From a phage: 64,000 nt of DNA. A program made the translations under genes and the position numbers. The stretch lies in the sequence record PZ386957.1, one strand, 5' to 3'. A model generated the notes under the pieces. That model had not been told where the DNA came from and made no database searches. It saw only the letters and a program-made list of their open reading frames with translations. This document shows positions 1-64,000 of this stretch, one piece after another (positions within the stretch are counted from its first letter, which is position 1; the number at the start of each line of letters is the position of its first letter).

Positions 1-53
1 CGGAATATAGATTGATTAAGGTATACAATTCTAACTCCGGCTGCGTTACTCTG

Positions 54-1751
54 TCAAATGTTAACATTCATTTCAGTGAATCGCCCACGTTTAACCATCT
101 TGAGATGACGGCTAAAATCATCAGGGTTATGGTCACGATGGCTGATAATATACACGTTATCATCTAACTTGTCAATGATGGAATCAAGTGCTTTTACGCC
201 TTGAACGTCCGTAGCCCCATCATAAATTTCGTCGAGTACCAACAAAGAAATATTAGTACCAGATACTTTACCAGCAACATCACGCCACGTAAAGAGCATC
301 GCAAGATCAATACGTGCTTTTTCGCCTTGACTGAATGATGTATACGAAAACGATTCACGCCCCCGTGATTTAATTGTTTCGTTAAACTCTTCATCTAACG
401 TAAAGATATAATCCGCTTCCATGATATCAAGATAATACGCAATCCGATCATTGAAATATGGAATATATTTCTTGACGATAGACGCCTTAACACCGGAATC
501 CTTCAACATTTCTGTCACAAATCCACGATGATATTTTTCAAGAACTAGCTTTGATTTTTCATTAGTGATCTCTACCAGTTCGTGTTCCAGTTTAGCAAGT
601 TCTTCGGAATTGTCAACCCTTTCTTTTTGCAATTCCTGCATTGCTTTCTGAATCTGTTTAGCACGACCTACAGATGCCGTTAAATTCGCTCTCTGCGACT
701 CTATAGCGCGTTTAATTTCCAAGACCTTAGTTTGTGCTGTCTGGAAAGAATTGGCTTTCTCTGCGTATTCTACGCGTTTCTCGTCAATCAGAGACAGTTT
801 ATGTTCCGCTTGTGCTTTTTGTTCGCGTACAGCTTGATCATTACCTTGAATGATCGGTTGTGTGCACGTAGGACAGACCCCGCCTTTCTCATGCATATGA
901 ATAACACGGTCAAAGTTCTGGATCTGCGCACCAATCTGTGCGATAGCCGTATTAATTTTAGCCAATGCCGCGCTAGGATCTTCCGGCATAACAACAGCCA
1001 ATAGCTCATCGGTCAAGCGAGTTTCTTCGGCTTTAAATGCTTTAGCCGATTCTACCTCTTTATCATACATATTCTGTAAACGCTGGAGATTCTCGGCACT
1101 CGCCTTGCCAGCGTCTTCTATGTACTTTTTATGAGTGTTGATTTGTTGCTGAACGTGATTAGCTTTCATTTCCTGCATTTGGATATTCTGGGTTATCTCG
1201 CGCACATACGCTTTATTCAGTTTATCCATTTCGCCTAGCGTAGCAATATCAAGCAAATCCTCGACCAGTTTACGGCGACCCGCTGCCGGAAGACTCATAA
1301 ACGGAACATAACCAGCAGTGCCTAAAACAACGATCTGTTTAAAGCTGGCTAGGTTCATGCCTATGATACCTTCAAAATATTCCTGAAAGTCTTTGGTGCT
1401 TGCGCTCTCGTCGATCTTTTGACCGTCGCGATGCACTTCGAATACTTCCGGTTTTTGACCACGTTTGATGTAAAACTCTTTCCCGTCCAGTTCAAACCAG
1501 ACTTCGACTAACAGTTTCTTTTTGTTGACGCTGTTAATCAATTGGCCTTTCTTGATACTACGAAACGGTTTACCGAACAACACAAAGCAAAGCGCCTCGA
1601 TCATTGTTGATTTACCAGCACCGTTAACACCAGTGATTAGTGTCTTTTTGAATCCGTCTAGCTGAATCTCAACAGGTTCAGCACCCACGCTCATTATATT
1701 TTGATAGCGCAAGGTTTTAAAATTTAACTTTGCCATTAATCCACTCCGCAA
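54..1751 (-). CDS. 46: Recombination endonuclease subunit gp46 (SbcC/Rad50-like ATPase)
   Basis: 565 aa; N-terminal Walker A GVNGAGKST; long coiled-coil middle with CPTC zinc hook-like motif; adjacent to gp47 as in T4. Confidence 0.9.
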   Translation of the reverse strand: MRSGLMAKLNFKTLRYQNIMSVGAEPVEIQLDGFKKTLITGVNGAGKSTMIEALCFVLFGKPFRSIKKGQLINSVNKKKLLVEVWFELDGKEFYIKRGQKPEVFEVHRDGQKIDESASTKDFQEYFEGIIGMNLASFKQIVVLGTAGYVPFMSLPAAGRRKLVEDLLDIATLGEMDKLNKAYVREITQNIQMQEMKANHVQQQINTHKKYIEDAGKASAENLQRLQNMYDKEVESAKAFKAEETRLTDELLAVVMPEDPSAALAKINTAIAQIGAQIQNFDRVIHMHEKGGVCPTCTQPIIQGNDQAVREQKAQAEHKLSLIDEKRVEYAEKANSFQTAQTKVLEIKRAIESQRANLTASVGRAKQIQKAMQELQKERVDNSEELAKLEHELVEITNEKSKLVLEKYHRGFVTEMLKDSGVKASIVKKYIPYFNDRIAYYLDIMEADYIFTLDEEFNETIKSRGRESFSYTSFSQGEKARIDLAMLFTWRDVAGKVSGTNISLLVLDEIYDGATDVQGVKALDSIIDKLDDNVYIISHRDHNPDDFSRHLKMVKRGRFTEMNVNI

Positions 1752-1980
1752 TCACACATTCCATAATATTAAATGCTAACACATCTTCATCAATGTTGTA
1801 AACACTTGCCGCCTTCACTTTAACTAATGTGTCTCTGCGATCTGGCAGCATGATCACATAATCCAGTGTCGCAGGGTCATATGTCATAAAGGGATCAATG
1901 TAAATCCCTTTATTCAATGCCAGATATTCGCGAAGACCTTCTATAACCCTGTGTCTAAGGTAGGTCATCGATAGAATCAT
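1717..1980 (-). CDS. Hypothetical protein
   Basis: 87-aa minus-strand ORF tiling between flanking genes; no recognisable motif. Confidence 0.45.
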   Translation of the reverse strand: MILSMTYLRHRVIEGLREYLALNKGIYIDPFMTYDPATLDYVIMLPDRRDTLVKVKAASVYNIDEDVLAFNIMECVIAEWINGKVKF

Positions 1981-2561
1981 TTTAGTTTATGTTCCTCTAA
2001 AAATTCTTCAATTTCACCTTGCAGGTCTTCCGCTTGCTGTTCCAGAATATCGCGAAACTCACCTACACTCAAGCGGTAATCACATTTCACCAGTCGATGC
2101 GGGAGAATATACCCTTTATACATCGTCTCTGACGCTTCCAGGAATACCCCGCTATGCATAACAGAGATCCACCCTGTTAACGTCAAAGGTGTATTCGGAA
2201 AATAATATTTGCTGGATTGTTTCCACTGGACGAAAGCACCATATACAATCGGATTATATTCACCGACAACACTCTTAATAATGGATTCTACCCTGTCTTT
2301 TACAAAGTCGCCAATGTCCATAGTCACCATCAACTCTTGTGGGTGAATCACTTTAAGGTAACGACGATAATCATCATCATAGTACAGCTTAACCACTGGT
2401 CCACCCCACATAGACGAAATATTCGCTTTCAGATATCCATAAATCGGATTCTTATCATAGGATTGTTTTAGCGTGTAGTTATGCAACAGCGTAATAAAAT
2501 GTTGCATCACCTCAACCGCGCCCGTAATCGTATTCATAATATGTCCCCCTTTCAATTTCAT
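1977..2561 (-). CDS. Hypothetical protein
   Basis: 194-aa ORF, start overlaps stop of upstream gene (coupled); no motif recognised. Confidence 0.55.
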   Translation of the reverse strand: MKLKGGHIMNTITGAVEVMQHFITLLHNYTLKQSYDKNPIYGYLKANISSMWGGPVVKLYYDDDYRRYLKVIHPQELMVTMDIGDFVKDRVESIIKSVVGEYNPIVYGAFVQWKQSSKYYFPNTPLTLTGWISVMHSGVFLEASETMYKGYILPHRLVKCDYRLSVGEFRDILEQQAEDLQGEIEEFLEEHKLK

Positions 2562-2856
2562 ATTGTTTCAGGTCTTCTAAAAGCTCATCCATTGCTTGTT
2601 TCAGCACATGACGCAGAGTAAAGTAATAGCTTTCATCAAATTCTATTTCCGCGCGAGGGATAGAGCGAATCTTACACTTAACGGTAGTATCAGTGAGTCG
2701 CTTTTCGACCATCATCCGAACTTCTTCATGCTCTTTGGAATACCATACATCAACGGAGATCCCCTTACGTCGAGCAAACATAGGCAAAGCTGCATTAAAT
2801 TCTACTACTTTTTGTGCAAGTGTTTTCATTTTACATACTCCACGATTCACGGGCAA
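2512..2856 (-). CDS. Hypothetical protein
   Basis: 114-aa ORF; true start probably the internal Met (MKTLAQ) near 2832. Confidence 0.5.
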   Translation of the reverse strand: MPVNRGVCKMKTLAQKVVEFNAALPMFARRKGISVDVWYSKEHEEVRMMVEKRLTDTTVKCKIRSIPRAEIEFDESYYFTLRHVLKQAMDELLEDLKQYEIERGTYYEYDYGRG

Positions 2857-3094
2857 TCACATTCTGGGTAATATCAGCAATCTTACGGGATACGATGTTT
2901 GTTAGCCCCTCTTTGGTGATATTTTCACGATCAAATGGGATTTCGTCATGAGTCCATAACCCAGAGTTAGACCGAAATGATAGCATATACTGACCATCTC
3001 GTACAACCTCAAATACATGGATCTTAGTGAACTTCGCTAAACCTTCGTTGATTTTGTTCAGTGCATCAGTAATCATAATATAACCTCCAATCAA
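2831..3094 (-). CDS. Hypothetical protein
   Basis: 87-aa ORF directly downstream of a promoter/stem-loop module at 3104-3132. Confidence 0.5.
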   Translation of the reverse strand: MIGGYIMITDALNKINEGLAKFTKIHVFEVVRDGQYMLSFRSNSGLWTHDEIPFDRENITKEGLTNIVSRKIADITQNVIARESWSM

Positions 3095-3103
3095 TTTTTA
3101 GAG

Positions 3104-3132
3104 AGTATAACGGGGATTTCTCCCCGCGTCAA
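3104..3132 (-). promoter_or_regulatory. Sigma70-like promoter, TTGACG-17-TATACT, spacer is inverted repeat CGGGGAGAAATCCCCG
   Basis: Read on minus strand directly after the gp47 stop; followed by RBS GGAGG and ATG of 2831-3094. Confidence 0.6.
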
Positions 3133-4158
3133 CTAATTTTTTGCGCTATTTACTTCGGCTAAAAGTTCATCAGAAATACGCTTGACCGCCGCAAGTTCTT
3201 CCGGTTCTAGGTTTTGTTCTTCCAGATATTCATAGACCATCTGAATAGTGCTTTTAACCTCAATAACACCAGTTTCCTGTGATGCGCTACTCTCCAGCTT
3301 ATGGACCACTTTTAGCTTGTGTACAACGGCCTCTAACGCGCTTTCTAACTTAGTTAACCCATTATCAGCGACCGTTGCGATAAGACGCACACTAAGCCCC
3401 TTATAGCGTTCTACATCGATTTTATCATCTGACGGGTAAGTGATACGCACATGATAAGTTTTGTCGTTCTGGATAAACTCTTTTTTGTGTGTATCGGTAT
3501 CAAATACCCAAAAACCACGCGGATCATTTTCGTCACCAGCCGTTAGTGTGTATGGTGTACCGATATACGTTACGTTACCGCCATCACTGATAGTATGAAA
3601 GTGACCAGAAAACACTTCACGGTATTTCTTGAGGAAGTCCGCGCTATAACCTTCGGATTTTAACCCTTTATAGAAATAGTAACCGGACAATTCCCAATGA
3701 CCTACACAATATTCGCTAAATGAATTTTGAATAAACTCTAAAACCTCGGATTTATTGTCATCACAAAACCACGGGAACAGGTCGAATGATACCCCGTCAA
3801 AGCTAACGGTTTCCGGCTTATCAATGACCTTAATGCAATCATACTGGCTTAACACTTCACGCGGTGCGTTAGGCTGGATCTTGTTTCGTTTAAACATATC
3901 ATGATTGCCTACCGTGATATAACAGGTGATTCCTGCCTCTTCCAGTAATGGGATGACCTTAGTACGGTTAAATTTCATGGTTTCATGAGTTATCGCCTTG
4001 CGGCAATCAAACCAATCCCCTGTCTGAATCCATGTCTTAATATCATGTTCTTTTGAGTATTCAACCGCTTTCTTGATGGTATCAAGAATATAATCATGTA
4101 CCCACGGATCATCGCCACCGATACCAGTATGCAGATCACCCAAAAGCAAAATTTTCAT
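3133..4158 (-). CDS. 47: Recombination endonuclease subunit gp47 (SbcD/Mre11-like phosphoesterase)
   Basis: 341 aa; calcineurin-like motifs LGDLHTG, TGDWFD, GNHDMF; T4 gp47 is about 339 aa. Confidence 0.9.
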   Translation of the reverse strand: MKILLLGDLHTGIGGDDPWVHDYILDTIKKAVEYSKEHDIKTWIQTGDWFDCRKAITHETMKFNRTKVIPLLEEAGITCYITVGNHDMFKRNKIQPNAPREVLSQYDCIKVIDKPETVSFDGVSFDLFPWFCDDNKSEVLEFIQNSFSEYCVGHWELSGYYFYKGLKSEGYSADFLKKYREVFSGHFHTISDGGNVTYIGTPYTLTAGDENDPRGFWVFDTDTHKKEFIQNDKTYHVRITYPSDDKIDVERYKGLSVRLIATVADNGLTKLESALEAVVHKLKVVHKLESSASQETGVIEVKSTIQMVYEYLEEQNLEPEELAAVKRISDELLAEVNSAKN

Positions 4159-4197
4159 AGTCTCTTCCTCTCTTCGTTTTCGATGCTCTCACTATAT

Positions 4198-4226
4198 CAT
4201 AGAAAAATAAAAAGGGAAACCCCTTT
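4198..4226 (-). terminator. Putative intrinsic terminator (weak stem)
   Basis: Hairpin AAAGGG-GTTT-CCCTTT followed by TTATTTTT on minus strand. Confidence 0.4.
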
Positions 4227-4248
4227 CAGAGTCTCCCTTATAAAGCCA

Positions 4249-4536
4249 TTACAGCATACTTAATACCGTTTGACGTGTACTAACCCACATAGCGGAAAGC
4301 AGTTCTGGAGTGTGTGGCTGTTTGTAGATATCACGTAATTTTCCGATAGCGTAGATATACGCATCACGGTTATCATCGATGATAGCTTGTTCAGCCCACC
4401 GCTTAAGGCGTGCAATCTCTCGCGAGTTCTTACGCAAGATCTTTTCCGCTTTCTTAGCGGCTTTCGCCTCTAGTTCTGCTTGTACTTTGTCTACTTCATT
4501 CACTACAATCTGGTCATGTTGTTCATCGTAAGTCAT
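4249..4536 (-). CDS. Hypothetical protein
   Basis: 95-aa ORF in the slot where T4 carries a-gt; charged/helical composition. Confidence 0.5.
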   Translation of the reverse strand: MTYDEQHDQIVVNEVDKVQAELEAKAAKKAEKILRKNSREIARLKRWAEQAIIDDNRDAYIYAIGKLRDIYKQPHTPELLSAMWVSTRQTVLSML

Positions 4537-4537
4537 A

Positions 4538-4771
4538 TTATTTTCCTTCTGGGATATAGTCGATGATTAAAGAAAATTCATCTTCTGATACATTATAGCT
4601 ATGTGAGATTGTACCCGTCAAGACCTCAAGATCCGGTGACTTGATATTACACGGATCGATAATCACCGGAACGCCGCAATCTCTCAAAAATAATTTGGCG
4701 AAATACGGCACAAGGTCAGTTTCAAACTCTGCTTCTTCCAGCAAACGGGAAATATTAATTTTCAATCTCAT
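4538..4771 (-). CDS. Hypothetical protein
   Basis: 77-aa ORF between previous ORF and gene 55. Confidence 0.45.
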
Positions 4772-5288
4772 AGAATTGGTCCAGGCTAGGCAATTCCTCG
4801 GTCAATACATCTTCAACCTTCGGCGCTTTCGGCTTATTGACCGATTCCTCGTAATTGTTGATCTTATCGTAAATGTCCTGAATGAATGCCTCATCAGCAA
4901 TCTGGCACATATCAGCGTCGCGTTCGTCATATACATGATGCACAAAATACTTATATTTTGCGGCTGTCGCTGTTCTTTCTTTTTTAATGCGCTGTACAAA
5001 GGCATTAAAGCACGCTTGCGTAATGTAAGCATGAGGATTTTTATACTTTGTCTCGTCAAAATTAATCAAACCTTTGACCGCCGCTTCGATTCCATCGTCG
5101 ATCATTTCTTCGCGCCATGTTTGACTATAACCAGAAAAGTTAAAACGCCGTGATAGATTTTTAGAGATTTGCATAATTGCTAGACCGATTTGATCGCTCA
5201 TTGGAACTTGTCGACCTTCGGCTGCAATTCGCTGTTTCCAACGACAAATTTCTTCGTAAAGTTCTTTATTGTTTACATAATCAGACAC
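4755..5288 (-). CDS. 55: Late-transcription sigma factor gp55
   Basis: 177 aa; size, position after 47 and sequence character match T4 gp55 (185 aa). Confidence 0.8.
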
Positions 5289-5328
5289 TTCGCACCCTCG
5301 CTATTATTTAGGAAATAACCCTTTCGGG

Positions 5329-6801
5329 CTATCTCCATTCTCGTTTATATTTGCGGTCTTTATCAATCCACTGTTGCACCATCTCTATTGATTCAGGATC
5401 ATTTTCATCAAGGGTAAACCCTTTCTTCTTCATGCGGTATTTGAAACCATCAAATCTTTTAGCCTCATCACTGGTCATATTATGTTTCTTTTTAAATGAT
5501 TGCTTACTCTTACGTTGACCACAATCAAGCTGAATCATTTTATCAGTGATAATTTTTGCATTAGGGAAAAATTCTTTGATGTATTCAGCCAAAGGCCAAT
5601 CAGGAACATAGAGATTTACTTCCTGTGTTGATTCGTTATCACGCAAATTGCTACGGAGACACAACTGAAAAGCCGAATCAAGATAATCGGTTAAATGACG
5701 CGCATCAACAAAATCATTGACAGGAAGATCACAACTACGTGCTAATCCGCGAAGAATATCAATTTCCCACGGACGAGCGTTATAGCTATACAATACCGCA
5801 ACATTAGTATGATGTATATAATAGTTAAGACCATGTGGACCATATGATAAGCGAACACCTTTACCGCGTGTTGCGTATTCACGGTCTTTGTTTACTGTAT
5901 AGATGAAATTATCACCACATTCATTTATAACCAGGTCAATCATCTTTTCAAATGTACCATTAACCTTAGATTGATTTCGTGACCATCTCTCGGAATCGGT
6001 CATCAAAATGATGTTAACCCGGTGAGTATTCTTATACTCAGTAAAATACAATCTAGATCTTAACTCACTTTCGACAAATTCGCAACCAACATAATGTTTA
6101 AGATACTTCCCGCTATATGTTCGTTCCAGTTCAGCACTTGCTATAGTGACTTTCTTGAAATTTTCCCATACATGATGCTTTGTGTCGTTCAGGAAAATAA
6201 CCCGTGATCCATTTTCTCGATGGCCATCATTATGCTTCACCATAACGCGAATCTTACTATTCAATAACGCTCCATAAAGCGATGTAAGCGCACTATCGAT
6301 ATAATCTAACCCTTTCTTACCCTCATCTAGTTTTTGCTTGATATAGGGCGTTTCAGAAGGTTTTAGAATTAATTCCTGCATATCTTCCGATTTATCGGCT
6401 ATTGGTTCGCAATATTTCAGAATCATACCCAAATTAGATTTAAGTGCGCATTCTTCAAACTCAACCAATTTAGGAACTTCGTCAATATAAAGGCTATAAT
6501 CATTGAATAGCTTAGAAGGTTCCAGCGAGGCAAGCGCGTTATGTGTAATAAACAACACATCAATATCATCTCTAAGAGATTGAATAATAGACGCTTGCAC
6601 TGTCATGTAACTTTTTAGTTTGCTGTCACTATCAATCAAGACAGCACGACCGCCTAACTTCATAAACTTATTGTAAGATTGTTCACTTAAAACACGCGTT
6701 GGTGAAGCAATAACCGCTTTTTCTTTTGTCTCTAGGACGTGGGAAAGAATTGCGTCAGTCTTCCCCGCTGCTGGTAATGCGATTAATGTTTCAATTTTCA
6801 T
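5329..6801 (-). CDS. P-loop NTPase of unknown function (helicase-like N-terminus, basic C-terminal tail)
   Basis: 490 aa; N-terminal Walker A-like LPAAGKTDA, Walker B-like LYIDE; Lys/Arg-rich C-terminus. Confidence 0.6.
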   Translation of the reverse strand: MKIETLIALPAAGKTDAILSHVLETKEKAVIASPTRVLSEQSYNKFMKLGGRAVLIDSDSKLKSYMTVQASIIQSLRDDIDVLFITHNALASLEPSKLFNDYSLYIDEVPKLVEFEECALKSNLGMILKYCEPIADKSEDMQELILKPSETPYIKQKLDEGKKGLDYIDSALTSLYGALLNSKIRVMVKHNDGHRENGSRVIFLNDTKHHVWENFKKVTIASAELERTYSGKYLKHYVGCEFVESELRSRLYFTEYKNTHRVNIILMTDSERWSRNQSKVNGTFEKMIDLVINECGDNFIYTVNKDREYATRGKGVRLSYGPHGLNYYIHHTNVAVLYSYNARPWEIDILRGLARSCDLPVNDFVDARHLTDYLDSAFQLCLRSNLRDNESTQEVNLYVPDWPLAEYIKEFFPNAKIITDKMIQLDCGQRKSKQSFKKKHNMTSDEAKRFDGFKYRMKKKGFTLDENDPESIEMVQQWIDKDRKYKREWR

Positions 6802-7106
6802 TAGAAACCCTTACGTCGTGCTTTCTGGCATTTCTTGATCGCCTTATCCGAAATTTCACGTTTCGGGGCGATCTCTTTAACGCCAAATGCTTTCACTCCA
6901 AATTCAGAAAGAATATATTCTACCATCAATTCACGCACACGCGCTTTACCGATATTCACACCATTATTTTTCAGATATTGCTGGCCTTCTACTTGCATAA
7001 GGTCCAGATCTGCATCAGTGATATTAATCTCTTCCATGCGTCCAAATCGAGAGTAAACCATGTGTGCGATTGCATTGTGTACTAACATAATATATTCCTC
7101 ACTCAA
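6801..7106 (-). CDS. Hypothetical protein
   Basis: 101-aa ORF with basic C-terminal tail. Confidence 0.5.
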   Translation of the reverse strand: MSEEYIMLVHNAIAHMVYSRFGRMEEINITDADLDLMQVEGQQYLKNNGVNIGKARVRELMVEYILSEFGVKAFGVKEIAPKREISDKAIKKCQKARRKGF

Positions 7107-7109
7107 GAA

Positions 7110-7217
7110 TTACTTAATGATACTTACTTTACCAGATCCGTGACAATGAGCGCAACACCCATCACCACGCAATCCTGTTCCGTTACAGTGTTTACACTTC
7201 TTCAAAGGTAAAGCCAT
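7110..7217 (-). CDS. Small zinc-ribbon protein (35 aa)
   Basis: Hand-translated MALPLKKCKHCNGTGLRGDGCCAHCHGSGKVSIIK; CxxC...CxxC pattern; below the 60-aa track cutoff. Confidence 0.45.
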   Translation of the reverse strand: MALPLKKCKHCNGTGLRGDGCCAHCHGSGKVSIIK

Positions 7218-7257
7218 TATGGCAAATAAAGCAATAATGAACACCGAAACTAAATTC

Positions 7258-7527
7258 TCAATAATCATAAATCGCCCTCAGTTCTTTATAGCCTCCAATG
7301 TGCTCGTTGTCAATGAATATCTGGGGGTATACAAATCGGAGGCTGTCTTTACCCAACCTCCCCGCCAGTTCTTCAATCATATCACGGTCGGGAATAATGT
7401 CAACCCCGACCTGCTTGAATACTGGTTTAAGTGTATACGGAATACCCAGATCATCCAGTAGCTTCATTGCACTAATACAACCATAACAATGATAAGCCTC
7501 TTTCGGTATACCGTATATCTCGATCAT
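7258..7527 (-). CDS. nrdH: Glutaredoxin-like protein (NrdH-like)
   Basis: 89 aa; CYGC redox motif near N-terminus; YPQIF...HIGGY glutaredoxin fold signature; T4 nrdH position. Confidence 0.75.
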   Translation of the reverse strand: MIEIYGIPKEAYHCYGCISAMKLLDDLGIPYTLKPVFKQVGVDIIPDRDMIEELAGRLGKDSLRFVYPQIFIDNEHIGGYKELRAIYDY

Positions 7528-8024
7528 TTCTCAGCCTTTAATCTTTCCAGTTCTTCTTCCAGTTCCTTGATGCGTTGTTCTCGTTCAAAATCACGCTGTA
7601 ACTTAGTGGCGAATACTCGTTTAAACTGATTGTAATCATCGATTTTAAACACTTCTTCTTCGCCATAGCGACGTACAGAAACTTCGTAGTTATTGAAGAA
7701 TTGTTGCATCATTGCTTCGGATGATAGTTCTGCTGATACTACTTTAAAATATTGATCTTCTGTAGGCGAAAACCAATTGCAAGCATAAAGATAAACCTTT
7801 TCATTGTCTGGACACTGGTAAGCCTTACCATCGATTTCAATCACAGAAACATATTCAGGTATAGTAGATGAATCAATAGCTAAGACTTTAAACTGACGGT
7901 CCCCGATAAACTCGGAGATCGCACGATTCGCATCACTGATCGCAAATGCTTTACGCGCTTGTTCGTTTTTCCACTGATAGGTCATGCCAACAACAAACAT
8001 ATTACCAACCTCGCTCTTTACCAA
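7524..8024 (-). CDS. Paralog-family protein (GKTY-WK module + C-terminal coiled coil)
   Basis: 166 aa; MTYQWKNEQARKAF module; C-terminal KELEEELERLKAEK. Confidence 0.6.
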   Translation of the reverse strand: MVKSEVGNMFVVGMTYQWKNEQARKAFAISDANRAISEFIGDRQFKVLAIDSSTIPEYVSVIEIDGKAYQCPDNEKVYLYACNWFSPTEDQYFKVVSAELSSEAMMQQFFNNYEVSVRRYGEEEVFKIDDYNQFKRVFATKLQRDFEREQRIKELEEELERLKAEK

Positions 8025-8835
8025 TCAAAAATTCAACTTCACGACGTTTAATGTCTTCTTGAAGGTCTTTAATCTTCTGGCGATCTTGCATGATTTCGTC
8101 CATTTTGTCAAGTGCTGCGATGAAATCATCGAAACGTTCAAAGGTTTTACCTTCATTTGCTTCGCCAAATTTAACCATTGTCAGGCCGTAACGACTACTA
8201 AACAGACGTTTCAACTGTCCAACGACCTTAGAATCATCGTTCACCTTTTCTTCTGGTTCTTTCACTGTTTCAACTTCACGAAAATATTTTCGTTCAAGCC
8301 CAACAAACCACACAGCATCAACATCATCATCAACACCCGCCGAATGAGGATTAAATGTTCCACAAGCATTATCATTATTGACGTCGATCATAGTAACGAA
8401 ACCAACAGAATCAACGGAAGATACCGTAAAAGTCTCATCTCCTATCCAATCAGCAATTTTACGGTTGATATTAGAACAGTGAGAAAACGTCACTTTTGCG
8501 TTTACATCTTTCCAAGTATAAGTTTTACCAACTTCCCATTTAGGAGGAACTTCTTCAACTTCACGAAAGAATTTTCTATCGAATGGACTAAAGAAATATG
8601 TTGATGTCCAAATGTCTTTTCCTGTAGCAGTTTTCGCCGTATGATAAACACCGTCTAGCTCTATTGCATCAATCCAACCGTTACCCTCGATCTCGATGAT
8701 GGTAAATGGCTTGTCACCAATAGCTACACTAATATCGCTGTTAAGTGGAGAAAGACAACCGTCTACGTTAGTAATAAACTCAGTTTTAGCGTTTTCGTCT
8801 TTCCAAGTGTAAGTTTTACCAATTTCCCATTTCAT
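8002..8835 (-). CDS. Paralog-family protein with two tandem GKTYTWKD modules
   Basis: 277 aa; WEIGKTYTWKDENAKTEF and WEVGKTYTWKDVNAKVTF, each followed by ERKFFREVE-type motif; coiled-coil tail. Confidence 0.6.
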   Translation of the reverse strand: MKWEIGKTYTWKDENAKTEFITNVDGCLSPLNSDISVAIGDKPFTIIEIEGNGWIDAIELDGVYHTAKTATGKDIWTSTYFFSPFDRKFFREVEEVPPKWEVGKTYTWKDVNAKVTFSHCSNINRKIADWIGDETFTVSSVDSVGFVTMIDVNNDNACGTFNPHSAGVDDDVDAVWFVGLERKYFREVETVKEPEEKVNDDSKVVGQLKRLFSSRYGLTMVKFGEANEGKTFERFDDFIAALDKMDEIMQDRQKIKDLQEDIKRREVEFLIGKERGW

Positions 8836-8847
8836 AATATAATCCTC

Positions 8848-9327
8848 TTAACCGATTTTATCAAGTTCGTTTAATGCTTTCTCTGCTTCCTGTATAGCTT
8901 GCACCCTTTCCGGCATTTTGTCAAGAAAATCTTTCAACTCTTCAAAACTGGAGATATGACGCAAGGCGTTAGCACCGATAGCCGCATGTGATTTGCATTC
9001 AAAGCGAATTTTATAATTATCCATCGCCAACTTGAGAAGATCAATTAGTTTAGATTCTTCTGGAATAATAATTTCTTCAAATCTGCTACGGTCATGATCC
9101 AGAAACCAACAAGATAGACCTACATCGGTTGAACTCATATAAGTTCCATCATGAAGATATACAGACCGCACGTATCCTTTTTTCGCATCAACCGACGCAA
9201 CTTTAAACGGTAATCTCAGATATTTCAAATAATCAACATCATACCATTTAAAAAATTGGTTTGCATCTTTTACATCTTTCCACGCATAGGTCTTACCAGC
9301 TTCCCATTTCATAATATCATCTCTCAT
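8848..9327 (-). CDS. Paralog-family protein (GKTY-WKD module)
   Basis: 159 aa; KWEAGKTYAWKDVKDANQF; coiled-coil tail. Confidence 0.6.
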   Translation of the reverse strand: MRDDIMKWEAGKTYAWKDVKDANQFFKWYDVDYLKYLRLPFKVASVDAKKGYVRSVYLHDGTYMSSTDVGLSCWFLDHDRSRFEEIIIPEESKLIDLLKLAMDNYKIRFECKSHAAIGANALRHISSFEELKDFLDKMPERVQAIQEAEKALNELDKIG

Positions 9328-9856
9328 TTTTGATACGTGATTCTAATTGGATCATACGGTCGCGCGTTTGCTTGTATTCACGGATAGCACCGATCCGGCT
9401 AGGCATACCATCTAGGACGCTCTTAATCCCTTCTAGGGTAGTGATTTTAGCAATGCTATTATGTAACCCCATCTTATCGATCAACTGAATGTCGTAGGCT
9501 TCCATAAGCAGTCCCAGACGTTCTAAGGTTAAATCTTGTTCTTTATCTTCTTCCGATTCTGGAATCTTAGGTTCAATAGTAACTTCGGTAAAGAAACGAC
9601 GCTCACCACCCCAAAACCACACACCGGAACAGTCAATAGGGGATTCTTTTAAAGTCATGGAGTCGAAATCACTACCAATAATAGTAATTTCTCTAACATC
9701 ACCATCGTCGTCAATGTCTTCTACCTTAAACGGGCGACCAGCCAACAGGTCCATAATACATCTGTTAATACCAGACGAAAATTTAGTCAGTTCGGCTTTC
9801 GACGCTTCGCATTCAATCTTGTAAGTTTTACCAACTTCCCATTCCATAATAATCAC
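9317..9856 (-). CDS. Paralog-family protein (GKTY module)
   Basis: 179 aa; EWEVGKTYKIECEASKAEL; ERRFFTEV motif; coiled-coil tail. Confidence 0.6.
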   Translation of the reverse strand: MIIMEWEVGKTYKIECEASKAELTKFSSGINRCIMDLLAGRPFKVEDIDDDGDVREITIIGSDFDSMTLKESPIDCSGVWFWGGERRFFTEVTIEPKIPESEEDKEQDLTLERLGLLMEAYDIQLIDKMGLHNSIAKITTLEGIKSVLDGMPSRIGAIREYKQTRDRMIQLESRIKNER

Positions 9857-9857
9857 C

Positions 9858-10367
9858 TCAAATAATTTTCACTGGAATACTATTAACAATCTTGTATTGT
9901 ACTTGATTGTCAGACCCCCGCCACGGCTTCTTCGTTGGCATATCTTTAATATAACGCCCATCGATGAACATGTCAACTGATTCTACAATTTTTCTTTGCT
10001 CATCATTCAATTGGTCAAGGGTATAACCGGACCATAGCCAAATATCTTTATTTGGCATCCATGATTTTACTTCATCGATGATCCGCTGTACACCCTTTAA
10101 ATTGCGTTTATACAGTGGATCACCACCTAAGAATGTTAGCCCCTGAATAAAATCAGGTCTAAGCAGATCCAGAATCAATCCCATTGTATCATCGGTGAAT
10201 GGTTCCCCGTTCTTAGGATTGAGTAGGCTAGCATTAAAGCAACCATCACATGCGTGTGAACATCCGGTAACGTAAAGGGAGACTCTCACTCCCTCACCGT
10301 TAACCATATCACAATCTTTAATATCGGCATAGCGTAGTTTGCCGTATGTATCAGAACTCATATTCAA
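9858..10367 (-). CDS. nrdG: Anaerobic ribonucleotide reductase activating protein NrdG (radical SAM)
   Basis: 169 aa; CSHACDGC (CxxxCxxC) radical-SAM cluster motif; adjacent to nrdD. Confidence 0.9.
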   Translation of the reverse strand: MNMSSDTYGKLRYADIKDCDMVNGEGVRVSLYVTGCSHACDGCFNASLLNPKNGEPFTDDTMGLILDLLRPDFIQGLTFLGGDPLYKRNLKGVQRIIDEVKSWMPNKDIWLWSGYTLDQLNDEQRKIVESVDMFIDGRYIKDMPTKKPWRGSDNQVQYKIVNSIPVKII

Positions 10368-10503
10368 TTACCCCGAACTCGTTTACAATCTGCGCTTTAT
10401 AGTAACCACCGCGAGATGCTAATAGATAAGCTGGGCTTAGGTATTCGTATTCACGGATTTCTACTTGTGCGTTTTCAGTTTCCCAAATCAGTAAAGTCCA
10501 CAT
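10351..10503 (-). CDS. Small hypothetical protein (about 50 aa)
   Basis: The track ORF 10351-10578 runs through the promoter at 10546-10574; the ATG at 10503 follows RBS GGAGAA. Confidence 0.35.
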   Translation of the reverse strand: MWTLLIWETENAQVEIREYEYLSPAYLLASRGGYYKAQIVNEFGVIEYEF

Positions 10504-10545
10504 ATTTGATTCTCCTGTAAAGTTGTATCTCGTCTTGATGAATAT

Positions 10546-10574
10546 AGTATAGGGGATCTCGCGATCCCCGTCAA
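10546..10574 (-). promoter_or_regulatory. Promoter TTGACG-17-TATACT, spacer palindrome GGGGATCGCGAGATCCCC
   Basis: Minus-strand read; leader ends in AGGAGAATCAAAT-ATG. Confidence 0.6.
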
Positions 10575-10578
10575 GCAT

Positions 10579-11127
10579 TTATTTTAAATTTTTTCGAATG
10601 TATTCAGACCATTCCTTCCCTGTCAGTTCGGTCCCATTCTGGAAACTGAAATATTCATACGGCATCGAGTCAAGATAAAACAGGATCATACATCGCGCCA
10701 TATAATACCAATCACGATTAAAGTAAACTACGTTATCACCAGTACCATCAACCCCTTTATCATAACCATCGCTGGTACGGGCGACCCATTGAATAGTATC
10801 ATTTTTCTCACGGATAGTCACAGGTTCCCAATATCCAGCACATCCAGCATGACCACACGAACAAGTAAGGAAATATTGCCCTTTTGCTTTGTTGTCATCC
10901 CATTCACGATGGATTGGTTCGATCTCGTGAAACAGTGCCAAACAATCATGATTATGCAACACTGGCTTACCATCAATCAATGCATGGAATGTATACAAAC
11001 GACCCGTAGACAAATAGCTATCCTCACGCTCAACCAGTTCAATAGCAATCTTTTTAGCTCGTTCTTTGTGTCGTTGTGCTTTACGCTTACGGTTTAATGA
11101 TTTCATATTCACCTCACACATTATCAA
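10579..11127 (-). CDS. Hypothetical protein (Cys/His-rich)
   Basis: 182 aa; basic N-terminus; CSCGHAGCAGY cluster. Confidence 0.55.
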   Translation of the reverse strand: MIMCEVNMKSLNRKRKAQRHKERAKKIAIELVEREDSYLSTGRLYTFHALIDGKPVLHNHDCLALFHEIEPIHREWDDNKAKGQYFLTCSCGHAGCAGYWEPVTIREKNDTIQWVARTSDGYDKGVDGTGDNVVYFNRDWYYMARCMILFYLDSMPYEYFSFQNGTELTGKEWSEYIRKNLK

Positions 11128-11665
11128 AGGTCGCGATATAGTACATTATGAAAATGAGAACTTGCATTACCAATATTGTAGATAACAAATTCTTCATCCG
11201 GCGCTTGCGCTACAAATTGAGTATGAGCAACCGCTACGACTTTAAAAATACGATCCGTGATCTTGTGCTTAATTTCTGCCCCTACTTCCATAGGAACATA
11301 TTCATTTGTTTCTGTTTCAGTCGCAAAACAGCCATCTTCTTCATAAGCACGAACAAATCGGTCGCAATCAGTACGCTTAACAAATTCAAGAGTATATAAT
11401 TCTCGTGAATTGTCGGTATAGACCAATACAGAATTATTATGATAGCGAATCACATACAGGTTATTATCATCGTCAATTACGCAAAAGCTACGGATTCCTT
11501 CGCCTTGACTCCAGCAGATATTAACCACCGTTCCTCTAATAAAAAAACTTTCCTTTAAATTAAAACTAGTCAATGTGCTAGCGTGCATTTTAACAACAAC
11601 ACCATCACCAATTTCCAGTTTACGAAGTTTAACTTCTTTGCTCAGTACACAAAACATCATCATAT
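11124..11665 (-). CDS. Hypothetical protein
   Basis: Start reassigned to MMMFCV after the promoter/leader at 11692-11719; about 180 aa. Confidence 0.55.
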
Positions 11666-11691
11666 TGTCCTCTCTTTGTTTCGATGTGAGC

Positions 11692-11719
11692 ATTATACAT
11701 GAGCTAATCATGTTGTCAA
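11692..11719 (-). promoter_or_regulatory. Promoter TTGACA-16-TATAAT with CATCGAAAC leader
   Basis: Minus-strand read; preceded by nrdD terminator. Confidence 0.65.
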
Positions 11720-11725
11720 CACCCC

Positions 11726-11757
11726 AAAACGAAAAAGCCGACCCTTTCGGATCGGCT
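11726..11757 (-). terminator. Intrinsic terminator after nrdD
   Basis: GCCGATCC-GAAA-GGGTCGGC hairpin then TTTTTCGTTTT. Confidence 0.75.
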
Positions 11758-11762
11758 AAAAA

Positions 11763-13625
11763 TTACATGTGCTTAACGCGGTTTACCATCTCGGAGTGTT
11801 TCCCGTGGTTAAATGGACGCAGATCAACAGATCCAAGATATCCACTAACGCGGCGGATAACATTCATCTTTTCCAGATTGTCATTGCCGCAATCAGGGCA
11901 AACAAAACCAGACTCGGTCGCTCTCATTTCCTTATTAGATCCGCATACATGACATACATCAGAAGGAGTATTAACACCGAAGTAGTGCAATTTATCCATT
12001 GCATAGTCTACTACAGTTTCAAGACCTTTCAGGTTGTTTTTCATGTCTGGGAACTCAACATAAGAGATCATGCCACCGGACGCCAGACAGTGATAATCTT
12101 TCTCAAAGTCGATTTTCTCAAACGGTGTAACCTTCCGGTCTACGTCAAGGTGGAATGAGTTGGTGTACCAGTCTTTATCGGTAGCACCCTTAACAATACC
12201 AAATTGCTCTCGGTCCAGTCGATTAAATCGATAGCAAAGGCTCTCGGCTGGCGTACCGTAAAGACTAAAACCAAGTCCGGTTTCGTCCTTCCATTTTTCA
12301 GTATAATGACGCAAGATCTTAAGAATATGTTTACCGTATCGCTGCGCATCTTCCGAATCAAACGGATGAACACCAAACAGGACGCTCAATACCTCATGTA
12401 AACCAATATACCCAAGAGAGATACTAGCGCGACCATCTTTCAGCACTTCCAAAATTTCATCGTTTTGATGAATACGGAAAAATGCACCTTCGGTATACAG
12501 TACAGGGGCAACATTGGCTTTAGCACCTTTTAAAGCGTCTACGCGACTCATGAGAGCATCAAAACAAATAGGCATACGATTAGCTAGCTCTTGTTCGAAT
12601 AGCTCAATTCTGCGCATTACAGACGCTTTACCAGCACGACGCGCGGCAATAAGGGCAATACGCGGAAGATTCAGAGTCACAACACCCAAGTTATTACGTC
12701 CGTCTAATACTTCTTCGCCTTTCTCATTATGCCACACACCCAGGAAGCTACGACAACCCATCGGGCTAACCGGAACACTAGATCCGGTGATACTACGGTT
12801 ATTCTTCGCAGAGATATAATCAGGGTAAAGACGCTTACTAGAACATTCCAATGCAAGTTGCTTAATGTCGTAGTTCGGATCTTCCGGTTTAAGGTTTAAT
12901 CCTTCTTCTAAGAACATCACCAGCTTAGGAAACACCGGAGTTATACCATCTTTACCTAAACCTTTAGTTCGAACTTTCAGGATCGCTTTCTGAATCAGTT
13001 TTTCTTCCCAGCTAGTACCCATACCAAAGGTTAAAGTCACAAAAGGCGTTTGACCGTTGGTGGAGAACAAAGTGTTGATTTCATATTCCAACGCTTGATA
13101 CCCGTCTAAAGTTTCTTTTTCTGTCTTCTCTTGTGCATAGAGAGTATCAGCTTTGATTCCGTAGGTTTCGGCATCAGCAAGGTGTTTATGATATGTTTTC
13201 TCAACATACGGTGCTAACACCTGATCGATGTTTGCAATTGTGGTCCCGCCATATTGATGACTTGCCACCTGTGCGATAATTTGAGCGGTTACAGCACAAG
13301 CAACGCCGATTGATCTCGGACTTTCGATTTGTGCACTACCCAATTTAAAACCATTCTCTAACATGTCCTTGAGATTAACAAGACAGCAGTTAGTAAACGG
13401 CATAGCGGGTGCATAATCCATATCATGATAATGAATATCACCGTCTACATGCGCTTTATAGATGTGCTCAGGTAACACGGTTTTAGCAATCTGTTTAGAC
13501 ACAGCGCCAGCAATCAGATCTCGACGTGTCGGGAATGTTCGCGCGTCTTTGTTCGCGTTCTCTTTGCTTACTTCGTTTTCTTTACCCGTTGCAATCTCTG
13601 TAATGTCTTTGATTAGTTTTTCCAT
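11763..13625 (-). CDS. nrdD: Anaerobic ribonucleoside-triphosphate reductase NrdD (class III, glycyl radical)
   Basis: 620 aa; C-terminal CPDCG zinc motif and glycyl-radical motif RRVSGYLG; uninterrupted ORF. Confidence 0.92.
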   Translation of the reverse strand: MEKLIKDITEIATGKENEVSKENANKDARTFPTRRDLIAGAVSKQIAKTVLPEHIYKAHVDGDIHYHDMDYAPAMPFTNCCLVNLKDMLENGFKLGSAQIESPRSIGVACAVTAQIIAQVASHQYGGTTIANIDQVLAPYVEKTYHKHLADAETYGIKADTLYAQEKTEKETLDGYQALEYEINTLFSTNGQTPFVTLTFGMGTSWEEKLIQKAILKVRTKGLGKDGITPVFPKLVMFLEEGLNLKPEDPNYDIKQLALECSSKRLYPDYISAKNNRSITGSSVPVSPMGCRSFLGVWHNEKGEEVLDGRNNLGVVTLNLPRIALIAARRAGKASVMRRIELFEQELANRMPICFDALMSRVDALKGAKANVAPVLYTEGAFFRIHQNDEILEVLKDGRASISLGYIGLHEVLSVLFGVHPFDSEDAQRYGKHILKILRHYTEKWKDETGLGFSLYGTPAESLCYRFNRLDREQFGIVKGATDKDWYTNSFHLDVDRKVTPFEKIDFEKDYHCLASGGMISYVEFPDMKNNLKGLETVVDYAMDKLHYFGVNTPSDVCHVCGSNKEMRATESGFVCPDCGNDNLEKMNVIRRVSGYLGSVDLRPFNHGKHSEMVNRVKHM

Positions 13626-13635
13626 TGTATCACCT

Positions 13636-13660
13636 ATGAAAAAGCGGGATTTCTCCCGCT
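13636..13660 (-). terminator. Hairpin plus U-tract between 13670-14164 and nrdD (possible attenuating terminator)
   Basis: GCGGGA-GAAA-TCCCGC then TTTTT, 15 nt before the nrdD ATG. Confidence 0.5.
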
Positions 13661-13669
13661 CGTTGATAG

Positions 13670-14164
13670 TTATTTTACCAGTTCTGCTAATTCTTTTTCC
13701 GCCGCTTCCAGTTCAGCTTTCAGTTGTTTGATCTCTTGTCGCTTCTTATTAGCGGCTTCCTGCTTACTATTTCGGATAACCTGATCTAGATACAACTCCC
13801 AATCCTGAATATTTTTGATAATGTAGCCGTCAACATTAATTGGTCGGAGATTCAGTACAGCTTCCAGTTTAGTTGCAAAAACTTTAATTGCTGGGGTGAA
13901 GTATTCATATTCGTTATCTTCAAACCAATAACCTAGACTTGCATTCTCAATACGAAGATGAAGTTTAAGATCAAGGTCTTTATCATCGGTATATAGGTCT
14001 TTTACACACCCCATAGAATTAACAACAACTTTAAAACGAATTTTATCTACACCACCAAAAACATCTTCAAGAATATCAGCAATTGAGCTATTAGCGCAAG
14101 ATTGGTCGCTGAATGCGTCAAGGTTTTCTTTAGTTACAGTATACCAAACATCTTGTACCCACAT
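13670..14164 (-). CDS. Paralog-family protein (related module + coiled-coil tail)
   Basis: 164 aa; ASLGYWFEDNEYEYF motif; C-terminal KQLKAELEAAEKELAELVK. Confidence 0.55.
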   Translation of the reverse strand: MWVQDVWYTVTKENLDAFSDQSCANSSIADILEDVFGGVDKIRFKVVVNSMGCVKDLYTDDKDLDLKLHLRIENASLGYWFEDNEYEYFTPAIKVFATKLEAVLNLRPINVDGYIIKNIQDWELYLDQVIRNSKQEAANKKRQEIKQLKAELEAAEKELAELVK

Positions 14165-14193
14165 AATATAATCCTCTCGTTGTTAAGTGGGAG

Positions 14194-14221
14194 TATTATA
14201 GCATACTCCCTTCGCATGTCA
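14194..14221 (-). promoter_or_regulatory. Promoter TTGACA-16-TATAAT, -10 inside inverted repeat GGGAGTAT...ATACTCCC
   Basis: Minus-strand read upstream of 13670-14164. Confidence 0.65.
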
Positions 14222-15397
14222 AGCACTAACTTTTTTCTTTACTGCTTTCACCTTCTGGCGAATTGCTCGAATCTCTTCGATCTCTTTTTCAGTCTCTTTA
14301 ACAATTTCTTTGCGATTCTGAATATCTGTATCGAGATTATCATCAAGTTTAGGCAGCATGTCAATCAAGAACTTTTTAAAGTCTTTCAGGTTTCGAATAA
14401 CAGCACCTTCGCCCATTACCGCAACACCCACACCATCCGGCAGATCACCAAACAGCTTAACCAGTTCAGACAGATGATCATGATCTTCTAGTGCTTCTTC
14501 CGGTTCAGATGGCAGTTCAACAAAGTTATAACGTTCATCATTGCTGATCAAGTGATACCAGCAAAGCCCGAAAGATTTCGGTGTATATTCTACACCATCA
14601 ATTTCAACCGCGTCAACACTTCCATAATCATCTACTTTAGTTACCTTAAATCCTTGTCCCAGCTTTTGAACAATTTCAACAACATGACTTGATACAGTTT
14701 CAGCGGTAAACCAATATGGCAAATTATGCTGATTTGGCTTGTAGCGTTCACCTACTTTAAATCTCTGACCATCCGCTTGCATAGAATGAAATTGTTGTTT
14801 CGTGATTTCCGCGAAGTATTCAAATTCGCCACCATCAAACACACAAGCCCATTGATCACAAAAACGATCTGCCTTAACAGTTTCACCTTTCGCGGTGATC
14901 ATGGTAGCTGATCCGTGCAATTCTTCTTCAACTAAAAAGCCATATTCGACAAAATCAACAAGTTTCATAGCTTCTTTGTGATCTGGATCATGCTCTCCCC
15001 AGAATCGCTTAAATTCTTGCAAACCTTCTGGGGTAAACGAATAACATTTACCTTTTTCAAAGTAAGTCGGCATTGCATCCTCTTTCTTGTTCATCGCTTC
15101 GTATGCCTCTTTTGAGATGCGTTTAAAGTATTTACGCTCATTGTGCATAATCATAGTAGCCCAATAATCAACAATATCATTAGCGGAATAAACTACATCT
15201 CCAGCTTCAATAGTAATAACATGACCGTGGTCATCTTTTTCTAATACTTTAAAGCCCTTTTCTACGATTTCAGCAACCCGAATATGACCACGGCGCGAAG
15301 CATCGGTCAGAATAATTGAATAGCGAGAAAAGTCTAGAAACTCATCTTTACCGCCTTCACGGAATGCATAGTAATGACCTTCAAAGAATTTAGCCAT
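14219..15397 (-). CDS. Paralog-family protein with multiple tandem modules
   Basis: 392 aa; repeated GFKV..D..G.V..IE.DG..Y units; NERKYFKRISK motif; coiled-coil tail. Confidence 0.6.
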   Translation of the reverse strand: MAKFFEGHYYAFREGGKDEFLDFSRYSIILTDASRRGHIRVAEIVEKGFKVLEKDDHGHVITIEAGDVVYSANDIVDYWATMIMHNERKYFKRISKEAYEAMNKKEDAMPTYFEKGKCYSFTPEGLQEFKRFWGEHDPDHKEAMKLVDFVEYGFLVEEELHGSATMITAKGETVKADRFCDQWACVFDGGEFEYFAEITKQQFHSMQADGQRFKVGERYKPNQHNLPYWFTAETVSSHVVEIVQKLGQGFKVTKVDDYGSVDAVEIDGVEYTPKSFGLCWYHLISNDERYNFVELPSEPEEALEDHDHLSELVKLFGDLPDGVGVAVMGEGAVIRNLKDFKKFLIDMLPKLDDNLDTDIQNRKEIVKETEKEIEEIRAIRQKVKAVKKKVSA

Positions 15398-15428
15398 AAT
15401 ATAATCCTCTCGTTGTTTAGATGGGAGT

Positions 15429-15457
15429 ATCTTACTACTCCCGTTTCATCATGTCAA
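15429..15457 (-). promoter_or_regulatory. Promoter TTGACA-17-TAAGAT, -10 inside inverted repeat GGGAGTAG...TACTCCC
   Basis: Minus-strand read upstream of 14219-15397. Confidence 0.6.
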
Positions 15458-16038
15458 GCGTTAAATGACTTTTGGATCTCTTTCAGTTCAGCTACTTTAT
15501 CGGCGCTATATTTTGCTTGATGTTCCATGCGCTTAAGCTCACCTTTGATATAGGTTTCTAGCTTAGGTTTATTCTCAATCAGAAAATCTTTCAAGTCATC
15601 GGCATTTTTAAAGTATAGCTGATTATCAAAGCTAAAATCTTCCAGCGTCAAGGATACCAAAGAAGATTTCGCAAACAAGTTAATCAGATCTTCCAGAGAT
15701 TCTTCTTTCTTAACTGGTTTCATTTCTTCAAACTGCTTTTTAGTGATGCGTTTAAAGTATTTGCGCTCGTTTGCAGCAATCAGAACAGATGCACCTTCAT
15801 ACCCATGAGTTTCTACCAGATACACACGCCCCATCGCATCAACAGTGAGAACTTTAAAGCCGTTACAAAGCACGTCATACAAGAACTTATTATGTTGCGG
15901 ACATCGTTTGATAAATTCTGCGGCTGTTTCTGCACTACGGAAAGTGTAATAACGACCTCGTTCAAAAGCAGCATCATTTGAAGACTTAGCCGGATACAAT
16001 TTATACGTTTTCTGTACCATAATATAATCCTCTATCAT
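15454..16038 (-). CDS. Paralog-family protein
   Basis: 194 aa; NERKYFKRITK motif shared with 14219-15397; coiled-coil tail. Confidence 0.6.
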   Translation of the reverse strand: MIEDYIMVQKTYKLYPAKSSNDAAFERGRYYTFRSAETAAEFIKRCPQHNKFLYDVLCNGFKVLTVDAMGRVYLVETHGYEGASVLIAANERKYFKRITKKQFEEMKPVKKEESLEDLINLFAKSSLVSLTLEDFSFDNQLYFKNADDLKDFLIENKPKLETYIKGELKRMEHQAKYSADKVAELKEIQKSFNA

Positions 16039-16307
16039 TTCACTAATTGAACAGCACGAAACAGAATGCGGTCACACGGAAGAAGCATAAATTCCCAACG
16101 CGGATCAAAGTCTTTAGCGGTATATGTTTTCCCATCAACCGAGATTTCACTTACATAACCAATAGGTGACACTTTAAGAACAGTAAACCCATTCTTGATG
16201 ACTTCGTAGGTATCTTTCAAACCTTCGTAGTCATCCTCTAGGAAGTCTTTACGTGCTTGCTCAGATTTAAAAACATAGGCCACACCGGATTTAAACATCT
16301 TACGCAT
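16035..16307 (-). CDS. Paralog-family protein (single module)
   Basis: Start reassigned to MRKMFKSGVAYVFKSEQARKDF after promoter at 16339-16368; about 90 aa. Confidence 0.5.
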   Translation of the reverse strand: MRKMFKSGVAYVFKSEQARKDFLEDDYEGLKDTYEVIKNGFTVLKVSPIGYVSEISVDGKTYTAKDFDPRWEFMLLPCDRILFRAVQLVK

Positions 16308-16338
16308 TGTTGATTCTCCTTCTTGATTAGATGGGAGT

Positions 16339-16368
16339 ATTTTACTACTCCCATTTCTTATTGTCAAC
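16339..16368 (-). promoter_or_regulatory. Promoter TTGACA-17-TAAAAT, -10 inside inverted repeat GGGAGTAG...TACTCCC
   Basis: Minus-strand read upstream of 16035-16307. Confidence 0.6.
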
Positions 16369-16370
16369 TA

Positions 16371-16859
16371 CTATCTTAATCTTTGTATAAATTGTTTCTT
16401 ATACTTCTTCGTGATCTCTTCTCTTGTATCAGCGTCACAGTAATCGAAACCTTCTGCGTCCATAATAGCAACCATCTCCGCGCGTGTCAAGCGTGAAAAT
16501 CGTTTTACTTTATCAACAGCATATTGAGGATGTAAATGATTGTTGGTGTAGTCTCCTTTGATGTAATTAACATAGTTTGTAGCCCAAACAACGAAATCAG
16601 CACCTAAAGCACCAACACCAAACCGTTTAAAGTCTCCGGTCAACGATCCTTCTAGGCGGTTGCAACACGAATGAAGCAATCCCCTTACGCGGCCTTGCCC
16701 TTTACCATCTAGATCGTGGTCGTGGTCAAGATGGTTTTTGCTCATATCCTCAAAAAGTGGCAATTGACAAAGGGGGCAAATGCCCCCCTGTTTTTCGAAT
16801 AGTTCTTGTTTGTACTCTTTAGCACTCTTAGCAGTCAGTAACATAAATTCACCCTCCAA
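16371..16859 (-). CDS. 49: Endonuclease VII (Holliday junction resolvase) gp49
   Basis: MLLTAK..CPLC..HLDHDH..VRGLLHSCCN..DYTNNHLHP..RFSRL match T4 endo VII; likely start at internal MLLT (about 16844). Confidence 0.88.
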   Translation of the reverse strand: MEGEFMLLTAKSAKEYKQELFEKQGGICPLCQLPLFEDMSKNHLDHDHDLDGKGQGRVRGLLHSCCNRLEGSLTGDFKRFGVGALGADFVVWATNYVNYIKGDYTNNHLHPQYAVDKVKRFSRLTRAEMVAIMDAEGFDYCDADTREEITKKYKKQFIQRLR

Positions 16860-16868
16860 AGAAGGTAT

Positions 16869-17162
16869 TTAACCATGAATCTTGTTTTTGACTACAAAGG
16901 ATCGGAACTCATCAAAGCCACCAATATAATCACCATCATAGAAAATCTGCGGCATGGTGGCAATAACTTCTACCCCTGCGCGATCCTGAATATCGGCAAT
17001 GATAGAATCAATCTTTACAGGGCGACCGTTTTCGTCCACACCATCATTAACCGGAATGTAGATGTAAGGGATCTTACGCGCTTCACAAAGGCGCTTTGCA
17101 TTCTGGCAATACTTACAGTTGTAACCTTCAAAACCAAAAATTTCTACCATGTTATACCTCAA
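16869..17162 (-). CDS. nrdC: Thioredoxin/glutaredoxin NrdC
   Basis: CKYCQNAKRL active site and MPQIF..IGGFD, matching T4 NrdC pattern. Confidence 0.85.
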   Translation of the reverse strand: MRYNMVEIFGFEGYNCKYCQNAKRLCEARKIPYIYIPVNDGVDENGRPVKIDSIIADIQDRAGVEVIATMPQIFYDGDYIGGFDEFRSFVVKNKIHG

Positions 17163-17971
17163 TCTACGTTAGTTACATAAACTTCTTGCGTATCAGAAGA
17201 CTTGCCACCTGAACGATCTAGGCAATAGGTCTTATTCAACAGGACGCAGTTTAAATCATTCCGCTTGATAAAATCAAGCAAATGGTTGTTAACTTTCCCT
17301 TTGTGGTGAGTAACATTGCTTAATCCAAACTTAGTACCGCTAGACATTAATGATTCTATCCACATGTAGAATTTAATCTCTTCTTCTTCACTCCAGAACT
17401 TATTATATTCTGCCGACGTGATCCAATATGGCGGGTCCAAATAAACGAAATCACCGGGCAAGATCTCGATCTCGTCATAACGACCAGACGTAAAATTGAT
17501 TCGACCGTCTTTGTTTTCTTCTTTAAAATTCAGGACACGCTCTACCGCGTTTTCGTTAAAAGTCCGGCGACCAAAATTAGCATTAAATTCGCCCTTTCGG
17601 TTATGGCGGTTAATGTTGCTAAAACTATGCTGAATCAGAACAAACAGAGATAGCGGATCTGGATTCTCGTTATACTTCTTGCGGAATGCCATATAAGAAT
17701 CTTTATCATCACGAGACAAACCATTCTCGGCAATAATCCGCTTGATCGTAGAAACCGGATCAGGGCACTCGTCAATCGCTTTGTAAGCATCAATTAAGCG
17801 GTGATCATAGTCATTAGCCAGAACATCCCCTTCGACGTACAGAGACACGCTCAAACCGCCACAAAAGGCATCGACAAAGCGGTTATAGTGCTTAGGGAAA
17901 TACTTACTAACACCTGGCAATAACTTTTCCTTATTGCCAGTATAGGGAATTAAACCTAATGCTTTCTTCAT
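17159..17971 (-). CDS. dam: DNA adenine methyltransferase Dam (alpha-class N6-adenine MTase)
   Basis: 270 aa; N-terminal FCGGLSV SAM motif, C-terminal DPPY catalytic motif, YNKFWSEEEE; closely matches T4 Dam. Confidence 0.9.
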   Translation of the reverse strand: MKKALGLIPYTGNKEKLLPGVSKYFPKHYNRFVDAFCGGLSVSLYVEGDVLANDYDHRLIDAYKAIDECPDPVSTIKRIIAENGLSRDDKDSYMAFRKKYNENPDPLSLFVLIQHSFSNINRHNRKGEFNANFGRRTFNENAVERVLNFKEENKDGRINFTSGRYDEIEILPGDFVYLDPPYWITSAEYNKFWSEEEEIKFYMWIESLMSSGTKFGLSNVTHHKGKVNNHLLDFIKRNDLNCVLLNKTYCLDRSGGKSSDTQEVYVTNVD

Positions 17972-18402
17972 TATCCCTTCCTCAAATAAGTTCTTTCAAT
18001 TTCTACCAGTTCGAAAAATTCATCCCAATCACACGGAAAATTGCAGTTTCCGAAATGATCCTCTTTGTAAAGTTCTTTACCGGATGGCAGCTTAATATCT
18101 GTTACGCTGTAGTATCCGCAACAATCGCAATCACCATCTGTATATTCTGTTTTGGTAGGAATATCCATCATTGCCAGATACAAAGGTACATCGTCTTGCT
18201 CAAAGTTCATGTAACCTTCATGGTCGAATGAAACAAAGTTATCATCGCCACCGAAAGGGATATAGTGGTCATAATCGGTTACAGGTTGACCGTGCAATTC
18301 CCATTCTACAATTTTAACATTACCGCTAAACTTGATACCCATAATTTCAACAAGAAAATGAGTATCGTCAATGTAAATCTTACTAGGAGTTGGATAAACC
18401 AT
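17971..18402 (-). CDS. Hypothetical protein (Cys-rich, acidic)
   Basis: 143 aa; DGDCDCCGYY and CNFPCDWDEF clusters. Confidence 0.5.
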   Translation of the reverse strand: MVYPTPSKIYIDDTHFLVEIMGIKFSGNVKIVEWELHGQPVTDYDHYIPFGGDDNFVSFDHEGYMNFEQDDVPLYLAMMDIPTKTEYTDGDCDCCGYYSVTDIKLPSGKELYKEDHFGNCNFPCDWDEFFELVEIERTYLRKG

Positions 18403-18412
18403 TATATAATCC

Positions 18413-18709
18413 TCATATCTCAGAGAATAGAATCTCTGTTAGCTTCACTGACTGCTCTCTGAATGTTAGCGTATACTCGAAAGGAAAGTCAACACCCAAT
18501 TTCAGAAGAGAATAGCCTACCGCCTCTTTATGCTTGTCGGTTAGGGCGATCCTAACCAATTCCCGTTGAATCTCTTTAGGCGGTGAATGGATAGTAACAC
18601 GGGTATCATGCAATGTCCAGTCACCATTACGAATCAAGATTAACGGTTTATCGTCATTGAAGATCACCGACCCCTTTCCGGTCGGTGAGTGTTTTATACT
18701 AATCATCAA
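18413..18709 (-). CDS. Hypothetical protein
   Basis: 98-aa ORF. Confidence 0.5.
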   Translation of the reverse strand: MMISIKHSPTGKGSVIFNDDKPLILIRNGDWTLHDTRVTIHSPPKEIQRELVRIALTDKHKEAVGYSLLKLGVDFPFEYTLTFREQSVKLTEILFSEI

Positions 18710-18920
18710 ATTCTAAGAAATATTCTGGAACGATATAACCGTTAAAGTCATTACACTTATAAAAATGTGGTGCATTTAATGCTGGATGAGCATTAGTAAA
18801 GAGTGTACCCTCTAGAAACAGAATGTAATTAACAGGTCTGATACCGACAGAATCTGGATCTAATCCTTTTTCTCTCAGTTCAGCCAGCGTTAAAACTCGT
18901 CCAGATCGTCCCTTAGTCAT
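18699..18920 (-). CDS. Hypothetical protein
   Basis: 73-aa ORF. Confidence 0.45.
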   Translation of the reverse strand: MTKGRSGRVLTLAELREKGLDPDSVGIRPVNYILFLEGTLFTNAHPALNAPHFYKCNDFNGYIVPEYFLEFDD

Positions 18921-19206
18921 GATTTACCCCAAATTCATCAAGATTATGTCGCAGCATTTCAGAGTATTTTTCTACTTCTTTAATCTTAGTGTGGATCTCC
19001 ACGATCTCATCTCCAATATCAGAAAGTTTAATGGCAATTGCGAGCGTGCTTTTACCAGCTTTCGCAATCTCTTTCAGTTCAACCAATAGATCCGCGTATT
19101 TCAGTAGCAGTTCTTCACGTCGAACATAAGCGACGGTCAAAGCCTCATCAGCGATTTCTAAAGCATTTTCAGCGACACCAACAACCATTTTACGAGTAGA
19201 CAGCAT
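18913..19206 (-). CDS. Hypothetical protein (helical)
   Basis: 97-aa ORF. Confidence 0.5.
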   Translation of the reverse strand: MLSTRKMVVGVAENALEIADEALTVAYVRREELLLKYADLLVELKEIAKAGKSTLAIAIKLSDIGDEIVEIHTKIKEVEKYSEMLRHNLDEFGVNHD

Positions 19207-19220
19207 AAATTCACCTCACA

Positions 19221-19529
19221 TTATTTCACGTTAACGCCGTCATCAATCCAGCCGACGCTATTTGGTTTAACAGTTTTACCATAGGATGCATACTTAATCA
19301 AGCATGGTTTAACATCATTATCAAATCTTCCTAAACGTACTCCCAAATCAGGAATATCCATGTATGCGGCTTTATATCCCCATGTACAATATTCAGCATC
19401 AATCTCAACCGGACGGCCTTTAAAAGCATACACTACACCGTGACGGTCAACGATAACATAGCGATAGCCAGCCGGAAGATACACAGTTTCGCCGTAAACT
19501 TTAACTGGAGTAGCAGAAGAGATAAACAT
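19221..19529 (-). CDS. Hypothetical protein
   Basis: 102-aa ORF preceded by RBS GAGGAT. Confidence 0.5.
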   Translation of the reverse strand: MFISSATPVKVYGETVYLPAGYRYVIVDRHGVVYAFKGRPVEIDAEYCTWGYKAAYMDIPDLGVRLGRFDNDVKPCLIKYASYGKTVKPNSVGWIDDGVNVK

Positions 19530-19564
19530 AATATAATCCTCACATCGTTCATTTGATGCGGTTA

Positions 19565-19592
19565 TTATAGGATAACCGCATTTTCATATCAA
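19565..19592 (-). promoter_or_regulatory. Promoter TTGATA-16-TATAAT, -10 inside inverted repeat GCGGTTAT...ATAACCGC
   Basis: Minus-strand read upstream of 19221-19529. Confidence 0.6.
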
Positions 19593-19599
19593 CAGTTTT

Positions 19600-19974
19600 T
19601 TAAAAATCTTCTTCCGGTTTATATCGACCGTCATCGACTGGTTTTGGACTGAATCCTTTATGCGTGCGCGGCTTCGCTTCCGGTTTACCAGCAATCATCA
19701 AACCAAAACATTTCAGCCCCTTATAACACATAACAATATCAACCACGGTCCACGTTATAGGCCATACGATTGCAGCAATACAAAATGCTCCTGTATCGAC
19801 CTCTTTGGTGTCCTTGTCGAATCTGGCATACAAGCAGAATACTAGATACGAGATCATTGCACCAGTAGTCCAGATATAAAGTACATTAACAATATCTTGT
19901 GTTGTCACATTGTCCTCCTTACATGTCTTGCAGTGCGTAAAAGCATTTTTCTTCGTAGTCATAGAAAATGTCAA
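19600..19974 (-). CDS. Membrane protein (2 TM predicted)
   Basis: 124 aa; hydrophobic segments MISYLVFCLYARF and FCIAAIVWPITWTVVDIVMCY. Confidence 0.5.
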   Translation of the reverse strand: MTFSMTTKKNAFTHCKTCKEDNVTTQDIVNVLYIWTTGAMISYLVFCLYARFDKDTKEVDTGAFCIAAIVWPITWTVVDIVMCYKGLKCFGLMIAGKPEAKPRTHKGFSPKPVDDGRYKPEEDF

Positions 19975-20197
19975 AGTATGCTTTTTCTACATACTCGCCA
20001 TTGATCCAAGAGGCAGTAACAATCATAGTTGTCCAGTTAGATCCACTCTCAACAGCAAAGGTTTTGATGCCCAGCTTCGCTGCTAAGTCGAAAGCAAACC
20101 GGACGCAACCACGGCAGGAAGTGATATTGGAAGTTTTGATTTTGATGCCACCGCGAGTTTTGGAAATTTCTACTTTAGCGAAAGACAAGTTGCTCAT
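19919..20197 (-). CDS. Hypothetical protein
   Basis: 92-aa ORF after promoter/leader at 20240-20268. Confidence 0.5.
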   Translation of the reverse strand: MSNLSFAKVEISKTRGGIKIKTSNITSCRGCVRFAFDLAAKLGIKTFAVESGSNWTTMIVTASWINGEYVEKAYFDIFYDYEEKCFYALQDM

Positions 20198-20239
20198 TTT
20201 GATTCTCCTTAAGAAAGTGTGTTTCGTTTTGATGTGTGT

Positions 20240-20268
20240 AGTATAGGGGATACGTGATCCCCTGTCAA
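20240..20268 (-). promoter_or_regulatory. Promoter TTGACA-17-TATACT, spacer palindrome GGGGAT-CACGT-ATCCCC, CATCAAAACGAAACAC leader
   Basis: Minus-strand read upstream of 19919-20197. Confidence 0.6.
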
Positions 20269-20276
20269 CAACTTTT

Positions 20277-20606
20277 TTATGATTTTAGTGAATTAACCAC
20301 TACATCAAAATGATGTACAGAGCACACCTTACGAAACACATATTCATCATGTTTAGGAATCGCCCCTAACCGCTCTATTTCGCTTGCTGACACGATAAAC
20401 TGTTTATCTGGTGCATATGCCTTGCGTGCTTCAACAACGCACGGGAAACGCGTTTCAGAGAGTTCTGGATAGTTTTCTGAATCCATCAGGACAATGAATA
20501 CCCTGTTACATTGATTGTAGAATCCTGTTTTTGATTTCATCAAGTTTTCTTCTCTGTACAATTCGTGCAATCTTCCTTTCATGATTTCGTTGGTTCTTGT
20601 CTTCAC
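20277..20606 (-). CDS. Hypothetical protein
   Basis: 109-aa ORF; start may be an internal Met. Confidence 0.45.
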   Translation of the reverse strand: MKTRTNEIMKGRLHELYREENLMKSKTGFYNQCNRVFIVLMDSENYPELSETRFPCVVEARKAYAPDKQFIVSASEIERLGAIPKHDEYVFRKVCSVHHFDVVVNSLKS

Positions 20607-20862
20607 AGTTTACCCATTCAACAAGATCTTTACCTAACTCGAAAGCCCATTCTCGGTCTTGCTTTACGTTTTGTAGGTATGGACTTTCTGACACTCTACG
20701 AAGTGATGTTGTCGTAACAAGAATGATCCCAGGAATGGTCGGATGTTCCTTTCCATATACAATAGGACGAGAGTCACGCTCGACACCTTCCAAGAAGGTG
20801 TATCCTGAATCATTTAGAATCATATACATTTTCGGTTCGTTCATCACAGATTCCTCAGCCAA
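20506..20862 (-). CDS. Hypothetical protein
   Basis: 118-aa ORF overlapping the next. Confidence 0.45.
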   Translation of the reverse strand: MAEESVMNEPKMYMILNDSGYTFLEGVERDSRPIVYGKEHPTIPGIILVTTTSLRRVSESPYLQNVKQDREWAFELGKDLVEWVNCEDKNQRNHERKIARIVQRRKLDEIKNRILQSM

Positions 20863-21098
20863 TTGTTAAAACGAGCAAACAATGATGCTTTTCGTGCTTC
20901 TTTTACTCTACTCGCAGATAAGCCACTGAAACACCACTCATAATTATCGTGAAACTCAGGATCAACGGGAACGCCAGCTTTGCGTAATTCTCCGGTTGTT
21001 ACTAAGAATCCCTCATAGTATGGCGTACCTTCAACAATAATTGGAAGGTTAACTTCATCCAAGAATGAATAACGTCGGCAGAAAATTTCAATTTTCAT
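20844..21098 (-). CDS. Hypothetical protein
   Basis: 84-aa ORF. Confidence 0.45.
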   Translation of the reverse strand: MKIEIFCRRYSFLDEVNLPIIVEGTPYYEGFLVTTGELRKAGVPVDPEFHDNYEWCFSGLSASRVKEARKASLFARFNNWLRNL

Positions 21099-21343
21099 TT
21101 TACATTGTCTCCATAGATCTTGCCATCAATATCAATCTCACCAGCACGAACATCTAAGATAAGATGCGGTAGGTGTATGCAGTTTTCCCAACCTACGCGC
21201 TTCATTTCGGCTACAGCAACGTAAGCCCATCCGTTCGCTGTAATAAAGTCTACTTCAACTTTCAGGGGAAAGCAAGACTTTTCTATGTCTTCGAATCCGA
21301 CAATGTGTTTTGTTGTTGAATATGGAATGTATCCGGTAATCAT
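21095..21343 (-). CDS. Hypothetical protein
   Basis: 82-aa ORF, coupled starts and stops. Confidence 0.45.
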   Translation of the reverse strand: MITGYIPYSTTKHIVGFEDIEKSCFPLKVEVDFITANGWAYVAVAEMKRVGWENCIHLPHLILDVRAGEIDIDGKIYGDNVK

Positions 21344-21588
21344 TTTGTGATCTCCTTGTACTCAACACACCATAAGCGAGTAGCCCATGATAAACGCTCG
21401 TAACGCTGGCAGAAATCAGACCATAGGTATTGTGTACCGTCGTCCTGCATGGTTGAAATATGCGTCTTCTCTCCTACTTTCACGAATGAAGTATTCGATT
21501 TTGTGATCTCGACCGGAGTATAGCCAACTAGCGCCGCATGTACTTTAGTCTCGATTTCATCCATATCAGCCAATGTTTTAACCTTCAT
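21340..21588 (-). CDS. Hypothetical protein
   Basis: 82-aa ORF. Confidence 0.45.
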   Translation of the reverse strand: MKVKTLADMDEIETKVHAALVGYTPVEITKSNTSFVKVGEKTHISTMQDDGTQYLWSDFCQRYERLSWATRLWCVEYKEITK

Positions 21589-21598
21589 AATTTAATCC

Positions 21599-21889
21599 TC
21601 AAATGGTAGTTTTGCGAAGATGGTCATTACATGCTTTTAATGCATCAGTCGCGGTGTCATAGCGAGTATTATCATAGCACCAATCACCATCCGTCAACTG
21701 ATAAATTAATCCATCCTTTTTAGCTTCGATGAAAGATAACTCTTTGAAAGTTTCTACTTTCTTTGCTGACACTCCACGGTCACGGCGTTTGTAAAGTTTC
21801 TTTAAAACTCTTTCCGCTTGTTCTTCTTTCTCGCCAGACAGATCCCAGATAATGCTACGGATATGTTTGATCATTTGTTCGGTGTTCAT
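21599..21889 (-). CDS. Hypothetical protein
   Basis: 96-aa ORF after promoter/leader 21919-21946. Confidence 0.5.
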   Translation of the reverse strand: MNTEQMIKHIRSIIWDLSGEKEEQAERVLKKLYKRRDRGVSAKKVETFKELSFIEAKKDGLIYQLTDGDWCYDNTRYDTATDALKACNDHLRKTTI

Positions 21890-21918
21890 CTTTGATTCTC
21901 CTTAGTTGGTATGTGCGC

Positions 21919-21946
21919 ATTATAACATTGGGATTTTCATTGTCAA
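21919..21946 (-). promoter_or_regulatory. Promoter TTGACA-16-TATAAT
   Basis: Minus-strand read; immediately downstream of terminator 21958-21988; RBS AAGGAG. Confidence 0.7.
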
Positions 21947-21957
21947 CACCTAAAAAC

Positions 21958-21988
21958 AAAAAGGCTATCCCGAAGGACAGCCCATAAA
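21958..21988 (-). terminator. Intrinsic terminator after the glycine-rich protein gene
   Basis: GGGCTGTCC-TTCG-GGATAGCC hairpin then TTTTTGTTTTT. Confidence 0.7.
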
Positions 21989-21990
21989 AA

Positions 21991-22809
21991 TTACACGCGA
22001 GCACCGTAGATCGTGCCAACTTTAGTCCATGTTGGGGCATTACCAGTAACAGCTTTACCAGCAGCACCACCAGGCCACGGAACACCAGCGCGACCAGTAC
22101 CATCATACCATGAGTCGTTAGCCTTAGCACCTGCTTGACCAGCGTCACCACCGTTACCAGCATAATATATATTACCGTTATACGATCCTCTACCCGGCGC
22201 GGTATATGTAGCAGCGGTTGACCCTATTTCCATGTTGGAATATGCACCAGCCGCACCATAAGGACGACCACCACCACCACCCATTGACAACCCAATGATC
22301 GGATAATATGAGTAATAAGCACCGCCACCGCCACCGCCACCGCCAGCGATGACACCATTATTTGTGATGCGTAGACGTGTACCGATACCATTATTGATAG
22401 CAGTCCCGCCAGCTTGTCCAGGACCAGTGCTGGAATTAGTACCGCCATCACCACCCTTACCACCACGACCCCAAACATGGACACCTGGGTTAATGTTTAA
22501 TGTAATATACTCATTAGCAAGATCGCTAGGAAAATCGAGACACGGAACACTAGCAGAATGAGAAACAATATCCCCGGTAATGGTAATTACTACCGGAGTA
22601 GACCCGTGTGATCTTAGATAACTAATCAAAGTATCTTTATTGTAACTATGGTTAGACCCAATACTATAATAAACCTCTTTAGAACGTCCCACCATCGCAC
22701 TCATCCAAGCCGGACGACCTAAGCGTACAGCTTCCATTGCGGCACTCATCCACCGTTGGCCTGTTTCATTAACGGCAGATGATCCTACCCATCCAGAAGA
22801 TATTGCCAT
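21991..22809 (-). CDS. Glycine-rich protein (N-terminal globular region + Gly/Tyr-rich low-complexity region)
   Basis: 272 aa; runs GGGGGGGG, GGKGGDGG, MGGGGGRPYGAAG; correct strand and terminator; alt-frame ORFs over it are GC artefacts. Confidence 0.6.
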   Translation of the reverse strand: MAISSGWVGSSAVNETGQRWMSAAMEAVRLGRPAWMSAMVGRSKEVYYSIGSNHSYNKDTLISYLRSHGSTPVVITITGDIVSHSASVPCLDFPSDLANEYITLNINPGVHVWGRGGKGGDGGTNSSTGPGQAGGTAINNGIGTRLRITNNGVIAGGGGGGGGAYYSYYPIIGLSMGGGGGRPYGAAGAYSNMEIGSTAATYTAPGRGSYNGNIYYAGNGGDAGQAGAKANDSWYDGTGRAGVPWPGGAAGKAVTGNAPTWTKVGTIYGARV

Positions 22810-22825
22810 AAAATTTCCTCACAAG

Positions 22826-22850
22826 AAAAGCCCCAATTAAGGGGCATTGA
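22826..22850 (-). terminator. Intrinsic terminator
   Basis: GCCCCTTAATTGGGGC hairpin then TTTTCTTG. Confidence 0.55.
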
Positions 22851-22863
22851 TTAATAATATTAC

Positions 22864-23085
22864 TTAGATGATCTCTGCTTCAACATTCAGGAAGAAAGAC
22901 CATGTTTTGTTTGGGTAACGAAGCGCCCAAGATTCGGCAGTTTTAACACCAACTTCGAACAATTGACGGCTGGTTACTTTAGCCATACCATCTTCGATGA
23001 TAACGTTTTCAATAATCATCGGGTACTTAGCTCCACGCATGAAACCAAAGCCAGCAGATGATTTGATGATTTTAACAGTTGCCAT
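22864..23085 (-). CDS. Hypothetical protein
   Basis: 73-aa ORF after promoter/leader 23125-23152. Confidence 0.5.
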   Translation of the reverse strand: MATVKIIKSSAGFGFMRGAKYPMIIENVIIEDGMAKVTSRQLFEVGVKTAESWALRYPNKTWSFFLNVEAEII

Positions 23086-23124
23086 TTTGATTCTCCTAGA
23101 AAGTGTCGTGTTTCGATGTGTGCA

Positions 23125-23152
23125 TTATGATATATCCAGATCCGGCTGTCAA
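23125..23152 (-). promoter_or_regulatory. Promoter TTGACA-17-CATAAT with GCACACATCGAAACACGAC leader
   Basis: Minus-strand read upstream of 22864-23085. Confidence 0.6.
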
Positions 23153-23171
23153 CACTTTCTAAGAAAAATTT

Positions 23172-23456
23172 TTAAATTAATCGAATGTAGCCCAAAATTT
23201 CAGCACTTTTAGCCAGACCTAAAACTTCCCATTCAAGGTCGCCGTAGTCATAATTTGCAACCATCAGTTCACCGTTTTTCATACAGCAATCATGAGAGAA
23301 AATTTGCCCCGCATAAACCACGATAGTGATAAACTTTCCTGATTCTGGCGGTGTGGAAGACAAAGCGACCATATGACCATTCAGTTTAGTCACAAGTGAT
23401 GGAACAATAAAATTCGGGTTTACCTGAATCCCTTTCAATTCGTTAGTATCTTTCAT
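23172..23456 (-). CDS. Hypothetical protein
   Basis: 94-aa ORF. Confidence 0.5.
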   Translation of the reverse strand: MKDTNELKGIQVNPNFIVPSLVTKLNGHMVALSSTPPESGKFITIVVYAGQIFSHDCCMKNGELMVANYDYGDLEWEVLGLAKSAEILGYIRLI

Positions 23457-23833
23457 GCCATACCTCTTAAAACACTAATAGCATAATCATGCTGGTTATT
23501 CATAATATCGATTGCATTGTGGTAACGAGCTAAACCATCGAGGATAAATTCTTGTTTATCCTGTTTCAGCTTAGTATCACGCGCAGCCATCAGAGCATCA
23601 AGGACAGGTCCAAAGTGATTGTCTAATTCATATTCGGTCGCAATGTTTCCTATGGCCTCATCGATCCGTGATTCCAATGCTTGTTTTTCGTTGATCACTT
23701 GCTGGGTATATTCCAACACATCAAGAATATCGCGGGTAACATCGCCGTGATAAGGTATTCCCGCGTGAAGGTGATCAATTAGTCTTTGAATATCAATGTT
23801 CAATTGTAGCCCTCCTCTGAAAGTACATCCCAA
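23453..23833 (-). CDS. Hypothetical protein
   Basis: 126-aa ORF. Confidence 0.5.
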   Translation of the reverse strand: MGCTFRGGLQLNIDIQRLIDHLHAGIPYHGDVTRDILDVLEYTQQVINEKQALESRIDEAIGNIATEYELDNHFGPVLDALMAARDTKLKQDKQEFILDGLARYHNAIDIMNNQHDYAISVLRGMA

Positions 23834-24138
23834 ATCGTTGCGTCAAGATGCATTAAGTTCCACATAATAGAGTCATAACTACCGAAGCCAGAAGTAAAAA
23901 TTACATCACACTGTCGATAGGTCTTATGAAAATCGGTGGCTGTCTCTGCATCAATCGGCATATCGTCACCGGAAAGCACCAGACATTTAAGAATCATAAC
24001 TCTGTTAGCCGTCGGCGCTTGCTTAGTCTTTTCAGCATATTTTTCGATGATCCGTTTTGCCTTTTCTTCTTTGATACGTCCAGACATAATCCGGTTTTGG
24101 TATTGATTCATAATAACTTCAATTACATCATTTTGCAT
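23800..24138 (-). CDS. Hypothetical protein
   Basis: 112-aa ORF. Confidence 0.5.
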   Translation of the reverse strand: MQNDVIEVIMNQYQNRIMSGRIKEEKAKRIIEKYAEKTKQAPTANRVMILKCLVLSGDDMPIDAETATDFHKTYRQCDVIFTSGFGSYDSIMWNLMHLDATIWDVLSEEGYN

Positions 24139-24337
24139 TCTTCACGGTCTCCATAATTGTTTTGTAAGCCAGTTTAAGATGATCACCGAAAAACTTTGCG
24201 GTATTACCTTTCGGATCGCGAAGCATTGTTTCTACGATCTCGTCAGCAGTAACAATTTCTCCTTTCTTTGCGGCATGTTCTACCATATACTTCAAAGTTT
24301 CTTCGGAAGCAAGTGCTGCGGCTACTGGATTAATCAT
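24128..24337 (-). CDS. Hypothetical protein
   Basis: 69-aa ORF after promoter/leader 24367-24395. Confidence 0.5.
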   Translation of the reverse strand: MINPVAAALASEETLKYMVEHAAKKGEIVTADEIVETMLRDPKGNTAKFFGDHLKLAYKTIMETVKNAK

Positions 24338-24366
24338 TTTGGTTCTCCTTTGTTGTCGATGTGTGC

Positions 24367-24395
24367 ATTATGCTATACCTTATTCTTGTTGTCAA
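24367..24395 (-). promoter_or_regulatory. Promoter TTGACA-17-CATAAT with GCACACATCGACAAC leader
   Basis: Minus-strand read; downstream of terminator 24401-24431. Confidence 0.65.
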
Positions 24396-24400
24396 CACCT

Positions 24401-24431
24401 AAAAACGAAAAAGCCACCCTTTCGGATGGCT
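24401..24431 (-). terminator. Intrinsic terminator after the 715-aa gene
   Basis: AGCCATCC-GAAA-GGGTGGCT then TTTTTCGTTTTT. Confidence 0.75.
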
Positions 24432-24443
24432 TTTGATTACATT

Positions 24444-26591
24444 TTATTCTCGTCCATTTGTATAGTAGTGTTTGAATCGCCCATAGCCAGTTTCAATAGA
24501 CATATCTTTCTGTCGGACAATCGCCCAATAGCCATTGCATGAATCTTGCAAATACAGATCCTTACCTTTTAGGAACTCGTTAAAGATCGTAATCTGCCAA
24601 TCATAATAGACGGCATCAGCGAGACTATCCATCCAACCATGTGGATCATCCATCAGTTCGACAAGCTCATCGATAACCCAATATGGACACGGGCTAAATT
24701 TACCTTTACTAAAATCATTGAACAAGGTAACAAGTTTAACTTCCGGTCGCGGTTCATCCGGCTGCACAGGTCGTTTATTAACCACAACCTGTACATATTT
24801 CGTATACCCGATGATTTCGCCGGAGTCAAGAGTATCGTTATTGTTCTTATCTGCATAAGCCACAAAACGATAAACACCGGAATCATTTATTGTTGCATTA
24901 GCTTTACGGTAAATCGGCACGCGAGAATCAGCAATAGGTAATTTAACACCAGCTTTGCTAAACTCATAGGTAGGTACATAATCAGCCGGAGGCTTCAACA
25001 TGGTAGCCTCAAGAACAAGCGGTTCACCTTCCGTAATCTGTACCGGATGCGGACCATCAAATTCCATATTAGGCACTACCTCAACATGGTAGGTAGCGCG
25101 TGCTGCAATATCGTAATCGGTATGCGCACTATATGGATCTTTACTCGGACTATCGCGGTATTCATGCGACCAGATACCGTTATGGTCTCGGTCTGCGGAA
25201 TCAGTGATCTTATACTCTTTCGCTTCAATAGGCAAATCTGCGACTTTAACATCATTTTTCAGAATTACTAATGAACGCGTTTGAGTCGGATCACCGCTTG
25301 CTGGCGGTTCTGGATCGACGATCTTAATTACAATCGGTTCACCAATCTCAATATTACGATAATCATATTCTTTATCGTAAATGTCAAGCATACGGCGGTC
25401 ATAGAACAAAGGACGTCCGGTCGGTGTTCTCTGCGGATCATCATCACGCGCGGGAGCCACCAACAGTTGAAGTGCTACGCTATCGTCATATTGCAATTCA
25501 TTAAGCGTAATGCGGTCATATCCCGGATCACCGTATTTCTTGCTTTGGAGTTGCTTACCGCCTAGCATCCACGTAAAGTAAACATTATTTGCAAGCATAC
25601 CATAATGGCGGTTCCATGAGTTATCCGCTGGTAATACTGGCATATCAAAGTTTACTTCCGATCCAGAAGGATAACGAAATTCGATTGCTGCAAAGTCATT
25701 ACGGAAAAATTCGTTTTCCTTAACTTTGACAGTAAATCGGTGTCGCTGCCCTTCAATGAATGATTCACCAGCACCAGGTCCATTAACCACTTTATAGGAG
25801 CGAACGCAAGCTACATATTCACCTGCATCATTTTCGGTAGCATGTTTGGTTGCATAGAGTGTTTTGTTGGTAGACTCATAAACAAGAGTACCGTCGCCAC
25901 GCTCTAAGCGATACCTTACAATGGTATGCTCTGCGTCATTAGGCGCATCATCTTCTACCGTGAAATAAGCTGGTGCATATTTCTGGACATTGAATACTGC
26001 GGGATTTTCCTTAATATCGGCAACAAACGGATAAACAAATTTAACGTCGCCGTGTTCGTCGCTCAATTCCATTCGGTAATTACCGGAAAATTCAGGCCAT
26101 GCAAATTTTGCAATTTTAAATTCACGATGGTCTAATCCCAGATCACCATCAATGGAATCAACGAGGCCATTATTATAATACAGGTCAACCGAAATATTAG
26201 CCGGAATATTACTACGGAAAACAATTTTTGCTTTAATTTCATCACCAATATCAAAAGACGTTGGAGGATGAACATATTCGACAAAGACATTATCGAATAA
26301 ACTAAAGGTAAAGTTTTCCGTGCCGATATCTACGGATTCGCCAGAAAAATTTTCATCATCTTGCGCATAACCACGAAGGTTAACAGACCATCCGGTTTTA
26401 TCCTCTTCTTTCACTGAATCCAATACATAGGAAGGAGTTGCAGTAGTCGCAATGACCTTATTGTCTTTCTTCCACGTAAAACCCTTTTTAGGTTTAGTTG
26501 GTTCAGGGGATTCCCCAGCAAGGGAACAAGCGAAAGTATGAGGAAGCCAAATGGTAGTATTAACGCTAGTATCTTTATTTTCTACTGGCAT
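24444..26591 (-). CDS. Large protein with Ig-like repeat signatures
   Basis: 715 aa; repeated D.G.Y.C motifs (DAGEYVACV, DSGVYRFVA) typical of Ig-like beta-sandwich domains. Confidence 0.6.
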   Translation of the reverse strand: MPVENKDTSVNTTIWLPHTFACSLAGESPEPTKPKKGFTWKKDNKVIATTATPSYVLDSVKEEDKTGWSVNLRGYAQDDENFSGESVDIGTENFTFSLFDNVFVEYVHPPTSFDIGDEIKAKIVFRSNIPANISVDLYYNNGLVDSIDGDLGLDHREFKIAKFAWPEFSGNYRMELSDEHGDVKFVYPFVADIKENPAVFNVQKYAPAYFTVEDDAPNDAEHTIVRYRLERGDGTLVYESTNKTLYATKHATENDAGEYVACVRSYKVVNGPGAGESFIEGQRHRFTVKVKENEFFRNDFAAIEFRYPSGSEVNFDMPVLPADNSWNRHYGMLANNVYFTWMLGGKQLQSKKYGDPGYDRITLNELQYDDSVALQLLVAPARDDDPQRTPTGRPLFYDRRMLDIYDKEYDYRNIEIGEPIVIKIVDPEPPASGDPTQTRSLVILKNDVKVADLPIEAKEYKITDSADRDHNGIWSHEYRDSPSKDPYSAHTDYDIAARATYHVEVVPNMEFDGPHPVQITEGEPLVLEATMLKPPADYVPTYEFSKAGVKLPIADSRVPIYRKANATINDSGVYRFVAYADKNNNDTLDSGEIIGYTKYVQVVVNKRPVQPDEPRPEVKLVTLFNDFSKGKFSPCPYWVIDELVELMDDPHGWMDSLADAVYYDWQITIFNEFLKGKDLYLQDSCNGYWAIVRQKDMSIETGYGRFKHYYTNGRE

Positions 26592-26612
26592 ATTATCCCC
26601 TTATTGCTGACA

Positions 26613-27011
26613 CTAAGCCAGCTTAGTGAGTTTATAGATGGTTTTAAAGCATAGAACTTTAATATCGTCTAAAACGCTCTGTAGAGAGCTATCAACATCA
26701 TTATAAATCTCACTTGCCATTTGCGCTAATTCCTGCAAATAGGCAACTTCGCTAATCTCCTTTCGGACGACCAACGTCGGTTGATATCTTCCGGTAATAC
26801 CGATATTAGTTTCCGTGAAAGTATCAACCAATTCTTGCATTTCAAGATAGAACTCTTCTAGCGCCTTATGTTTTGCGTAAGACCCCGGACCAGTTACCCC
26901 AAAATGCGCAGAATGCATATAAGTAACGCTCATTAGGCATTCACCAATAAAGCGGTCCACATTATTAGCCTTTCCTTCATCGGAAGTTTTTCTAAATTCG
27001 CTGAATTTCAA
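26613..27011 (-). CDS. Hypothetical protein
   Basis: 132-aa ORF. Confidence 0.5.
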   Translation of the reverse strand: MKFSEFRKTSDEGKANNVDRFIGECLMSVTYMHSAHFGVTGPGSYAKHKALEEFYLEMQELVDTFTETNIGITGRYQPTLVVRKEISEVAYLQELAQMASEIYNDVDSSLQSVLDDIKVLCFKTIYKLTKLA

Positions 27012-27301
27012 TTTCGTCGATTCTCCACATTATAAGCAACTACAAATTGCTTCGCAGCATATTCGCCCATCATAAAACATTGTCTTGCATCCATACACCT
27101 ACTACGTGCATATGTTTTCATTAAATGCTCATGAAATTTTTGGCTAGTTTCAACGGATGGTTGGATCTTGCTTATATAGACAATCATCGCACCATCAAAA
27201 TAATCGGTAAAATCACCGACTGGATTATTTTGGTCGGCACTTACACTACCGACTGCCATTAGACAAAATGCTGCGGTTAAAGTTTTACGAATAAATGACA
27301 T
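27008..27301 (-). CDS. Secreted/periplasmic protein with N-terminal signal sequence (rI-like position)
   Basis: 97 aa; N-terminal hydrophobic LTAAFCLMAVGSVSA; sits next to tk where T4 carries rI (97 aa); TATAAATA late-type promoter upstream. Confidence 0.5.
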   Translation of the reverse strand: MSFIRKTLTAAFCLMAVGSVSADQNNPVGDFTDYFDGAMIVYISKIQPSVETSQKFHEHLMKTYARSRCMDARQCFMMGEYAAKQFVVAYNVENRRN

Positions 27302-27334
27302 AAGTCATTCCCCCAGATTAAAAAAGTTCAAGTA

Positions 27335-27342
27335 TATTTATA
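27335..27342 (-). promoter_or_regulatory. T4 late-type promoter TATAAATA
   Basis: Exact TATAAATA on minus strand about 34 nt upstream of the 27301 start. Confidence 0.45.
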
Positions 27343-27363
27343 ATCTAGGGTATATTTTAACCC

Positions 27364-27960
27364 TTATTGGGTAGTACCATCAGTAAAATGTTTACGACAA
27401 ACAGAAACATATTTATCCTCGGCACCGACTTCTATTTGAGCACCATCACGGATAACGTTTCCATCTTTATCAACACGAAGGACCATTGTCGCTTTCTTGC
27501 CACAATGACAGATACCCTTCATTTCGACCAGTTTATCAGCCAATGCCATTAATGCCGCAGATCCTTCAAATAAATTTCCCTGAAAGTCGGTGCGAAGTCC
27601 ATAGCACAAAACAGGGATATTGGCATCATCAACCAGTGCACATAAGCCTAAAACATGTTCTTTAGTCATAAATTGGGCTTCATCCACAAATACAGCATCA
27701 GGACGCCAGCGTTCCGGTCTACGCTTACCTAGTGATTCACGGTACACAAGGTCGAAAAGATCATCAGATTTAGTGAATGTGATCGCTGGAGCACTTAGAC
27801 CAATCCGTGAAACAACTTCACTTTCTGAATCTCGATTATCAATCGCTGGTTTAAGAATTAATACTCGCATATCACGTTCTGTATAGTTATAAGCACTTTG
27901 TAACAGGGAAGTAGACTTACCAGCGTTCATAGATGCATAGTAGAAATATAGTTGCGCCAT
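27364..27960 (-). CDS. tk: Thymidine kinase
   Basis: 198 aa; Walker A MNAGKST; FVDEAQF; CHCGKKA zinc motif; matches T4 Tk throughout. Confidence 0.92.
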   Translation of the reverse strand: MAQLYFYYASMNAGKSTSLLQSAYNYTERDMRVLILKPAIDNRDSESEVVSRIGLSAPAITFTKSDDLFDLVYRESLGKRRPERWRPDAVFVDEAQFMTKEHVLGLCALVDDANIPVLCYGLRTDFQGNLFEGSAALMALADKLVEMKGICHCGKKATMVLRVDKDGNVIRDGAQIEVGAEDKYVSVCRKHFTDGTTQ

Positions 27961-28253
27961 TAATTAATCTCCAAAAATCCAGCAAGACCTAAACCGATAT
28001 AAGTCCAGATACCAATGAAAAAGATGTTAATACTCATGGCAAGGATAAACCCTTTTAGCGTTTTAGGATACCCAACCCAATATTCCCGACCATCTTCTAA
28101 CCGGATCAGTTTATTGCCTTGCGAGTCCATATCAACTACAACATGTTTATTTCGAGATTGCAATAGATATTGGTTTACAATCTCTACACCAGCCATAATA
28201 CAAATAACGAAAAGAAAAGTCCACACAACAAGATTAATGATAGTCTCAAGCAT
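27960..28253 (-). CDS. Membrane protein (2 TM)
   Basis: 97 aa; N- and C-terminal hydrophobic helices. Confidence 0.5.
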   Translation of the reverse strand: MLETIINLVVWTFLFVICIMAGVEIVNQYLLQSRNKHVVVDMDSQGNKLIRLEDGREYWVGYPKTLKGFILAMSINIFFIGIWTYIGLGLAGFLEIN

Positions 28254-28500
28254 TTTCTATCACCTCAACCCAATCCGGTAGTTCTTGAAAGACTCCATCG
28301 CCTTCATGATGTTTACAGCCTTTATTGGTGCAATACATCCACCAATCCCACATTCCCCACGGTAAACGCTGCATATCGTCGTTGCAGCAAGTGAAGATAA
28401 TAGGCCAACCACATCTAACACATCGGCAGTTTTCCTTCATGTGAGCGCTATTAGGCTTCATATTCCACCACCACAATATTGATATCCGGCGTAAAATCAT
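28246..28500 (-). CDS. Cys-rich small protein (putative Zn-binding)
   Basis: 84 aa; CRCVRCGWP..FTCCNDD..YCTNKGCKHH. Confidence 0.45.
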   Translation of the reverse strand: MILRRISILWWWNMKPNSAHMKENCRCVRCGWPIIFTCCNDDMQRLPWGMWDWWMYCTNKGCKHHEGDGVFQELPDWVEVIENA

Positions 28501-28906
28501 TAATGATTTCTTCTACGCATTCCCATTCTAGGCCGCCAATCCCACAACCAATTTTAGGAATATAGAACGGCTTAACAGTACCTTCAAATGCGAAGTTAAG
28601 TTGTTCGAATCCACGGATGATAGCGGAATATTCAGCATTTGGTCCTGGACGGAATTGCGTATAAAGATTAATACCCATCCAGTTATAACCATTAACGGTA
28701 TGATGCCAAACATTAAACTCGCCTAGCTTACTAGCCGTTCCTCTCGGTGTCTTTTTGTCAGTAGCCAATGCTTGTGGGAACTCTTTTGCGATCTTTGCAG
28801 CAATACCAGCGCCCATAGTATGAAAACAATTACAACCATGAATCAAATGACCGTTTCCTTGTTTAAACAGGGCGATGAGATCGCCCTTTACAGTATCAAT
28901 AATCAT
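28451..28906 (-). CDS. Macro-domain protein (TARG1/OARD1-like ADP-ribose hydrolase fold)
   Basis: 151 aa; GDLIALFKQGNGHLIHGCNCFHTMGAGIAAKIAKEF fits the TARG1-type macro core (H-C-x-x-x-MGAGIA). Confidence 0.6.
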   Translation of the reverse strand: MIIDTVKGDLIALFKQGNGHLIHGCNCFHTMGAGIAAKIAKEFPQALATDKKTPRGTASKLGEFNVWHHTVNGYNWMGINLYTQFRPGPNAEYSAIIRGFEQLNFAFEGTVKPFYIPKIGCGIGGLEWECVEEIINDFTPDINIVVVEYEA

Positions 28907-28921
28907 AATATAAACCTCTCA

Positions 28922-29281
28922 TTAGTCACGGGAAGACAACCCAGCCATAAAACGGCTTAAAAGCGTGTCACGATAAGCAAAGCATAATTGCTTATCAGGG
29001 GCAGTATCACACAGGTTGCGTTTTGTTTTAGCAAAGCTGGCAATACTCAGATCCCATGCTCGATTTTTTCGTTTTTCGTCTCGGCCTTGTTTGTAGGCTT
29101 CGTCGAGTTCAAGTGCGATAAAATCGCTACACATGTTATCATCATCACAGAAGGTTTTAATGATCTTTTTGTTGATCTCAAATCCTTTGTATTCGAATTT
29201 TGGATAAGGTCGCTCATTACTAGCAAGCGCACCAGCAGAGAACATCATAGCAATCATAGCAATTATTGTCAACTTTTTCAT
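28922..29281 (-). CDS. Secreted protein with signal peptide
   Basis: 119 aa; MKKLTIIAMIAMMFSAGALA signal peptide. Confidence 0.5.
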   Translation of the reverse strand: MKKLTIIAMIAMMFSAGALASNERPYPKFEYKGFEINKKIIKTFCDDDNMCSDFIALELDEAYKQGRDEKRKNRAWDLSIASFAKTKRNLCDTAPDKQLCFAYRDTLLSRFMAGLSSRD

Positions 29282-29288
29282 ATATTCC

Positions 29289-29879
29289 TCAATAGCGTTT
29301 AGTTTTAAGGATGCCTTTACTCTTTAAATGGTTAGCCTTTTTTAGTACATCATCAGCATAACCCAATCCGGCTTTATAGTTCCATCCAGCATTGTAAGAA
29401 GCTAGCGCGAGTCGGATATTACCGTTTCGAACATCCAGCCAGTATGCTAACTCATCCATCGCGTAGAATGCAGAAACCTCGCGATTCATGATAAAGTTAA
29501 TTGTCTGGCGATCACTCATTTTAACACCGCGCTTTGCATTTTTCGCTTTCACCGTTTTAAGGTAATTTTGAAATAATCCATAAGCATGATGATTTTTCTT
29601 TGGTGCTAAGTTTGCACCCGCGCTTGATTCTTGCCATGCGATACCCGCCAGGATGTGACCTAAACCCTTTCCGTTATAGCGAATATTCGGATGGTCATTT
29701 TTCAACTTACCGCTTTTCTCGAATTGTTCGCCGTATTGATAGGCGAAATGTAAATTATCTAGTTGGTGTGCTGTAAAGTTGTCTATCGGCGCTTTTTTGA
29801 TCGGTGCGCTAGTCGATGCGTGTGCAGCACCAACGGCTAGTGACAGACTCAATACTATCGCTTTTAGAACTTTTAACAT
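29289..29879 (-). CDS. Secreted lytic transglycosylase (SLT domain) with signal peptide
   Basis: 196 aa; signal peptide LSLAVGAAHAS; SLT motifs WQESS, GLFQ, SYNAG. Confidence 0.7.
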   Translation of the reverse strand: MLKVLKAIVLSLSLAVGAAHASTSAPIKKAPIDNFTAHQLDNLHFAYQYGEQFEKSGKLKNDHPNIRYNGKGLGHILAGIAWQESSAGANLAPKKNHHAYGLFQNYLKTVKAKNAKRGVKMSDRQTINFIMNREVSAFYAMDELAYWLDVRNGNIRLALASYNAGWNYKAGLGYADDVLKKANHLKSKGILKTKRY

Positions 29880-29913
29880 TAATTTCTCCTGTTTGGCTTA
29901 ACTTTCTGATTCC

Positions 29914-29942
29914 ATAATATAGCCCTATCACCAGAAAGTCAA
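29914..29942 (-). promoter_or_regulatory. Promoter TTGACT-17-TATTAT
   Basis: Minus-strand read upstream of the SLT gene; RBS CAGGAG. Confidence 0.55.
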
Positions 29943-29964
29943 GCATTAATTTAACCAATTTCCA

Positions 29965-30429
29965 TTATTGGTCCACTTTCAAAACAACCGCCGACATTTT
30001 ACCAGCCAGTCGTTTTGGATTCTCTATAATCATTCGGCAGCATAGACCGTGATACGGTTTACCCTCTTCGATTAGATCTACTGTCATCCCGATCCACATG
30101 TTATTGTCAGTGATTTCTAATCGATTAGGTCGGTCTTCCATTTTCAGGAAGTCGAAGATCTCTGGCAAACGAGTTTCAATCTTATTGAATAGTTCCATCG
30201 TTTTATGTTCATCAATATGACGATCTGTTAGTCGATCAATCATGTGTGGACTAAAACGAATGAAAATATATTCACCGTAACCATCATTCAAGCATTTTTC
30301 TTTAATCTGCGCGTTAGTCTTACGCATTTCGGTTTCGAAGAATCTGCGCAGCTTGCTACGGCGAACGTGTACGTTAATTGTTTCCATTTTATTCTCCTTT
30401 CTTAAACAAATTGTGAAGCCAGTATACAA
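29965..30429 (-). CDS. Hypothetical protein
   Basis: 154-aa ORF; likely start at internal METINVHV. Confidence 0.5.
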   Translation of the reverse strand: MYTGFTICLRKENKMETINVHVRRSKLRRFFETEMRKTNAQIKEKCLNDGYGEYIFIRFSPHMIDRLTDRHIDEHKTMELFNKIETRLPEIFDFLKMEDRPNRLEITDNNMWIGMTVDLIEEGKPYHGLCCRMIIENPKRLAGKMSAVVLKVDQ

Positions 30430-30700
30430 ACGGGATTTCTTTAAACTTGAACTTACCCATATTGAGCATATTCACGCCGACACTTAAATCCCATAATTCT
30501 TTTGGGGTGATAATATGCCATTGATGGTCATGAAGATAAACACAACCGTGGCCTTTTGCAATAATAACATCAACCCAAATGCCTTGTTTTGTTCTAACTT
30601 TTGCGGTAATGCCATCCCCATTATCAATGGCAGCATAAGGTTTAAACGCTTCGAAATATCGGCTTCCGTCGTAATTTGTATAAATCAAAATTTCTTTCAT
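30389..30700 (-). CDS. Hypothetical protein
   Basis: 103-aa ORF after promoter/stem-loop 30728-30757. Confidence 0.5.
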   Translation of the reverse strand: MKEILIYTNYDGSRYFEAFKPYAAIDNGDGITAKVRTKQGIWVDVIIAKGHGCVYLHDHQWHIITPKELWDLSVGVNMLNMGKFKFKEIPFVYWLHNLFKKGE

Positions 30701-30727
30701 TTGGTTCTCCCTTGTTTCGATGGGGGT

Positions 30728-30757
30728 ATATTACTACCCCCCGTTTCATGTTGTCAA
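30728..30757 (-). promoter_or_regulatory. Promoter TTGACA-18-TAATAT, -10 inside inverted repeat GGGGGTAG...TACCCCC
   Basis: Minus-strand read upstream of 30389-30700. Confidence 0.55.
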
Positions 30758-31018
30758 CTACTTTTTCAAGAATTTTTTAATTGCGTTCCAAAGACCTTTA
30801 TTCTCAGGTTGTTTTGGTTCTTCGATCAGTGTCCATGTTCGACCGTCTAAGTGTGCACAATTTTTAAGGCAAATAAAAATCTGGTGTCCCTTATCATCAC
30901 GGATATAACCACTATTCGCAAATCTTTCATGTGGTGTATATTCATACAGTGTATTTGGTGTAATATACTTGCGGTTACTATAAGGTGTCATCACATACAT
31001 CATGGTATTAACTCCCAT
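30758..31018 (-). CDS. Small protein, paralog A
   Basis: 86 aa; shares Y.FTP...GYI.DD.G..I.I.L..C.HL.G..W.LI pattern with 31000-31194. Confidence 0.5.
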   Translation of the reverse strand: MGVNTMMYVMTPYSNRKYITPNTLYEYTPHERFANSGYIRDDKGHQIFICLKNCAHLDGRTWTLIEEPKQPENKGLWNAIKKFLKK

Positions 31019-31194
31019 TTATCACCGCGAAGATGAGAACATCCACCATCAAGAAGTATCGTAATACGATAACCTATATCATCTTTGATGTAACCGATTG
31101 TCGGTGGATTTTCGTCGTCTCGTGTCGGGGTAAAATCATACATCTTTCCGGGCGTAATATCTTGTCCTTTATTGCTATTGGTATAAACTTGCAT
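31000..31194 (-). CDS. Small protein, paralog B
   Basis: 64 aa; same pattern as 30758-31018. Confidence 0.5.
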   Translation of the reverse strand: MQVYTNSNKGQDITPGKMYDFTPTRDDENPPTIGYIKDDIGYRITILLDGGCSHLRGDKWELIP

Positions 31195-31215
31195 TTTCTT
31201 AATCTCCTATATTAA

Positions 31216-31914
31216 CTAACCACGTGTATAGTGTTCCAGAACAACGGTCAGATGAATATCTTCTAATAAATCTTTCCAAAAGTCAACATATGGTTCTTCC
31301 GGCATACCGTTTTTCTTTGCCTCTTCACGCGCGAGTTTAACACGCTCGTAGAGATCTTTCAATTCTTCCCGCACATCATCAAAGGTTCTTTCGCCCATCT
31401 TACATGCTAAGATAGAATCACGTTGAGATAGCGGGAATTGTAGATCACCTGTCTGATAGATTTCAAGTAGCTGATAACCAACACGCAGAGCATGAGAAAG
31501 ATCTTTCCAGTTACTGAAATACTTTTCAGATTTGGCTACCTGTTTCTTGAGATAACCAGACAAACCCCACATCCCAACATGATAGAATTTATCGCGATGT
31601 GTTCGGATGTATTCCCATTCTCTGGAGGATTCAATCAACATGTTACTAGGCGCGTGCACCATGTCAATAGCGCCAATATCACCTTTACATGCCAGATTGA
31701 TAAACCGTTTTAGACTGAACATATTAACGTCAATATCGTCTTTGGTGTTCTTGATACCTTGACCGCTAGTGCTTTGGTCATAGTGTTCTTTCATCGATCC
31801 TAAGATAATTTCTTTAGCAGTCGGAACAAAGATACCACGATAATCTTTATCGGAATTTTCAGTATTAAGGCCGTATAAGTGAGATCCGAAGACCATTTTA
31901 ACCATTGTATGCAT
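31216..31914 (-). CDS. Pol-beta superfamily nucleotidyltransferase
   Basis: 232 aa; N-terminal GSHLYGLNTENSDKDYRGIFV (GS-x9-D-x-D nucleotidyltransferase signature). Confidence 0.6.
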   Translation of the reverse strand: MHTMVKMVFGSHLYGLNTENSDKDYRGIFVPTAKEIILGSMKEHYDQSTSGQGIKNTKDDIDVNMFSLKRFINLACKGDIGAIDMVHAPSNMLIESSREWEYIRTHRDKFYHVGMWGLSGYLKKQVAKSEKYFSNWKDLSHALRVGYQLLEIYQTGDLQFPLSQRDSILACKMGERTFDDVREELKDLYERVKLAREEAKKNGMPEEPYVDFWKDLLEDIHLTVVLEHYTRG

Positions 31915-31956
31915 AATTAAACCCTCAGTTGATTAAGAGATTGCATCATATCATCA

Positions 31957-31989
31957 TAAAAAGAAAAAGCCAACCCTTTCGGATTGGCT
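31957..31989 (-). terminator. Intrinsic terminator after the GrcA-like gene
   Basis: AGCCAATCC-GAAA-GGGTTGGCT then TTTTTCTTTTT. Confidence 0.75.
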
Positions 31990-31995
31990 TAGAGT

Positions 31996-32412
31996 TTACA
32001 TTGATTCCGTAAAGGTTCGAGTAATAATATCTAATTGTTGCTCACGAGTTAAGCTATTGAAGCGGCAAGCATAGCCCGAAATTCGTACAGTTAGCGACGG
32101 GTATTTTTCAGGATTTTCCAGCGCATCCAGAAGAAGATCGCGATTCATTACGTTGACATTGATATGTTGAGCACCGCGATTAGTTCCGATCTCACCGTCA
32201 ACCATCACCGAACGGAAGCTAGTTGTGTGCAGTGCCAGCGAATCTACGTCTTCGGCAGTGATCACATGGTCTTCTGCGAAAGTCTTACTAACAATTACTT
32301 TAGCACCGATCAGTGCTTTCGGTTCTGATACCAGAATCATAGGCGCGAAGTGTCCACCAATAACAGTACCTTTATGCTCACCTTTCATGATTTGAATTGC
32401 TTTAAATTCCAT
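31996..32412 (-). CDS. Autonomous glycyl radical cofactor (GrcA/YfiD-like)
   Basis: 138 aa; C-terminal GAQHINVNV..PEKYPSLTVRISGYACRFNSLTREQQLDIITRTFTESM closely parallels E. coli GrcA glycyl-radical motif. Confidence 0.8.
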   Translation of the reverse strand: MEFKAIQIMKGEHKGTVIGGHFAPMILVSEPKALIGAKVIVSKTFAEDHVITAEDVDSLALHTTSFRSVMVDGEIGTNRGAQHINVNVMNRDLLLDALENPEKYPSLTVRISGYACRFNSLTREQQLDIITRTFTESM

Positions 32413-32547
32413 AATTCACCTCTTATAGATCAGGACGTTCGTCATTAATTTTACCAACCAAAACCCCATAGAGTTTATCAGGTTGGACTTTACGATTCTT
32501 TTTAATTGTAGCACGAAATCGACGAGCTACGCTATCTTTATTTTTCA

Positions 32548-33039
32548 TCAGTTGATACCTAAGCCAATGAAAATAGGTTGGTCTTCTACATTACCCATCC
32601 CAACACTAAGTCGATTTACTTCTAAAAACTGCAATACGCTGTCAGTAAATCCGCGCATGGTAGTATCTAGGATAAAAATTGTTTTGTCAAGCCGACGACC
32701 TCGCCATGTAATCGGATTCAGGAAAGTTCGGATAGACGTGCAATCTATATTTGAAATGTTGATATTTTCACCACGACCGCGATCTCGGATCGTTTTGGCA
32801 TGTTCCCGCGTCGTTGAAACGATAAAGACACTATAGCCTTTTCGCGTATAATGGTCATATAACTTGATTGTAGCGTCTGTATGCCCTGTTTGACGTCCTA
32901 AATTGATTGAGACGATGGAATCTAGGTCATCAGCAAAATTGCGCTTCTTACGGCGTTCTATGATGCCATTTACGGAAGAAACACACATAGCATAAATCAA
33001 ATCTTTACTTTCTAATTCTAAATCAATGTCAATATTCAT
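32548..33039 (-). CDS. Hypothetical protein
   Basis: 163-aa ORF. Confidence 0.5.
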   Translation of the reverse strand: MNIDIDLELESKDLIYAMCVSSVNGIIERRKKRNFADDLDSIVSINLGRQTGHTDATIKLYDHYTRKGYSVFIVSTTREHAKTIRDRGRGENINISNIDCTSIRTFLNPITWRGRRLDKTIFILDTTMRGFTDSVLQFLEVNRLSVGMGNVEDQPIFIGLGIN

Positions 33040-33099
33040 AATAAGTCTCCAGTAAACGGGGAGAGATCCTTAGATTGTCTCCCCATTGATGGTTAATAA

Positions 33100-33489
33100 T
33101 TATTTTGGATCTGGGTAAGCAGAACTCAGCAATTCAAAATGCACACCGTCTTTGAATGCCAAAAAATCCCCGCCCCATTTAATCGGAATATTCAATTCCT
33201 TACTAGCTTGTTTAAATGCATCAGCGATCATTCGGTAATATTTCATGTTCCATGTATCCTTATCTTTCGGATACGCTACAACATCAACCGCGAAGCCATG
33301 AAGATGGCGAGATTTCATAGTCTTAGACTTACCTTCCGCAAAATATTTCTTCTGCGTTTCCAGACTGCGCACACCTTCCGTAATGCCAAAATCTACAGGA
33401 GTTAATTCAAGTGCGCGAGTCGCCACCTTAACCAGATCTGGATGCACACCAACAAGTCGGTCTTTACTTCTTTGAGATAATTTAAACAT
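33100..33489 (-). CDS. Peptidase M15-type cell-wall hydrolase (putative endolysin, L-Ala-D-Glu peptidase-like)
   Basis: 129 aa; zinc-peptidase motifs SRHLHGFAVD and DGVHFE. Confidence 0.7.
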   Translation of the reverse strand: MFKLSQRSKDRLVGVHPDLVKVATRALELTPVDFGITEGVRSLETQKKYFAEGKSKTMKSRHLHGFAVDVVAYPKDKDTWNMKYYRMIADAFKQASKELNIPIKWGGDFLAFKDGVHFELLSSAYPDPK

Positions 33490-33517
33490 TATTCACCCCC
33501 TTTGTGAGTGATAATAT

Positions 33518-33709
33518 TTAGATTCCGGTGATCCTGCATAGAGTTCTTGTATTAGCACCAATCAGGATAGCATTAACGACAACCATTCCCCAATCAACCC
33601 ACGGATTATTATAAATGCTGAATCCGTTTGCAAGGCCAAATACAAGCATTCCGGTACACATACTCAGAGCAATAATCAACATCACGGTAAAACCAAATGC
33701 AAATTTCAT
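33518..33709 (-). CDS. Small membrane protein (2 TM)
   Basis: 63 aa, almost entirely hydrophobic. Confidence 0.5.
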   Translation of the reverse strand: MKFAFGFTVMLIIALSMCTGMLVFGLANGFSIYNNPWVDWGMVVVNAILIGANTRTLCRITGI

Positions 33710-33710
33710 A

Positions 33711-33941
33711 TTATTTTCCTTTTCTCTGTTTACGTTTATAAAAGTAATACATTACCTCATCGCGTCCGGTGATCCAACATGCTAGGGCAGTAAACAAGTT
33801 TACAATTCCCAACACACCTACGGATGCGGCGCTATCAACGGACATAGGAACAGTAAAGGCCATAGCTAGCATCGCAACGCCACAAATGATATTAAGCACC
33901 ATTATAATAAGACCGAAGAAAACCATTGTCAATCCTCCCAA
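33711..33941 (-). CDS. Small membrane protein (2 TM)
   Basis: 76 aa hydrophobic with basic C-terminus. Confidence 0.5.
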   Translation of the reverse strand: MGGLTMVFFGLIIMVLNIICGVAMLAMAFTVPMSVDSAASVGVLGIVNLFTALACWITGRDEVMYYFYKRKQRKGK

Positions 33942-34120
33942 ATAAGAAAACCAACAATCACACCCATAATAAGAGAGGATGCACCACTAATCAAGCAACC
34001 CGCGCCAAGTGATTCCCACCAGATCAGGGAAGCGACAATAACGCAAAATCCCCAGACTACCGCAATTATAACATAGACAAACATAATCCAAAATAGATAC
34101 TTGTTCATAATAAATCCCAT
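33929..34120 (-). CDS. Small membrane protein (2 TM)
   Basis: 63 aa hydrophobic. Confidence 0.5.
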   Translation of the reverse strand: MGFIMNKYLFWIMFVYVIIAVVWGFCVIVASLIWWESLGAGCLISGASSLIMGVIVGFLIWED

Positions 34121-34293
34121 TCACCAATCAAATATGAAAATAGCCAAATAAACAGAAACGAGACAATTGATCCAGCAAGCAAAATAATATTAGAGAATCC
34201 GCCGTTTATCCAGTCGATCAAACAGAATATTCCAGTATAGAAACACAACCCAATTACAAAACAGACGATAAGCAACCATAGGTAAAACGCCAT
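34105..34293 (-). CDS. Small membrane protein (2 TM)
   Basis: 62 aa hydrophobic. Confidence 0.5.
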   Translation of the reverse strand: MAFYLWLLIVCFVIGLCFYTGIFCLIDWINGGFSNIILLAGSIVSFLFIWLFSYLIGEWDLL

Positions 34294-34515
34294 AGAAAGC
34301 CCTCCAGTGAGCTAAATTAGTGCGGGTAGTACATTCTCCTACCCGCGTTGTTAATCATCGTATAGCGTGTTCTATGGCGACTCCTACAAGGCCACTAACA
34401 ACACCAGTACAGAAAGCAACTAGAGCATTCATTCGGTCTTTAGGGATCATTGCAAACAGTACAACACCCACACAGAAAGCCATCACCATTGAAGTTAACA
34501 TTTGTTCCATCATTA

Positions 34516-34854
34516 TTACACCTTTAAAGTCATAGACGCATAAACATTAATACCAGGCCAATTGGGATCACAATTATACTCAACATCCCACAAATAAAGC
34601 GGTTTGGATGTATCAGCCAAGTTTTTAAAATCTTCTACCCACATTTCAAGGCTATAGGATGGATAAACTAGGCTATCATATCCACCGTAACGTTGGCCTA
34701 CTGGTCTGTCAGTAAAAACTACCTCAAGATCCGGTAATTCTTTTTCTAGGATAACCGCCAGCGCATAAATCAGGCGGTCTTCCTTGTTACGCTGCCGTAG
34801 GACCGTTGTCAGTTGGTTCTTCTGGTTCACTAGCAAGTACCTCCACATTTTCAC
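34516..34854 (-). CDS. Hypothetical protein
   Basis: 112-aa soluble ORF. Confidence 0.45.
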   Translation of the reverse strand: MKMWRYLLVNQKNQLTTVLRQRNKEDRLIYALAVILEKELPDLEVVFTDRPVGQRYGGYDSLVYPSYSLEMWVEDFKNLADTSKPLYLWDVEYNCDPNWPGINVYASMTLKV

Positions 34855-35125
34855 AGAATGAAATTTTCACGGACACAATTTTACCATAAGTGAAGAATGA
34901 ATATACATTATCGAGATATTCAACATCACCTACAATCACATCAAACTGCGGGTCAGCCACTGCCGCAACATATTCTACCAGTTCATCAAGAGAATGCAAC
35001 TTAATTTCATCAATTCGGCTATATTTGGTTGCATCTTTAATTTTAAAACCACGTTCTTTCAGCTTATCAATCAGAATTTCACGCGGAGTTTCAAACAGTT
35101 TGCTCATAATATAATCCTCACACAA
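34787..35125 (-). CDS. Hypothetical protein
   Basis: 112-aa ORF; start likely the internal MSKLFETP. Confidence 0.45.
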   Translation of the reverse strand: MCEDYIMSKLFETPREILIDKLKERGFKIKDATKYSRIDEIKLHSLDELVEYVAAVADPQFDVIVGDVEYLDNVYSFFTYGKIVSVKISFCENVEVLASEPEEPTDNGPTAA

Positions 35126-35129
35126 TTAA

Positions 35130-35324
35130 TCAATGGTCAATAATCTTACACATTACAATTGAAAGAACAAAGACAGCAACCCACATATAGATCCCAGCAA
35201 TCAGGGCAATTTCAATCTCACAGTATCCAAGAAGTACAACAGGAATAAAAACAAACATACAGACCAGCGCAAAGAAACTAGCAAAGGCGCTCGAAAATCC
35301 GATGGCAGTATTAGTAATCTTCAT
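35130..35324 (-). CDS. Small membrane protein (2 TM)
   Basis: 64 aa hydrophobic. Confidence 0.5.
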   Translation of the reverse strand: MKITNTAIGFSSAFASFFALVCMFVFIPVVLLGYCEIEIALIAGIYMWVAVFVLSIVMCKIIDH

Positions 35325-35330
35325 ATTAAG

Positions 35331-35528
35331 TCATCTCACAGTTTTATAAATGAAAACAATAAAATCCCAGACAAAAAAGACAGTGAAAATAATCATCGTC
35401 AAGACAGTAAACACTGTCAGATTTTCATCGTTAGTTAATTCATAGTCGCCCATCCATACAATCACAAGATATAGCATTGAAAGAACGGAAGCACCTACGA
35501 AGTTGAAAAACATATTCTTGAGCGTCAT
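35331..35528 (-). CDS. Small membrane protein (2 TM)
   Basis: 65 aa hydrophobic. Confidence 0.5.
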   Translation of the reverse strand: MTLKNMFFNFVGASVLSMLYLVIVWMGDYELTNDENLTVFTVLTMIIFTVFFVWDFIVFIYKTVR

Positions 35529-35529
35529 A

Positions 35530-35712
35530 TTAACAATCCTCGCGGCTTAAGTCAACTGCAATTGCATACAGCATAATGAATATGCTAGCAGATCCTAGAA
35601 TCAATGCACCTTCACATGTTGTAACCCGCTCGTCAAAGTATAGCATCAGCCATCCGAGGATGTTAAAGGCGCATACAGCGCCTATGTTGGCTAACCAATT
35701 AATCTTTTTCAT
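35530..35712 (-). CDS. Small membrane protein
   Basis: 60 aa hydrophobic. Confidence 0.5.
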   Translation of the reverse strand: MKKINWLANIGAVCAFNILGWLMLYFDERVTTCEGALILGSASIFIMLYAIAVDLSREDC

Positions 35713-35720
35713 ATTGTACC

Positions 35721-36048
35721 TTAGAAAGAAACTGTTTTCAAGAAATCCAGATTTTCAGTGCCGAAAGTAGAAAAGTAGTGTTTTCCTTTTTCGGTTTTAG
35801 AGAAAGCGATTGTCTTCTCTACATGGTGACGGAAGCCAGACAGACGATCACCCAGATCAAGGCGGCAAGCGTAAGTAGTGCCGTTTTCGAAAGTAACCTC
35901 GATTTGAGTTTTGTCATATTCGCCTTCATAGGCTTTTGCTGCGGCGTCCTGTGCTTTACGCTCGAAGTCTTCGAAGTGGAATACTTCGTTTGCGTTAGCG
36001 AATACGGAAGATTCAGAGAAGATAACTTTAACAGATACTGGTTTCATT
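35721..36048 (-). CDS. Hypothetical protein
   Basis: Start reassigned to MKPVSVKV after promoter/leader 36085-36113; about 109 aa. Confidence 0.5.
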
Positions 36049-36084
36049 TTGATACTCCTTTGTGTGTTTCGTTTCGATGGGTGT

Positions 36085-36113
36085 ATTATGCTATACACCC
36101 TATCGTATGTCAA
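36085..36113 (-). promoter_or_regulatory. Promoter TTGACA-17-CATAAT, -10 inside inverted repeat GGGTGTAT...ATACACCC, CATCGAAACGAAACAC leader
   Basis: Minus-strand read upstream of 35721-36048. Confidence 0.65.
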
Positions 36114-36120
36114 CAACTTT

Positions 36121-36309
36121 TTAGTCTTTTTTCATAATTTCTAGGGCAGCTTCTACCGCACCTTTCCAACCTTCCCACATGATGGACATGGTAAGGAAGT
36201 TAAAGCACCCGCAGGAATCGGCCTTTTTAGAAATAAACCATTCTACAAACTCTGTGCTAATGCCATTCTCTTTAGCAGATTCGCGCAGTTGTTCAATCTG
36301 GTCTTCCAT
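36121..36309 (-). CDS. Hypothetical protein
   Basis: 62-aa ORF. Confidence 0.45.
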   Translation of the reverse strand: MEDQIEQLRESAKENGISTEFVEWFISKKADSCGCFNFLTMSIMWEGWKGAVEAALEIMKKD

Positions 36310-36318
36310 AGTATCACC

Positions 36319-36507
36319 TCAACACTTAACGTTATTCAAACGGTTTTGAAAATAAACATAACATGCATAATTCTGTTTTGGCTGTACCGTATCAGATAAG
36401 CACGCTTTTACCGCTTCGCGATCCGATGGATCTACACCCTCAGCTTTAAGTAGTGCTAAGATCTGGTAGTAGCGTTCTCTCAGTTGCGCTAATGGTTTCT
36501 CTCCCAT
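36319..36507 (-). CDS. Hypothetical protein
   Basis: 62-aa ORF. Confidence 0.45.
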   Translation of the reverse strand: MGEKPLAQLRERYYQILALLKAEGVDPSDREAVKACLSDTVQPKQNYACYVYFQNRLNNVKC

Positions 36508-36516
36508 AATACCCCC

Positions 36517-36738
36517 TTACAGTTGATCAGCAATGTAAGCATGACAAGCTCGAAGTTTCATTAATGCACTACCTTTCACTTCGCCTACGATGTTCATAAC
36601 TTCTAAGCGGTCAGATGGATTCATTTTAGAGCACCAGATCTGGTTAGCCAGTTCCAGCTTGCTCATATTAGGTTCCATCTCAAACAGTTCACGCTCAAAG
36701 TCGATAATTTCTTTTGCTGCTTCTTTAAAGTTGATCAT
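36517..36738 (-). CDS. Hypothetical protein
   Basis: 73-aa ORF after promoter 36768-36796. Confidence 0.5.
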   Translation of the reverse strand: MINFKEAAKEIIDFERELFEMEPNMSKLELANQIWCSKMNPSDRLEVMNIVGEVKGSALMKLRACHAYIADQL

Positions 36739-36767
36739 TTTGATTCTCCCGTTCAGTTGATGGGTGT

Positions 36768-36796
36768 ATTGTAGGGGAGTTGTCCTCCCCTGTCAA
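36768..36796 (-). promoter_or_regulatory. Promoter TTGACA-17-TACAAT, spacer palindrome GGGGAG-GACAA-CTCCCC
   Basis: Minus-strand read upstream of 36517-36738. Confidence 0.6.
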
Positions 36797-36806
36797 CACT
36801 TTTTTA

Positions 36807-36992
36807 TTAGAAATATGCAATATAGTTTGCCAGTCCTACAGAGTCATCATTCGGCATTGCTTTTACTGCCAGTTCAAATCCTGCTTCAACTTTCTGTTTA
36901 GCGGATTCTTCGTTATAACCCCAGATCACCAGAATAGCTACTACGTTTTCTTTGCTTACTGCTTTCAGTGCTTTAGTGATGCGACGTGCCAT
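36807..36992 (-). CDS. Hypothetical protein
   Basis: 61-aa ORF after promoter/leader 37039-37068. Confidence 0.45.
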   Translation of the reverse strand: MARRITKALKAVSKENVVAILVIWGYNEESAKQKVEAGFELAVKAMPNDDSVGLANYIAYF

Positions 36993-37038
36993 AATTTGAT
37001 TCTCCTAGTTAGAAAGTGTATCTCGTTTCGATGGGTGT

Positions 37039-37068
37039 ATTATGCTATAGACCGGATCTGGTGTCAAC
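37039..37068 (-). promoter_or_regulatory. Promoter TTGACA-18-CATAAT with CATCGAAACGAGA leader
   Basis: Minus-strand read upstream of 36807-36992. Confidence 0.55.
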
Positions 37069-37091
37069 AACTTTTTTAAAAAAATTTAGGT

Positions 37092-37120
37092 AATAAAAAA
37101 GCCACTCCGAAGAGTGGCTT
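37092..37120 (-). terminator. Intrinsic terminator capping the ORF-free region
   Basis: AAGCCACTC-TTCG-GAGTGGCTT then TTTTTTATT. Confidence 0.7.
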
Positions 37121-37269
37121 ATAGGGAAGGTAGCGAATCTTCCTTGTCTCCAACCTGCTAGCGGCCTAGCAAGTGAATGCTTTAGCGTACCGGATTACCC
37201 CCATACGCTGTAATAAATGCGGCTAGGTGACGTCCAAATCATTCTAACCGCGCTGTTTTTAGTTCACTA
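37121..37269 (-). ncRNA. Putative structured small RNA (ORF-free, terminator-capped)
   Basis: About 150 nt with no ORF on the coding strand; several local hairpins; ends in intrinsic terminator 37092-37120; T4 carries stable RNAs in the analogous region. Confidence 0.25.
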
Positions 37270-37488
37270 TTATTTATATAGCTTTCTATCGCTACGTTTC
37301 CGGTCTTCTTCCTTGATACAATTAAATGCATCAAACAGACACATACCGCTGATAGTGAACATGATCAGGTTTTCGACGATATCCCACGTTTTAGCCCCTG
37401 TGCAGATATTCCAAACAGTCATAAAAGCAAATAGTGCAGAAGAGATCACAAGCATGATACTTGCTAAGATATAAAAAGTCATTTTCAT
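37270..37488 (-). CDS. Small membrane protein (2 TM)
   Basis: 72 aa hydrophobic. Confidence 0.5.
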   Translation of the reverse strand: MKMTFYILASIMLVISSALFAFMTVWNICTGAKTWDIVENLIMFTISGMCLFDAFNCIKEEDRKRSDRKLYK

Positions 37489-37679
37489 GGTTTTACCTCA
37501 ATTCTTCGATATTCATCACACATCCACGCAGTAAGCAAGAATCCCATCACATAAGCAACAAAATACGTTAATGCTTCTTCTGGTTCGGTGCTATGCGCCA
37601 TCATCAGACCAGCGAGAAAGGTCTTAACAATTACATTTAAAATAATTAGCCACGCAAATAATTTCATCGTTTGCCCCAT
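37485..37679 (-). CDS. Small membrane protein (2 TM)
   Basis: 64 aa hydrophobic. Confidence 0.5.
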   Translation of the reverse strand: MGQTMKLFAWLIILNVIVKTFLAGLMMAHSTEPEEALTYFVAYVMGFLLTAWMCDEYRRIEVKP

Positions 37680-37906
37680 TTCGGACGAGATTTTTCAAAT
37701 TTATACATTCCGTAACAATCTCGGATCATCCACGTAACAAGAGCACCAGTCAATACAGAAAGTACACAGAAAAAGTAAAACGGTCCAGTTGCATTGTCAA
37801 CATGAGCAAGCCAGGTAAAGAAAGCACATGCTAAGAACGTAAAGAACATCATAAAACACAGGAAAGCGAAATATTTTATGCTACTCATAGCGCCACCATA
37901 CAACAA
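37664..37906 (-). CDS. Small membrane protein (2 TM)
   Basis: 80 aa hydrophobic. Confidence 0.5.
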   Translation of the reverse strand: MLYGGAMSSIKYFAFLCFMMFFTFLACAFFTWLAHVDNATGPFYFFCVLSVLTGALVTWMIRDCYGMYKFEKSRPKWGKR

Positions 37907-37991
37907 ATCATAAGAAAGCCCAACGCAATAAGAATTGCATCAAATTTAGTGAACTCCGGTCCACCTATCAACATCATTCGTTCTATCTCGT

Positions 37992-38237
37992 TCATAGCGT
38001 ACATACCCATCTGAAAGCTCCACATAAAGCGATCAGTAGACTAGGTATAAACGAGACTAAAACAAGATAACAAAAATCATCTAAGGTAACACCGGAATAG
38101 CTACCAACTGTAATCACACCGATGATCAGACACAGAAAGAAAACAAATGCAATCAGAAACAAAGTATTGCTAAACAGTTTAGTGATCATTAGACACCCCA
38201 CGACGGTCAATTTCAAAAACTTTCTTATCACCAACAA
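37992..38237 (-). CDS. Small membrane protein
   Basis: 81 aa hydrophobic; start may be internal. Confidence 0.45.
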   Translation of the reverse strand: MLVIRKFLKLTVVGCLMITKLFSNTLFLIAFVFFLCLIIGVITVGSYSGVTLDDFCYLVLVSFIPSLLIALCGAFRWVCTL

Positions 38238-38388
38238 AGCAGGTCACTACCGCCTCGTTGACTTCCGCAAATTGTTGTGTTACCCACTTAAGGTCATTGC
38301 GCATCAATGTTTTATTAATAACAAATGTTGTGCCTTTCTTATCCTTACCCATAAATTTTGCTTTAACCACATCAAAATCATATTCCAT
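38179..38388 (-). CDS. Hypothetical protein
   Basis: 69-aa ORF. Confidence 0.45.
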   Translation of the reverse strand: MEYDFDVVKAKFMGKDKKGTTFVINKTLMRNDLKWVTQQFAEVNEAVVTCFVGDKKVFEIDRRGVSNDH

Positions 38389-38397
38389 ATTATCACC

Positions 38398-38568
38398 TTA
38401 TTTGCTAATCGCTAAACCCAATCCAAAGAGAGCACCCGATGCTACAGTATATCCGAAAGTTTCAAGGGCAGTAAAGATATCGAAGCCACCAGCTAACAGA
38501 GTTGCAGCAAACATAGAGCCACCTGCGAACATAAACACATTTCCAAAAGTTTTAGCAATAATTTTCAT
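38398..38568 (-). CDS. Small hydrophobic Gly-rich peptide (56 aa), unannotated in track
   Basis: Hand-translated MKIIAKTFGNVFMFAGGSMFAATLLAGGFDIFTALETFGYTVASGALFGLGLAISK; RBS AGGAGAA 6 nt upstream; promoter 38600-38628. Confidence 0.55.
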   Translation of the reverse strand: MKIIAKTFGNVFMFAGGSMFAATLLAGGFDIFTALETFGYTVASGALFGLGLAISK

Positions 38569-38599
38569 GTTGATTCTCCTCTCGTTTGTTTGTGGGGGT

Positions 38600-38628
38600 A
38601 TCTTACTACCCCCGTTTCATGTTGTCAA
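38600..38628 (-). promoter_or_regulatory. Promoter TTGACA-17-TAAGAT, -10 inside inverted repeat GGGGGTAG...TACCCCC
   Basis: Minus-strand read upstream of the 56-aa peptide gene. Confidence 0.6.
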
Positions 38629-38634
38629 TTGTTT

Positions 38635-39012
38635 TTAAGAAAATTTTACTTCGTCTACAATGTCTTTCATGACATTGATTTCCATTCCGGTCAGAACACG
38701 TTGGAACATGTGCTGCACATACGCTTTCAGGTATCCATTTGATGGCTTGCTATCAAAAGTCTTTTTAGTGTAGTAGTCATCACCGAAAGCTACTGTAATT
38801 ACATTTTCGTCGTCGTTCCAAGCGATATAAGCAAATTTGCCGTTATCCCAGAAGCGAGCACTAATTGCTACTTTTGTTGAATCGAATCCTACTTCGCTGT
38901 GAGATTCAAGAACTACTTGCGTGCCAGTTTCTTTATGAATGTAGTAGCGGGATACTAAGTCAAAGTTACGGGTGTAGTGACATTCGAAGTTATCTTTAAA
39001 CATCATCATCAT
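38635..39012 (-). CDS. Hypothetical protein
   Basis: 125-aa ORF starting MMMMFKD after promoter/leader 39051-39079. Confidence 0.55.
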   Translation of the reverse strand: MMMMFKDNFECHYTRNFDLVSRYYIHKETGTQVVLESHSEVGFDSTKVAISARFWDNGKFAYIAWNDDENVITVAFGDDYYTKKTFDSKPSNGYLKAYVQHMFQRVLTGMEINVMKDIVDEVKFS

Positions 39013-39050
39013 TTTTGATTCTCCTAAGTGTGTTTCGTTTCGATGTGTGC

Positions 39051-39079
39051 ATTATGCTATAGTCGTTTATGGTTGTCAA
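39051..39079 (-). promoter_or_regulatory. Promoter TTGACA-17-CATAAT with GCACACATCGAAACGAAACACAC leader
   Basis: Minus-strand read; downstream of terminator 39085-39115. Confidence 0.65.
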
Positions 39080-39084
39080 CACCT

Positions 39085-39115
39085 AAAAACAAAAAACCCC
39101 GAAAAAATTCGGGGT
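39085..39115 (-). terminator. Intrinsic terminator after 57B
   Basis: ACCCCGAA-TTTTTT-CGGGGT then TTTTTTGTTTTT. Confidence 0.7.
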
Positions 39116-39121
39116 ATAGAA

Positions 39122-39592
39122 TTACAGTTTGGTCGTCCACTCCAGATCTAGATCTTCGACATACTCATGAGATCGGACAATCTCTAAATCGAACTCTAGG
39201 TCAGTGCCAAATTTACGCGCACCAACATCATAAGAAAGCGTGATATGCGGTACATATTCAGGATAATCCCACGTCGCACCTAAAGCAGTTCCGATATCGT
39301 GTCTGAATTGCATGTAGTCGCTTTCAAATGCCAGCACAAGTGCATTAGTACCGGATTGAGTTTCAAACACTTTCAGATGGCATAGAGAGCCTAAGAACTT
39401 CTCCCCTTCTTCTGGGATAAACGGAACATAAACACGAGAATATAAGATAGTGCTATGCAGTTTATCACGAGGAACGGCATTAGGAAGATCGTAGAACTCT
39501 TGCAATTTTTCAATGCGGTCTAGTGTATCCTCAGTGAATTTAACCGCCGCATATGTACCTTTAACGGATTCTTTGAACGGGGTCATAATCAA
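39122..39592 (-). CDS. 57B: 2H phosphoesterase (gene 57B position; Acb1-like)
   Basis: 156 aa; two H-x-T/S-x motifs (LHSTIL, PHITLS) diagnostic of the 2H superfamily; located upstream of 57A/1 as in T4. Confidence 0.7.
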   Translation of the reverse strand: MIMTPFKESVKGTYAAVKFTEDTLDRIEKLQEFYDLPNAVPRDKLHSTILYSRVYVPFIPEEGEKFLGSLCHLKVFETQSGTNALVLAFESDYMQFRHDIGTALGATWDYPEYVPHITLSYDVGARKFGTDLEFDLEIVRSHEYVEDLDLEWTTKL

Positions 39593-39855
39593 GCCTCCGT
39601 GATCAGTTCTACTTCCTCTTTAGCGTCTTCCGCTGCTTCGTCTTTAGAGAGAAGTGCTTTTACTTCTTCAACAATTGCATCAAGGGAAACAGTGCCATTT
39701 TCATCTGGCTGAATACCCAGAATACGCACCAATTCCATCAAGACGCGCTCACGATCTTTCAGTTGGCCTTCTAAGAATGCGGCTTTTTCTTGAGTGTCAA
39801 ACAGACGTACTTTCAGGACATTAATCATTTGTTCATGCTGATTGGACATATTCAC
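39589..39855 (-). CDS. 57A: Tail-fiber assembly chaperone gp57A
   Basis: 88-aa coiled-coil acidic protein; KVRLFDTQEKAAFLEGQL resembles T4 gp57A; conserved position. Confidence 0.7.
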   Translation of the reverse strand: MNMSNQHEQMINVLKVRLFDTQEKAAFLEGQLKDRERVLMELVRILGIQPDENGTVSLDAIVEEVKALLSKDEAAEDAKEEVELITEA

Positions 39856-39881
39856 ATCTCCTACTTGTTGATAACTTTTTA

Positions 39882-40538
39882 TTAAATGTTCGCGAGAATC
39901 GCGCTTTCAAATTCTTCTAATGTACCATTATTTATGATAATGGTTTCACCGTCAATAGGCAAAATTCCTTTTTCGGTGGAGTGAGTCGATACAATACCAG
40001 TATCACGCTGAATATGCAACACCTTAGCACCCATAGCACGCATGAGAGCAATTTCAATAGGCTGACGAACATCAACCACTACAAAATACCCTTCTTCATT
40101 TTTGCGCTTCATAAACTCATTCACGAAGAGATTACACCAGTAAAGCGGATTAATCAAGTTAACCATTATATCAGTACCGAGAGTGGTTAACATGAGACGA
40201 ATAGACCAGACGTTATTATGTTTTTCGCCGATCTCATTAACGACCTTGTAAATCTCAACCAGACGGTCACACGTAAAGGAACTACCGCCACACTTCGAAT
40301 CTAGCATAAGAAGACACTGGATAAACCATTTATGCGCTGTGTAGGTATCAATACCTAGATCGGCTTCTCTGTCACGCCCTAGCCCATCAAAATCAAGATA
40401 CGTTAGACCTAAATCCGGTTGACATTCACATAAGACTTCTTTGATCGGTGCTGCTAGTTGATAACTATGACCATCAATGATTAACGCGGCAGTATCTTTC
40501 CCCACTCGTTTTTTACCACAAAGTGCAATCAATTTCAT
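39882..40538 (-). CDS. 1: Deoxynucleoside monophosphate kinase gp1
   Basis: 218 aa; MKLIALCGKKRVGKDT P-loop; LAAPIK, RLMLTTLGTD, LYWCNLF, MRAMGAKVLH match T4 gp1. Confidence 0.9.
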   Translation of the reverse strand: MKLIALCGKKRVGKDTAALIIDGHSYQLAAPIKEVLCECQPDLGLTYLDFDGLGRDREADLGIDTYTAHKWFIQCLLMLDSKCGGSSFTCDRLVEIYKVVNEIGEKHNNVWSIRLMLTTLGTDIMVNLINPLYWCNLFVNEFMKRKNEEGYFVVVDVRQPIEIALMRAMGAKVLHIQRDTGIVSTHSTEKGILPIDGETIIINNGTLEEFESAILANI

Positions 40539-40553
40539 AATATAATCCTCGTA

Positions 40554-41144
40554 TTACTTTCTAAAAGCTGGATGCATTGCTTTGATACCCTCAACCCTCT
40601 GGCGGTCAGCCGCCTGAATTGCCGGACGAGGAACGATCAATTGTCCATCCCGTTCAATGCTCATTGTTTTAAATGGAAGAATTGCAGTACATACCAGAGA
40701 TTCATGCATATCATCGGTGTATGTTAACTCAAGTTCTCCTAATTGGGAACACCAACAACCATAAAAGTTAAATGTGCATACAATGTTACGGCGTTCATTG
40801 TCCATCATGTGAACTTGAACGGCTTCCGGCATTGAATCCTTCCACGCAGTGGAGTTCCCGTTATTGTAGTCTACTATAGAAAGCATCCAGGTGTAAAGGT
40901 TTAGATAGCTTTCTAGATGTTCATCGACAATAAACCGGACTACCAACGGATCAAACTCTACATGACTAGAAGGATAGTCTGCCATAGCCAAACCATATTG
41001 ACCAGCAACTTGTTTAGTCGGTGGAATTGTTATAGCAGGAAGTGTAACACCTTGACAGTTTAAAGTAAAGCCTTTTGTTAGTTGACCATCTGGAATGGTT
41101 ATTTGCCAGTTACTAGGATTAGCATAGTTAAAGAGATTAGACAT
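40554..41144 (-). CDS. 3: Tail completion/sheath stabiliser gp3 (by position)
   Basis: 196 aa; occupies the T4 gene 3 slot between 1 and 2; no motif check possible. Confidence 0.55.
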   Translation of the reverse strand: MSNLFNYANPSNWQITIPDGQLTKGFTLNCQGVTLPAITIPPTKQVAGQYGLAMADYPSSHVEFDPLVVRFIVDEHLESYLNLYTWMLSIVDYNNGNSTAWKDSMPEAVQVHMMDNERRNIVCTFNFYGCWCSQLGELELTYTDDMHESLVCTAILPFKTMSIERDGQLIVPRPAIQAADRQRVEGIKAMHPAFRK

Positions 41145-41349
41145 GTTAATACCTTCTTAAATGAAAATATTTATCAAATAGTATCGCTTCGCGAGTGCCG
41201 GAGGCACTATTTTTGTTATTATTTTTGATGATTAATTATTAATCAAACGTGTATCTTTCAGGATAATAAAGATCACCGTTTTGGTGCTTTTTTAATCACT
41301 ACCTGTAAATTTATACAGTAATAAATAAAAGGGATAAACCGTTAGAGTA

Positions 41350-41610
41350 TTGCTTATGTCAGAAGATATTTTGTTAAAACTCTATGATCGATTAGATAAC
41401 GAGTTAGCAACATTACGTGGTGAAGTTCTCTATTTGTCTAAATGTAATCAGGATCTGCTTAAGCAGATTGCAGAAAGGGATGACCAAATAAAATCCCTTT
41501 CCGGTGCATTACGTGATCGTGACAAGGCATTAGAGATTTTACAGCGTGTAACCAATAAAGAAGAATTGAAAGATTTTCTACATGGTTATGCTCACGCCAT
41601 CGATCTATAA
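41350..41610 (+). CDS. Small coiled-coil protein (opposite strand to neighbours)
   Basis: 86 aa, heptad-rich; followed by hairpin terminator 41610-41636. Confidence 0.5.
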   Translation: MLMSEDILLKLYDRLDNELATLRGEVLYLSKCNQDLLKQIAERDDQIKSLSGALRDRDKALEILQRVTNKEELKDFLHGYAHAIDL

Positions 41611-41636
41611 TAAAAAAGCCCGTCAATGACGGGCTT
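41610..41636. terminator. Bidirectional hairpin terminator between the plus-strand small ORF and gp2
   Basis: AAGCCCGTCA-ATGACGGGCTT flanked by A-run upstream and T-run (minus read) downstream. Confidence 0.65.
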
Positions 41637-41649
41637 AATTGTATGTAGT

Positions 41650-42477
41650 TTAAAACAGTTTCCAGACTTTTCGAGCGTCGTAATTTTTTCCTTTGGACAA
41701 AAATTTATAGGTCGGAAGATATACTGCCCTAGCCCAATCTTTTGGCGATATCTCTATCAGTTTTGTCCTGATATGTCCTGGCAAATATGCTTTGATCATG
41801 TGATCACTTCCACGCATACCCTTTACGTCGCTCCATTTGATTTTTAAGCGAGTTTTATTGCTTAGACTAGGGGTAGATGCGTATTGCTTTAAAAGTGCTT
41901 CTAAGAACTGTTGACGCGCTTTAGGAGGCGCATAGTGCAAGTTCAAGCCTAACATGATCGTATTACCCGCTTTACTGGTTCCTTCACCTAGACAGATGAT
42001 CAACGGAAAAGCATCGTAAAATTCAAGAGTATTCTTATATTTTGGGTCATATGCATAAGTATAGATCCGGCCTACTTGTGGTTTTACTACCTGGTGACCT
42101 TTTACTCCTGCTTTGATAGTCTTCATAAACCATTCTTGCGACTTCTCTTTAGGTCGGGATACTTTAGCCATATCCCGGAGGGACGCACGAAAATCATTAA
42201 TAAGCATCATAGCACGTTGTTGCTTATTCAAACCTTTAGCACTTTTACCCTTTAATCGTGCAATCTCAATTGCTTGTTTAATCTCTCCTGAATAACGAGA
42301 CATACTCTTAGTGAATGTGGTATAGGGTATTCCTTTTTCTTGAGCAAATGCTTTAGCTGTAATGCCTTTTGCTTTCGCTTTAGCGAACTCTATACCCAGG
42401 TCAATCCACTGTTTAGCCTTTCTTTGTTGTGGCGTTTGCTTAACGTCTTCTTCTGTGATTATTTCAAATACGCTCAT
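41650..42477 (-). CDS. 2: DNA end-protector protein gp2
   Basis: 275 aa (T4 gp2 is 274 aa); conserved position between 3 and 4; basic DNA-binding character. Confidence 0.75.
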   Translation of the reverse strand: MSVFEIITEEDVKQTPQQRKAKQWIDLGIEFAKAKAKGITAKAFAQEKGIPYTTFTKSMSRYSGEIKQAIEIARLKGKSAKGLNKQQRAMMLINDFRASLRDMAKVSRPKEKSQEWFMKTIKAGVKGHQVVKPQVGRIYTYAYDPKYKNTLEFYDAFPLIICLGEGTSKAGNTIMLGLNLHYAPPKARQQFLEALLKQYASTPSLSNKTRLKIKWSDVKGMRGSDHMIKAYLPGHIRTKLIEISPKDWARAVYLPTYKFLSKGKNYDARKVWKLF

Positions 42478-42488
42478 AATATTATCCT

Positions 42489-42965
42489 CTATTTGTTAAG
42501 CCCTTTAAACCCGAATACTTTCTTTAATGCATGTTCGGTGATGATCTTAAACTCCATGTTATTTTTCTTACATAGTTCCACCGCCGCAGCCCATTTTTCT
42601 GTATTCACTGTGTATGTGTAACATTCTTGCATATATCTTTGCTTAGTCTTTGCCGTTATTCGTTTTGGTTTTTGTGGTGGCATTGTTTCTTTTGCTGGTT
42701 TTATTTCCCATAGATACTCCTTACCATCATCAAATTTAACTGCGATATCCATATAATAACGGCGTTTCTTGTTATCGGCGCTGGACCAGTATGGAATTAC
42801 TACCGTCTCAGATCCCCACCTAACCACATGTGGATTGCGGTCGAGCCAACGGAAAATGTGCAGCTCCCAAGATGACCGATACGTGATTTTATGAATGTTG
42901 GGACCGCGATACTTCTCAGGATTTTCTGGCTTAAATTTGCCCTTGTAAGTGTTAGATCCTCCCAT
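42489..42965 (-). CDS. 4: Head completion protein gp4
   Basis: 158 aa (T4 gp4 is 150 aa); divergent from gene 53 as in T4. Confidence 0.75.
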   Translation of the reverse strand: MGGSNTYKGKFKPENPEKYRGPNIHKITYRSSWELHIFRWLDRNPHVVRWGSETVVIPYWSSADNKKRRYYMDIAVKFDDGKEYLWEIKPAKETMPPQKPKRITAKTKQRYMQECYTYTVNTEKWAAAVELCKKNNMEFKIITEHALKKVFGFKGLNK

Positions 42966-42980
42966 TTTAGCACCCTTTCT

Positions 42981-42988
42981 TATAAATA
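42981..42988 (+). promoter_or_regulatory. T4 late-type promoter TATAAATA (gene 53)
   Basis: Exact TATAAATA about 24 nt upstream of the gene 53 ATG. Confidence 0.6.
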
Positions 42989-43011
42989 CATAATACTATT
43001 TATTAATTGGA

Positions 43012-43575
43012 GTGCGAAAAATGCTCTTTTCTTTCTTCCCAGCCGTAGAATACAATGGCAAGATGATTACTGACATTGTGCGAAATTATCGCGCCTACTT
43101 TAATTCTATCATCTCAGATTATAATATTCAAACTTATTACATTCAGGGTAGCCCACGACCGGAACAAGTTGCATATGAAGTATACGGAAATCAGCAATTA
43201 TATTGGATCTTGTTGATGTTAAATGACGTATATGATCCGTTCCATGACTGGATCACCGATCAGGAGACTGCCTATGAATCAGCCGAACAGCGTTACTCCC
43301 GCGTAGGAGGAAATCAGGTATTATATCACGTTGACATTGACGGAAACAAGTATTGGAACTTAACAGAATATCCGAAGGGATCAGAGAACTGGTATGATAA
43401 AGGCGATATTCATCACCGTCATTTGCAGTTTCATGGTGCATTGTCGGCAGTCGATACACTAGAAGATGCAATTCTTCGTAATGAGGAACGACGCAAGATT
43501 AAAATTATCGATCCGACTCAAATTAAACAATTCATTAACGCGTTTATTCGTGAAATGGAAAAGGCTGATGTGTAA
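43012..43575 (+). CDS. 53: Baseplate wedge protein gp53
   Basis: 187 aa; TATAAATA late promoter at 42981-42988; position before gene 5. Confidence 0.7.
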   Translation: MRKMLFSFFPAVEYNGKMITDIVRNYRAYFNSIISDYNIQTYYIQGSPRPEQVAYEVYGNQQLYWILLMLNDVYDPFHDWITDQETAYESAEQRYSRVGGNQVLYHVDIDGNKYWNLTEYPKGSENWYDKGDIHHRHLQFHGALSAVDTLEDAILRNEERRKIKIIDPTQIKQFINAFIREMEKADV

Positions 43576-43584
43576 GGTGATAAC

Positions 43585-45384
43585 ATGTTAATGATTAATA
43601 ACTCCGTTAAATGGTTTACCGGGATTGTGGAAAACAGGGAAGATCCATTGATGTTAGGACGGTTACAGGTCCGTATTCATGGTGTACACCCTTCATTATC
43701 CGCTCACGGTGATATACAAGGTTTACCGACCGAAGACCTGATATGGATTACTCCAGTACAAGATATTACAAGCGCGGCGATCTCCGGTATAGGCCAAAGT
43801 CCTACTGGTATTGTTGAAGGTTCAATGGTATTTGGTTTAGCCTTAGATGAACGTTATTTGAATTGCCTTATTCTGGGGACAATTGCAGGACAATATACAG
43901 AGCAACCATTAACAACCGAGGGATTTTGTGATCCGTCCGGTGCATATCCTCGCTATATCGGCAACGATGTTAATATTCTTGCTCGCGGCGGGGTTAATCC
44001 ATCAACGGGACAAACAACAAAACCTGATAGTGTCTATATTCGAGATGAAAACACTGGAGTTGCCGTAAATCCAGACGACGAGCCATTAGACCAAATTCCG
44101 GTTGACGATAACCCAGAATACACAATAGAAAAAATGTTGCGGGGCGATGAGGGATATCGCGAGAAATGGTATCTTGATTCAGAAGGATATCCGACAATAG
44201 GCATCGGGCATTTGATCATTTATAAGAAAACCAGTGATCTGGGTATTATCAATAATGAACTTTCTAAGCTGGTAGGGCGTGAAGTTACAAACGGAAGACT
44301 TACCGCCGAAGAAGTTAGTAAAGTATTTGCTGACGATATAGAAAAGACTCGTCGTGATATGCGCAAACATCCACGAATTGCACCTGTCTATAATAAATGT
44401 AATGCCTCACGTCGTATGGCATTAGAAAATATGGCGTTTCAAATGGGTGTTGGTGGATTGGGTAAATTTAAGAATAGTCTTGCTGCAATGCTGGCGGAAG
44501 AATGGAAACAAGCCTATGATGGATTACGTCAATCTGTATGGGCTAATCAAACTCCAGGACGCTCCAGCCGTGTTTCTAAAATTATTTTAACTGGTAACTT
44601 AGAATCATATGGCGTAATTGCTCCAAAGAAAGAGGAATCAATTTCGGATGATCCGCGAGCACGTTTAAGAAATGCCCGTATTGCTGCCTATAAGACACAG
44701 AGAGCAGAAGAAGACCCAGAAGCACCGTTTACCCCACAAGACACACGAATCATGTTTAAAGAGCCTAAGAGTTCGTATTCTGCAAGGTATCCTTATAACC
44801 ATGTGTACGAGTCAGAGAGCGGTCATATTATCGAGATTGATGATACTCCTTCTCATGAGCGATATCATCGTAAACATCCTTCTGGTACATTTGAAGAAAC
44901 CAGACCGGACGGAACGAGGGTAGAAAAGATTGAAGGCGATGACTATTTGATCGTTAAACAAGGCCGGAAAGTAAACGTTAAGGGTAATTTGCAAGTTGTT
45001 GTTGAAGGTGACGCGCAAGTTTATTATATGGGTAATGTTATGCAAACCGTTGATGGTAACGTCACTGAATTTATTCGTGGCAATGTTAATCAGACCGTTG
45101 AAGGCACTGCTAACATGCATGTTGTCGGTGATGTTATCGCACAGCTTGACGCTAATTTGACGGCTAATGTCAAGGGTAATGCTGAATTAATGATCGAGGG
45201 TAACACTACAGAGACAATTAAAGGTAACTATGATTTAACCGTTGAGGGTAATTTTAATATGACCGTCAATGGCACTAAATCAGATCAGGTTAATGGTGAC
45301 TGGTCCCGTAATTGTGGTGCAAGCGTTAAAGATATTGCATCTGGTACAGTTAAAATTGATGGTAGCCGTATTGATCTTGGGTGA
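43585..45384 (+). CDS. 5: Baseplate hub/cell-puncturing protein gp5 with lysozyme domain
   Basis: 599 aa; lysozyme motif GYPTIGIGHL; C-terminal beta-helix VxGxxxxx octapeptide repeats. Confidence 0.9.
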   Translation: MLMINNSVKWFTGIVENREDPLMLGRLQVRIHGVHPSLSAHGDIQGLPTEDLIWITPVQDITSAAISGIGQSPTGIVEGSMVFGLALDERYLNCLILGTIAGQYTEQPLTTEGFCDPSGAYPRYIGNDVNILARGGVNPSTGQTTKPDSVYIRDENTGVAVNPDDEPLDQIPVDDNPEYTIEKMLRGDEGYREKWYLDSEGYPTIGIGHLIIYKKTSDLGIINNELSKLVGREVTNGRLTAEEVSKVFADDIEKTRRDMRKHPRIAPVYNKCNASRRMALENMAFQMGVGGLGKFKNSLAAMLAEEWKQAYDGLRQSVWANQTPGRSSRVSKIILTGNLESYGVIAPKKEESISDDPRARLRNARIAAYKTQRAEEDPEAPFTPQDTRIMFKEPKSSYSARYPYNHVYESESGHIIEIDDTPSHERYHRKHPSGTFEETRPDGTRVEKIEGDDYLIVKQGRKVNVKGNLQVVVEGDAQVYYMGNVMQTVDGNVTEFIRGNVNQTVEGTANMHVVGDVIAQLDANLTANVKGNAELMIEGNTTETIKGNYDLTVEGNFNMTVNGTKSDQVNGDWSRNCGASVKDIASGTVKIDGSRIDLG

Positions 45385-45392
45385 GGTAACTA

Positions 45393-45959
45393 ATGGTTGA
45401 AATTCTTCCGATGAGTTCAAAATTGGAGGATATCAGCGAGCGAGAACTCTTTGAGGTGGTGTTCTCTTATAAAGCAACGCCACCGGATGCAAATACCACA
45501 TACACGATTAAAGAGTTTAAGATCAGCGAGTATCGCCCTAATAAGGGCGTTACCGTTGAAGAAACTAAAATATCTGGTGAGTATCTGGATAGTTTTTCGC
45601 TTGGCGCGGATTCTCTTAAATATATAACGAAAGATCGAATTAAAAAATCTGCCGGAAGTTTTGATGATTTACCAGATCCAACTACCGCAGATCTATATTA
45701 TTTTAACGCTCCTACACGTCTACAGGAGGTTTATACTTATAAAGTAACCCTAACCTATATCCAATCTGTTTCAGAGTCTTCTGGGGGTTCTGGTGAAGGA
45801 AATAGTGGTGGTTCCAATAGCCGAGAGGGTGCTGGTGAAACTAATCCGCCTCCGGTAGTAACAGAGCACACAATAGAGAAAGTTTATACTCAAACCGTTT
45901 TTGGAAATTGGGATGTGTGGGCGCAACAACTAAGAGACTATGTACATAGGGGTGTTTAA
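45393..45959 (+). CDS. Hypothetical protein (5.1 position), Ser/Gly-rich C-terminal region
   Basis: 188-aa ORF between gp5 and the PAAR protein. Confidence 0.45.
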
Positions 45960-46252
45960 TGGCTGGATTATCATATGACAAAGCACGAACAACCGGACAT
46001 GAACAATTTCCACCCACGATAATTAATGCATCACAATCTAAGGTATTCGTTGAAGGTATTCCGGTATTAGTGGAAGGTGATTCTATAATTCCACATACAC
46101 GAACAGTTAAGCCCTATGATACACACGGAGGAACTACCGTAGCCAGTACCCCGAAAGTATTTGTTACCGGAAAGAAAGCAATTCAAATGGCAGATCGTAT
46201 TAGCTGTGGCGATACCGTCGCTATGGCATCTTCTAAGGTTTATATAAGGTAG
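45959..46252 (+). CDS. 5.4: PAAR-repeat spike tip protein gp5.4
   Basis: 97 aa (same as T4 gp5.4); PAAR-like repeats [15 protein letters not shown] and [19 protein letters not shown]. Confidence 0.8.
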
Positions 46253-46256
46253 TAAC

Positions 46257-46811
46257 ATGAAAGAAAACGTCATTCATTACACAGAAGAAGACCGTAATTT
46301 TTATAACGAACTTCATAATGCTTTCGTCTATGATGATGGTATTCTTTATTGGAAACATACAAGATCGAATCGTATAAAACCCGGCGACATTGCAGGTGTG
46401 TTATGGACAAACAATAAAACCGGATATTCTAGTTGGAAGATCGGATTTAATGGCAAGAAATATCATCGGTCATTACTGGTTTATGTTATGCACTATGGAC
46501 ATATACCAACGGCTTCTCAAGTTATCGACCATATAAACAACACATCAACGAATGACAGAATAGAAAATTTGCGGGTCACAACCCAGCATCAAAATACTCA
46601 GAATAAGTCGAAGGCGAGAAATAAAACCAATGGAAAATACAAGGGTGTGTTTTTAACCAAAAACGGAAGATGGAAAACCCAGATTGTCGTGAATGGTCGA
46701 TGTGTTTACTTAGGAACATTTGACTGTGAAGAAACCGCCGCAAAAGAATACAACAAAGCTGCAACTCATTATTTTGGTGAGTATGCGAAATTGAACGAAT
46801 TAAGGGTATAA
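46257..46811 (+). CDS. HNH homing endonuclease with AP2 DNA-binding domain
   Basis: 184 aa; HNH motif IDHINNTSTNDRIENLRVTTQHQN; AP2-like YKGVF..GRWKTQIVVNGRCVYLGTFDCEETAAKEYNKAA; inserted between 5.4 and 6. Confidence 0.8.
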   Translation: MKENVIHYTEEDRNFYNELHNAFVYDDGILYWKHTRSNRIKPGDIAGVLWTNNKTGYSSWKIGFNGKKYHRSLLVYVMHYGHIPTASQVIDHINNTSTNDRIENLRVTTQHQNTQNKSKARNKTNGKYKGVFLTKNGRWKTQIVVNGRCVYLGTFDCEETAAKEYNKAATHYFGEYAKLNELRV

Positions 46812-46812
46812 A

Positions 46813-48717
46813 ATGACAAAGCAAAAGATTACACAAATTCCTGATATTTTTAATGCTGCTACATTCGATGAAATTAAAAGCGCATTAACAGACTGGATGA
46901 GAAACCAGGAAGAATTTAAAGATTTTGATTTTAATGGTGCTGGTATTAACGTATTGATGGACTTGCTTGCATATAACACTCTGTATATTCAGCAATTCGC
47001 TAACGCCGCTCTATATGAATCTTTTATCAGAACGGCAATTAAGCGTAGTTCAGTTGTTCAAGCCGCGCAAGATTTAGGATATTTGCCAGCGAGTAAAACT
47101 AGTGCATCAACTACTATTATGTTGCACGTATCACATCCGCGAAATCCGGCAAGTATTCGAATCCCACGAGGAACTAAATTTATTGCAAGTGTGGATCGCC
47201 AGACTTCTTACCCATTTGTTACTACAGAAGACGTTGTGAGCGTTTTAGGTTCAAATGGTTTATATACGCCTATGCTTAAAGTCGCACAAGGTCGTATCGT
47301 TAGAACAGAAATGTTATTCGATCCTAAAAAGCAAATTCTGATCCGCGATCCAGATATTGACCGCGCTCAGGTTAAATTGTGGGTGGATGGTGCTGAATGG
47401 AAAGACTGGACACGAGAAAGTATTGTTAATGCAACTGGCGCTAGTAATATTTTCTATATGCGCGAAACCGTAGACGGACATACAGAAATTTTCTTTGGTG
47501 AAGGTGAATCAACTTTATCTGCTGCTGGCGGTGCACTGGAAGCAAATTATATTGGTGGACTTAAGCCGTCAACTGGTGCTAATATTGTTATCGAATATAT
47601 CAGCACTAAAGGCGCGGAAGCTAACGGATCTGTCAATTTCACATACGCGGATACATTGTCATCTATCTCTATTGTTAAAATTATTGAGAATCCGACAAAT
47701 GATCGTGATTATGTCGGTGCTGATGGTGGCGGTGATCCTGAATCAATCGAACGTATTCGTGAACTTGCTCCGGTAATGCGTGAATCTCAGCGTCGTTGTG
47801 TAACTGCTTCCGACTATGAGGCTTTTGTTTCAAGCCGATTTGGTAGTATTGTTCAGGCGGTACAATGTTTCACCGATCGAGAAAAACCTGGTTATGCTTT
47901 TGTTGCTGTTAAGCCTAAATCTGGTTTGCGCTTGACAACTGTTCAAAAAGAAGATATGCGGGATTATCTGGCAAAATATAATCTTGCTCCTATCACGCCG
48001 AGCATCATTGACCCTAACTATCTGTATATTAAACAGAATATTAAAGTTTCCTATTCAATCAATGACTTGTCAGAATCAGAGCAGTGGTTGCGCGGTGCGG
48101 TTATTGATCAGATTGATGCATACTATACCGATGAAGTGGAAATTTTTAACCAGACCTTTAGTAAGTCTAAAATGCTTGCGCGTATTGACAAAGCCGATGT
48201 TTCTGTGATAGGTTCTAGTGCAGAGATTGAAATGGTGCGTGAAATTGACAATTTCTATAAAGCGCCTATGGCTGGCATCAAATTTTTAAACCAGTATAAG
48301 AGCGGTGTTAAATCAAGTTCGTTTAACTTTGAGAAAGACGGGAAGCAATATCCGATCCACTATGTGAGCACCGAAATGGACACCGAAAGCGGATTGGCTA
48401 AAATGCTGGTTGGACCATTCCCTGTAGGGGCAACAATAGCATTACCTCATTATGACGGCACTGATTTTGATAAAGAGACTATCGAAGGTGCGGATCTTTA
48501 CTTTGTGGTAGGTGAAGTTGACCATTACAATGATTTAATCTCATGGGATCTGGGTAGACTTAACATTCATTCCGATTTCTTCACTGGTTCTTATATTGAG
48601 TTGACAGCGAAGCCAATCGCTGATAACATCTTTACAAGAGACGGGTCATTGATTGTATTCGAAAATGATCTTCGTCCGCAGTATACAACTATTAGTCTGG
48701 AGGCAATTGCTCAATGA
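46813..48717 (+). CDS. 6: Baseplate wedge protein gp6
   Basis: 634 aa (T4 gp6 is 660 aa); conserved order. Confidence 0.85.
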   Translation: MTKQKITQIPDIFNAATFDEIKSALTDWMRNQEEFKDFDFNGAGINVLMDLLAYNTLYIQQFANAALYESFIRTAIKRSSVVQAAQDLGYLPASKTSASTTIMLHVSHPRNPASIRIPRGTKFIASVDRQTSYPFVTTEDVVSVLGSNGLYTPMLKVAQGRIVRTEMLFDPKKQILIRDPDIDRAQVKLWVDGAEWKDWTRESIVNATGASNIFYMRETVDGHTEIFFGEGESTLSAAGGALEANYIGGLKPSTGANIVIEYISTKGAEANGSVNFTYADTLSSISIVKIIENPTNDRDYVGADGGGDPESIERIRELAPVMRESQRRCVTASDYEAFVSSRFGSIVQAVQCFTDREKPGYAFVAVKPKSGLRLTTVQKEDMRDYLAKYNLAPITPSIIDPNYLYIKQNIKVSYSINDLSESEQWLRGAVIDQIDAYYTDEVEIFNQTFSKSKMLARIDKADVSVIGSSAEIEMVREIDNFYKAPMAGIKFLNQYKSGVKSSSFNFEKDGKQYPIHYVSTEMDTESGLAKMLVGPFPVGATIALPHYDGTDFDKETIEGADLYFVVGEVDHYNDLISWDLGRLNIHSDFFTGSYIELTAKPIADNIFTRDGSLIVFENDLRPQYTTISLEAIAQ

Positions 48718-51700
48718 TTAAAGCGCCTAGTGTTACCAGCTTGACAATTGAAAAATTGTCTGCAAATCAGGCGTATATCACATGGGATGACGTAGGCGAA
48801 AACTTCTTTTATTTTGTGGAGTTAGCCGAAACCAGAACTCAAGACGGGGAGGAAATCCCCGTCGAGGAATTGACATGGGTCAATCTGGGATATACAGCCG
48901 ATAATAACTGGTTTGAAGATAAAAACTTATTCCCTGAATATTTTTACAAGTTCAGGGTAGCTGTTGCCGCAGAAGGGTTTGAACAAAGCAAATGGATCGA
49001 AACAGAAGAATTTCAGACATTTGCGACCAATGCTTATAACTTCTCTATGATGCGTGAATTTAATCTCGCGAATGAGTTTGTTAAACAAAAATTTACTTTG
49101 GATAATCGGGATTATATCAAGTTTAATACTGACTTGATTCAAGCGTCATTGATGAAAGAAGATTTTATCTTTAGTCCAGAATATGCGAATATTACAAATA
49201 TCGCCGATAAAATCATTGTAGATGAGAACTTTCATGAGATCCAAGATCACATAGAAAAAGTCTGTACAGACATTAACCGCACTATGTTAGCGGAAATGAA
49301 CGGCGTGCTATATCTCTTCGAACGTTTTCAGCCGATTGTCAAAGTATCCAATGACAAAGGTCAGACATGGAAAGCATATAAGGCATTCAATGACCGTGTA
49401 GGCAATCCAGTTTCCAGAACATGCGTTTATCAGTCTAAGACGACTACTTACGTGCTAGGGTATGACCGTATATTTTATGGACGACAAGCAAGCGATACTC
49501 GCTGGAGTGCCGACGATGTGCGGTTTAGTGATGATACTATCACATTTGCTAAAATTGGCGATGAGAATGACTTAGGCTTTGATGTTGAAGTCTTTGGTGT
49601 GTTTGCTCGATTGACTGGCGATACCACGAAATACGCCGAAGCAATGGCGTGTAATGACGCTTATTTGTGGGTTGGTGCTAAAGACATTATCCGTCGTATT
49701 CGTCTTACTAATACCCCGGTCGATACCGTGCAAGGATCACCGACTTTCGGGGAGAAGATATTCGATCCTGATGTTATTCGTGTTACTGGTAATGATAAAG
49801 CAGTAATTCAGAAAATGGATGTGGTAGACGGGCAATTATTGGTCTTTGTTACTGGTGAAGTAAAACAGAGATATCAAGATCCGACTAAACCGGAAAACGT
49901 GATTCCGTCCGAGGATGCTGGTGTATATCTTATGGTTGAAGATGGTCTGTCTTTTATTCGTGTATTCGGGAATACCCCAGAAGAACGTGAATACATTCAG
50001 CACGGATTTAGTAACATGTCAACCAATGGTGATGAGGCGTTTATTAGCCATTATAATCATCATTTCGGGGCAATATTACCTGATCCAGAAACTGCCGCAA
50101 AATATGACGGGTTAAGTGCTGCTGTAAAATATTCTCAGGAGCCAACTTATCTAACTGATAAGAAAATTCATCAAACGACATTCCGCGCAAGCTACGATGA
50201 CCTGCGTATGTGGCAATTAGGACCGCAATCCTATTACAATGAGGCCGATTATACATGGATGCGTCGAAATGGTGTGCGAGTATGGATCACTAATGATAAT
50301 AGACCACTGGTTGTTTATCCAGAGGTAGTGTACACTCAGGAAGTAGATCCAACTGGTATTGCTGATGAAAACAGAATTAATAAAGAAGTTTACGATAAAG
50401 GAACAGTCACCTGCTACCTGAATAATGTTAAATTTGAAGGATTCAAACAATATGCATCCGGTGTAATGTTCCATAAGAACACAGGGGAGATCATAGGATT
50501 CTATCAATTTAACTATCGTGTTCGCGACCAAGTTGGTGTATACTGGAAGCCTACTAATGTTGCATTCATCGCAGAATTGCAAAATCAGGTTCGTGAAGTT
50601 CCGTGGGTTCCCGTTCACTATGAGCGTGAATTAGATCCAGATTTACGACCTTTATTGAATAAAATGTCACCGGATAGTTTCTTGCTGGATAATGACGGAT
50701 TCAGAAAATTCTCTGAATATTATCTGCAATTCTTAAGTGATGGTTCCGGCACATATTATAATAAATTAAAAAATCTGATTAAGAACAAATACCCGCGCGA
50801 GCAAGATGCATATGAGTATCTTTGGTCAGAGATGAATAAACGAAATATCTATGCAGATAAAAACAAGCGAGATGCGGTAGTAAGATTCTTTGAATCCCGT
50901 AAATCAGATTTTTATTCCACTAAAGGTGTGGAGGCTTCTTATAAGTTCCTGTTTAAGCTACTTTATAACGAAGATGTAGAAATTGAGGTTGAATCTCAAG
51001 CCGGATTAGAATATGATATTGTGGTTAGTTCGACAAACATTGATGAGGATATTGTAGGCCGCACGATCTATACCCCAACCGGACGGGCTAATGTCACTTA
51101 TCTTGAAAGGGAATATGAAGGAGGTCGCTTGCGTTGGCGAATTACTATTCATAACCTGATTGGACGATTCGAAGAAGGACAGGAGATCAAGTCAGAAAAG
51201 ACTGGTTTTGAGGGTATGATCCTTGTTGGTGTACGTGGTAAAGAGTTGTTGAGTAGTTCAATTGACTATATCAACCGTTCACGCAGCCAATACACCATGA
51301 AGATTAAAAGTGCATTACCAGTTTCGCGCTATGCGAATGATGTAATGCGATTCGTTCATCCGGTAGGTTTTGGATTCATCGGTGTTACCCTGCTTACGAT
51401 GTTCATTAACAGCGGGTTAAGTTTGAAACATACAGAGACGATTATTAATACTCTGAAAAACTATAAATTTGACAGCGGATTGCCTAGCGTGTATCCTGAT
51501 CGAGTTGCTGATCTTGATGTTGATGGAAATATCAAGAAAGATCCTTTGACTGGTAAATCGCTGTATCTTGACGCACCAAATGCAGGACAAGATTTTCCGG
51601 TTCCGGCAAGTTATGATAAAGAGAATAGCGAATTGTTCTATGGACGAAAAGCAAGCGAACGACGATTTGCAATGAGTCCTCTTTTTGATCAATCTGCTGT

Positions 51701-51803
51701 ATCGTTCTCTATGTTCCGTGAACTGGTAGATAAGCGACTAAAAGATAATGTAGGGAATCCGCGAGATCCGAAGAATCCGACACAGAGGAAAGTTAATGGC
51801 TAA
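48714..51803 (+). CDS. 7: Baseplate wedge protein gp7
   Basis: 1029 aa (T4 gp7 is 1032 aa); conserved order. Confidence 0.85.
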   Translation: MIKAPSVTSLTIEKLSANQAYITWDDVGENFFYFVELAETRTQDGEEIPVEELTWVNLGYTADNNWFEDKNLFPEYFYKFRVAVAAEGFEQSKWIETEEFQTFATNAYNFSMMREFNLANEFVKQKFTLDNRDYIKFNTDLIQASLMKEDFIFSPEYANITNIADKIIVDENFHEIQDHIEKVCTDINRTMLAEMNGVLYLFERFQPIVKVSNDKGQTWKAYKAFNDRVGNPVSRTCVYQSKTTTYVLGYDRIFYGRQASDTRWSADDVRFSDDTITFAKIGDENDLGFDVEVFGVFARLTGDTTKYAEAMACNDAYLWVGAKDIIRRIRLTNTPVDTVQGSPTFGEKIFDPDVIRVTGNDKAVIQKMDVVDGQLLVFVTGEVKQRYQDPTKPENVIPSEDAGVYLMVEDGLSFIRVFGNTPEEREYIQHGFSNMSTNGDEAFISHYNHHFGAILPDPETAAKYDGLSAAVKYSQEPTYLTDKKIHQTTFRASYDDLRMWQLGPQSYYNEADYTWMRRNGVRVWITNDNRPLVVYPEVVYTQEVDPTGIADENRINKEVYDKGTVTCYLNNVKFEGFKQYASGVMFHKNTGEIIGFYQFNYRVRDQVGVYWKPTNVAFIAELQNQVREVPWVPVHYERELDPDLRPLLNKMSPDSFLLDNDGFRKFSEYYLQFLSDGSGTYYNKLKNLIKNKYPREQDAYEYLWSEMNKRNIYADKNKRDAVVRFFESRKSDFYSTKGVEASYKFLFKLLYNEDVEIEVESQAGLEYDIVVSSTNIDEDIVGRTIYTPTGRANVTYLEREYEGGRLRWRITIHNLIGRFEEGQEIKSEKTGFEGMILVGVRGKELLSSSIDYINRSRSQYTMKIKSALPVSRYANDVMRFVHPVGFGFIGVTLLTMFINSGLSLKHTETIINTLKNYKFDSGLPSVYPDRVADLDVDGNIKKDPLTGKSLYLDAPNAGQDFPVPASYDKENSELFYGRKASERRFAMSPLFDQSAVSFSMFRELVDKRLKDNVGNPRDPKNPTQRKVNG

Positions 51804-52791
51804 TGAAAATAGTGTGATCTATCGCTCAATCATTACTAGCAAATTCAGGACAGAAAAACTTCTGAATTTCTATAATTCAGTGGGTGATGCATCCAATCAA
51901 ATTACAATCTATGGAACGTTCGGACGTTCTACGCCGTGGTCGGAAAACGAAAAAGAGGTGGGCTTCGCGCCCCCTTTCCCAACTGATTCAACGGCTGGTG
52001 TTGTTGACATGTGGTCACATATGATGGGTGTGGTTAAAATTAATAAATCTCTTCTTGATGCGGTTATCCCTCGTAAAGATTGGGGAGATACCGGACAAGA
52101 TAACCCGCGCACATTCTTTATCAATGATATTGTGGTAGTAAACTCAGCGCCATATAACCGTACAGATGTTGGTAGCGGTTGGATGGTTTATCGTGTGACC
52201 GATGTTCCTGATCGCGGTTACTGCTCGATTTCAAGCATTGACGCTAAAGTAGAGTGTTTGAAGCTGGGCGGAAAGTGGACACCTACCCATGAATCAATTG
52301 CGCCACCTGTAGGAAAGGGAGATTCTATTGATATGGGTGATGGATATCGTTGGGAATATCTGTACACAATTCCGCCTGATGCGGCGATCAACCGTTGCAC
52401 CAATGAGCATATTGTTGTACCGTTCCCTGATGAACTGCGACAAGATCCGGCGCGTTGGGGCTATGACAATGTGATCACCTGGTATAATGACTATAATCTG
52501 CTTTATCGGCTGAAAGTAGTAACTTTGCGTTTTCAGGCTTATATGGACTCTGCGCAATTCCCAACTTCCGCGTTAGTTGGTAACACTGGTTTCCGTCAGT
52601 TAAGCATTATCCTTAACCCATTGGAAAAGAAAGCGCGACCTAGTGATCCAGATGTTAAAGCTGTTAAAGATAAGTACCGTCCGCAAGACTTAGAGCCACA
52701 CTCAGGCGAAATGATCTACATGGAAAACCGACAACCTATCGTTCGTTCACTCGATCAAACAGAACTTGTTTCTGTATTGTTTGAGTTCTAA
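51796..52791 (+). CDS. 8: Baseplate wedge protein gp8
   Basis: 331 aa (T4 gp8 is 334 aa); conserved order. Confidence 0.85.
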   Translation: MANENSVIYRSIITSKFRTEKLLNFYNSVGDASNQITIYGTFGRSTPWSENEKEVGFAPPFPTDSTAGVVDMWSHMMGVVKINKSLLDAVIPRKDWGDTGQDNPRTFFINDIVVVNSAPYNRTDVGSGWMVYRVTDVPDRGYCSISSIDAKVECLKLGGKWTPTHESIAPPVGKGDSIDMGDGYRWEYLYTIPPDAAINRCTNEHIVVPFPDELRQDPARWGYDNVITWYNDYNLLYRLKVVTLRFQAYMDSAQFPTSALVGNTGFRQLSIILNPLEKKARPSDPDVKAVKDKYRPQDLEPHSGEMIYMENRQPIVRSLDQTELVSVLFEF

Positions 52792-52803
52792 GTATATGAT
52801 TTT

Positions 52804-52838
52804 AAAAGCCAATTCGTAAGAGTTGGCTTTTTCTATTT
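52804..52838 (+). terminator. Intrinsic terminator after gene 8
   Basis: GCCAA...TTGGC hairpin then TTTTTCTATTTTG. Confidence 0.6.
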
Positions 52839-52844
52839 TGGGTG

Positions 52845-52872
52845 TTGACAATCTTATCTGGCAAGGTATAAT
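52845..52872 (+). promoter_or_regulatory. Consensus sigma70 promoter TTGACA-16-TATAAT driving the methyltransferase cassette
   Basis: Perfect hexamers between the gp8 terminator and the 52902 ATG; RBS GGAGG. Confidence 0.7.
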
Positions 52873-52901
52873 GCTAGCATCTAAACAACGGAGGATAAAT
52901 T

Positions 52902-53159
52902 ATGGCACGTCGTAAATTTACAGATAATTGTGAAGCAATTCAGGTATCCCCTTGTGGTTGGGAGGTGATCGCGAACGGTGAAAAGATCGGAGAGATCATC
53001 GATCATACTCATTCATCACTAGCCGATTACACCGATGAACTATGGGAGGGTATTAATTGCGCTAACGTAACCAAACGATTCAAGACTATTGATGAAGCTA
53101 TACATTTTGTGTATAATCCAACTTTCGGTATGTGGAGTGATAGAAAATGGCACGCGTAA
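52902..53159 (+). CDS. Hypothetical protein (cassette gene 1, MAR start)
   Basis: 85 aa; first gene after promoter 52845-52872; overlaps next gene. Confidence 0.55.
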   Translation: MARRKFTDNCEAIQVSPCGWEVIANGEKIGEIIDHTHSSLADYTDELWEGINCANVTKRFKTIDEAIHFVYNPTFGMWSDRKWHA

Positions 53160-53476
53160 ATATTAAACTGCATTACACAATGAGTAAACCAAAACATCCA
53201 ATGCATAAAGTGTTTTGGGGCTTGCATCTTCAAGAAAAATGGCATGATAACTATTGGTTTTGTGACCATGATAAGAAGTGGCATTCTCAAGATGAAGTTA
53301 ATGCGATGATGGAACAGGGTATCAAATTTAATTACTCTAATTATGACCATAACATTACTTGTATTCGAAAATTGAAACGGTTTATTCGAAAGAATCCGCA
53401 ATTTAAAAACTTTGTGTTCTTTATGTCTCATGTTTATTTGGGGCATAGCGTTACCATCACTGCAAAGGTTAAATAA
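53147..53476 (+). CDS. Hypothetical protein (cassette gene 2, His/Trp-rich)
   Basis: 109 aa; coupled to flanking genes. Confidence 0.55.
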   Translation: MARVNIKLHYTMSKPKHPMHKVFWGLHLQEKWHDNYWFCDHDKKWHSQDEVNAMMEQGIKFNYSNYDHNITCIRKLKRFIRKNPQFKNFVFFMSHVYLGHSVTITAKVK

Positions 53477-54315
53477 TGGCACGACTTTCTAAACAAGAAC
53501 AAAAATTACACGACCGAGCAATGGAGTTGATCAATTCAGATCGTCAATTGACATATGAAGAAAAAGAATTTTGCTATAACAACTATCAGGGCGATGGTCT
53601 AGGCGGTTCAGGTGCATTCTTTACACCAGAAGGGCTTGCCTGGGATTTTACCATTGATGCACATTGTACAGGAAAGGTATTAGATCTTTGTGCTGGGATC
53701 GGTCGATTGTCTTTCTGTATGTTACATCGTTGCAAACCAGAAAAGATCGTATGCGTCGAACTCAATCCAGAATTTGCGCGGATCGGTAAACGACTATTAC
53801 CGGAAGCAGAATGGATCACAAGCGATGTATTCGAATTCGAATCAAGTGAAAAGTTTGATGTTGTGATCAGCAATCCACCTTTCGGAAAAATCAATACAAC
53901 CGACACAAAGGATGTATTCGAATACACTGGCGGTGAGTTTGAATTTAAGGTTATGACATTAGGCCAGAAGTTTGCCGATGTAGGTTATTTTATTGTTCCT
54001 GCTGGTTCCGCTGGTTTTGCCTATTCCGGTCGGCCTTATTATGATGGTACAGTAAAATCTAATAAATACCTAAAGTGGAGTAAGCAAACTGGTTTAGTGA
54101 CTTATGCCGGATGTGGGATTGATACTTCAATATATCGTGACGAATGGCATAGCACAAATGTACTAACGGAAGTCGTCGAAGTCAGATATTACGAAAAAGA
54201 AGCCGTAGAAGCAACTAAATCACAACCTAACGAACAAATAGAAGAAAGTAAGGCAATCACCTTACCTGATACAGAGAACGCGTCAGTGACGCTCTCAGAC
54301 TTGTTTGACATTTAA
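53476..54315 (+). CDS. Gamma-class SAM-dependent methyltransferase (probable N6-adenine DNA MTase)
   Basis: 279 aa; motif X GAFFTPEGLA, motif I VLDLCAGIGRLS, motif IV ISNPPFG in gamma order; terminator at 54322-54347. Confidence 0.75.
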   Translation: MARLSKQEQKLHDRAMELINSDRQLTYEEKEFCYNNYQGDGLGGSGAFFTPEGLAWDFTIDAHCTGKVLDLCAGIGRLSFCMLHRCKPEKIVCVELNPEFARIGKRLLPEAEWITSDVFEFESSEKFDVVISNPPFGKINTTDTKDVFEYTGGEFEFKVMTLGQKFADVGYFIVPAGSAGFAYSGRPYYDGTVKSNKYLKWSKQTGLVTYAGCGIDTSIYRDEWHSTNVLTEVVEVRYYEKEAVEATKSQPNEQIEESKAITLPDTENASVTLSDLFDI

Positions 54316-54321
54316 TATTGA

Positions 54322-54347
54322 TAGCCGTCCTTGTGGGCGGCTTTTTT
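54322..54347 (+). terminator. Intrinsic terminator after the methyltransferase gene
   Basis: AGCCGTCC-TTGT-GGGCGGCT then TTTTTTG. Confidence 0.6.
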
Positions 54348-54355
54348 GTATGTAT
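54348..54355 (+). promoter_or_regulatory. T4 late-type promoter TATAAATA (gene 9)
   Basis: Exact TATAAATA about 37 nt upstream of the gene 9 ATG. Confidence 0.6.
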
Positions 54356-54391
54356 TTTATAAATAACATATCATAACAAGAGGATTTAATA

Positions 54392-55246
54392 ATGGCACAG
54401 ATTCCAAAGAAAAGAATATCGACCGGTATTATCGGAAATCCATCAACGGGTGATATTCTGTACGATGGCGGTATTAAAATAAATGATAACTTTGATTCAA
54501 TTTATGATGCATTTGCCGATCAACGTTTTAATGATATCGACAACGGCGTAGGTAGAATGGTTATTCACGCTACAGGATATTATCAGAAACATACACGACA
54601 AAGTTATGCAGGGTCGGCAGTAGAGATTGGTAGTTTACATGATATTGATACTACTCAAGGCGCATTAGTAGTTATTCTCCCGAAAGCTAAGGTTGGCGAA
54701 GGTGTTGTTTTCATAAATAGTAACGGTAGCTTTTCTACAACCACACCACTAAACATTCGAGCACAAGCAGGTGATGCTATTGTTGGTTATTCTGGCGATG
54801 CAGCTATTACCCAACCTTACAGCAAAGTTACGGTATGGTGTACGGCAGTTGAAGGTAACAGAATGACGTGGCGCGTTGGTATTGAAAGTATGTTCACCGA
54901 CACAACTACACCAGTAGATAAAACGGTTAACGTAACTGGCGTGGCTACCAACGTAGCAATTGCTTCAAAGACAGAATACAACACAATTAAACTTTTGACA
55001 ACCGCTACAAATACGTCTGGCACTAAAATGCGGTCCAGCGAAACGCTGTTACTAATTGACGCGAAAGCAGGACAAGTTTATGCCACAGAATATGGCGTAC
55101 TACAGAAAACCGAAGATGAACTATACACGGTTCGTTATTTTATCGGTTCCGGTGATAAGGTATATGCAGAATATAAAGCCGTAGGTGAAAACATTCGATT
55201 AGCAATTAAGGCTACGGACACAGTTAAAATCGGGGTTGCTACATGA
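54392..55246 (+). CDS. 9: Baseplate wedge/tail-fibre socket protein gp9
   Basis: 284 aa (T4 gp9 is 288 aa); TATAAATA late promoter at 54348-54355. Confidence 0.8.
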   Translation: MAQIPKKRISTGIIGNPSTGDILYDGGIKINDNFDSIYDAFADQRFNDIDNGVGRMVIHATGYYQKHTRQSYAGSAVEIGSLHDIDTTQGALVVILPKAKVGEGVVFINSNGSFSTTTPLNIRAQAGDAIVGYSGDAAITQPYSKVTVWCTAVEGNRMTWRVGIESMFTDTTTPVDKTVNVTGVATNVAIASKTEYNTIKLLTTATNTSGTKMRSSETLLLIDAKAGQVYATEYGVLQKTEDELYTVRYFIGSGDKVYAEYKAVGENIRLAIKATDTVKIGVAT

Positions 55247-57045
55247 AACAATTAATTAATATCGGGAATGTCGTCGACGATGGCACTGGCGATTATCTAA
55301 GAAAAGGTGGGGAAAAGATCAACTCCAACTTTTCTGAAATTTATACTAAGCTGGGGGATGGTAGTATCCCTCATGCGTCCGGTGCATGGAAAACACACAC
55401 AAAAACACTTTTAAAACCTGCGTTTGGTGACGCGTGGGCTATCAATACTACGAATAATGCTGTAACGGTGGAACTACCTAAAGGTAAAACTGCCGATTAC
55501 AACAAAACAATTAAACTTCGCGATGTTTGGCGTTCATGGGCTGCACATAACGTAACGTTGAAACCAGCGCAAGGTGATACTATTAAGGGTTCACCGAACG
55601 ATCGTGAATTGTATAAAGACTTCATGGATGTTGAATTGGTATATTGTGCACCTGGACGCTGGGAATTTGTCGAAAACAAACGCATCGATACTATCACAAC
55701 TTCCGATTTAAGTACAGTAGCAAAAGAAGTTTATCTAGCTACGGAAGGACAAACTGACTTCCCTAATGTTTTTGGTTCAAATACCTATAATATCAACAAC
55801 GTAGAAGTTTATTATCGAGGAAACTTGCTGTACTATGGTAAAGATTTAACCGCAGATTCTAACTATGGTTCGATCGGCGAGAATGGGACTATTGTACCAC
55901 TTGACGGAAAGAGTATCAAATTACGTTTTCCGTGTTCCGCTGGTGATACTGTCCAGATTATTACCTATATGGACGGTATTGCTTCTTTCCGTTCCAGTTA
56001 CACTACCCACACGATCCGAGTTTATGAAACCGGAATGACTGCTCTTGAATCAATTCCCGGTGAAGTTTGGGTCGGTGAACTTGCTAATAAGAAAGAATTT
56101 ACTAATGCTGAATTAGGTGTGAGTAAACGAGATCTTATTAACCCAAATTCATTTGAATTGCTGATAAACGGCACACAAATGATTAAAGCGGGTGATGCGG
56201 ATTTACCTTCCTTTATTTGTGAAGGTGCTGACGGCGAAACAGAAGAAACGTGCGCACTTGCTGGTGGTCAATGGGTTCAATCTGGTGAAGATTATTCCTT
56301 GCTATTTGATGAAAACAGTGTTGTTACTGGCGTTAAATTGGCTAAACCACTGGATAACCGCGATACTCTTACTATTCGCTGGTTTAATAATGATATTGGT
56401 ACTTTGCTTGATTGGGATGGTGTTGGCGGTATTAAGGAAAAAGCAGATTTAATTTATCTGAATAACGAAGATGAAGTTAATCTGACTAATCAGATCGAAT
56501 ATACCGATTTTCAGAATCCTAGCCAGAAAAACACACGTCCAGTGGAAGAATATTCCGGTCGAATTATGGATATCTATTCCATGTTCGATATTTTCCATCC
56601 GGTAGGAACAATTTACGAAAACGCACATAACCCAGCTAACCCAGCAACATATATGGGATTCGGTATGTGGGTTAGGTATGGTGAAGGTGAATTTTTGGCT
56701 GGGTGGTCTTCCGATGCGGGTAATAAAAATTTTGCATTAAACAACAATGATCTTGATTCACAGGGACAACCGACACACACCGCTGGTGGTAATGGTGGTG
56801 AAATTGCATATCAAATCAAGAAAGATATGATTCCTGAATTACAGACCACTGATAAAGTTTTAGTGAAGGATGAAAACGGGACAGTTATTATCGGTGGTTG
56901 TCAGGTTGATCCTGATGCAACGGGTCCGGCATTTACAAAATACCGTGAGGATATTGTAAAAGTTAATGCAGGGAACACCGATCCATCAATGATGGGTATT
57001 CTTCCTCCATACAGAACTGTTTATCGCTGGTTAAGGGTGGCTTAA
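55243..57045 (+). CDS. 10: Baseplate wedge protein gp10
   Basis: 600 aa (T4 gp10 is 602 aa). Confidence 0.85.
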   Translation: MKQLINIGNVVDDGTGDYLRKGGEKINSNFSEIYTKLGDGSIPHASGAWKTHTKTLLKPAFGDAWAINTTNNAVTVELPKGKTADYNKTIKLRDVWRSWAAHNVTLKPAQGDTIKGSPNDRELYKDFMDVELVYCAPGRWEFVENKRIDTITTSDLSTVAKEVYLATEGQTDFPNVFGSNTYNINNVEVYYRGNLLYYGKDLTADSNYGSIGENGTIVPLDGKSIKLRFPCSAGDTVQIITYMDGIASFRSSYTTHTIRVYETGMTALESIPGEVWVGELANKKEFTNAELGVSKRDLINPNSFELLINGTQMIKAGDADLPSFICEGADGETEETCALAGGQWVQSGEDYSLLFDENSVVTGVKLAKPLDNRDTLTIRWFNNDIGTLLDWDGVGGIKEKADLIYLNNEDEVNLTNQIEYTDFQNPSQKNTRPVEEYSGRIMDIYSMFDIFHPVGTIYENAHNPANPATYMGFGMWVRYGEGEFLAGWSSDAGNKNFALNNNDLDSQGQPTHTAGGNGGEIAYQIKKDMIPELQTTDKVLVKDENGTVIIGGCQVDPDATGPAFTKYREDIVKVNAGNTDPSMMGILPPYRTVYRWLRVA

Positions 57046-57046
57046 T

Positions 57047-57691
57047 ATGATTTCTAAAACACGGTCTAAAGCTAGTGCATTTTCTAATGACGCAGCATTT
57101 ATTTCATATGATCCGGGATCGAAAGATCCCGTTATCGGCAACTCTCGTCCGATTGGTGGTGTGAGTGTTGACCAATCCCGCAAGGGTTCTTATATCAATA
57201 ACGTACAATCGGCTATTGATGACCTGTATTCTTTATCCATGATCCGAATCGGTGATGTGCTGGTAACAACCAATTCAACTCCACCGCAAGCAGCCGGACA
57301 GATTGAAACATTATCTTTTACGGGTACAGTTAATAACCAACATGATCCAGAAGCAAAGAAAGTTCAAATTGATGTATTGGGATATCCGTTTATTGTTGAT
57401 GTTGGTACATCCGGCGTTGCTCTATGTGAGAAAGTTACGGCTAAATTTACTGAATTGATGGGTCAAAATACTATATTTAAAACAGTAAAACGTAAAGGTT
57501 CCGGTAACGACCAGATTGAAATCCATTATATTGATTCAATGGATCATCCAGCGACTAATATTAACAAATATGGAATTTCTATCACCGGGGAAATTAATTC
57601 CCCAGCCAGAACTGGCTATGGTTCATGGTCGCGTATGGGAACAGAAGAAAAGTTTAATACGACGCTTTATTATTTTAAACGCATTGCATAA
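57047..57691 (+). CDS. 11: Baseplate wedge protein gp11
   Basis: 214 aa (T4 gp11 is 219 aa). Confidence 0.8.
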   Translation: MISKTRSKASAFSNDAAFISYDPGSKDPVIGNSRPIGGVSVDQSRKGSYINNVQSAIDDLYSLSMIRIGDVLVTTNSTPPQAAGQIETLSFTGTVNNQHDPEAKKVQIDVLGYPFIVDVGTSGVALCEKVTAKFTELMGQNTIFKTVKRKGSGNDQIEIHYIDSMDHPATNINKYGISITGEINSPARTGYGSWSRMGTEEKFNTTLYYFKRIA

Positions 57692-57698
57692 GGTGTGA

Positions 57699-59105
57699 AT
57701 GATGGCAAACAATACTATTAACCACGTAAAAGACGATGCTCAATATGTCAAATTTAATCCTACAGGGTCATGGCCTACAAATATTAAAAACGTGCAAGCG
57801 GCATTAGCCGCTATTCAGGGCTTTGCTGTAGCTGGTTTACCCGCCGCAACCGAATCTGTTGCTGGCATCGCTGAAATTGCAACTCAGGAAGAAGTTAACG
57901 CAGGGACAGTAGATAATAAAATTGTAACGCCAAAAACGCTGGCAGTTAAAATGTCTCGTCCTGATGCGACTAAACTCGTTAAGGGTATTACCCGTTTTGC
58001 AAATAATCAGGAAGCATTATCGAAAGCCGAAAACATCGCAATTGGTCCTGATACCCTAGACCATTATTTTAATTCTAAAAAATCGACCGAAACCGTTCAG
58101 GGTACTATTAAACTATGTACTATGGAAGCTGCGAAAATCGGTAGCGATGATACGATGGCTGTTACTCCGAAGAAAATGCACGCGGCTATTTCTCAGATCG
58201 TGCCAGGTTTAATTCCAGACCAGAATACTGCATCTGAAAGCACTCAGGGTTTAGTACAATTAGCAACAAACGCGCAAGTATTACAAGGAACAATCCGAGA
58301 AGGATTTGCAATTAGCCCGTATTCGTTCGCTAATGCCCGTGCTAATGAAAATCAGGCTGGTACTGTCAAGATCGCATCCCAATCTCAGATGAACGCAGGG
58401 ACAGATGATACAGTCGCGGTATCAGCTAAAAAATTTGCTAACACAAGAGCAACGACAAGTCAATATGGTATAGTTAAATTGCGCGATACTTTAGGTAGTG
58501 AGGCTAACGCAGCATTATCCTCAAATGCTCGCGTATTATCTTCCGATGGTGGTGTAGTTAACGGTGACGTTTATCGGCATGGACGATCAGACGGAAACCA
58601 GTTTACAACTAAAAACGAGATGGATGCATGGTCTATGCCTATTGGTGCAATTATCTTAACTGCATTCAATAGCAACGACCACGGTGCATTTAAAATCTGT
58701 AATGGACAATGGTTAGAAAAAGATCGTTACCCAACGCTATTTGCTCGTATCGGGTATACTTACGGTGGTAACGGTGGTAGTCATTTTGCGGTTCCAGATA
58801 TGCGCGGCCTTGTTGCTCGTGGATGTGACTGGGGTCGTGGTTTAGATCCAGGCCGTGGATTTGGCACGTATCAAGATGACACTATGCAGCAGATGACAGG
58901 ACATTTCCCGTCTGCTAACAGATGGCGTGGTTGGACAGGTGGTGCATTTACCATTTCAGGTGGTCAATGGAGCACGAACTATAAAAGCGGGGGCGGTGAC
59001 GATTGGGGTAGTACAGTATATTTTGATAGCGCACGTCAAGTCAGAACATCGGGTGAGACACGAGTTAAAAGCCTTGCATTAAACTACGTTATAAGGGTAC
59101 AATAA
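57699..59105 (+). CDS. 12: Short tail fibre protein gp12
   Basis: 468 aa; repetitive N-terminal region and Gly-rich C-terminal receptor-binding region; conserved order. Confidence 0.75.
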   Translation: MMANNTINHVKDDAQYVKFNPTGSWPTNIKNVQAALAAIQGFAVAGLPAATESVAGIAEIATQEEVNAGTVDNKIVTPKTLAVKMSRPDATKLVKGITRFANNQEALSKAENIAIGPDTLDHYFNSKKSTETVQGTIKLCTMEAAKIGSDDTMAVTPKKMHAAISQIVPGLIPDQNTASESTQGLVQLATNAQVLQGTIREGFAISPYSFANARANENQAGTVKIASQSQMNAGTDDTVAVSAKKFANTRATTSQYGIVKLRDTLGSEANAALSSNARVLSSDGGVVNGDVYRHGRSDGNQFTTKNEMDAWSMPIGAIILTAFNSNDHGAFKICNGQWLEKDRYPTLFARIGYTYGGNGGSHFAVPDMRGLVARGCDWGRGLDPGRGFGTYQDDTMQQMTGHFPSANRWRGWTGGAFTISGGQWSTNYKSGGGDDWGSTVYFDSARQVRTSGETRVKSLALNYVIRVQ

Positions 59106-60874
59106 TGATTGAACAGCTAAACATTCGTAACATTCCTAACGTTGATGGTGTTCCGGGCGAAGGTCAACACACTATCATGTGGATGAAAAATGGCGAATGT
59201 TTAAGCGCAGCAACTACCCAGACTGGTCATGATGGTACGCTTAACCGCGTACCTTATGCTATTCAGGAAAACGTTGTTCGCTTAGACGAAAACGCCAAAA
59301 CAACCAAGACAAAAGTTAACGAGATTGTAACGGCAGTAAATGACATTAAAGCAACGCTGGGTGCAGTCGGTGACGGTAGCGTTATTGACATTGTAAACCA
59401 GACTATCGAGCATGTAAAGGTCGTAGAAAATAATGTCGGGGAAACTGCACGGACAGTGCAAACTGCCGTTGATGAACTCGCTCAGGTTAAAATCAAGATC
59501 GGTGAACGTCCGGCGGCAGATCCGAGCACCCGCTCGATCTATGATGACATTTCTTTCATCAAACAGGAAATGGGTGCTTTCCCTAGCTTTAATATCAATG
59601 GCGCACCTGATGCGGGTAGTTCCGGTTCCGGTCTGAAATATCGTGTAATGCAGAATACCGCAGCACTCAATGATCACGGGCAGCGAATCGTCCAGCTTGA
59701 AAGCGATTGGCAGGATTCAGACGTAGGCGAACTGACTACACAGGTTAACAAACTTCGTCTAGAATTAGGTGATTCTGGTCTGGCAACACAGGATAATGTG
59801 TATCTCCGTTTGCGCACCAATACCCGCAATATTGCTAACTTATCAAATGAGATTGTAGAAGTCAAGAAAGCAATTTTGTTTGATGCGGTTCCTGATCTGG
59901 GAACTAAAGTTACTACCCTGCAATCTGATTATGAACGTCTGAATAATGAGGTTAACGGGGTAAGTTCCGGTATTCGTCCACGATTAACTACACTGGAAAC
60001 TAAGATCGGCAATGCTCAAGCCGCAGGAAGTATTGATTATCGTTTAACCAACCAAGAACGTGAATTTGCCACGCTGCAAACTACTGTCGGTGTTAGTGGT
60101 GCTGATGGCCTACGTGGTGAAGTTGCACGCCTTGCTAATCAGATCGGGACCGATGTTGATCGTCATACTCTCGCGGGTCGTATCAAGATTGTAGAGAACA
60201 CACAAGGCCGATTAGAAGCAAGTATTCAGGATATTGAGGATATCATGGGAAACCATGAAGCTGGTATGGTCGCGGGGATGATGAAAATTTCTACCGACTT
60301 ATACGGCGATCCACAAGGTACTGATCAATTTGCACAAGATGGTATTGTGAAAACTGTCAAGGCGATCCAGAAATCTGATGCGGGTAAAGTATCCGATGTT
60401 CCTGATGACGGATTCCATTATCTCCGTAAACACGGCGAATGGGTGCAAGTGGCATATGCGGCAGGGGCATTCAAAAATACCGCTGACATTACAGTAGAAC
60501 TTGATGCACAAGATGCTTATAAGGGCATTCCTTTGACTGATATGACCGCAGAAGTTCCGGTGCGCCAGATGGTTAAAAGTGAATCTCTTGTTACGGTTCA
60601 GGACAAAGGTTTATTCCGTTGTGTATTCCGTACATCAATTCACGCGCAACATAACGCAACCTTCATTGTTGGTATTTTCAAAAACGGACAATTGGCACAC
60701 GAGGTCAAAAATGGTCACTATGGCACTGATGAATTAATTAGCTATTCTACCAGTGCGTTTCTAAATATTGAAAAAGGTGACAATATTGATATTCGTATTA
60801 AGGGTGTTTCTGCCGAGGCAGTAGCCCAGCCAGTACAAATTAAAGAGTTCCTCTTTGGGATTTCTCCGGTTTAA
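59105..60874 (+). CDS. wac: Fibritin (whisker) Wac
   Basis: 589-aa largely coiled-coil protein between 12 and 13. Confidence 0.75.
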
Positions 60875-60883
60875 GAAATATTA

Positions 60884-60908
60884 AAGGGGCGAAAGCCCCT
60901 TTTTCGTT
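60884..60908 (+). terminator. Intrinsic terminator after wac
   Basis: AGGGGC-GAAA-GCCCCT then TTTTTCGTTT. Confidence 0.7.
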
Positions 60909-60921
60909 TATAGGTGATAAT

Positions 60922-61854
60922 ATGTCAGGATATGTAACAAATAATCCGCGTGAATTAAAAGATGCTATTCTCCGTCGATTGGGTGCACCTGTAATTAATA
61001 TCGAGGTGACAGAAGACCAGATTTATGATTGTATTCAACGGGCATTAGAACTCTATGGAGAATATCATTTTGATGGTGTGAATAAAGGTTATAAGGTATT
61101 TCATGTTAGCGCAGAACAAGCACAACACGGGGTATTTGATTTAAGCGATTCCGGTGTGTATGCAGTGACTAAAATCATTCGAACTAACGTAGGCAGCGCG
61201 GCGACGATGGATGGTACTGCCGTTTATCCGTGGTTTACTGACTTCCTGTTAGGTTTAGCGGGTGTAAACGGTGGATTGGGATCTGGTTGCAGTAAATTCT
61301 ATGGTCCAAATGCAATGGGCGGTGATTTGGGTTACTTCGCCCAGCTTATGAGCTATCGCGCTACTATGCAAAATATGCTTAATCCACTTCCAGATTACTG
61401 GTATAATAGTGCAAACGGACAATTAAAAATTACTGGTAACTTCCGTGCGGGTGATCTGATTGTAGCGGAAGTATATGTGAAAAGCTATATTGATGTTCCT
61501 GATATGATGGGGTCGGTGGCTGGTTATGCTCGCGCTGGCGGGTGTGCTACTATCGGTGACATTGATGCAATATATGATAATCCTACCGCTGGATTAAATG
61601 GCATTGTTGCTGGCATGGGTTCTATGCGTGAAAATAATCAAGGTGCATATAATAACCGTTGGGTGAAAGATTGCGCAACGGCGTTTGTTAAGGAATGTTG
61701 GGGTAATATCATGGCTAAACATCAAGGGCTACAATTGCCAGGTGGTGTCACTGTTGATGGTATCAGAATCATAGAAGAAGCGAGAGTAGAAATAGAACGA
61801 CTGCGAGAAGAATTAATGGATCTCGATCCTCCATTTGGTATCCTCATGATTTGA
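60922..61854 (+). CDS. 13: Neck protein gp13
   Basis: 310 aa (T4 gp13 is 309 aa). Confidence 0.8.
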
Positions 61855-61889
61855 TTAATACGGGGAGAAATCCCCGTTTGGAGTAACAC

Positions 61890-62630
61890 ATGTTCAATAA
61901 TACTCTCTTTGCCCGTTTAGAATCCCAAAAGGACTACGAGCATACACGACAAACAGAGATTCTCAATCCCTACGTAAACTTCAATCGACATACTAATACC
62001 CAGACATTAGCCGATGTGATGGTCGCTGAATCTATTCAGATGCGCGGGGTAGAATTATATTATATTCCTCGTGAATTTGTCAAGCCCGATATGATCTTTG
62101 GTGAGGATGTTCAAAGCAAATTTACTAAAGCATGGAAATTTGCTGCATATATCAATTCATTTGATGGATATGAAGGGGCGGGTAATTTCTTCCAATCTTT
62201 CGGTTATACTGCAAACGACGAATTAACTTTTACGGTTAACCCCAACCTATTCAAACATCAAGTAGATGGTCAAGAGCCGAAAGCTGGTGACTTGATTTAT
62301 ATACCAATGAGCAATGATCTCTTTGAAATCAATTACTTAGAGCCGTTCCAGCCGTTTTTTCAGAACGGAAAGAACGCCATGCGTAAAATTATTGCAGAGA
62401 AATTTGTGTATAGCGGTGAAGAACTACGACCAGAATTACAGCGTAATGATGGAATTAATATCGACGAGTTCGCGGATCTGGACCTTGCACCAATCACTAA
62501 TCTGGATGGATTGACAGACATTAATCTTGACCAATATAAAGAAGATAAGCAATTCAGAAGCGAAGGACAGGATTTTATTCAACCGTTCGATCCGATTAAT
62601 GGTGTCGGTTCTCCTTTTGCTGATTTTTGA
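61890..62630 (+). CDS. 14: Neck protein gp14
   Basis: 246 aa (T4 gp14 is 256 aa). Confidence 0.8.
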
Positions 62631-62656
62631 TAAATACTCATAAAAGGAGGTATATT

Positions 62657-63490
62657 TTGTTCGCATGGTCATATAATTCGTCGATTCGACGATATATTGT
62701 ATTGCTAGGTAATTTATTCTCCGGCGTACAGATTAAAAGGGTGCGTAGTGATGGTGAGCGTTATATTAAAGTTCCTATCACCTATGCGAAGAAAGAAAAA
62801 TTCATGATGAGTCTGGACAAATACAACAATATTGCAAGCGAAGAAGATGTTGCAAAGGTAGAAACAATTCTACCGCGTATGTGTCTTTCTTTGATCGATA
62901 TGTCTTACGCTCAGAACTTTAAAACCAATATTGCTAATAAAACAACTCCACGTTATACAGAAAATGGAATAAAGAGCATAACTCAATATAATCCGGTTCC
63001 GTATAAGTTTACGTTTGAGTTAGGGATTTATACTAGACATGAAGATGATATGTTTCAGATAATTGAACAGATTCTTCCTTATTTCCAGCCTCATTTCAAC
63101 TGTAAGATTAAAGAACTACACGGTAATGATGTATGGATCGACCGAGATATTCAGGTCACTATTAGCTCTATTACTCCAGATGAACAGGTAGGCGAAGATA
63201 AGTTTTCTCGTCGCCGTCTTGAGTGGACCATTATGTTTGAGTTTATCGGGTTTATATATCCTCCTGCAACCGACGTTAAAGGAGAGATCAGGACGATTTA
63301 TCTTGATTTTCATGCTAATTCCCGTGAATTAAATCCTAGCGGTAATTTTGAATCGGTGGACCATGAGGTGGTGAGTCGAAATGTAGATCAGAGCAAATGG
63401 GATGGAAATAGCCGAGAATCATATTCTAGTGATATTCCTGTACCAGTTGCACCGACTCCACCGGGTCCACGTATTGTAAGAGAATTTTAA
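62657..63490 (+). CDS. 15: Tail sheath stabiliser/completion protein gp15
   Basis: FAWSYNSSIRRY..PITYAKKEKFMM..VAKVETILPRM..DDMFQIIEQILPYFQPHF match T4 gp15; probable TTG start at 62657 after RBS GGAGG. Confidence 0.85.
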   Translation: MFAWSYNSSIRRYIVLLGNLFSGVQIKRVRSDGERYIKVPITYAKKEKFMMSLDKYNNIASEEDVAKVETILPRMCLSLIDMSYAQNFKTNIANKTTPRYTENGIKSITQYNPVPYKFTFELGIYTRHEDDMFQIIEQILPYFQPHFNCKIKELHGNDVWIDRDIQVTISSITPDEQVGEDKFSRRRLEWTIMFEFIGFIYPPATDVKGEIRTIYLDFHANSRELNPSGNFESVDHEVVSRNVDQSKWDGNSRESYSSDIPVPVAPTPPGPRIVREF

Positions 63491-63503
63491 GAGGTAATTT
63501 ATT

Positions 63504-64000
63504 ATGTCAGATCTAGGCTTAGATATGAAGCAATTAATGAATTTCGAAAGTCTAGGTCTTCCGGGGTCATTCGACGCGGAAGAAGATCGAGTGAGTTATG
63601 ATCCGCTCGTCTTGACTCCGGTCGAAAGTCATCCAGAAGATCGCACAATTGACTTACAACGAGATTATAATGAGGCACGCCAGAACATTCATTTTCAGAA
63701 TCAGATGATGATGGACGCCGCAAAGATTTATCTTGAACTTGCTAAAAATAGCGAGTCTCCACGATTCTTACAAGCATTTAACGGTCTCATGCAGCAAATG
63801 AGCAACAACAATAAAGAATTGCTGAATATCCATAAGGATATGAAGAAAATCACCGAGGAAGCAGGTGCTAAGAAAAAAGATAATAATGTACCCGCCGCAC
63901 CAGTTAATATCCAGAATGCGACTGTCTTTATGGGTTCTCCTAGTGATTTAATGGATGAAATCGAAGACGAAGAAGCGCGAGTTATTGAAGGTGAGACAGT
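63504..64000 (+). CDS. 16: Terminase small subunit gp16 (3' end truncated by window)
   Basis: ATG at 63504; NIQNATVFMGSPSDLMDEI and HFQNQMMMDAAKIYLELAKN match T4 gp16. Confidence 0.85.
   Translation, partial: MSDLGLDMKQLMNFESLGLPGSFDAEEDRVSYDPLVLTPVESHPEDRTIDLQRDYNEARQNIHFQNQMMMDAAKIYLELAKNSESPRFLQAFNGLMQQMSNNNKELLNIHKDMKKITEEAGAKKKDNNVPAAPVNIQNATVFMGSPSDLMDEIEDEEARVIEGET

Follow-up and report, generated by a model that had tools for sequence, protein, structure and literature searches.

The 64,000-nucleotide stretch of phage DNA analysed here (PZ386957.1; hereafter the window) carries on its minus strand, at 24444..26591, an ATG-initiated open reading frame for a 715-amino acid protein (ORF715; 81.5 kDa, pI 4.84). 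A Shine-Dalgarno sequence, AAGGGG, lies 5 nt before the ATG (26597..26602, minus strand), and no significant RNA structure was found around it (z=-0.56). A preliminary description of this DNA had placed a 715-aa protein in the neighbourhood of rI and tk; the frame is indeed intact and both neighbours were confirmed with Pfam (rI, 27008..27301, minus strand, Antiholin 1.6e-21; tk, 27364-27960, TK 5.8e-52). The rI gene, whose product is an antiholin with a signal-like N-terminus, is the first cistron of a minus-strand series in which rI.-1 (DUF5856; 26613..27011, minus strand) is the second, with its stop codon 21 nt before the ORF715 ATG. A conserved-looking small hairpin over that stop codon proved to be no more stable than shuffled sequence.

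Transcription signals are found at both ends of this series. A T4-type late promoter box, TATAAATA (27335..27342, minus strand), stands 33 nt before the rI ATG and 743 nt upstream of ORF715, with no terminator between the box and ORF715. Directly after ORF715, starting 10 nt past its stop codon, there is a strong intrinsic terminator with an 11-bp stem and a T-run (24409..24434, minus strand), and the next, separate early unit starts from a sigma-70-type promoter (TTGACA-17-CATAAT; 24367..24395, minus strand). The signal-peptide protein (rI) and the late-type promoter that had been claimed upstream of ORF715 are therefore both present, and the promoter is conserved: the box near rI is kept at the equivalent intergenic position in six loci (the window, Brandy, RB49, Phi1, L007 and L010). 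Within the window it is depleted, there being 4 perfect sites against 6.6 expected and 82 one-mismatch sites against 138 expected. L007 has a terminator of different sequence at the equivalent place after the gene. Loci with as little as 60% protein identity still have the order tk, rI, rI.-1, ORF715; the genes downstream vary. Judged from sequence, ORF715 forms the final cistron in a conserved unit that runs from the late promoter TATAAATA through rI, rI.-1 and ORF715 to the terminator.

A hairpin at 27311..27350 (minus strand; -18 kcal/mol, z=-3.9) pairs a 5' arm upstream of the late promoter box with a 3' arm over the rI Shine-Dalgarno, and such a leader hairpin suggests that the late promoter is in use. 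Early read-through from tk into ORF715 is also possible. There is no terminator after tk, so that early read-through transcripts probably include ORF715, its ribosome-binding site is unsequestered and most of the genes in its minus-strand block are early; these features would suit a non-virion, intracellular early protein, such as a factor in host takeover or defence that uses Ig-like folds. This reading is nevertheless highly improbable, as it is at odds with the conserved late promoter, with the homology to a Hoc-type anchor described below and with an acidic, fibre-like multi-Ig architecture that is typical of virion surface proteins; moreover, Pfam and NCBIfam gave no significant match to an enzyme or defence-related family. 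A secreted protein was also considered and ruled out, the N-terminus of ORF715 being without a hydrophobic segment.

The preliminary description had claimed Ig-like domains for the protein. Structure prediction (AlphaFold2, Foldseek) bears this out with six of them in tandem, all beta-sandwiches, over aa 1-606, with a Pro-rich linker and then a C-terminal domain of about 85 aa after them; at the sequence level the Ig signal is weak. In the AlphaFold2 model built from family members only, mean pLDDT is 77.9 and aa 1-605 are all-beta, and Foldseek aligned about 680 columns to proteins with six Ig domains, such as contactin Ig1-6 (E=3e-20). The distal domain, D1 (aa 1-100; 26292..26591, minus strand; predicted structure and Pfam), is the most variable, with a mean pairwise identity of 63% and dN/dS of 0.18-0.43. 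It also holds the only Pfam Ig_2 signal of ORF715, at aa 19-65, which at 1.2e-4 is under the gathering threshold and was matched in 8 of 16 family members. The five further predicted domains, D2-D6 (aa 101-606; 24774..26291, minus strand), have approximate limits at aa 101-194, 195-293, 294-416, 417-507 and 508-606. No sequence similarity among the six domains was detectable with hhalign, and recent domain duplication was ruled out, since hhalign found no internal repeats. The motifs on which the Ig-like assignment had first been made are present, DAGEYVACV at aa 255-263 and DSGVYRFVAYAD at aa 570-581, but a strict D.G.Y.C is found in neither: the former reads D.G.Y..C with a Cys that is not conserved across the family, and DSGVYRFVAYAD is without Cys. 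There are only two occurrences of D.G.[YW] in ORF715.

The linker (aa 607-630; 24702..24773, minus strand), a low-confidence prediction, contains KRPVQPDEPRPEV and leads into the C-terminal domain (aa 631-715; 24447..24701, minus strand). This is the most conserved part of ORF715 (88% identity, 65% invariant columns, dN/dS about 0.06) and bears the motifs C635-P-Y-W-V-I-D-E642 and Q682-D-S-C-N-G-Y688. Several profile searches relate it to the capsid-binding domain of Hoc. With hhalign, a Hoc-only alignment without any member of the ORF715 family matched aa 517-695 at 94.8% probability (E=5e-8), and the single canonical Hoc P0045 gave 93.6% (E=2e-7). PHROG 1149, "Hoc-like head decoration", matched aa 514-698 with the C-terminal end of its profile (E=6.9e-8), and the family profile run against PDB sequences found T4 Hoc residues 302-361 (E=0.016). 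In an unbiased HMM scan covering 1.84 billion proteins, P0045 was recovered over aa 514-668, and when T4 Hoc was run against the window by tblastn the sole notable match was the ORF715 C-terminus (E=0.001). Pairwise BLASTP between ORF715 and RB49 Hoc was not significant (E=0.12), and Pfam and NCBIfam scans of ORF715 gave only the sub-threshold Ig_2 signal, with no hit to the C-terminal domain; the Hoc anchor likewise matched no Pfam family. The two families have the motifs C-x-[WY]-W-V-x-D-E and Q-[DE]-S-x-N-G-Y in common, and their anchor cores align free of gaps, with W-V-x-D-E, W, Y and N-G invariant. The alignment with Hoc-like proteins that had been envisaged thus extends over the C-terminal ~180 residues, which hhalign and PHROG 1149 show to be homologous to the last Ig domain plus the capsid-binding domain of Hoc, and we consider the C-terminal domain itself to be, on these profile matches, a homologue of the T4/RB49 Hoc capsid-binding domain (T4 residues ~281-376).

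It could be argued that ORF715 is a structural or adhesion protein of a generic Ig-repeat kind, sited off the head, for example in a tail or fibre, and that the similarity to Hoc is fortuitous or confined to the last Ig domain. Among phage proteins with Ig domains many belong to the tail, ORF715 lies 1.6 kb upstream of a gp38 adhesin gene on the same strand, and a Slopekvirus match is annotated "whisker protein". However, the profile matches run past the Ig domain, via the linker, as far as aa 695, where the anchor motif ends, and a search with an alignment of the C-terminal domain only recovered short Hoc-type proteins alone, without new architectures. The Slopekvirus annotation is a mis-annotation; it falls inside a fragmented hoc locus beside inh and uvsW, and a tail or whisker reading based on it is therefore rejected. 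An off-head protein is accordingly very unlikely.

In the published Hoc anchor a bundle of three helices rests on a beta sheet, whose strands 3 and 4 are connected by the ESRNG loop. In the family-only AlphaFold model the C-terminal domain of ORF715 is of low confidence (pLDDT 30-60). In a model from a deeper alignment three helices precede the strands, and the D-S-C-N-G loop lies between two of the latter; part of this model's likeness to Hoc stems from the input, since that alignment includes Hoc homologues. The best Foldseek matches of this Hoc-informed model outside the family are predicted Hoc structures, aligned over about 190-200 columns that take in both an Ig domain and the anchor; the alignment to Ig-only proteins covers about 100 columns.

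Comparison with T4 Hoc residue by residue shows an anchor that has been kept in part and changed in part. Among the T4 contact residues Y293, H295, R300, W309 and W310, only W310 is retained (W638); W309 becomes Y637, and Y293, H295 and R300 align with L620, T622 and F627, although the alignment of the N-terminal part of the anchor is uncertain, MAFFT having given another placement with a 10-residue insertion. Further residues that in T4 Hoc touch gp23* or shape the binding loop are also altered in this alignment (Y304 to K, W306 to S, R357 to C). The T4 loop E355-S-R-N-G359 corresponds to D683-S-C-N-G687 in ORF715, where S, N and G are identical and the change of E to D is conservative. At the position of R357 there is an invariant Cys in 16/16 aligned sequences and a Lys in P0016, while the partner residue of R357, D313, is still there as D641. 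The substitutes F627, K629, C635 and C685 are invariant within the ORF715 family, and the invariant Cys685, paired with Cys635, might replace the loop-shaping R357-D313 salt bridge.

These changes would be compatible with a Hoc-derived anchor that has been retargeted to another position on the capsid lattice, to vertex-proximal hexamers only, to the neck or tail or to a host structure, so that ORF715 would not compete with Hoc. Residues of the T4 Hoc beta1-beta2 face and R357 are replaced, with helix 1 and the beta3-loop-beta4 hairpin kept, and the replacements F627, K629, C635 and C685 are those that do not vary in the family. Further, Krischvirus G2248 has two Hoc proteins with canonical anchors in addition to its ORF715-type protein, which makes a separate site attractive. 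On the other hand, the central capsomer-contact residues are conserved (N358, G359, S356, Q354, Y360 and W310), Hoc anchors from different phages are only 20-30% identical anyway, and for Hoc-like domains no alternative binding site is known. We regard retargeting as unlikely.

The ORF715 lineage is narrow and separate. It comprised two clusters at 50% identity in the HMM scan of 1.84 billion proteins, and a word-indexed search with the whole protein matched close family members only. Relatives that carry the gene include Brandy, JK32, SSG23, SFHK24 and G2248. All the GenBank copies examined are labelled "hypothetical protein", and the gene goes unmentioned in the papers on Brandy/Cognac/Whisky and on SSG23. 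Of the sequenced Krischviruses, about 90% have nothing of the gene but its two ends, the RB49-like coliphages that carry it being a minority. In RB49-type genomes the absent segment corresponds to 24483..26508 of the window (no strand assigned), both gene ends persisting as remnants; in Phi1, 24636-26508 is absent. Because both ends are still there, the non-carrier genomes must have undergone deletion, and on this sequence comparison RB49 has lost an ORF715-type gene in this way.

Absence from about 90% of sequenced Krischviruses might also suggest that ORF715 is a functionless decaying remnant or a selfish insertion. We give this very little credence, and it is the least probable of the readings considered: a frame of 706-718 aa is unbroken in 15 clusters and in one relative at 50% identity, and the genomes without the gene retain its two ends, hence deletions. 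It is also contradicted by the dN/dS of ORF715, at about 0.09-0.15 with domain-specific constraint. Such purifying selection indicates that ORF715 is functional.

In Brandy, JK32, SSG23, SFHK24 and G2248 a canonical hoc is found at its usual locus besides the ORF715-type gene. Since carrier relatives also keep canonical hoc elsewhere, ORF715 is, from sequence comparison, a second Hoc-family gene with an unusually divergent anchor and not the hoc of the phage. The Hoc of T4 and RB49 (3SHS, 8T1X, 8T9R; PMC10385173) and ORF715 are both acidic (pI 4.84, with each domain at 4.7-5.6, for ORF715; 4.2-5.2 for known Hocs) and combine a conserved anchor with variable Ig domains. Dispensability is probably a further common property, ORF715 having been lost in most relatives. 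They differ in size, ORF715 having six Ig-like domains in 715 aa whereas Hoc has three in 376-404 aa, and in locus, ORF715 lying in the tk-rI unit and hoc between gene 24 and inh/uvsW. The ORF715 anchor is ~20-25% identical to that of Hoc, is without Y293, H295, R300 and R357, has DSCNG in place of ESRNG, and is distinguished by an insertion of ~10 residues on its N-terminal side and a further strand at the C-terminus, IETGYGRFKHY.

There is precedent for two Hoc proteins in one phage. Two Hoc-like proteins each are encoded by Serratia phage Muldoon (1174 aa and 314 aa) and by Enterobacter phage PG7 (PMC10385173), and G2248 has an 846-aa Hoc adjoining hoc. Like the ORF715 carriers, these three phages have more than one Hoc-type anchor protein each, and long versions with many Ig domains occur. 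The loci of these second proteins differ from that of ORF715, which is set apart from the Muldoon and PG7 proteins on the description given in PMC10385173. Unlike ORF715, the 846-aa protein of G2248 has a fully canonical anchor (RYVHPIPWRR...GYWVMDEI...LESRNGY). In phage T5, pb10 joins Ig-like display domains to a capsid-binding domain at hexamer centres. This architecture is like the one proposed for ORF715, but no sequence relationship was found and the anchors are unrelated.

Taken together, ORF715 is probably an unannotated second, long Hoc-type head-decoration fibre. The conserved anchor and the variable distal tip are the evolutionary pattern of Hoc, and the earlier proposal of a decoration or adhesion protein that is expressed late and associated with the virion is supported and sharpened to a divergent Hoc paralogue. 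We infer late transcription, presence in the virion and the capsid site that the protein binds. ORF715 would be transcribed late, possibly with early read-through from tk in addition, and its product would build up in the cytoplasm, because it is without a signal peptide. The C-terminal domain would then dock onto expanded gp23* hexamers, leaving a fibre roughly twice the length of the 3-Ig Hoc projecting from the capsid, where the variable Ig-like domains could provide weak adhesion to glycans of bacterial or mucosal surfaces or modulate virion dispersion. Growth in the laboratory would not require such a protein, and its deletion from most sequenced Krischviruses would be in keeping with this.

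If ORF715 takes the hexamer centre it must compete there with Hoc, or in the case of G2248 with two other Hoc proteins; alternatively it may use a modified site. It is conceivable, if rather doubtful, that the carriers display two distinct fibre types at once (three in G2248) that do not compete, the remodelled anchor sitting on another site or on a subset of capsomers; the carrier phages may then have an adhesive coat that is patterned and made up of fibres of several lengths.

Hoc fibres serve as the standard example of Ig-like adhesins on phage capsids, acting in mucus adherence and virion dispersion, and are widely used as a display platform. With ORF715 identified as a probable second, long fibre of this type, the "hypothetical protein" copies in GenBank could become "Hoc-like head decoration protein". 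Its divergent anchor would broaden the sequence space that binds, or possibly re-targets, the gp23 hexamer, which would be useful for orthogonal capsid display. Finally, the near-isogenic RB49-like carriers (Brandy, JK32, SSG23) and non-carriers (Cognac, Whisky, RB49) form a natural comparison set, which could show the part that long capsid fibres play in host range, adsorption, mucus adherence and survival in the gut.

The window is DNA of a Krischvirus (RB49-like) phage; over the 12 kb around ORF715 it shares 87-90% identity with JK32, Brandy, SSG23 and RB49-type genomes. The gene occupies 24444-26591 on the minus strand, exactly as the preliminary description placed it; it encodes 715 aa, starts with an ATG, has a Shine-Dalgarno sequence (AAGGGG) 5 nt before this codon and is separated by only 21 nt from the stop codon of the preceding gene. 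It does lie in the rI/tk neighbourhood, adjoined by tk, rI (Pfam Antiholin) and rI.-1 (DUF5856). The gp38 tail-fibre adhesin gene (21991-22809, minus strand; Pfam GP38, 1.6e-70) is on the same strand 1.6 kb farther downstream, located within a minus-strand, mostly early block; it has terminator-like hairpins on both sides (22845-22830 and 21983-21962), and the promoter that follows (21946-21919) matches the sigma-70 consensus perfectly.

Ig-like domains had been proposed from D.G.Y.C motifs. The two motif strings quoted are present, at aa 255-263 and aa 570-581, but neither conforms strictly to D.G.Y.C, and the cysteine of the first varies across the 715-aa family of homologues. The Ig signal in the sequence is weak, with sub-threshold Pfam Ig_2 matches (1.2e-4) in 8 of 16 family members. 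The domains themselves are borne out by the AlphaFold2 model (family alignment of 16 sequences, mean pLDDT 77.9), in which aa 1-605 are all-beta and form six sandwich domains (about aa 1-100, 101-194, 195-293, 294-416, 417-507 and 508-606); after these come a Pro-rich linker, which is poorly predicted, and a C-terminal domain of alpha/beta type. Foldseek comparison with the PDB matched the model over about 680 columns to six-Ig-domain proteins, for example contactin-2 Ig1-6 (E=3e-20), neurofascin and sidekick; among viral models the matches were phage Ig, FN3 and BIG proteins. No sequence similarity was detectable among the six domains, and they are therefore not recent duplicates.

The informative part of ORF715 is the C-terminal domain (aa 631-715), the anchor. 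Alignment with Hoc-like proteins, one of the checks proposed in the preliminary description, gave a match: by hhalign the family was matched at 94.8% probability (E=5e-8) to an alignment of 16 Hocs (T4, RB49, Aeromonas, Shewanella and others) containing no 715-aa family member, and the match takes in the last Ig domain and the linker and ends at aa 695. Between C-[PG]-[YW]-W-V-x-D-E and Q-[DE]-S-x-N-G-[YR], both included, the core shows no gaps against Hoc. The profile PHROG 1149 ("Hoc-like head decoration") matched aa 514-698, reaching the very end of the profile (E=6.9e-8), and the family profile searched against all PDB sequences found T4 Hoc residues 302-361 (E=0.016). Conversely, the sole notable tblastn match of T4 Hoc to the whole window was the ORF715 C-terminus (E=0.001). 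When 1.84 billion representative proteins were scanned exhaustively by HMM, the family was represented by only two full-length 50%-identity clusters and one fragment; all other matches were generic Ig repeats, apart from one canonical Hoc of 369 aa (P0045), matched over aa 514-668 of ORF715. By hhalign, P0045 matches the family at 93.6% probability.

When aa 505-715 were refolded with a 39-sequence alignment that included short Hocs, the pLDDT of the anchor rose to about 76-88. In the model short strands come first, three helices next and strands again last, and a loop between two strands holds D-S-C-N-G. The anchor of T4 Hoc, as published, consists of three bundled helices on a sheet of four strands, the third and fourth of which are joined by ESRNG; the predicted order of elements appears to match it, in support of the homology. 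Among viral structures searched by Foldseek, Hoc proteins, including Acj9 Hoc, CGG4-1 "Hoc I", T2 and 44RR2.8t, rank next after the family's own member, over about 190-200 columns; Ig-only proteins align over about 100. Since the refolding alignment contained Hoc homologues, the model and this ranking are supporting evidence and not independent proof.

ORF715 is not the phage's hoc. In RB49, hoc is sited between gene 24 and inh/uvsW, and 92%-identical full-length copies of it occur in Brandy, SSG23, SFHK24 and JK32, each of which also carries the 715-aa gene. No canonical hoc was found within the window by tblastn with T4 Hoc; from the relatives we infer that the window's own phage has one. 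Phage vB_EcoM_G2248 (L011) has three Hoc-type genes in its genome, each of them labelled hypothetical: one for an 846-aa Hoc-like protein that contains many Ig-like repeats and whose Hoc anchor is fully canonical (L011:482-3022), a normal 409-aa hoc directly downstream (L011:3074-4303) and a 715-aa family copy. At the hoc locus of Klebsiella phage vB_KM5a1_KLB15 (Slopekvirus; L002:3474-4817), adjoining inh and uvsW, three overlapping or adjacent pieces bear the names "outer capsid protein", "whisker protein" and "hoc large outer capsid protein". A frameshifted or mis-called hoc is the probable explanation, which makes the "whisker" label misleading.

The published contact residues of T4 Hoc were mapped onto two ORF715/Hoc alignments. 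W310, D313, E314, Q354, S356, N358, G359, Y360 and C307 are conserved in the 715-aa family and W309 (to Y) and E355 (to D) are changed conservatively, whereas Y293 (to L), H295 (to T), R300 (to F), Y304 (to K), W306 (to S) and R357 (to C) are not conserved. At the R357 position the 16 aligned sequences share an invariant Cys, and P0016, a relative at 50% identity, has Lys. Unlike Hoc, the family has an insertion of about 10 residues before the anchor and an additional C-terminal strand. The residue map suggests that the side of the anchor touching the capsomer centre has been kept and the beta1-beta2 face remodelled; the protein may either compete with Hoc for the hexamer centre or bind in another way.

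The ORF715 protein is acidic (pI 4.84), as are the tabulated Hocs (pI 4.2-5.2; PMC10385173). The anchor is its best-conserved part (88% mean pairwise identity, 65% invariant columns, dN/dS about 0.06) and the distal Ig-like domain, D1 (aa 1-100), the most variable (63%, 18% and 0.18-0.43, respectively). For the whole gene dN/dS is 0.09-0.15, and ORF715 is therefore functional; all these dN/dS values are rough, as dS is saturated (above 1). It shares about 81% nucleotide identity with the Brandy copy (dS about 1.4), against about 88% for the surrounding 12 kb; this divergence above the flanks suggests faster evolution or exchange of a surface-protein gene.

A full-length copy is present in only 6 of about 52-64 related phage records. 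Window 24483-26508 is missing from RB49-type genomes and 24636-26508 from Phi1, both ends of the gene being retained in each; these absences are due to deletions, whose right-hand end points are of at least two kinds. The N-terminal remnant in RB49 lies in an unannotated 330-nt gap (L003:2467-2796), and Phi1 ORF084.1, a 42-aa "hypothetical protein" (L004:2573-2701), is a C-terminal remnant. Metagenomes and read assemblies contributed 15 further clusters at 60-98% identity. All GenBank copies examined are annotated "hypothetical protein", and the published papers on Brandy and on SSG23 do not mention the gene.

The late-type promoter TATAAATA noted previously does occur on the minus strand (27335-27342), where it lies 33 nt ahead of the start codon of rI, and ATTATAAATA is kept upstream of rI in six loci. 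Octamers of this type are depleted across the window (82 one-mismatch sites against 138 expected, every shuffle giving at least 82); perfect sites are at 27335 and 37271 (minus) and 42981 and 54358 (plus), three of the four being correctly oriented and 23-33 nt ahead of a start codon. No convincing terminator was seen between the late promoter and ORF715. A strong intrinsic terminator (11-bp stem and T-run; 24434-24409) begins 10 nt past the ORF715 stop, followed by a near-consensus sigma-70 promoter for the next gene (24395-24367); the related locus L007 has in the same place a terminator of unrelated sequence and a sigma-70 promoter. The order tk, rI, rI.-1, ORF715 is kept even in a 60%-identical member with wholly different downstream genes. 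A 77%-identical copy of the terminator and early-promoter cassette (24334-24419) occurs in the Brandy early region (L001:10589-10673), and the cassette seems to be an intergenic module that recurs.

The late promoter upstream of rI is bracketed by a stable hairpin (27311-27350, minus strand; -18 kcal/mol, z=-3.9), in which sequence upstream of the promoter box pairs with the rI Shine-Dalgarno in the 3' arm. It is kept in Brandy, RB49, Phi1 and locus L010, and in L007 with one G-C to A-U double change. T4 genes e and soc have an arrangement by which only late transcripts are translatable, and the rI leader hairpin looks like such a device. The translation start of ORF715 is unstructured, so that it could be translated from late transcripts and also by early read-through.

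The closest known entity to ORF715 is Hoc, and by homology and architecture ORF715 belongs to the Hoc family. Phages with two Hoc-like proteins, Muldoon and PG7, have already been described (PMC10385173). The earlier reading, of a protein that may be late-expressed and virion-associated (decoration or adhesion), is supported and can be sharpened: since ORF715 falls within this family, is not the hoc orthologue and lacks part of the contact-residue signature, we class it as a divergent Hoc paralogue.

Follow-up and report, generated by a model that had tools for sequence, protein, structure and literature searches.

Family-1 lytic transglycosylases and related GH23 enzymes (E. coli Slt70, P. 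aeruginosa Slt, MltD and goose-type lysozyme) carry the motifs E-S, G-L-(M/F)-Q and (A/S)-Y-N-A-G, adopt a lysozyme-like helical fold, and reach the periplasm via a cleavable signal. SLT-type domains are also encoded by phages: T7 gp16 and PRD1 P7 are virion-associated transglycosylases, structural proteins that are delivered with the virion and have no signal peptides. T4 has a further protein with SLT similarity, Vs.1 (ORF 61.4, UniProt P13311; "conserved hypothetical protein"), encoded between regB and vs; the SLT similarity of Vs.1 had been published by 2006 (PMC1524935). The product of the adjoining gene, Vs (ORF 60.9, UniProt P13310, PHROG 1256), is annotated as "valyl-tRNA synthetase modifier". 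In T4, vs and vs.1 both belong to the early RNA and the middle protein class, and both proteins have been detected (PMC9697503 supplement). We found no experimental characterisation of the vs.1 family, and no reported phenotype, in the searchable literature. Here we analyse these genes in a 64,000-nt stretch of phage DNA (record PZ386957.1; hereafter the window), which comes from an RB49/Phi1-like Krischvirus and has 90-92% nucleotide identity to Krischviruses.

Three genes with signal-peptide-like N-termini

A preliminary description of the window had drawn attention to a group of three genes whose products carry signal peptides. We confirmed the three ORFs, all on the minus strand, at 27008-27301, 28922-29281 and 29289-29879 (97, 119 and 196 aa, respectively), and identified them as the T4-family orthologues rI, vs and vs.1 in an RB49-like phage. 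These are conserved genes that are already known, and their identification here adds little. The minus-strand order is regB, vs.1, vs, tk.4, ..., tk, rI, rI.-1. The three genes do not form a single module: vs.1 and vs are a conserved pair, and rI, already known for its part in lysis inhibition, stands apart from them.

Signal peptides were called by a crude heuristic scan combined with conservation across homologues. The N-termini read MSFIRKTLTAAFCLMAVGSVSA|DQ for rI (candidate cut), MKKLTIIAMIAMMFSAGALA|SN for vs and MLKVLKAIVLSLSLAVGAAHA|ST for vs.1 (predicted cuts). By this heuristic all three have the features of Sec-type (SPase I) signals, namely a charged n-region, a hydrophobic h-region, and a small-x-small site at approximately residues 18-25: each n-region holds two Lys/Arg, with acidic residues absent up to the end of the core, the 10-residue hydrophobic cores have mean Kyte-Doolittle values of 2.4-2.6, and the small-x-small sites lie at positions 18-22. 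Out of 110 ORFs called greedily in the window, the same crude test picked nine. Among them are six proteins of 63-81 aa that have long hydrophobic stretches and resemble membrane anchors; only in RI, Vs and Vs.1 does the N-terminus resemble a cleavable signal peptide. The occurrence of all three within seven consecutive genes of 110 has a post hoc p of ~0.007. The signal-peptide-like N-termini of the preliminary description are thus upheld by the scan and by homologue conservation, and we predict from sequence that the three products enter the host periplasm during infection.

The 97-aa protein (27008-27301, minus strand) is the RI antiholin, a lysis-inhibition regulator, as judged by its matches to Pfam Antiholin PF24205 (E 1.6e-21; 76.4 bits, cut-off 27) and to phrog_1246 "lysis inhibition" (E 2.5e-23). 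Both this gene and the 119-aa gene had been said to occupy positions where T4 carries lysis-timing or exclusion factors. That is partly right for the former, itself the rI orthologue, and wrong for the latter, which corresponds to T4 vs, a gene with the annotation valyl-tRNA synthetase modifier and no known part in lysis timing or exclusion; the T4 exclusion genes imm and sp are found elsewhere in the genome. The window RI shares with T4 RI the PF24205 domain, the length of 97 aa, an N-terminal signal or SAR-like segment (aa 1-22) and a Cys pair in the periplasmic domain (C69/C75, invariant with T4 and Phi1 RI). As in T4, rI lies between tk and rI.-1 and shares 4 nt with the start of rI.-1, and the tk/rI/rI.-1 synteny is also found in Phi1. 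Identity is 27% to T4 RI and 75% to Phi1 RI, and unlike T4 the window has no rI.1 gene between tk and rI. Cleavage of the signal is uncertain because in the T4 RI paradigm the SAR domain is uncleaved. The weakly hydrophobic N-terminal signal would take the antiholin to the periplasm, where its C-terminal domain would bind the periplasmic domain of the holin (T), whose gene lies outside the region examined, and delay lysis (lysis inhibition). A T4-type late promoter core, TATAAATA, was read in the tk/rI spacer (27335-27342, minus strand), the spacer to which the RB49 late promoter Pl:48756 (PMC1524935 supplement) maps via an RB49-versus-Phi1 offset of roughly +300 nt. Expression of rI would come from this late promoter on top of early read-through.

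Vs.1 as a predicted SLT/GH23 enzyme

The vs.1 orthologue (29289-29879, minus strand), preceded by a Shine-Dalgarno GGAG (29889-29886, minus strand), encodes a 196-aa precursor that matches phrog_600 (E 6.5e-60) and, over aa 76-167, Pfam SLT (PF01464; 26.2 bits, cut-off 21.3, E 6.2e-6). In the precursor, a predicted signal peptide takes up aa 1-21 (nt 29879-29817, minus strand), with the cut predicted at AHA|ST; further along are a conserved N-terminal subdomain at aa 35-70 and, at aa 74-188, a GH23/SLT catalytic core. The SLT motifs are W82-Q-E84-S-S86, G101-L-F-Q104 and S161-Y-N-A-G165; the codon for Glu84 is GAA (29630-29628, minus strand). An alignment of 24 homologues shows no variation at E84, S86, G101, F103, Q104, Y162, A164 and G165, 23 of the 24 family members match Pfam SLT, and all 24 aligned relatives have predicted signal peptides. 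Mature Vs.1 is basic, with a pI of 9.4-10.0 across nine phages (~9.9 in the window). The earlier report of SLT motifs is therefore sustained, with the catalytic Glu in place, as is the statement that this protein is distinct from gp5 and the M15 endolysin: the window encodes an M15 endolysin at 33100-33489 (minus strand) and gp5 with its lysozyme domain at 43585-45384 (plus strand).

T4 Vs.1 is 50% identical to the window protein over its full length and shares its signal peptide, its motifs and its place between regB and vs; the window protein differs by a 13-residue insertion (APIKKAPIDN...) after the signal peptide that T4 Vs.1 lacks. Homologues are present in 2,034 phage records spanning T4-like phages, Ackermannviridae and Felixounavirus, and signal peptides also occur on those of Ackermannviridae, Felixounavirus and Aeromonas phages. 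A secreted phage transglycosylase had been described as unusual; being T4 Vs.1, with this distribution and an SLT similarity on record by 2006, it is not.

The similarity of Vs.1 to characterised SLT enzymes is remote and marginal at the sequence level. With hhalign, IAWQESS aligned with IARQESA of Slt70, GLFQ with GLMQ, and E84 with the Glu of "RQES", with weak statistics; a Vs.1 family profile run against PDB sequences gave nothing at E <= 1. The AF2 model of Vs.1 (pLDDT 83) had as its top Foldseek matches in the PDB a G-type lysozyme, a GH23 chitinase, MltD and Slt (prob 0.97-1.00, E 0.01-0.4). Based on the motifs and the model, we predict that Vs.1 belongs to the SLT/GH23-type enzymes, with its catalytic Glu present and a lysozyme-like helical fold, and that it is periplasmic via a cleavable signal, as family-1/GH23 enzymes are. 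Its chemistry could be that of a transglycosylase or a lysozyme, because GH23 includes hydrolytic G-type lysozymes. Vs.1 departs from family-1/GH23 enzymes in that the mature protein is a single domain of ~175 aa with a phage-specific N-terminal subdomain (aa 35-70) and has none of their superhelical, LysM or lipoprotein modules. It shares a phage-encoded SLT-type domain with T7 gp16 and PRD1 P7, but unlike them it is early, predicted to be Sec-exported, and made inside the infected cell. With regard to a signal-peptide or SAR endolysin, Vs.1 has the export signal; a separate M15 endolysin is encoded, and vs.1 is in an early operon, not a lysis-gene cluster.

The 85-nt spacer between regB and vs.1, which is 98% identical in Phi1 and Sf20, contains the sigma70-like element TTGACT-17-TATTAT (29914-29942, minus strand; 10/12 in a consensus scan), in line with the sigma70-like promoter of the preliminary description. 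In T4, by contrast, vs.1 begins 7 nt after regB. The published list of RB49 early promoters has none predicted in the regB/vs.1 gap and a strong one upstream of regB (PMC1524935). The early-promoter-like element TTGACA-18-TAATAT (30728-30757, minus strand; 10/12 in the scan) lies upstream of an ORF095-like gene and regB in the window, at a position equivalent to that of RB49 Pe:52389 (score 34.8; PMC1524935 supplement). Judging by its sequence and position, it is likely the main early promoter of the unit regB, vs.1, vs, tk.4 and so on. A sigma70-like promoter had been thought unusual here; T4-type early genes, however, are normally served by early promoters of just this type.

We propose that Vs.1 would be synthesised early from sigma70-type phage promoters, exported by the Sec pathway, and cut after AHA21. 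The mature protein would be a soluble, very basic family-1/GH23 muralytic enzyme whose Glu84 cleaves peptidoglycan glycan strands from the periplasm, well ahead of holin triggering. Like the soluble Slt of the host, it may remodel or loosen the sacculus instead of lysing the cell, and would constitute a third wall-degrading activity besides gp5 (entry) and the M15 endolysin (exit).

Two other accounts of Vs.1 bear on this proposal. Given the weak similarity to characterised SLT enzymes, the protein might be catalytically inactive or merely peptidoglycan-binding, its SLT resemblance vestigial. We consider this very improbable: neither the catalytic Glu nor the motif residues vary among 24 diverse homologues, the pattern expected of an active site under selection, and even the distant Ackermannviridae and Felixounavirus homologues keep E-S/E-L, G-x-F-Q and Y-N-A-G. 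Rather than a general wall remodeller, Vs.1 might be a dedicated superinfection or lysis-from-without factor, such that peptidoglycan altered by Vs.1 blocks incoming tails or Vs.1 removes entry-site damage, or else an accessory to lysis, weakening the wall in advance and thereby letting the M15 endolysin complete its work fast. Being expressed early and targeted to the periplasm agrees with when T4 exclusion functions act; Acinetobacter phage DLP1 has an unbroken run of vs.1, vs, genes for a third secreted protein and a membrane protein, and rI; and the M15 endolysin, as a peptidase, would be complemented by a partner that cuts glycan. We nevertheless regard such roles as unlikely, since T4 retains vs.1 despite its lysozyme endolysin, the proximity to rI varies (seven genes between vs and rI in T4, four in the window), and vs.1 homologues occur in phage families where no adjoining rI was found. 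Wall remodelling is the role that we would assign to Vs.1.

Vs and its annotated function

The vs orthologue (28922-29281, minus strand) starts 7 nt past the vs.1 stop and encodes a 119-aa precursor (phrog_1256, E 1.8e-33) with a predicted signal peptide (aa 1-20; predicted cut ALA|SN). The mature protein of ~99 aa has four invariant cysteines (C45, C51, C91 and C100), and the AF2 model (pLDDT 78.7) consists of four helices (33-44, 49-71, 76-86 and 97-115), a predicted fold that gave no clue to function. An exhaustive phmmer search returned only 16 representative clusters. Among 15 aligned sequences, the signal peptide is present in 14/14 that are full-length and the four cysteines in 15/15; the same holds for T4 Vs, which is 31% identical to the window protein and resembles it in size and in position right after vs.1. 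Relative to T4 Vs, the window protein carries the additional residues PYPKFEYKGF behind its signal peptide. Both Vs.1 and Vs are 98-100% identical between the window and Phi1, compared with the 75% of RI.

Besides the window, vs lies right behind vs.1 in Phi1, T4, Cronus, Muldoon, Ac42, KPN6, CGG4-1 and DLP1. In these T4-like phages of different genera the vs.1/vs junction is an overlap of 1-8 nt or a gap of 3-7 nt, and in five of the nine a third signal-peptide gene has a start that overlaps the vs stop by 4 nt. Vs is absent beside vs.1 in Aeromonas phages, Slopekvirus, Ackermannviridae and Felixounavirus, from which it follows that Vs.1 does not need Vs. Thus arranged, vs.1 and vs form a conserved early gene pair with translational coupling, and we propose that Vs would be exported in the same way as Vs.1 and oxidised to two disulfides. 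As for what Vs does, we infer an action in the envelope.

The annotation instead makes Vs a cytoplasmic factor that both binds and modifies the valyl-tRNA synthetase of the host, which would mean that its N-terminus is not, or only partly, an export signal and that its adjacency to vs.1 is without functional meaning. We hold this to be possible, if somewhat doubtful. The label is uniform across annotations, including PHROG 1256, and the absence of Vs beside Vs.1 in several phage groups fits it as well. T4 infection has classical in vivo effects on temperature-sensitive valS hosts, which also favour it, and the vs locus was reportedly tied to in vivo modification of valyl-tRNA synthetase by Neidhardt & Earhart in 1966, McClain et al. 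in 1975 and Muller & Marchin in 1977. A 2025 preprint adds that plaque formation by T4 delta-vs is poor on M9-glucose, though not on LB, a difference that its authors took for a translation or nutrient effect. However, a cytoplasmic function conflicts with the predicted export of T4 Vs: canonical n-h-c signals with A-x-A-type sites together with four cysteines, conserved to the extent given above, are what one expects of proteins that are exported and oxidised by DsbA, and would be odd in a factor of the cytoplasm, and vs is flanked by, and in many phages translationally coupled to, genes for secreted proteins. The original T4 record of 1986 left the ORF unnamed (ORF 60.9), so its assignment to the vs locus came later; we could not trace the basis of that assignment. 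The predicted mature T4 Vs is 11.0 kDa, close to the size of about 10 kDa reported for the purified valyl-tRNA synthetase factor; this would imply that the purified factor was processed, and hence exported. Also in favour of export, full-length T4 Vs bearing a His tag did not stay soluble in the cytoplasm (PMC8076793).

Contrary to its cytoplasmic label, Vs has the look of a protein that is exported, carries disulfide bonds and is coupled to vs.1. A more specific version, in which a Sec-exported, disulfide-bonded periplasmic Vs works with or restrains the co-translated Vs.1, we offer tentatively and regard as quite doubtful. In its logic this would parallel T4 Spackle (gp61.3), which is small, secreted, helical and of the disulfide type and which inhibits the gp5 lysozyme domain in the periplasm (PMC7677548). 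By analogy only, Vs resembles Spackle in being a small, early, signal-peptide-bearing, helical, disulfide-type protein of a T4-like phage, and vs adjoins a muralytic enzyme gene. We did not retain a Spackle-like inhibitor assignment for Vs; neither structural similarity to Spackle nor an enzyme complex was found.

Implications for T4-like phages

Overall, we consider it probable that the window encodes an exported rI antiholin and, apart from it, an early coupled vs.1-vs pair in which Vs.1 acts on the wall and Vs in the envelope. Among the early proteins of large virulent enterobacterial myoviruses that are still uncharacterised, Vs.1 is one of the most widespread, and it is predicted to bring muralytic activity to the periplasm well ahead of lysis. 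For Vs, what is at stake is the possible mis-assignment of a long-standing T4 gene function: its conserved export signal and cysteines contradict a label that has been copied into many hundreds of phage annotations and was recently used to read a conditional-essentiality phenotype. If a periplasmic Vs indeed works with or restrains Vs.1, then either the assignment of the vs ORF to the locus is a historical error or the association with the synthetase arises outside the intact cell, and the minimal-medium defect of T4 delta-vs would reflect unregulated cell-wall damage, not translation.

Gene identities and genomic setting

The window derives from a Krischvirus of the RB49/Phi1/JSE-like type in the T4 family. 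A 4-kb query spanning the three genes described here matched 59 phage records at 80-95% nucleotide identity, with Krischvirus LF73P4 as the top match (92%). This match aligns in one piece with LF73P4 and in two pieces with Phi1 and most relatives, in which its span is approximately 190 nt longer than in the window. Transcription is leftward across the whole region of the three genes; GC skew is negative all along, and the plus-strand ORFs are short and overlap genes of the minus strand. Three ORFs were present on the minus strand, exactly where a preliminary description had placed them. Based on the gene order in annotated relatives and T4 (regB, vs.1, vs, tk.4, small ORFs, tk, rI, rI.-1), we identified them as orthologues of T4 vs.1 (29289-29879; 196 aa; identity 50% to T4 and 98% to Phi1), vs (28922-29281; 119 aa; 31% and 100%), and rI (27008-27301; 97 aa; 27% and 75%). 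NCBIfam contains no family for Vs.1, Vs or RI. The interpretation first given to these genes held in part, and they are not new: they belong to conserved T4-family groups that were already known.

We note several features of the neighboring minus-strand genes. The tk.4 orthologue (28451-28906) matches Pfam Macro (E 3.4e-6); T4 Tk.4 was recently named AdfM, an anti-DarTG2 factor (preprint 10.1101/2025.11.20.689424). An 84-aa ORF (28246-28500) encodes a phage zinc-binding domain (PF23895, E 6.7e-32). As the called ORF runs 50 nt into the 3' end of tk.4, its translation probably begins at an internal Met. Phi1 has two small annotated ORFs at this position, ORF089 and ORF090. Between tk and tk.4, the gene at 27960-28253 encodes a predicted 97-aa membrane protein with a hydrophobic segment at each end (phrog_16027), and its RB49 equivalent, ORF088c, has predicted TM helices at residues 4-26 and 68-90 (PMC1524935 supplement). 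Directly downstream of rI.-1 lies a 715-aa ORF (24444-26591), for which a weak Ig_2 match was the sole hit. About six Krischvirus records (e.g., JK32 and G2248) have it at full length. In Phi1 the match is confined to a C-terminal remnant (aa 648-715), and in RB49, JSE, and most other records to a short N-terminal one (aa 6-41). By these alignments it looks like an accessory gene of approximately 2 kb that was deleted in most relatives.

Predicted export and enzyme family of Vs.1

We assessed N-termini with a signal-peptide heuristic that considers charged residues ahead of a hydrophobic core, mean Kyte-Doolittle hydropathy in the best 10-residue window, n and h regions free of acidic residues, and small-x-small sites past the core. 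Vs.1, Vs, and RI all pass (3/3), as had been proposed, with likely cleavage sites at AHA|ST, ALA|SN, and VSA|DQ, respectively. The heuristic is passed by nine of the 110 greedily called ORFs of the window. Six of these nine are 63-81 aa long with long hydrophobic stretches resembling membrane anchors, and Vs.1, Vs, and RI therefore appear to carry its only classic signal peptides. All three fall within seven consecutive genes (p ~0.007, calculated post hoc). Homologues make a stronger case than the heuristic: a predicted signal-peptide N-terminus is found in 24/24 Vs.1 relatives, in all 14 full-length sequences of the Vs alignment, and in translated orthologues from T4 and from Acinetobacter, Erwinia, Serratia, Klebsiella, and Salmonella phages.

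Vs.1 scored 26.2 bits against Pfam SLT (curated threshold 21.3), and 23 of 24 family members exceed the threshold. The E-S, G-L-F-Q, and S-Y-N-A-G motifs that had been picked out beforehand are covered by invariant residues E84, S86, G101, F103, Q104, Y162, A164, and G165. When the Vs.1 family and the E. coli Slt70 C-terminal domain were aligned profile to sequence, IAWQESS fell on IARQESA and GLFQ on GLMQ; this single comparison, with weak statistics, would align E84 with the Slt70 catalytic Glu. An AlphaFold2 model built from a 24-sequence alignment (mean pLDDT 83) has goose-type lysozyme, GH23 chitinase, MltD, and Slt as its nearest PDB structures (probability 0.97-1.00, E ~0.01-0.4). Direct searches of PDB sequences gave no meaningful matches for the single sequence and no match at E <= 1 for the family profile, so kinship with characterised enzymes is remote. 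A conserved N-terminal segment (aa 35-70) falls beyond the Pfam match. The predicted mature protein has 175 aa and a pI of 9.9, and pI was 9.4-10.0 in all nine orthologues examined. Vs.1 is predicted to be of GH23/SLT type, a class within which sequence cannot separate transglycosylase from lysozyme chemistry.

A secreted phage transglycosylase had been considered unusual, but tblastn retrieved Vs.1 homologues from 2,034 phage records, covering T4-like phages of Escherichia, Klebsiella, Salmonella, Aeromonas, and Acinetobacter as well as Ackermannviridae and Felixounavirus. The SLT similarity of vs.1 is already noted in some genome records and was in print by 2006, citing earlier PSI-BLAST matches for T4 (PMC1524935); this comparative paper was all that our literature searches returned for a functional study of vs.1 or a remark on the Vs signal peptide. 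Vs.1 is separate from the other two candidates, as originally stated: with an M15 endolysin (33100-33489, minus strand) and gp5 with its lysozyme domain (43585-45384, plus strand) also in the window, it would be the third muralytic gene. Just downstream of the endolysin gene is a cluster of six small ORFs (33518-38237, minus strand) for membrane proteins of 63-81 aa with strongly hydrophobic N-termini.

Early expression of vs.1 and vs

The 85-nt spacer between regB and vs.1, which is 98% identical in Phi1 and Sf20, contains a sigma70-like element (TTGACT-17-TATTAT, 29942-29914, minus strand) followed by a GGAG Shine-Dalgarno. The published list of RB49 promoters, compiled with HMMs, shows none of the early type in this spacer and a strong one, Pe:52389, upstream of ORF095 and regB (PMC1524935 supplement); its counterpart here is an early-promoter-like TTGACA-18-TAATAT (30757-30728, minus strand). 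Whichever promoter serves, host sigma70 polymerase transcribes vs.1 and vs, which are early genes of the usual T4 type. A candidate promoter of the proposed kind was found, but it is not unusual. In T4 both genes are expressed: a time-resolved omics study lists each with early RNA and middle protein (PMC9697503 supplement).

The vs.1 Shine-Dalgarno GGAG (29886-29889, minus strand) is a target motif of the RegB endoribonuclease, immediately downstream of regB, and recurs in Phi1, DLP1, and Aeromonas phage 31. We dropped RegB regulation through this site, as the motif is not conserved and reads GAGG in T4, Cronus, KPN6, and CGG4-1.

The vs.1-vs pair, rI, and the location of Vs

The three genes had been presented as one group, with the genes other than vs.1 at positions of T4 lysis-timing or exclusion factors. 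This applies to rI, an antiholin orthologue, but not to vs, whose T4 orthologue is labelled a valyl-tRNA synthetase modifier. RI matches Pfam Antiholin (E 1.6e-21) and a PHROG annotated "lysis inhibition", and retains both Cys of T4 RI and the same 4-nt overlap with rI.-1. T4 RI has a signal-anchor-release N-terminus, and its periplasmic domain binds that of holin T and stops hole formation once superinfection is sensed. By analogy, we assume that the periplasmic domain of RI here would act on holin T to block hole formation. An additional promoter-like site for rI, the T4-type late promoter core TATAAATA (27342-27335, minus strand), corresponds to RB49 Pl:48756 through an RB49/Phi1 coordinate offset of ~+300 nt (PMC1524935 supplement). 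The 75% amino acid identity of RI to Phi1, versus 100% for Vs and 98% for Vs.1 only a few kb away, suggests that the antiholin evolves faster or has been exchanged.

We rejected a single functional module because the rI-vs distance and the intervening genes differ between phages: rI is a separate, understood lysis-inhibition gene, and vs.1-vs is a conserved coupled pair. In this pair, vs.1 and the vs directly after it are separated by 7 nt in the window and Phi1 and 3 nt in Muldoon, and overlap by 8 nt in T4, 4 nt in Cronus and Ac42, and 1 nt in KPN6, CGG4-1, and DLP1. Aeromonas phage 31, Slopekvirus Miro, Kuttervirus SFP10, and Felixounavirus IME338 have Vs.1 but no accompanying Vs. In the first of these, the place of vs between vs.1 and tk.4 is taken by a 75-aa ORF followed by the gene for a 146-aa protein whose N-terminus is lipoprotein-like (MKKSIATLIAIGMYGC..., phrog_9490; L016:3368-3808, the compared region of this phage). 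In five of the compared vs.1-vs phages, vs is followed by yet another gene for a signal-peptide protein, phrog_4957, with a 4-nt overlap between the end of vs and the beginning of this third gene (regions L006:2279-2704, L007:1694-2110, L009:1733-2146, L010:1790-2182, and L011:1766-2167). Its product has 130-141 aa and at least two Cys, and its carriers among the phages examined are T4-like phages of Acinetobacter, Erwinia, Klebsiella, and Salmonella; DLP1 has a contiguous run of vs.1, vs, phrog_4957, a membrane protein gene, and rI. The gene was absent from the window and from the T4 region.

Vs, a member of PHROG 1256 ("valyl tRNA synthetase modifier"), is the only part of the three-gene set at odds with its label. 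RB49-type and T4-type Vs queries matched 355 and 796 phage records, respectively. A word-indexed homologue search returned close relatives only, and phmmer, run exhaustively against 1.84 billion representatives, gave 16 clusters, all of ~100-135-aa proteins except one spurious repeat protein. None of the 16 contains a Vs-SLT fusion, and hence there is no Rosetta-stone evidence. C45, C51, C91, and C100 are invariant in 15/15 aligned sequences, and T4 Vs likewise has a signal peptide and four Cys. AF2 modelled Vs as a domain of four helices (aa 33-115, pLDDT > 90 for most), with no informative structural neighbor and no match to Spackle; Vs matched nothing among PDB sequences, and a comparison of Vs.1/Vs charge complementarity was uninformative.

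We consider it rather unlikely that Vs is truly cytoplasmic. The purified T4 synthetase-modifying factor is ~10 kDa, and the predicted mature T4 Vs is close to this at 11.0 kDa, which counts against a cytoplasmic protein. The classical link favors one: Neidhardt & Earhart 1966, McClain et al. 1975, Muller & Marchin 1977, and Marchin 1980 reportedly tied the vs locus to modification of the cytoplasmic valyl-tRNA synthetase, with effects in vivo when the host carries a temperature-sensitive valS. However, the 1986 sequence record names the ORF merely "ORF 60.9", so its assignment to the locus is later. Poor plaques of T4 delta-vs on M9-glucose have been read through the synthetase (2025 preprint), but His-tagged full-length T4 Vs was insoluble in the cytoplasm (PMC8076793). 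These points are not decisive for either location. We tentatively offer a further, unlikely reading, in which the textbook label is wrong and Vs partners or restrains Vs.1 in the periplasm.

For the pair as a whole, the most probable reading is early Sec export of Vs.1 as an active GH23 muralytic enzyme, which would remodel the sacculus from inside, together with Vs as a small exported disulfide protein that would have a role in the envelope.

Follow-up and report, generated by a model that had tools for sequence, protein, structure and literature searches.

What does a phage do with a small, stand-alone nucleotidyltransferase (NTase)? The question is raised by one gene in a 64-kb stretch of phage DNA, which we refer to as the window. 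A preliminary description had assigned the product to the Pol-beta superfamily, placed the gene in an early accessory region, and offered three candidate roles: repair of tRNA or other RNA 3' ends against host defenses that target RNA, synthesis of a nucleotide signal, and nucleotidylation of a host factor. We find that the gene is the already named nrdC.11, in its Krischvirus form, a point that the preliminary description missed. Neither the gene nor its family is new. Database records carry annotations for the gene, the T4 ortholog had been flagged before, and the family has been named and partly characterized. The name RlaP reportedly goes back to Burroughs and Aravind in 2016.

A Krischvirus ortholog of T4 nrdC.11

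The gene is a minus-strand open reading frame (ORF) at 31216..31914 (-), stop codon included, that encodes 232 amino acids (aa) beginning with MHTMVKMVFGSHLYGLNTENSDKDYRGIFV. These are exactly the boundaries given in the preliminary description, which left the strand unstated. The DNA is 96 to 97% identical to the genes of Phi1, RB49, and GEC-3S, and 59 phage records, all of them Krischvirus (RB49/Phi1/GEC-3S-like T4-type coliphages), carry the gene at 90 to 99% DNA identity. The source of the window is thus a Krischvirus (an RB49/Phi1-like T4-type coliphage). Annotations in the 59 records read nrdC.11, "nucleotidyltransferase," or, erroneously, "glutaredoxin" or "thioredoxin." GenBank and UniRef names for NrdC.11 homologs in general are often "thioredoxin," "glutaredoxin," and even "HNH homing endonuclease." This looks like the spread of names from the unrelated neighboring genes nrdC and mobD.

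The ORF list, Pfam, PHROG, and DNA identity together define the coding sequence as a short form of the RlaP-family (PF10127) Pol-beta NTases. PF10127 (RlaP, "RNA repair pathway DNA polymerase beta family") is the only Pfam family matched (E = 3.2e-14, 53.7 bits against a gathering cutoff of 23), with protein residues 7 to 191 aligned to model positions 24 to 198 of 249. PHROG 388, "nucleotidyltransferase," is matched at E = 2.2e-78. These two matches rule out a chance ORF. A profile search of the 232-aa protein against NCBIfam gave no meaningful match. Two plus-strand ORFs inside the gene (31492..31713 and 31607..31762) are short and unsupported and were rejected as by-products of the minus-strand coding frame. 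A HMMER scan of 1.84 billion cluster representatives (50%-identity clusters) returned 3745 relatives at E ≤ 1e-3; the best 120 matches of the alignment-based homolog search came from the NrdC.11 clade alone, without distant diversity. We regard membership of the RlaP family as close to certain. Furthermore, the gene is intact and under purifying selection, with a dN/dS of 0.17 against the Phi1 ortholog and all eight amino acid differences lying outside the motifs.

The gene is the Krischvirus ortholog of T4 nrdC.11. The two proteins are 41 to 44% identical in two collinear blocks (residues 1 to ~130 and ~135 to 222), fall in the same PF10127 clade, and share the invariant G-S, DxD, DxD, and K-x3-H-x2-R. 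The T4 protein bears a Swiss-Prot–style name, [quoted passage not shown] whereas the Krischvirus gene was named nrdC.11 by the Phi1 annotators. Map positions also differ: The T4-type gene lies beside mobD, and the Krischvirus gene is flanked by vs.6 and by two small paralogs near regB. NrdC.11 orthologs had been matched to a nucleotidyltransferase COG (COG3541) as early as 2006 (PMC1524935).

Conserved motifs and predicted fold

The N terminus had been read as a canonical GS-x(9-13)-D-x-D signature, and it fits: G10-S11, the hG[GS] motif (31882..31887 (-)), is followed by 10 residues and then by D22-K23-D24 (31843..31851 (-); ATCTTTATC on the plus strand, the reverse complement of GATAAAGAT). 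Across 64 aligned homologs with mutual identity below 90%, residues G10, S11, D22, D24, D60, D62, D84, K137, H141, and R144 are invariant. The two aspartates of D60-I61-D62 (31729..31737 (-)), of which D62 is the D of an h-D-h motif, remain invariant when the protein is aligned with mycobacteriophage Aziz gp54. A nine-sequence set adds Aziz gp54 and more distant short forms, one of which (P0183) carries N in place of D24.

AlphaFold prediction from the lone sequence was too poor to use (pLDDT 36.8), and an AlphaFold2 model on the 64-sequence alignment was used instead (pLDDT 91.6, pTM 0.87). A BFVD model, made independently for a protein 96% identical to this one, superposes on it at TM 0.98. 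The AlphaFold2 model has an N-terminal NTase alpha/beta domain (residues ~1 to 97, 31624..31914 (-)) with strands at 2-9, 24-30, 44-48, 62-67, and 93-96. The C-terminal domain (residues ~98 to 232, 31219..31623 (-)) is all-helical, with helices at 98-105, 107-110, 116-131, 136-155, 165-172, 178-201, and 210-229, the last of these being a long terminal helix. G10-S11 ends strand 1, D22 and D24 start strand 2, and D62 starts strand 62-67, so that the modeled placement is the classical hG[GS]/DxD/hDh arrangement. The acidic residues D22, D24, D60, and D62 thus sit on the expected strands of the model. D22 and D24 are the first two catalytic carboxylates, and from the model we infer that D62, rather than D60, is the third. 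Profile search, motif invariance, and structure prediction together bear out the proposed place in the Pol-beta superfamily. The remark that 232 aa is larger than a minimal MNT antitoxin and smaller than a CD-NTase is also correct.

The helical domain contributes a basic motif, K137-x3-H141-x2-R144 ("WKDLSHALR," 31483..31506 (-)), on helix 136-155. All three residues are invariant in the 64-homolog alignment and in the set that includes the canonical RlaP of phage Aziz. Going by the description of the cleft in a RlaP structure (PMC12776372), this motif probably lines the NTP/RNA cleft.

RlaP chemistry and structural relatives

Two Pseudomonas RlaPs (PfRlaP and PaRlaP) were characterized in a December 2025 preprint (PMC12776372). 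They label RNA from E. coli extracts, and neither DNA nor protein, by adding one to two NMPs (or dNMPs) to the RNA 3'-OH, with a preference for Mn2+ and for the 5' half of a cleaved tRNA mimic (PMC12776372). Species the size of rRNA and full-length tRNA are labeled as well, with little NTP specificity (PMC12776372). RlaPs raise the aminoacylation of religated tRNA that is short of one anticodon-loop nucleotide, although, as the preprint authors point out, untemplated addition gives the right nucleotide back only part of the time (PMC12776372). In the crystal structure, an NTase domain at the N terminus is joined to a helical one at the C terminus, and three aspartates are conserved; "T4NrdC.11" is placed in RlaP SSN cluster 5 (PMC12776372).

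The phage protein shares with PfRlaP and PaRlaP its Pfam family and the three conserved aspartates and, in its model, the two-domain plan and the long terminal helix. In the family plan the two domains enclose a cleft, and the last helix packs against the NTase domain. The relationship is visible at the profile level only. Sequence searches with the protein, its N-terminal 111 aa, and the family profile, run against a copy of the PDB without the PfRlaP crystal structure, gave nothing relevant. Other viral NTases of the RlaP type (Rheinheimera phage Barba19A, Bacillus phage G gp218, Aziz gp54, giant-virus proteins, and baculovirus HE65) have predicted folds that can be superposed on the phage protein at TM 0.7 to 0.84, with identities of 12 to 29% and with varying lengths and fusions. 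In BFVD, RlaP-like folds also occur in Klosneuvirus, Terrestrivirus, and Yasminevirus, some fused to proteins annotated as exonuclease or endonuclease V, and in baculovirus HE65. These predicted structures suggest a broad distribution of the RlaP module in large DNA viruses of eukaryotes too.

Could the phage enzyme instead nucleotidylate a protein or small molecule, in the manner of MntA (which AMPylates HEPN toxins), KNTase, LinB, or AadA, and so inactivate, for example, a host toxin or defense effector? Structural matches to kanamycin nucleotidyltransferase ANT(4'), LinB, and AadA, all with small-molecule substrates, do exist, but they are weak (TM 0.25 to 0.46, 9 to 17% identity) and come from the two-domain fold that these proteins have in common. 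Pfam returns RlaP and no ANT or MNT family, which led us to reject an aminoglycoside NTase. An MNT antitoxin was rejected as well: The protein is a fused two-domain one of 232 aa (against ~100 to 150 aa for an MNT), no HEPN gene adjoins it, and the sole occurrence of the HEPN motif R-x4-6-H is R107...H112, in which H112 is not conserved in homologs. Moreover, E. coli proteins went unlabeled by bacterial RlaPs. Nucleotidylation of a host factor, the third role first proposed, is therefore disfavored, and we consider protein or small-molecule targets in general quite unlikely.

The proposed synthesis of a nucleotide signal is without support. We found no SMODS/CD-NTase match in Pfam and no NTase match in PADLOC, and cGAS chains appeared at Foldseek probabilities below 0.2; a CD-NTase or cGAS-like enzyme was rejected on these grounds. 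A CCA-adding enzyme or poly(A) polymerase was also rejected, with no Pfam match and with the CCA-adding enzyme 3h3a at probability 0.35 and TM 0.27.

The top structural matches are to HalB of the Hailong system (PDB 9dbh, 9dbi, and 9dbj; 13 to 17% identity), and D22 and D24 match the positions of HalB D21 and D23. The product of HalB is an oligodeoxyadenylate, primed by protein, that holds the HalA channel shut (PMC13434031). A corresponding role for the phage enzyme would be template-independent, possibly protein-primed, synthesis of a short DNA or oligonucleotide, which would act as a decoy or substitute signal against guard defenses such as Hailong. However, what the two proteins share is the general two-domain layout of NTases, and no relationship is found at the sequence level. 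Characterized RlaPs do not extend DNA and stop after one to two additions. HalB is a host defense component paired with the HalA channel, and no such partner or activity is indicated for the phage protein; a HalA-like partner or target is unreported for these phages, in which the distribution of nrdC.11 tracks RNA ligase 1. PADLOC, in a 2023 library that perhaps lacks Hailong, produced nothing beyond noise (a CARF model at E = 0.035). We therefore see very little chance of HalB-like synthesis.

Upstream signals and gene neighborhood

A Shine-Dalgarno sequence, GAGGG (31922..31926 (-)), lies 7 nt 5' of the ATG. Farther upstream, a consensus scan picked out a sigma70-like promoter candidate (TTGGCT, 17 nt, and a TG-extended TATGAT; 31945..31973 (-)). 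A scan also picked out an intrinsic terminator–like hairpin (10-bp stem and GAAA loop; 31967..31990) with a T-tract (together 31957..31990 (-)), which would terminate the unit of vs.6 and shares sequence with the -35 box of the promoter candidate. Both signals are candidates recognized by their sequence patterns. nrdC.11 is transcribed leftward, as are T4-type early genes (PMC1524935). Given this direction and the promoter candidate directly upstream, the proposed location in an early accessory region is plausible.

Gene order in the window is the same as in Phi1: endolysin, vs.8, a small ORF, vs.6, nrdC.11, three small ORFs, regB, vs.1, vs, and tk.4. Pfam and PHROG searches confirmed vs.6 as a glycyl-radical protein, regB (29965..30429) as an endoribonuclease, the endolysin as Peptidase_M15_4, and vs as a valyl-tRNA-synthetase modifier; dmd lies a few kilobases upstream of nrdC.11. 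No RNA ligase, kinase, or other RNA-repair gene adjoins nrdC.11, the neighbors being vs.6, two small paralogs, regB, and endolysin. Because of this, the guilt-by-association argument behind the naming of the family does not apply locally.

Several features of this region are worth recording in their own right. The upstream vs.6 (31996..32412 (-), 138 aa), which we take to correspond to T4 Y06I, has a C-terminal glycyl-radical domain (PF01228, E = 4e-14; ...RISGYACRF...) and on its sequence appears to be a GrcA/YfiD-like stand-alone glycyl-radical cofactor. About 20 nt downstream of nrdC.11, on the same strand, lie two tandem paralogs (31000..31194 (-) and 30758..31018 (-); 41% identity, E = 5e-13) that belong to PHROGs 6261 and 15978, both of unknown function, and have a C-x-HL-x3-W motif in common. 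The ORF at 30389..30700 (-), which has no PHROG, is possibly a third relative of this pair, judged by eye. Between the endolysin and the genes upstream of it, 33518..34513 (-) holds five consecutive small, very hydrophobic ORFs (52 to 76 aa), which look like small membrane proteins. Four of them were scanned (all except the 52-aa ORF at 34355..34513), and each has its own PHROG of unknown function. Last, the T4 57B ortholog at 39122..39592 (-) is a strong match to Acb1, an anti-CBASS 2H phosphodiesterase (PF23474, E = 1.5e-51). Its RefSeq name in Phi1, "RNA ligase," is misleading.

Partner enzymes and a predicted role in tRNA repair

The partners that nrdC.11 lacks nearby are found elsewhere in the genome of the close relative Phi1. 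Phi1 carries, as verified by Pfam, Pnkp (pseT: AAA_33 kinase plus HAD_PNKP phosphatase) and Rnl1 (rnlA: RNA_lig_T4_1 plus a tRNA-specific C-terminal domain), both ~75 kb from nrdC.11 and outside the 64-kb window. The arrangement differs from that of the Pseudomonas RlaP genes, which lie inside rtcB-rtcA operons, beside a ligase of the 3'-phosphate type; the phage gene has no such company, and the ligase of its genome is the 5'-phosphate ligase Rnl1. The phage set is chemically self-consistent, in that the 3'-OH left by Pnkp is the kind of end that RlaP extends and that Rnl1 joins to a 5'-P. The RtcB-linked RlaPs of the preprint are without such end compatibility, as its authors note (PMC12776372). 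At a similar distance from nrdC.11, Phi1 also encodes a stand-alone 158-aa HAD_PNKP-type phosphatase (ORF229, at 14341..14817 (-) of record L003; PF25109, E = 3e-13), annotated as "polynucleotide kinase," which from its domain content may be a second RNA/DNA 3'-end healing activity.

Co-occurrence points the same way. At an identity of at least 95%, database records number 59 for NrdC.11, 59 for Rnl1, and 59 for Pnkp, as counts and not as matched record lists. Homolog counts per genus (again not matched lists) are near equal for NrdC.11 and Rnl1: 607 and 637 in Escherichia, 285 and 287 in Klebsiella, 83 and 83 in Shigella, 75 and 77 in Aeromonas, 69 and 69 in Acinetobacter, and 56 and 56 in Enterobacter. 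These near-equal counts agree with the published co-distribution of RlaP and RNA ligases, in that a 2021 comparative study found that the distribution of RlaP in jumbo phages mirrors that of RNA ligases (PMC7824862).

Why would a phage need such an enzyme? RloC excises the wobble nucleotide, and plain religation then gives a dead tRNA. RlaP was predicted to restore RloC-removed nucleotides before ligation (PMC7824862). Repair of RNA or tRNA 3' ends against RNA-targeting defenses, the first role named in the preliminary description, is the predicted role of the family, and it has biochemical support for bacterial members (PMC12776372, PMC7824862).

We lean, with modest confidence, toward nucleotide refilling in phage tRNA repair, before ligation, as the full mechanism. 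D22, D24, and D62 (with D60) would hold two divalent metals, probably Mn2+. An NTP would enter the cleft between the NTase and helical domains, its alpha-phosphate would be attacked by the RNA 3'-OH, and one to two nucleotides would be added with no template. NrdC.11 would act between phage Pnkp, which would convert the 2',3'-cyclic phosphate to a 3'-OH and phosphorylate the 5'-OH, and RNA ligase 1, which would seal 3'-OH to 5'-P ends. In this way, NrdC.11 would refill the nucleotide cut from a host tRNA by an RloC-type anticodon nuclease, and a fraction of the religated tRNAs would become functional again. The chemistry proposed for the phage enzyme is by analogy with its bacterial homologs, and we infer the in vivo substrate and the anti-defense role. 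ARAGORN found no tRNA and Rfam no RNA family in the window, and RB49 has no tRNA genes (PMC1524935); these phages are therefore wholly reliant on host tRNAs. Refilling would be especially important in a phage group without tRNA genes of its own.

If the phage enzyme acts like its bacterial relatives, it would complete the classic T4 pathway of tRNA repair with a third step, so that ends are healed, the gap is refilled, and the tRNA is sealed; refilling is what has been predicted as the response to RloC-type nucleases. T4 can do without nrdC.11 on laboratory hosts (PMC9825161). This fits an accessory or conditional counter-defense gene, but says nothing on which role it has. Note that refilling was put forward in publications of 2016 and 2021 and received a partial test in 2025; the locus offers one more ortholog and no new concept. 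Its importance is modest.

The same chemistry could serve RNA 3' tailing rather than repair. The enzyme would then mark host or early phage transcripts, or fragments cut by RegB, for decay, or would cap 3' ends against exonucleases. The RNA-handling genes in its vicinity (regB, vs, and dmd), the lack of a ligase or kinase close by, and the labeling of rRNA-sized and full-length tRNA species by bacterial RlaPs with little NTP specificity are all compatible with tailing. However, the one to two nucleotides added by characterized members would make a poor decay tag, the enzyme prefers the 5' half of cleaved tRNA, and its genome-level distribution tracks Rnl1 closely. We consider tailing unlikely on balance.

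The short form

T4/T2-type NrdC.11 is ~336 aa long. Alignments show that an insert of ~100 aa separates its NTase domain from its helical domain and that a KYGxKGSR motif, with at least 90% conservation across the NrdC.11 clade, stands ahead of this insert. Both the linker motif and the insert are absent from the Krischvirus protein in the alignments. The site of the T4-type insert corresponds to a linker of residues ~126 to 136 ("AKSEKYFSN," 31507..31539 (-)). With both elements missing, the substrate preference may differ from that of T4 NrdC.11 and of the bacterial enzymes.

The Pfam RlaP model is collinear with short forms. A 56%-identical, 234-aa relative aligns over residues 6 to 221 to positions 23 to 229, and only the N-terminal 134 residues of the T2 protein align to the model. 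Aziz gp54, a canonical phage RlaP, matches PF10127 over its full length and has an ~20-aa linker with GLRGKK as the counterpart of KYGxKGSR; its neighbors, hypothetical proteins and a DUF7183 protein, are uninformative. In a crude neighbor-joining tree of ~155 representatives, short forms are nested among long-form clades at four points. This protein and its 234-aa sister occupy one of these; the remaining three are held by proteins of 231, 248, and 258 aa. The scatter of the short forms suggests from sequence that the insert was lost repeatedly; the rough tree is also compatible with a retained ancestral state. The 234-aa sister is encoded on a metagenomic contig (L004) with the same synteny, namely endolysin, a vs.8-like gene, a glycyl-radical protein, an inserted HNH endonuclease, and RlaP.

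Is the short form a decaying or functionally reduced remnant, crippled by the loss of the insert and KYGxKGSR? The absence of a motif so well conserved in the clade, and the dispensability of T4 nrdC.11 in the laboratory, would be expected of such a remnant. Against this, the low dN/dS, the intact catalytic and helical-domain invariant residues, and the reading frame kept intact in 59 records all argue for a functional gene. Short forms appear to have arisen several times inside long-form clades, one that is only 56% identical keeps the same gene order in a relative farther removed, and the short form fits the canonical Pfam model better than the T2 protein does. Decay is thus highly improbable.

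The loss of the insert and of the basic KYGxKGSR linker, together with the structural resemblance to HalB, gives rise to another reading. The short form would be no tRNA-gap filler but a HalB-like untemplated oligonucleotide synthesizer, or a 3'-end modifier with a different target, put to anti-defense use (e.g., a decoy inhibitory oligonucleotide against Hailong-type guard systems). We give this reading scant credence, and continue to favor refilling.

The short form is the one feature for which we found no description, and its interest is minor and practical. A natural 232-aa minimal version, from a tRNA-less phage with Pnkp and Rnl1, is a compact construct for biochemistry, and its comparison with the 336-aa T4 form is a natural one for the function of the insert.

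The contig with the 234-aa sister holds two further points of interest. Two ORFs of 68 and 87 aa, similar in size to the paralogs of the window, follow its RlaP gene. At 3951..4547 (+), it carries a HNH/NUMOD4 homing endonuclease where the window has only the terminator/promoter spacer.
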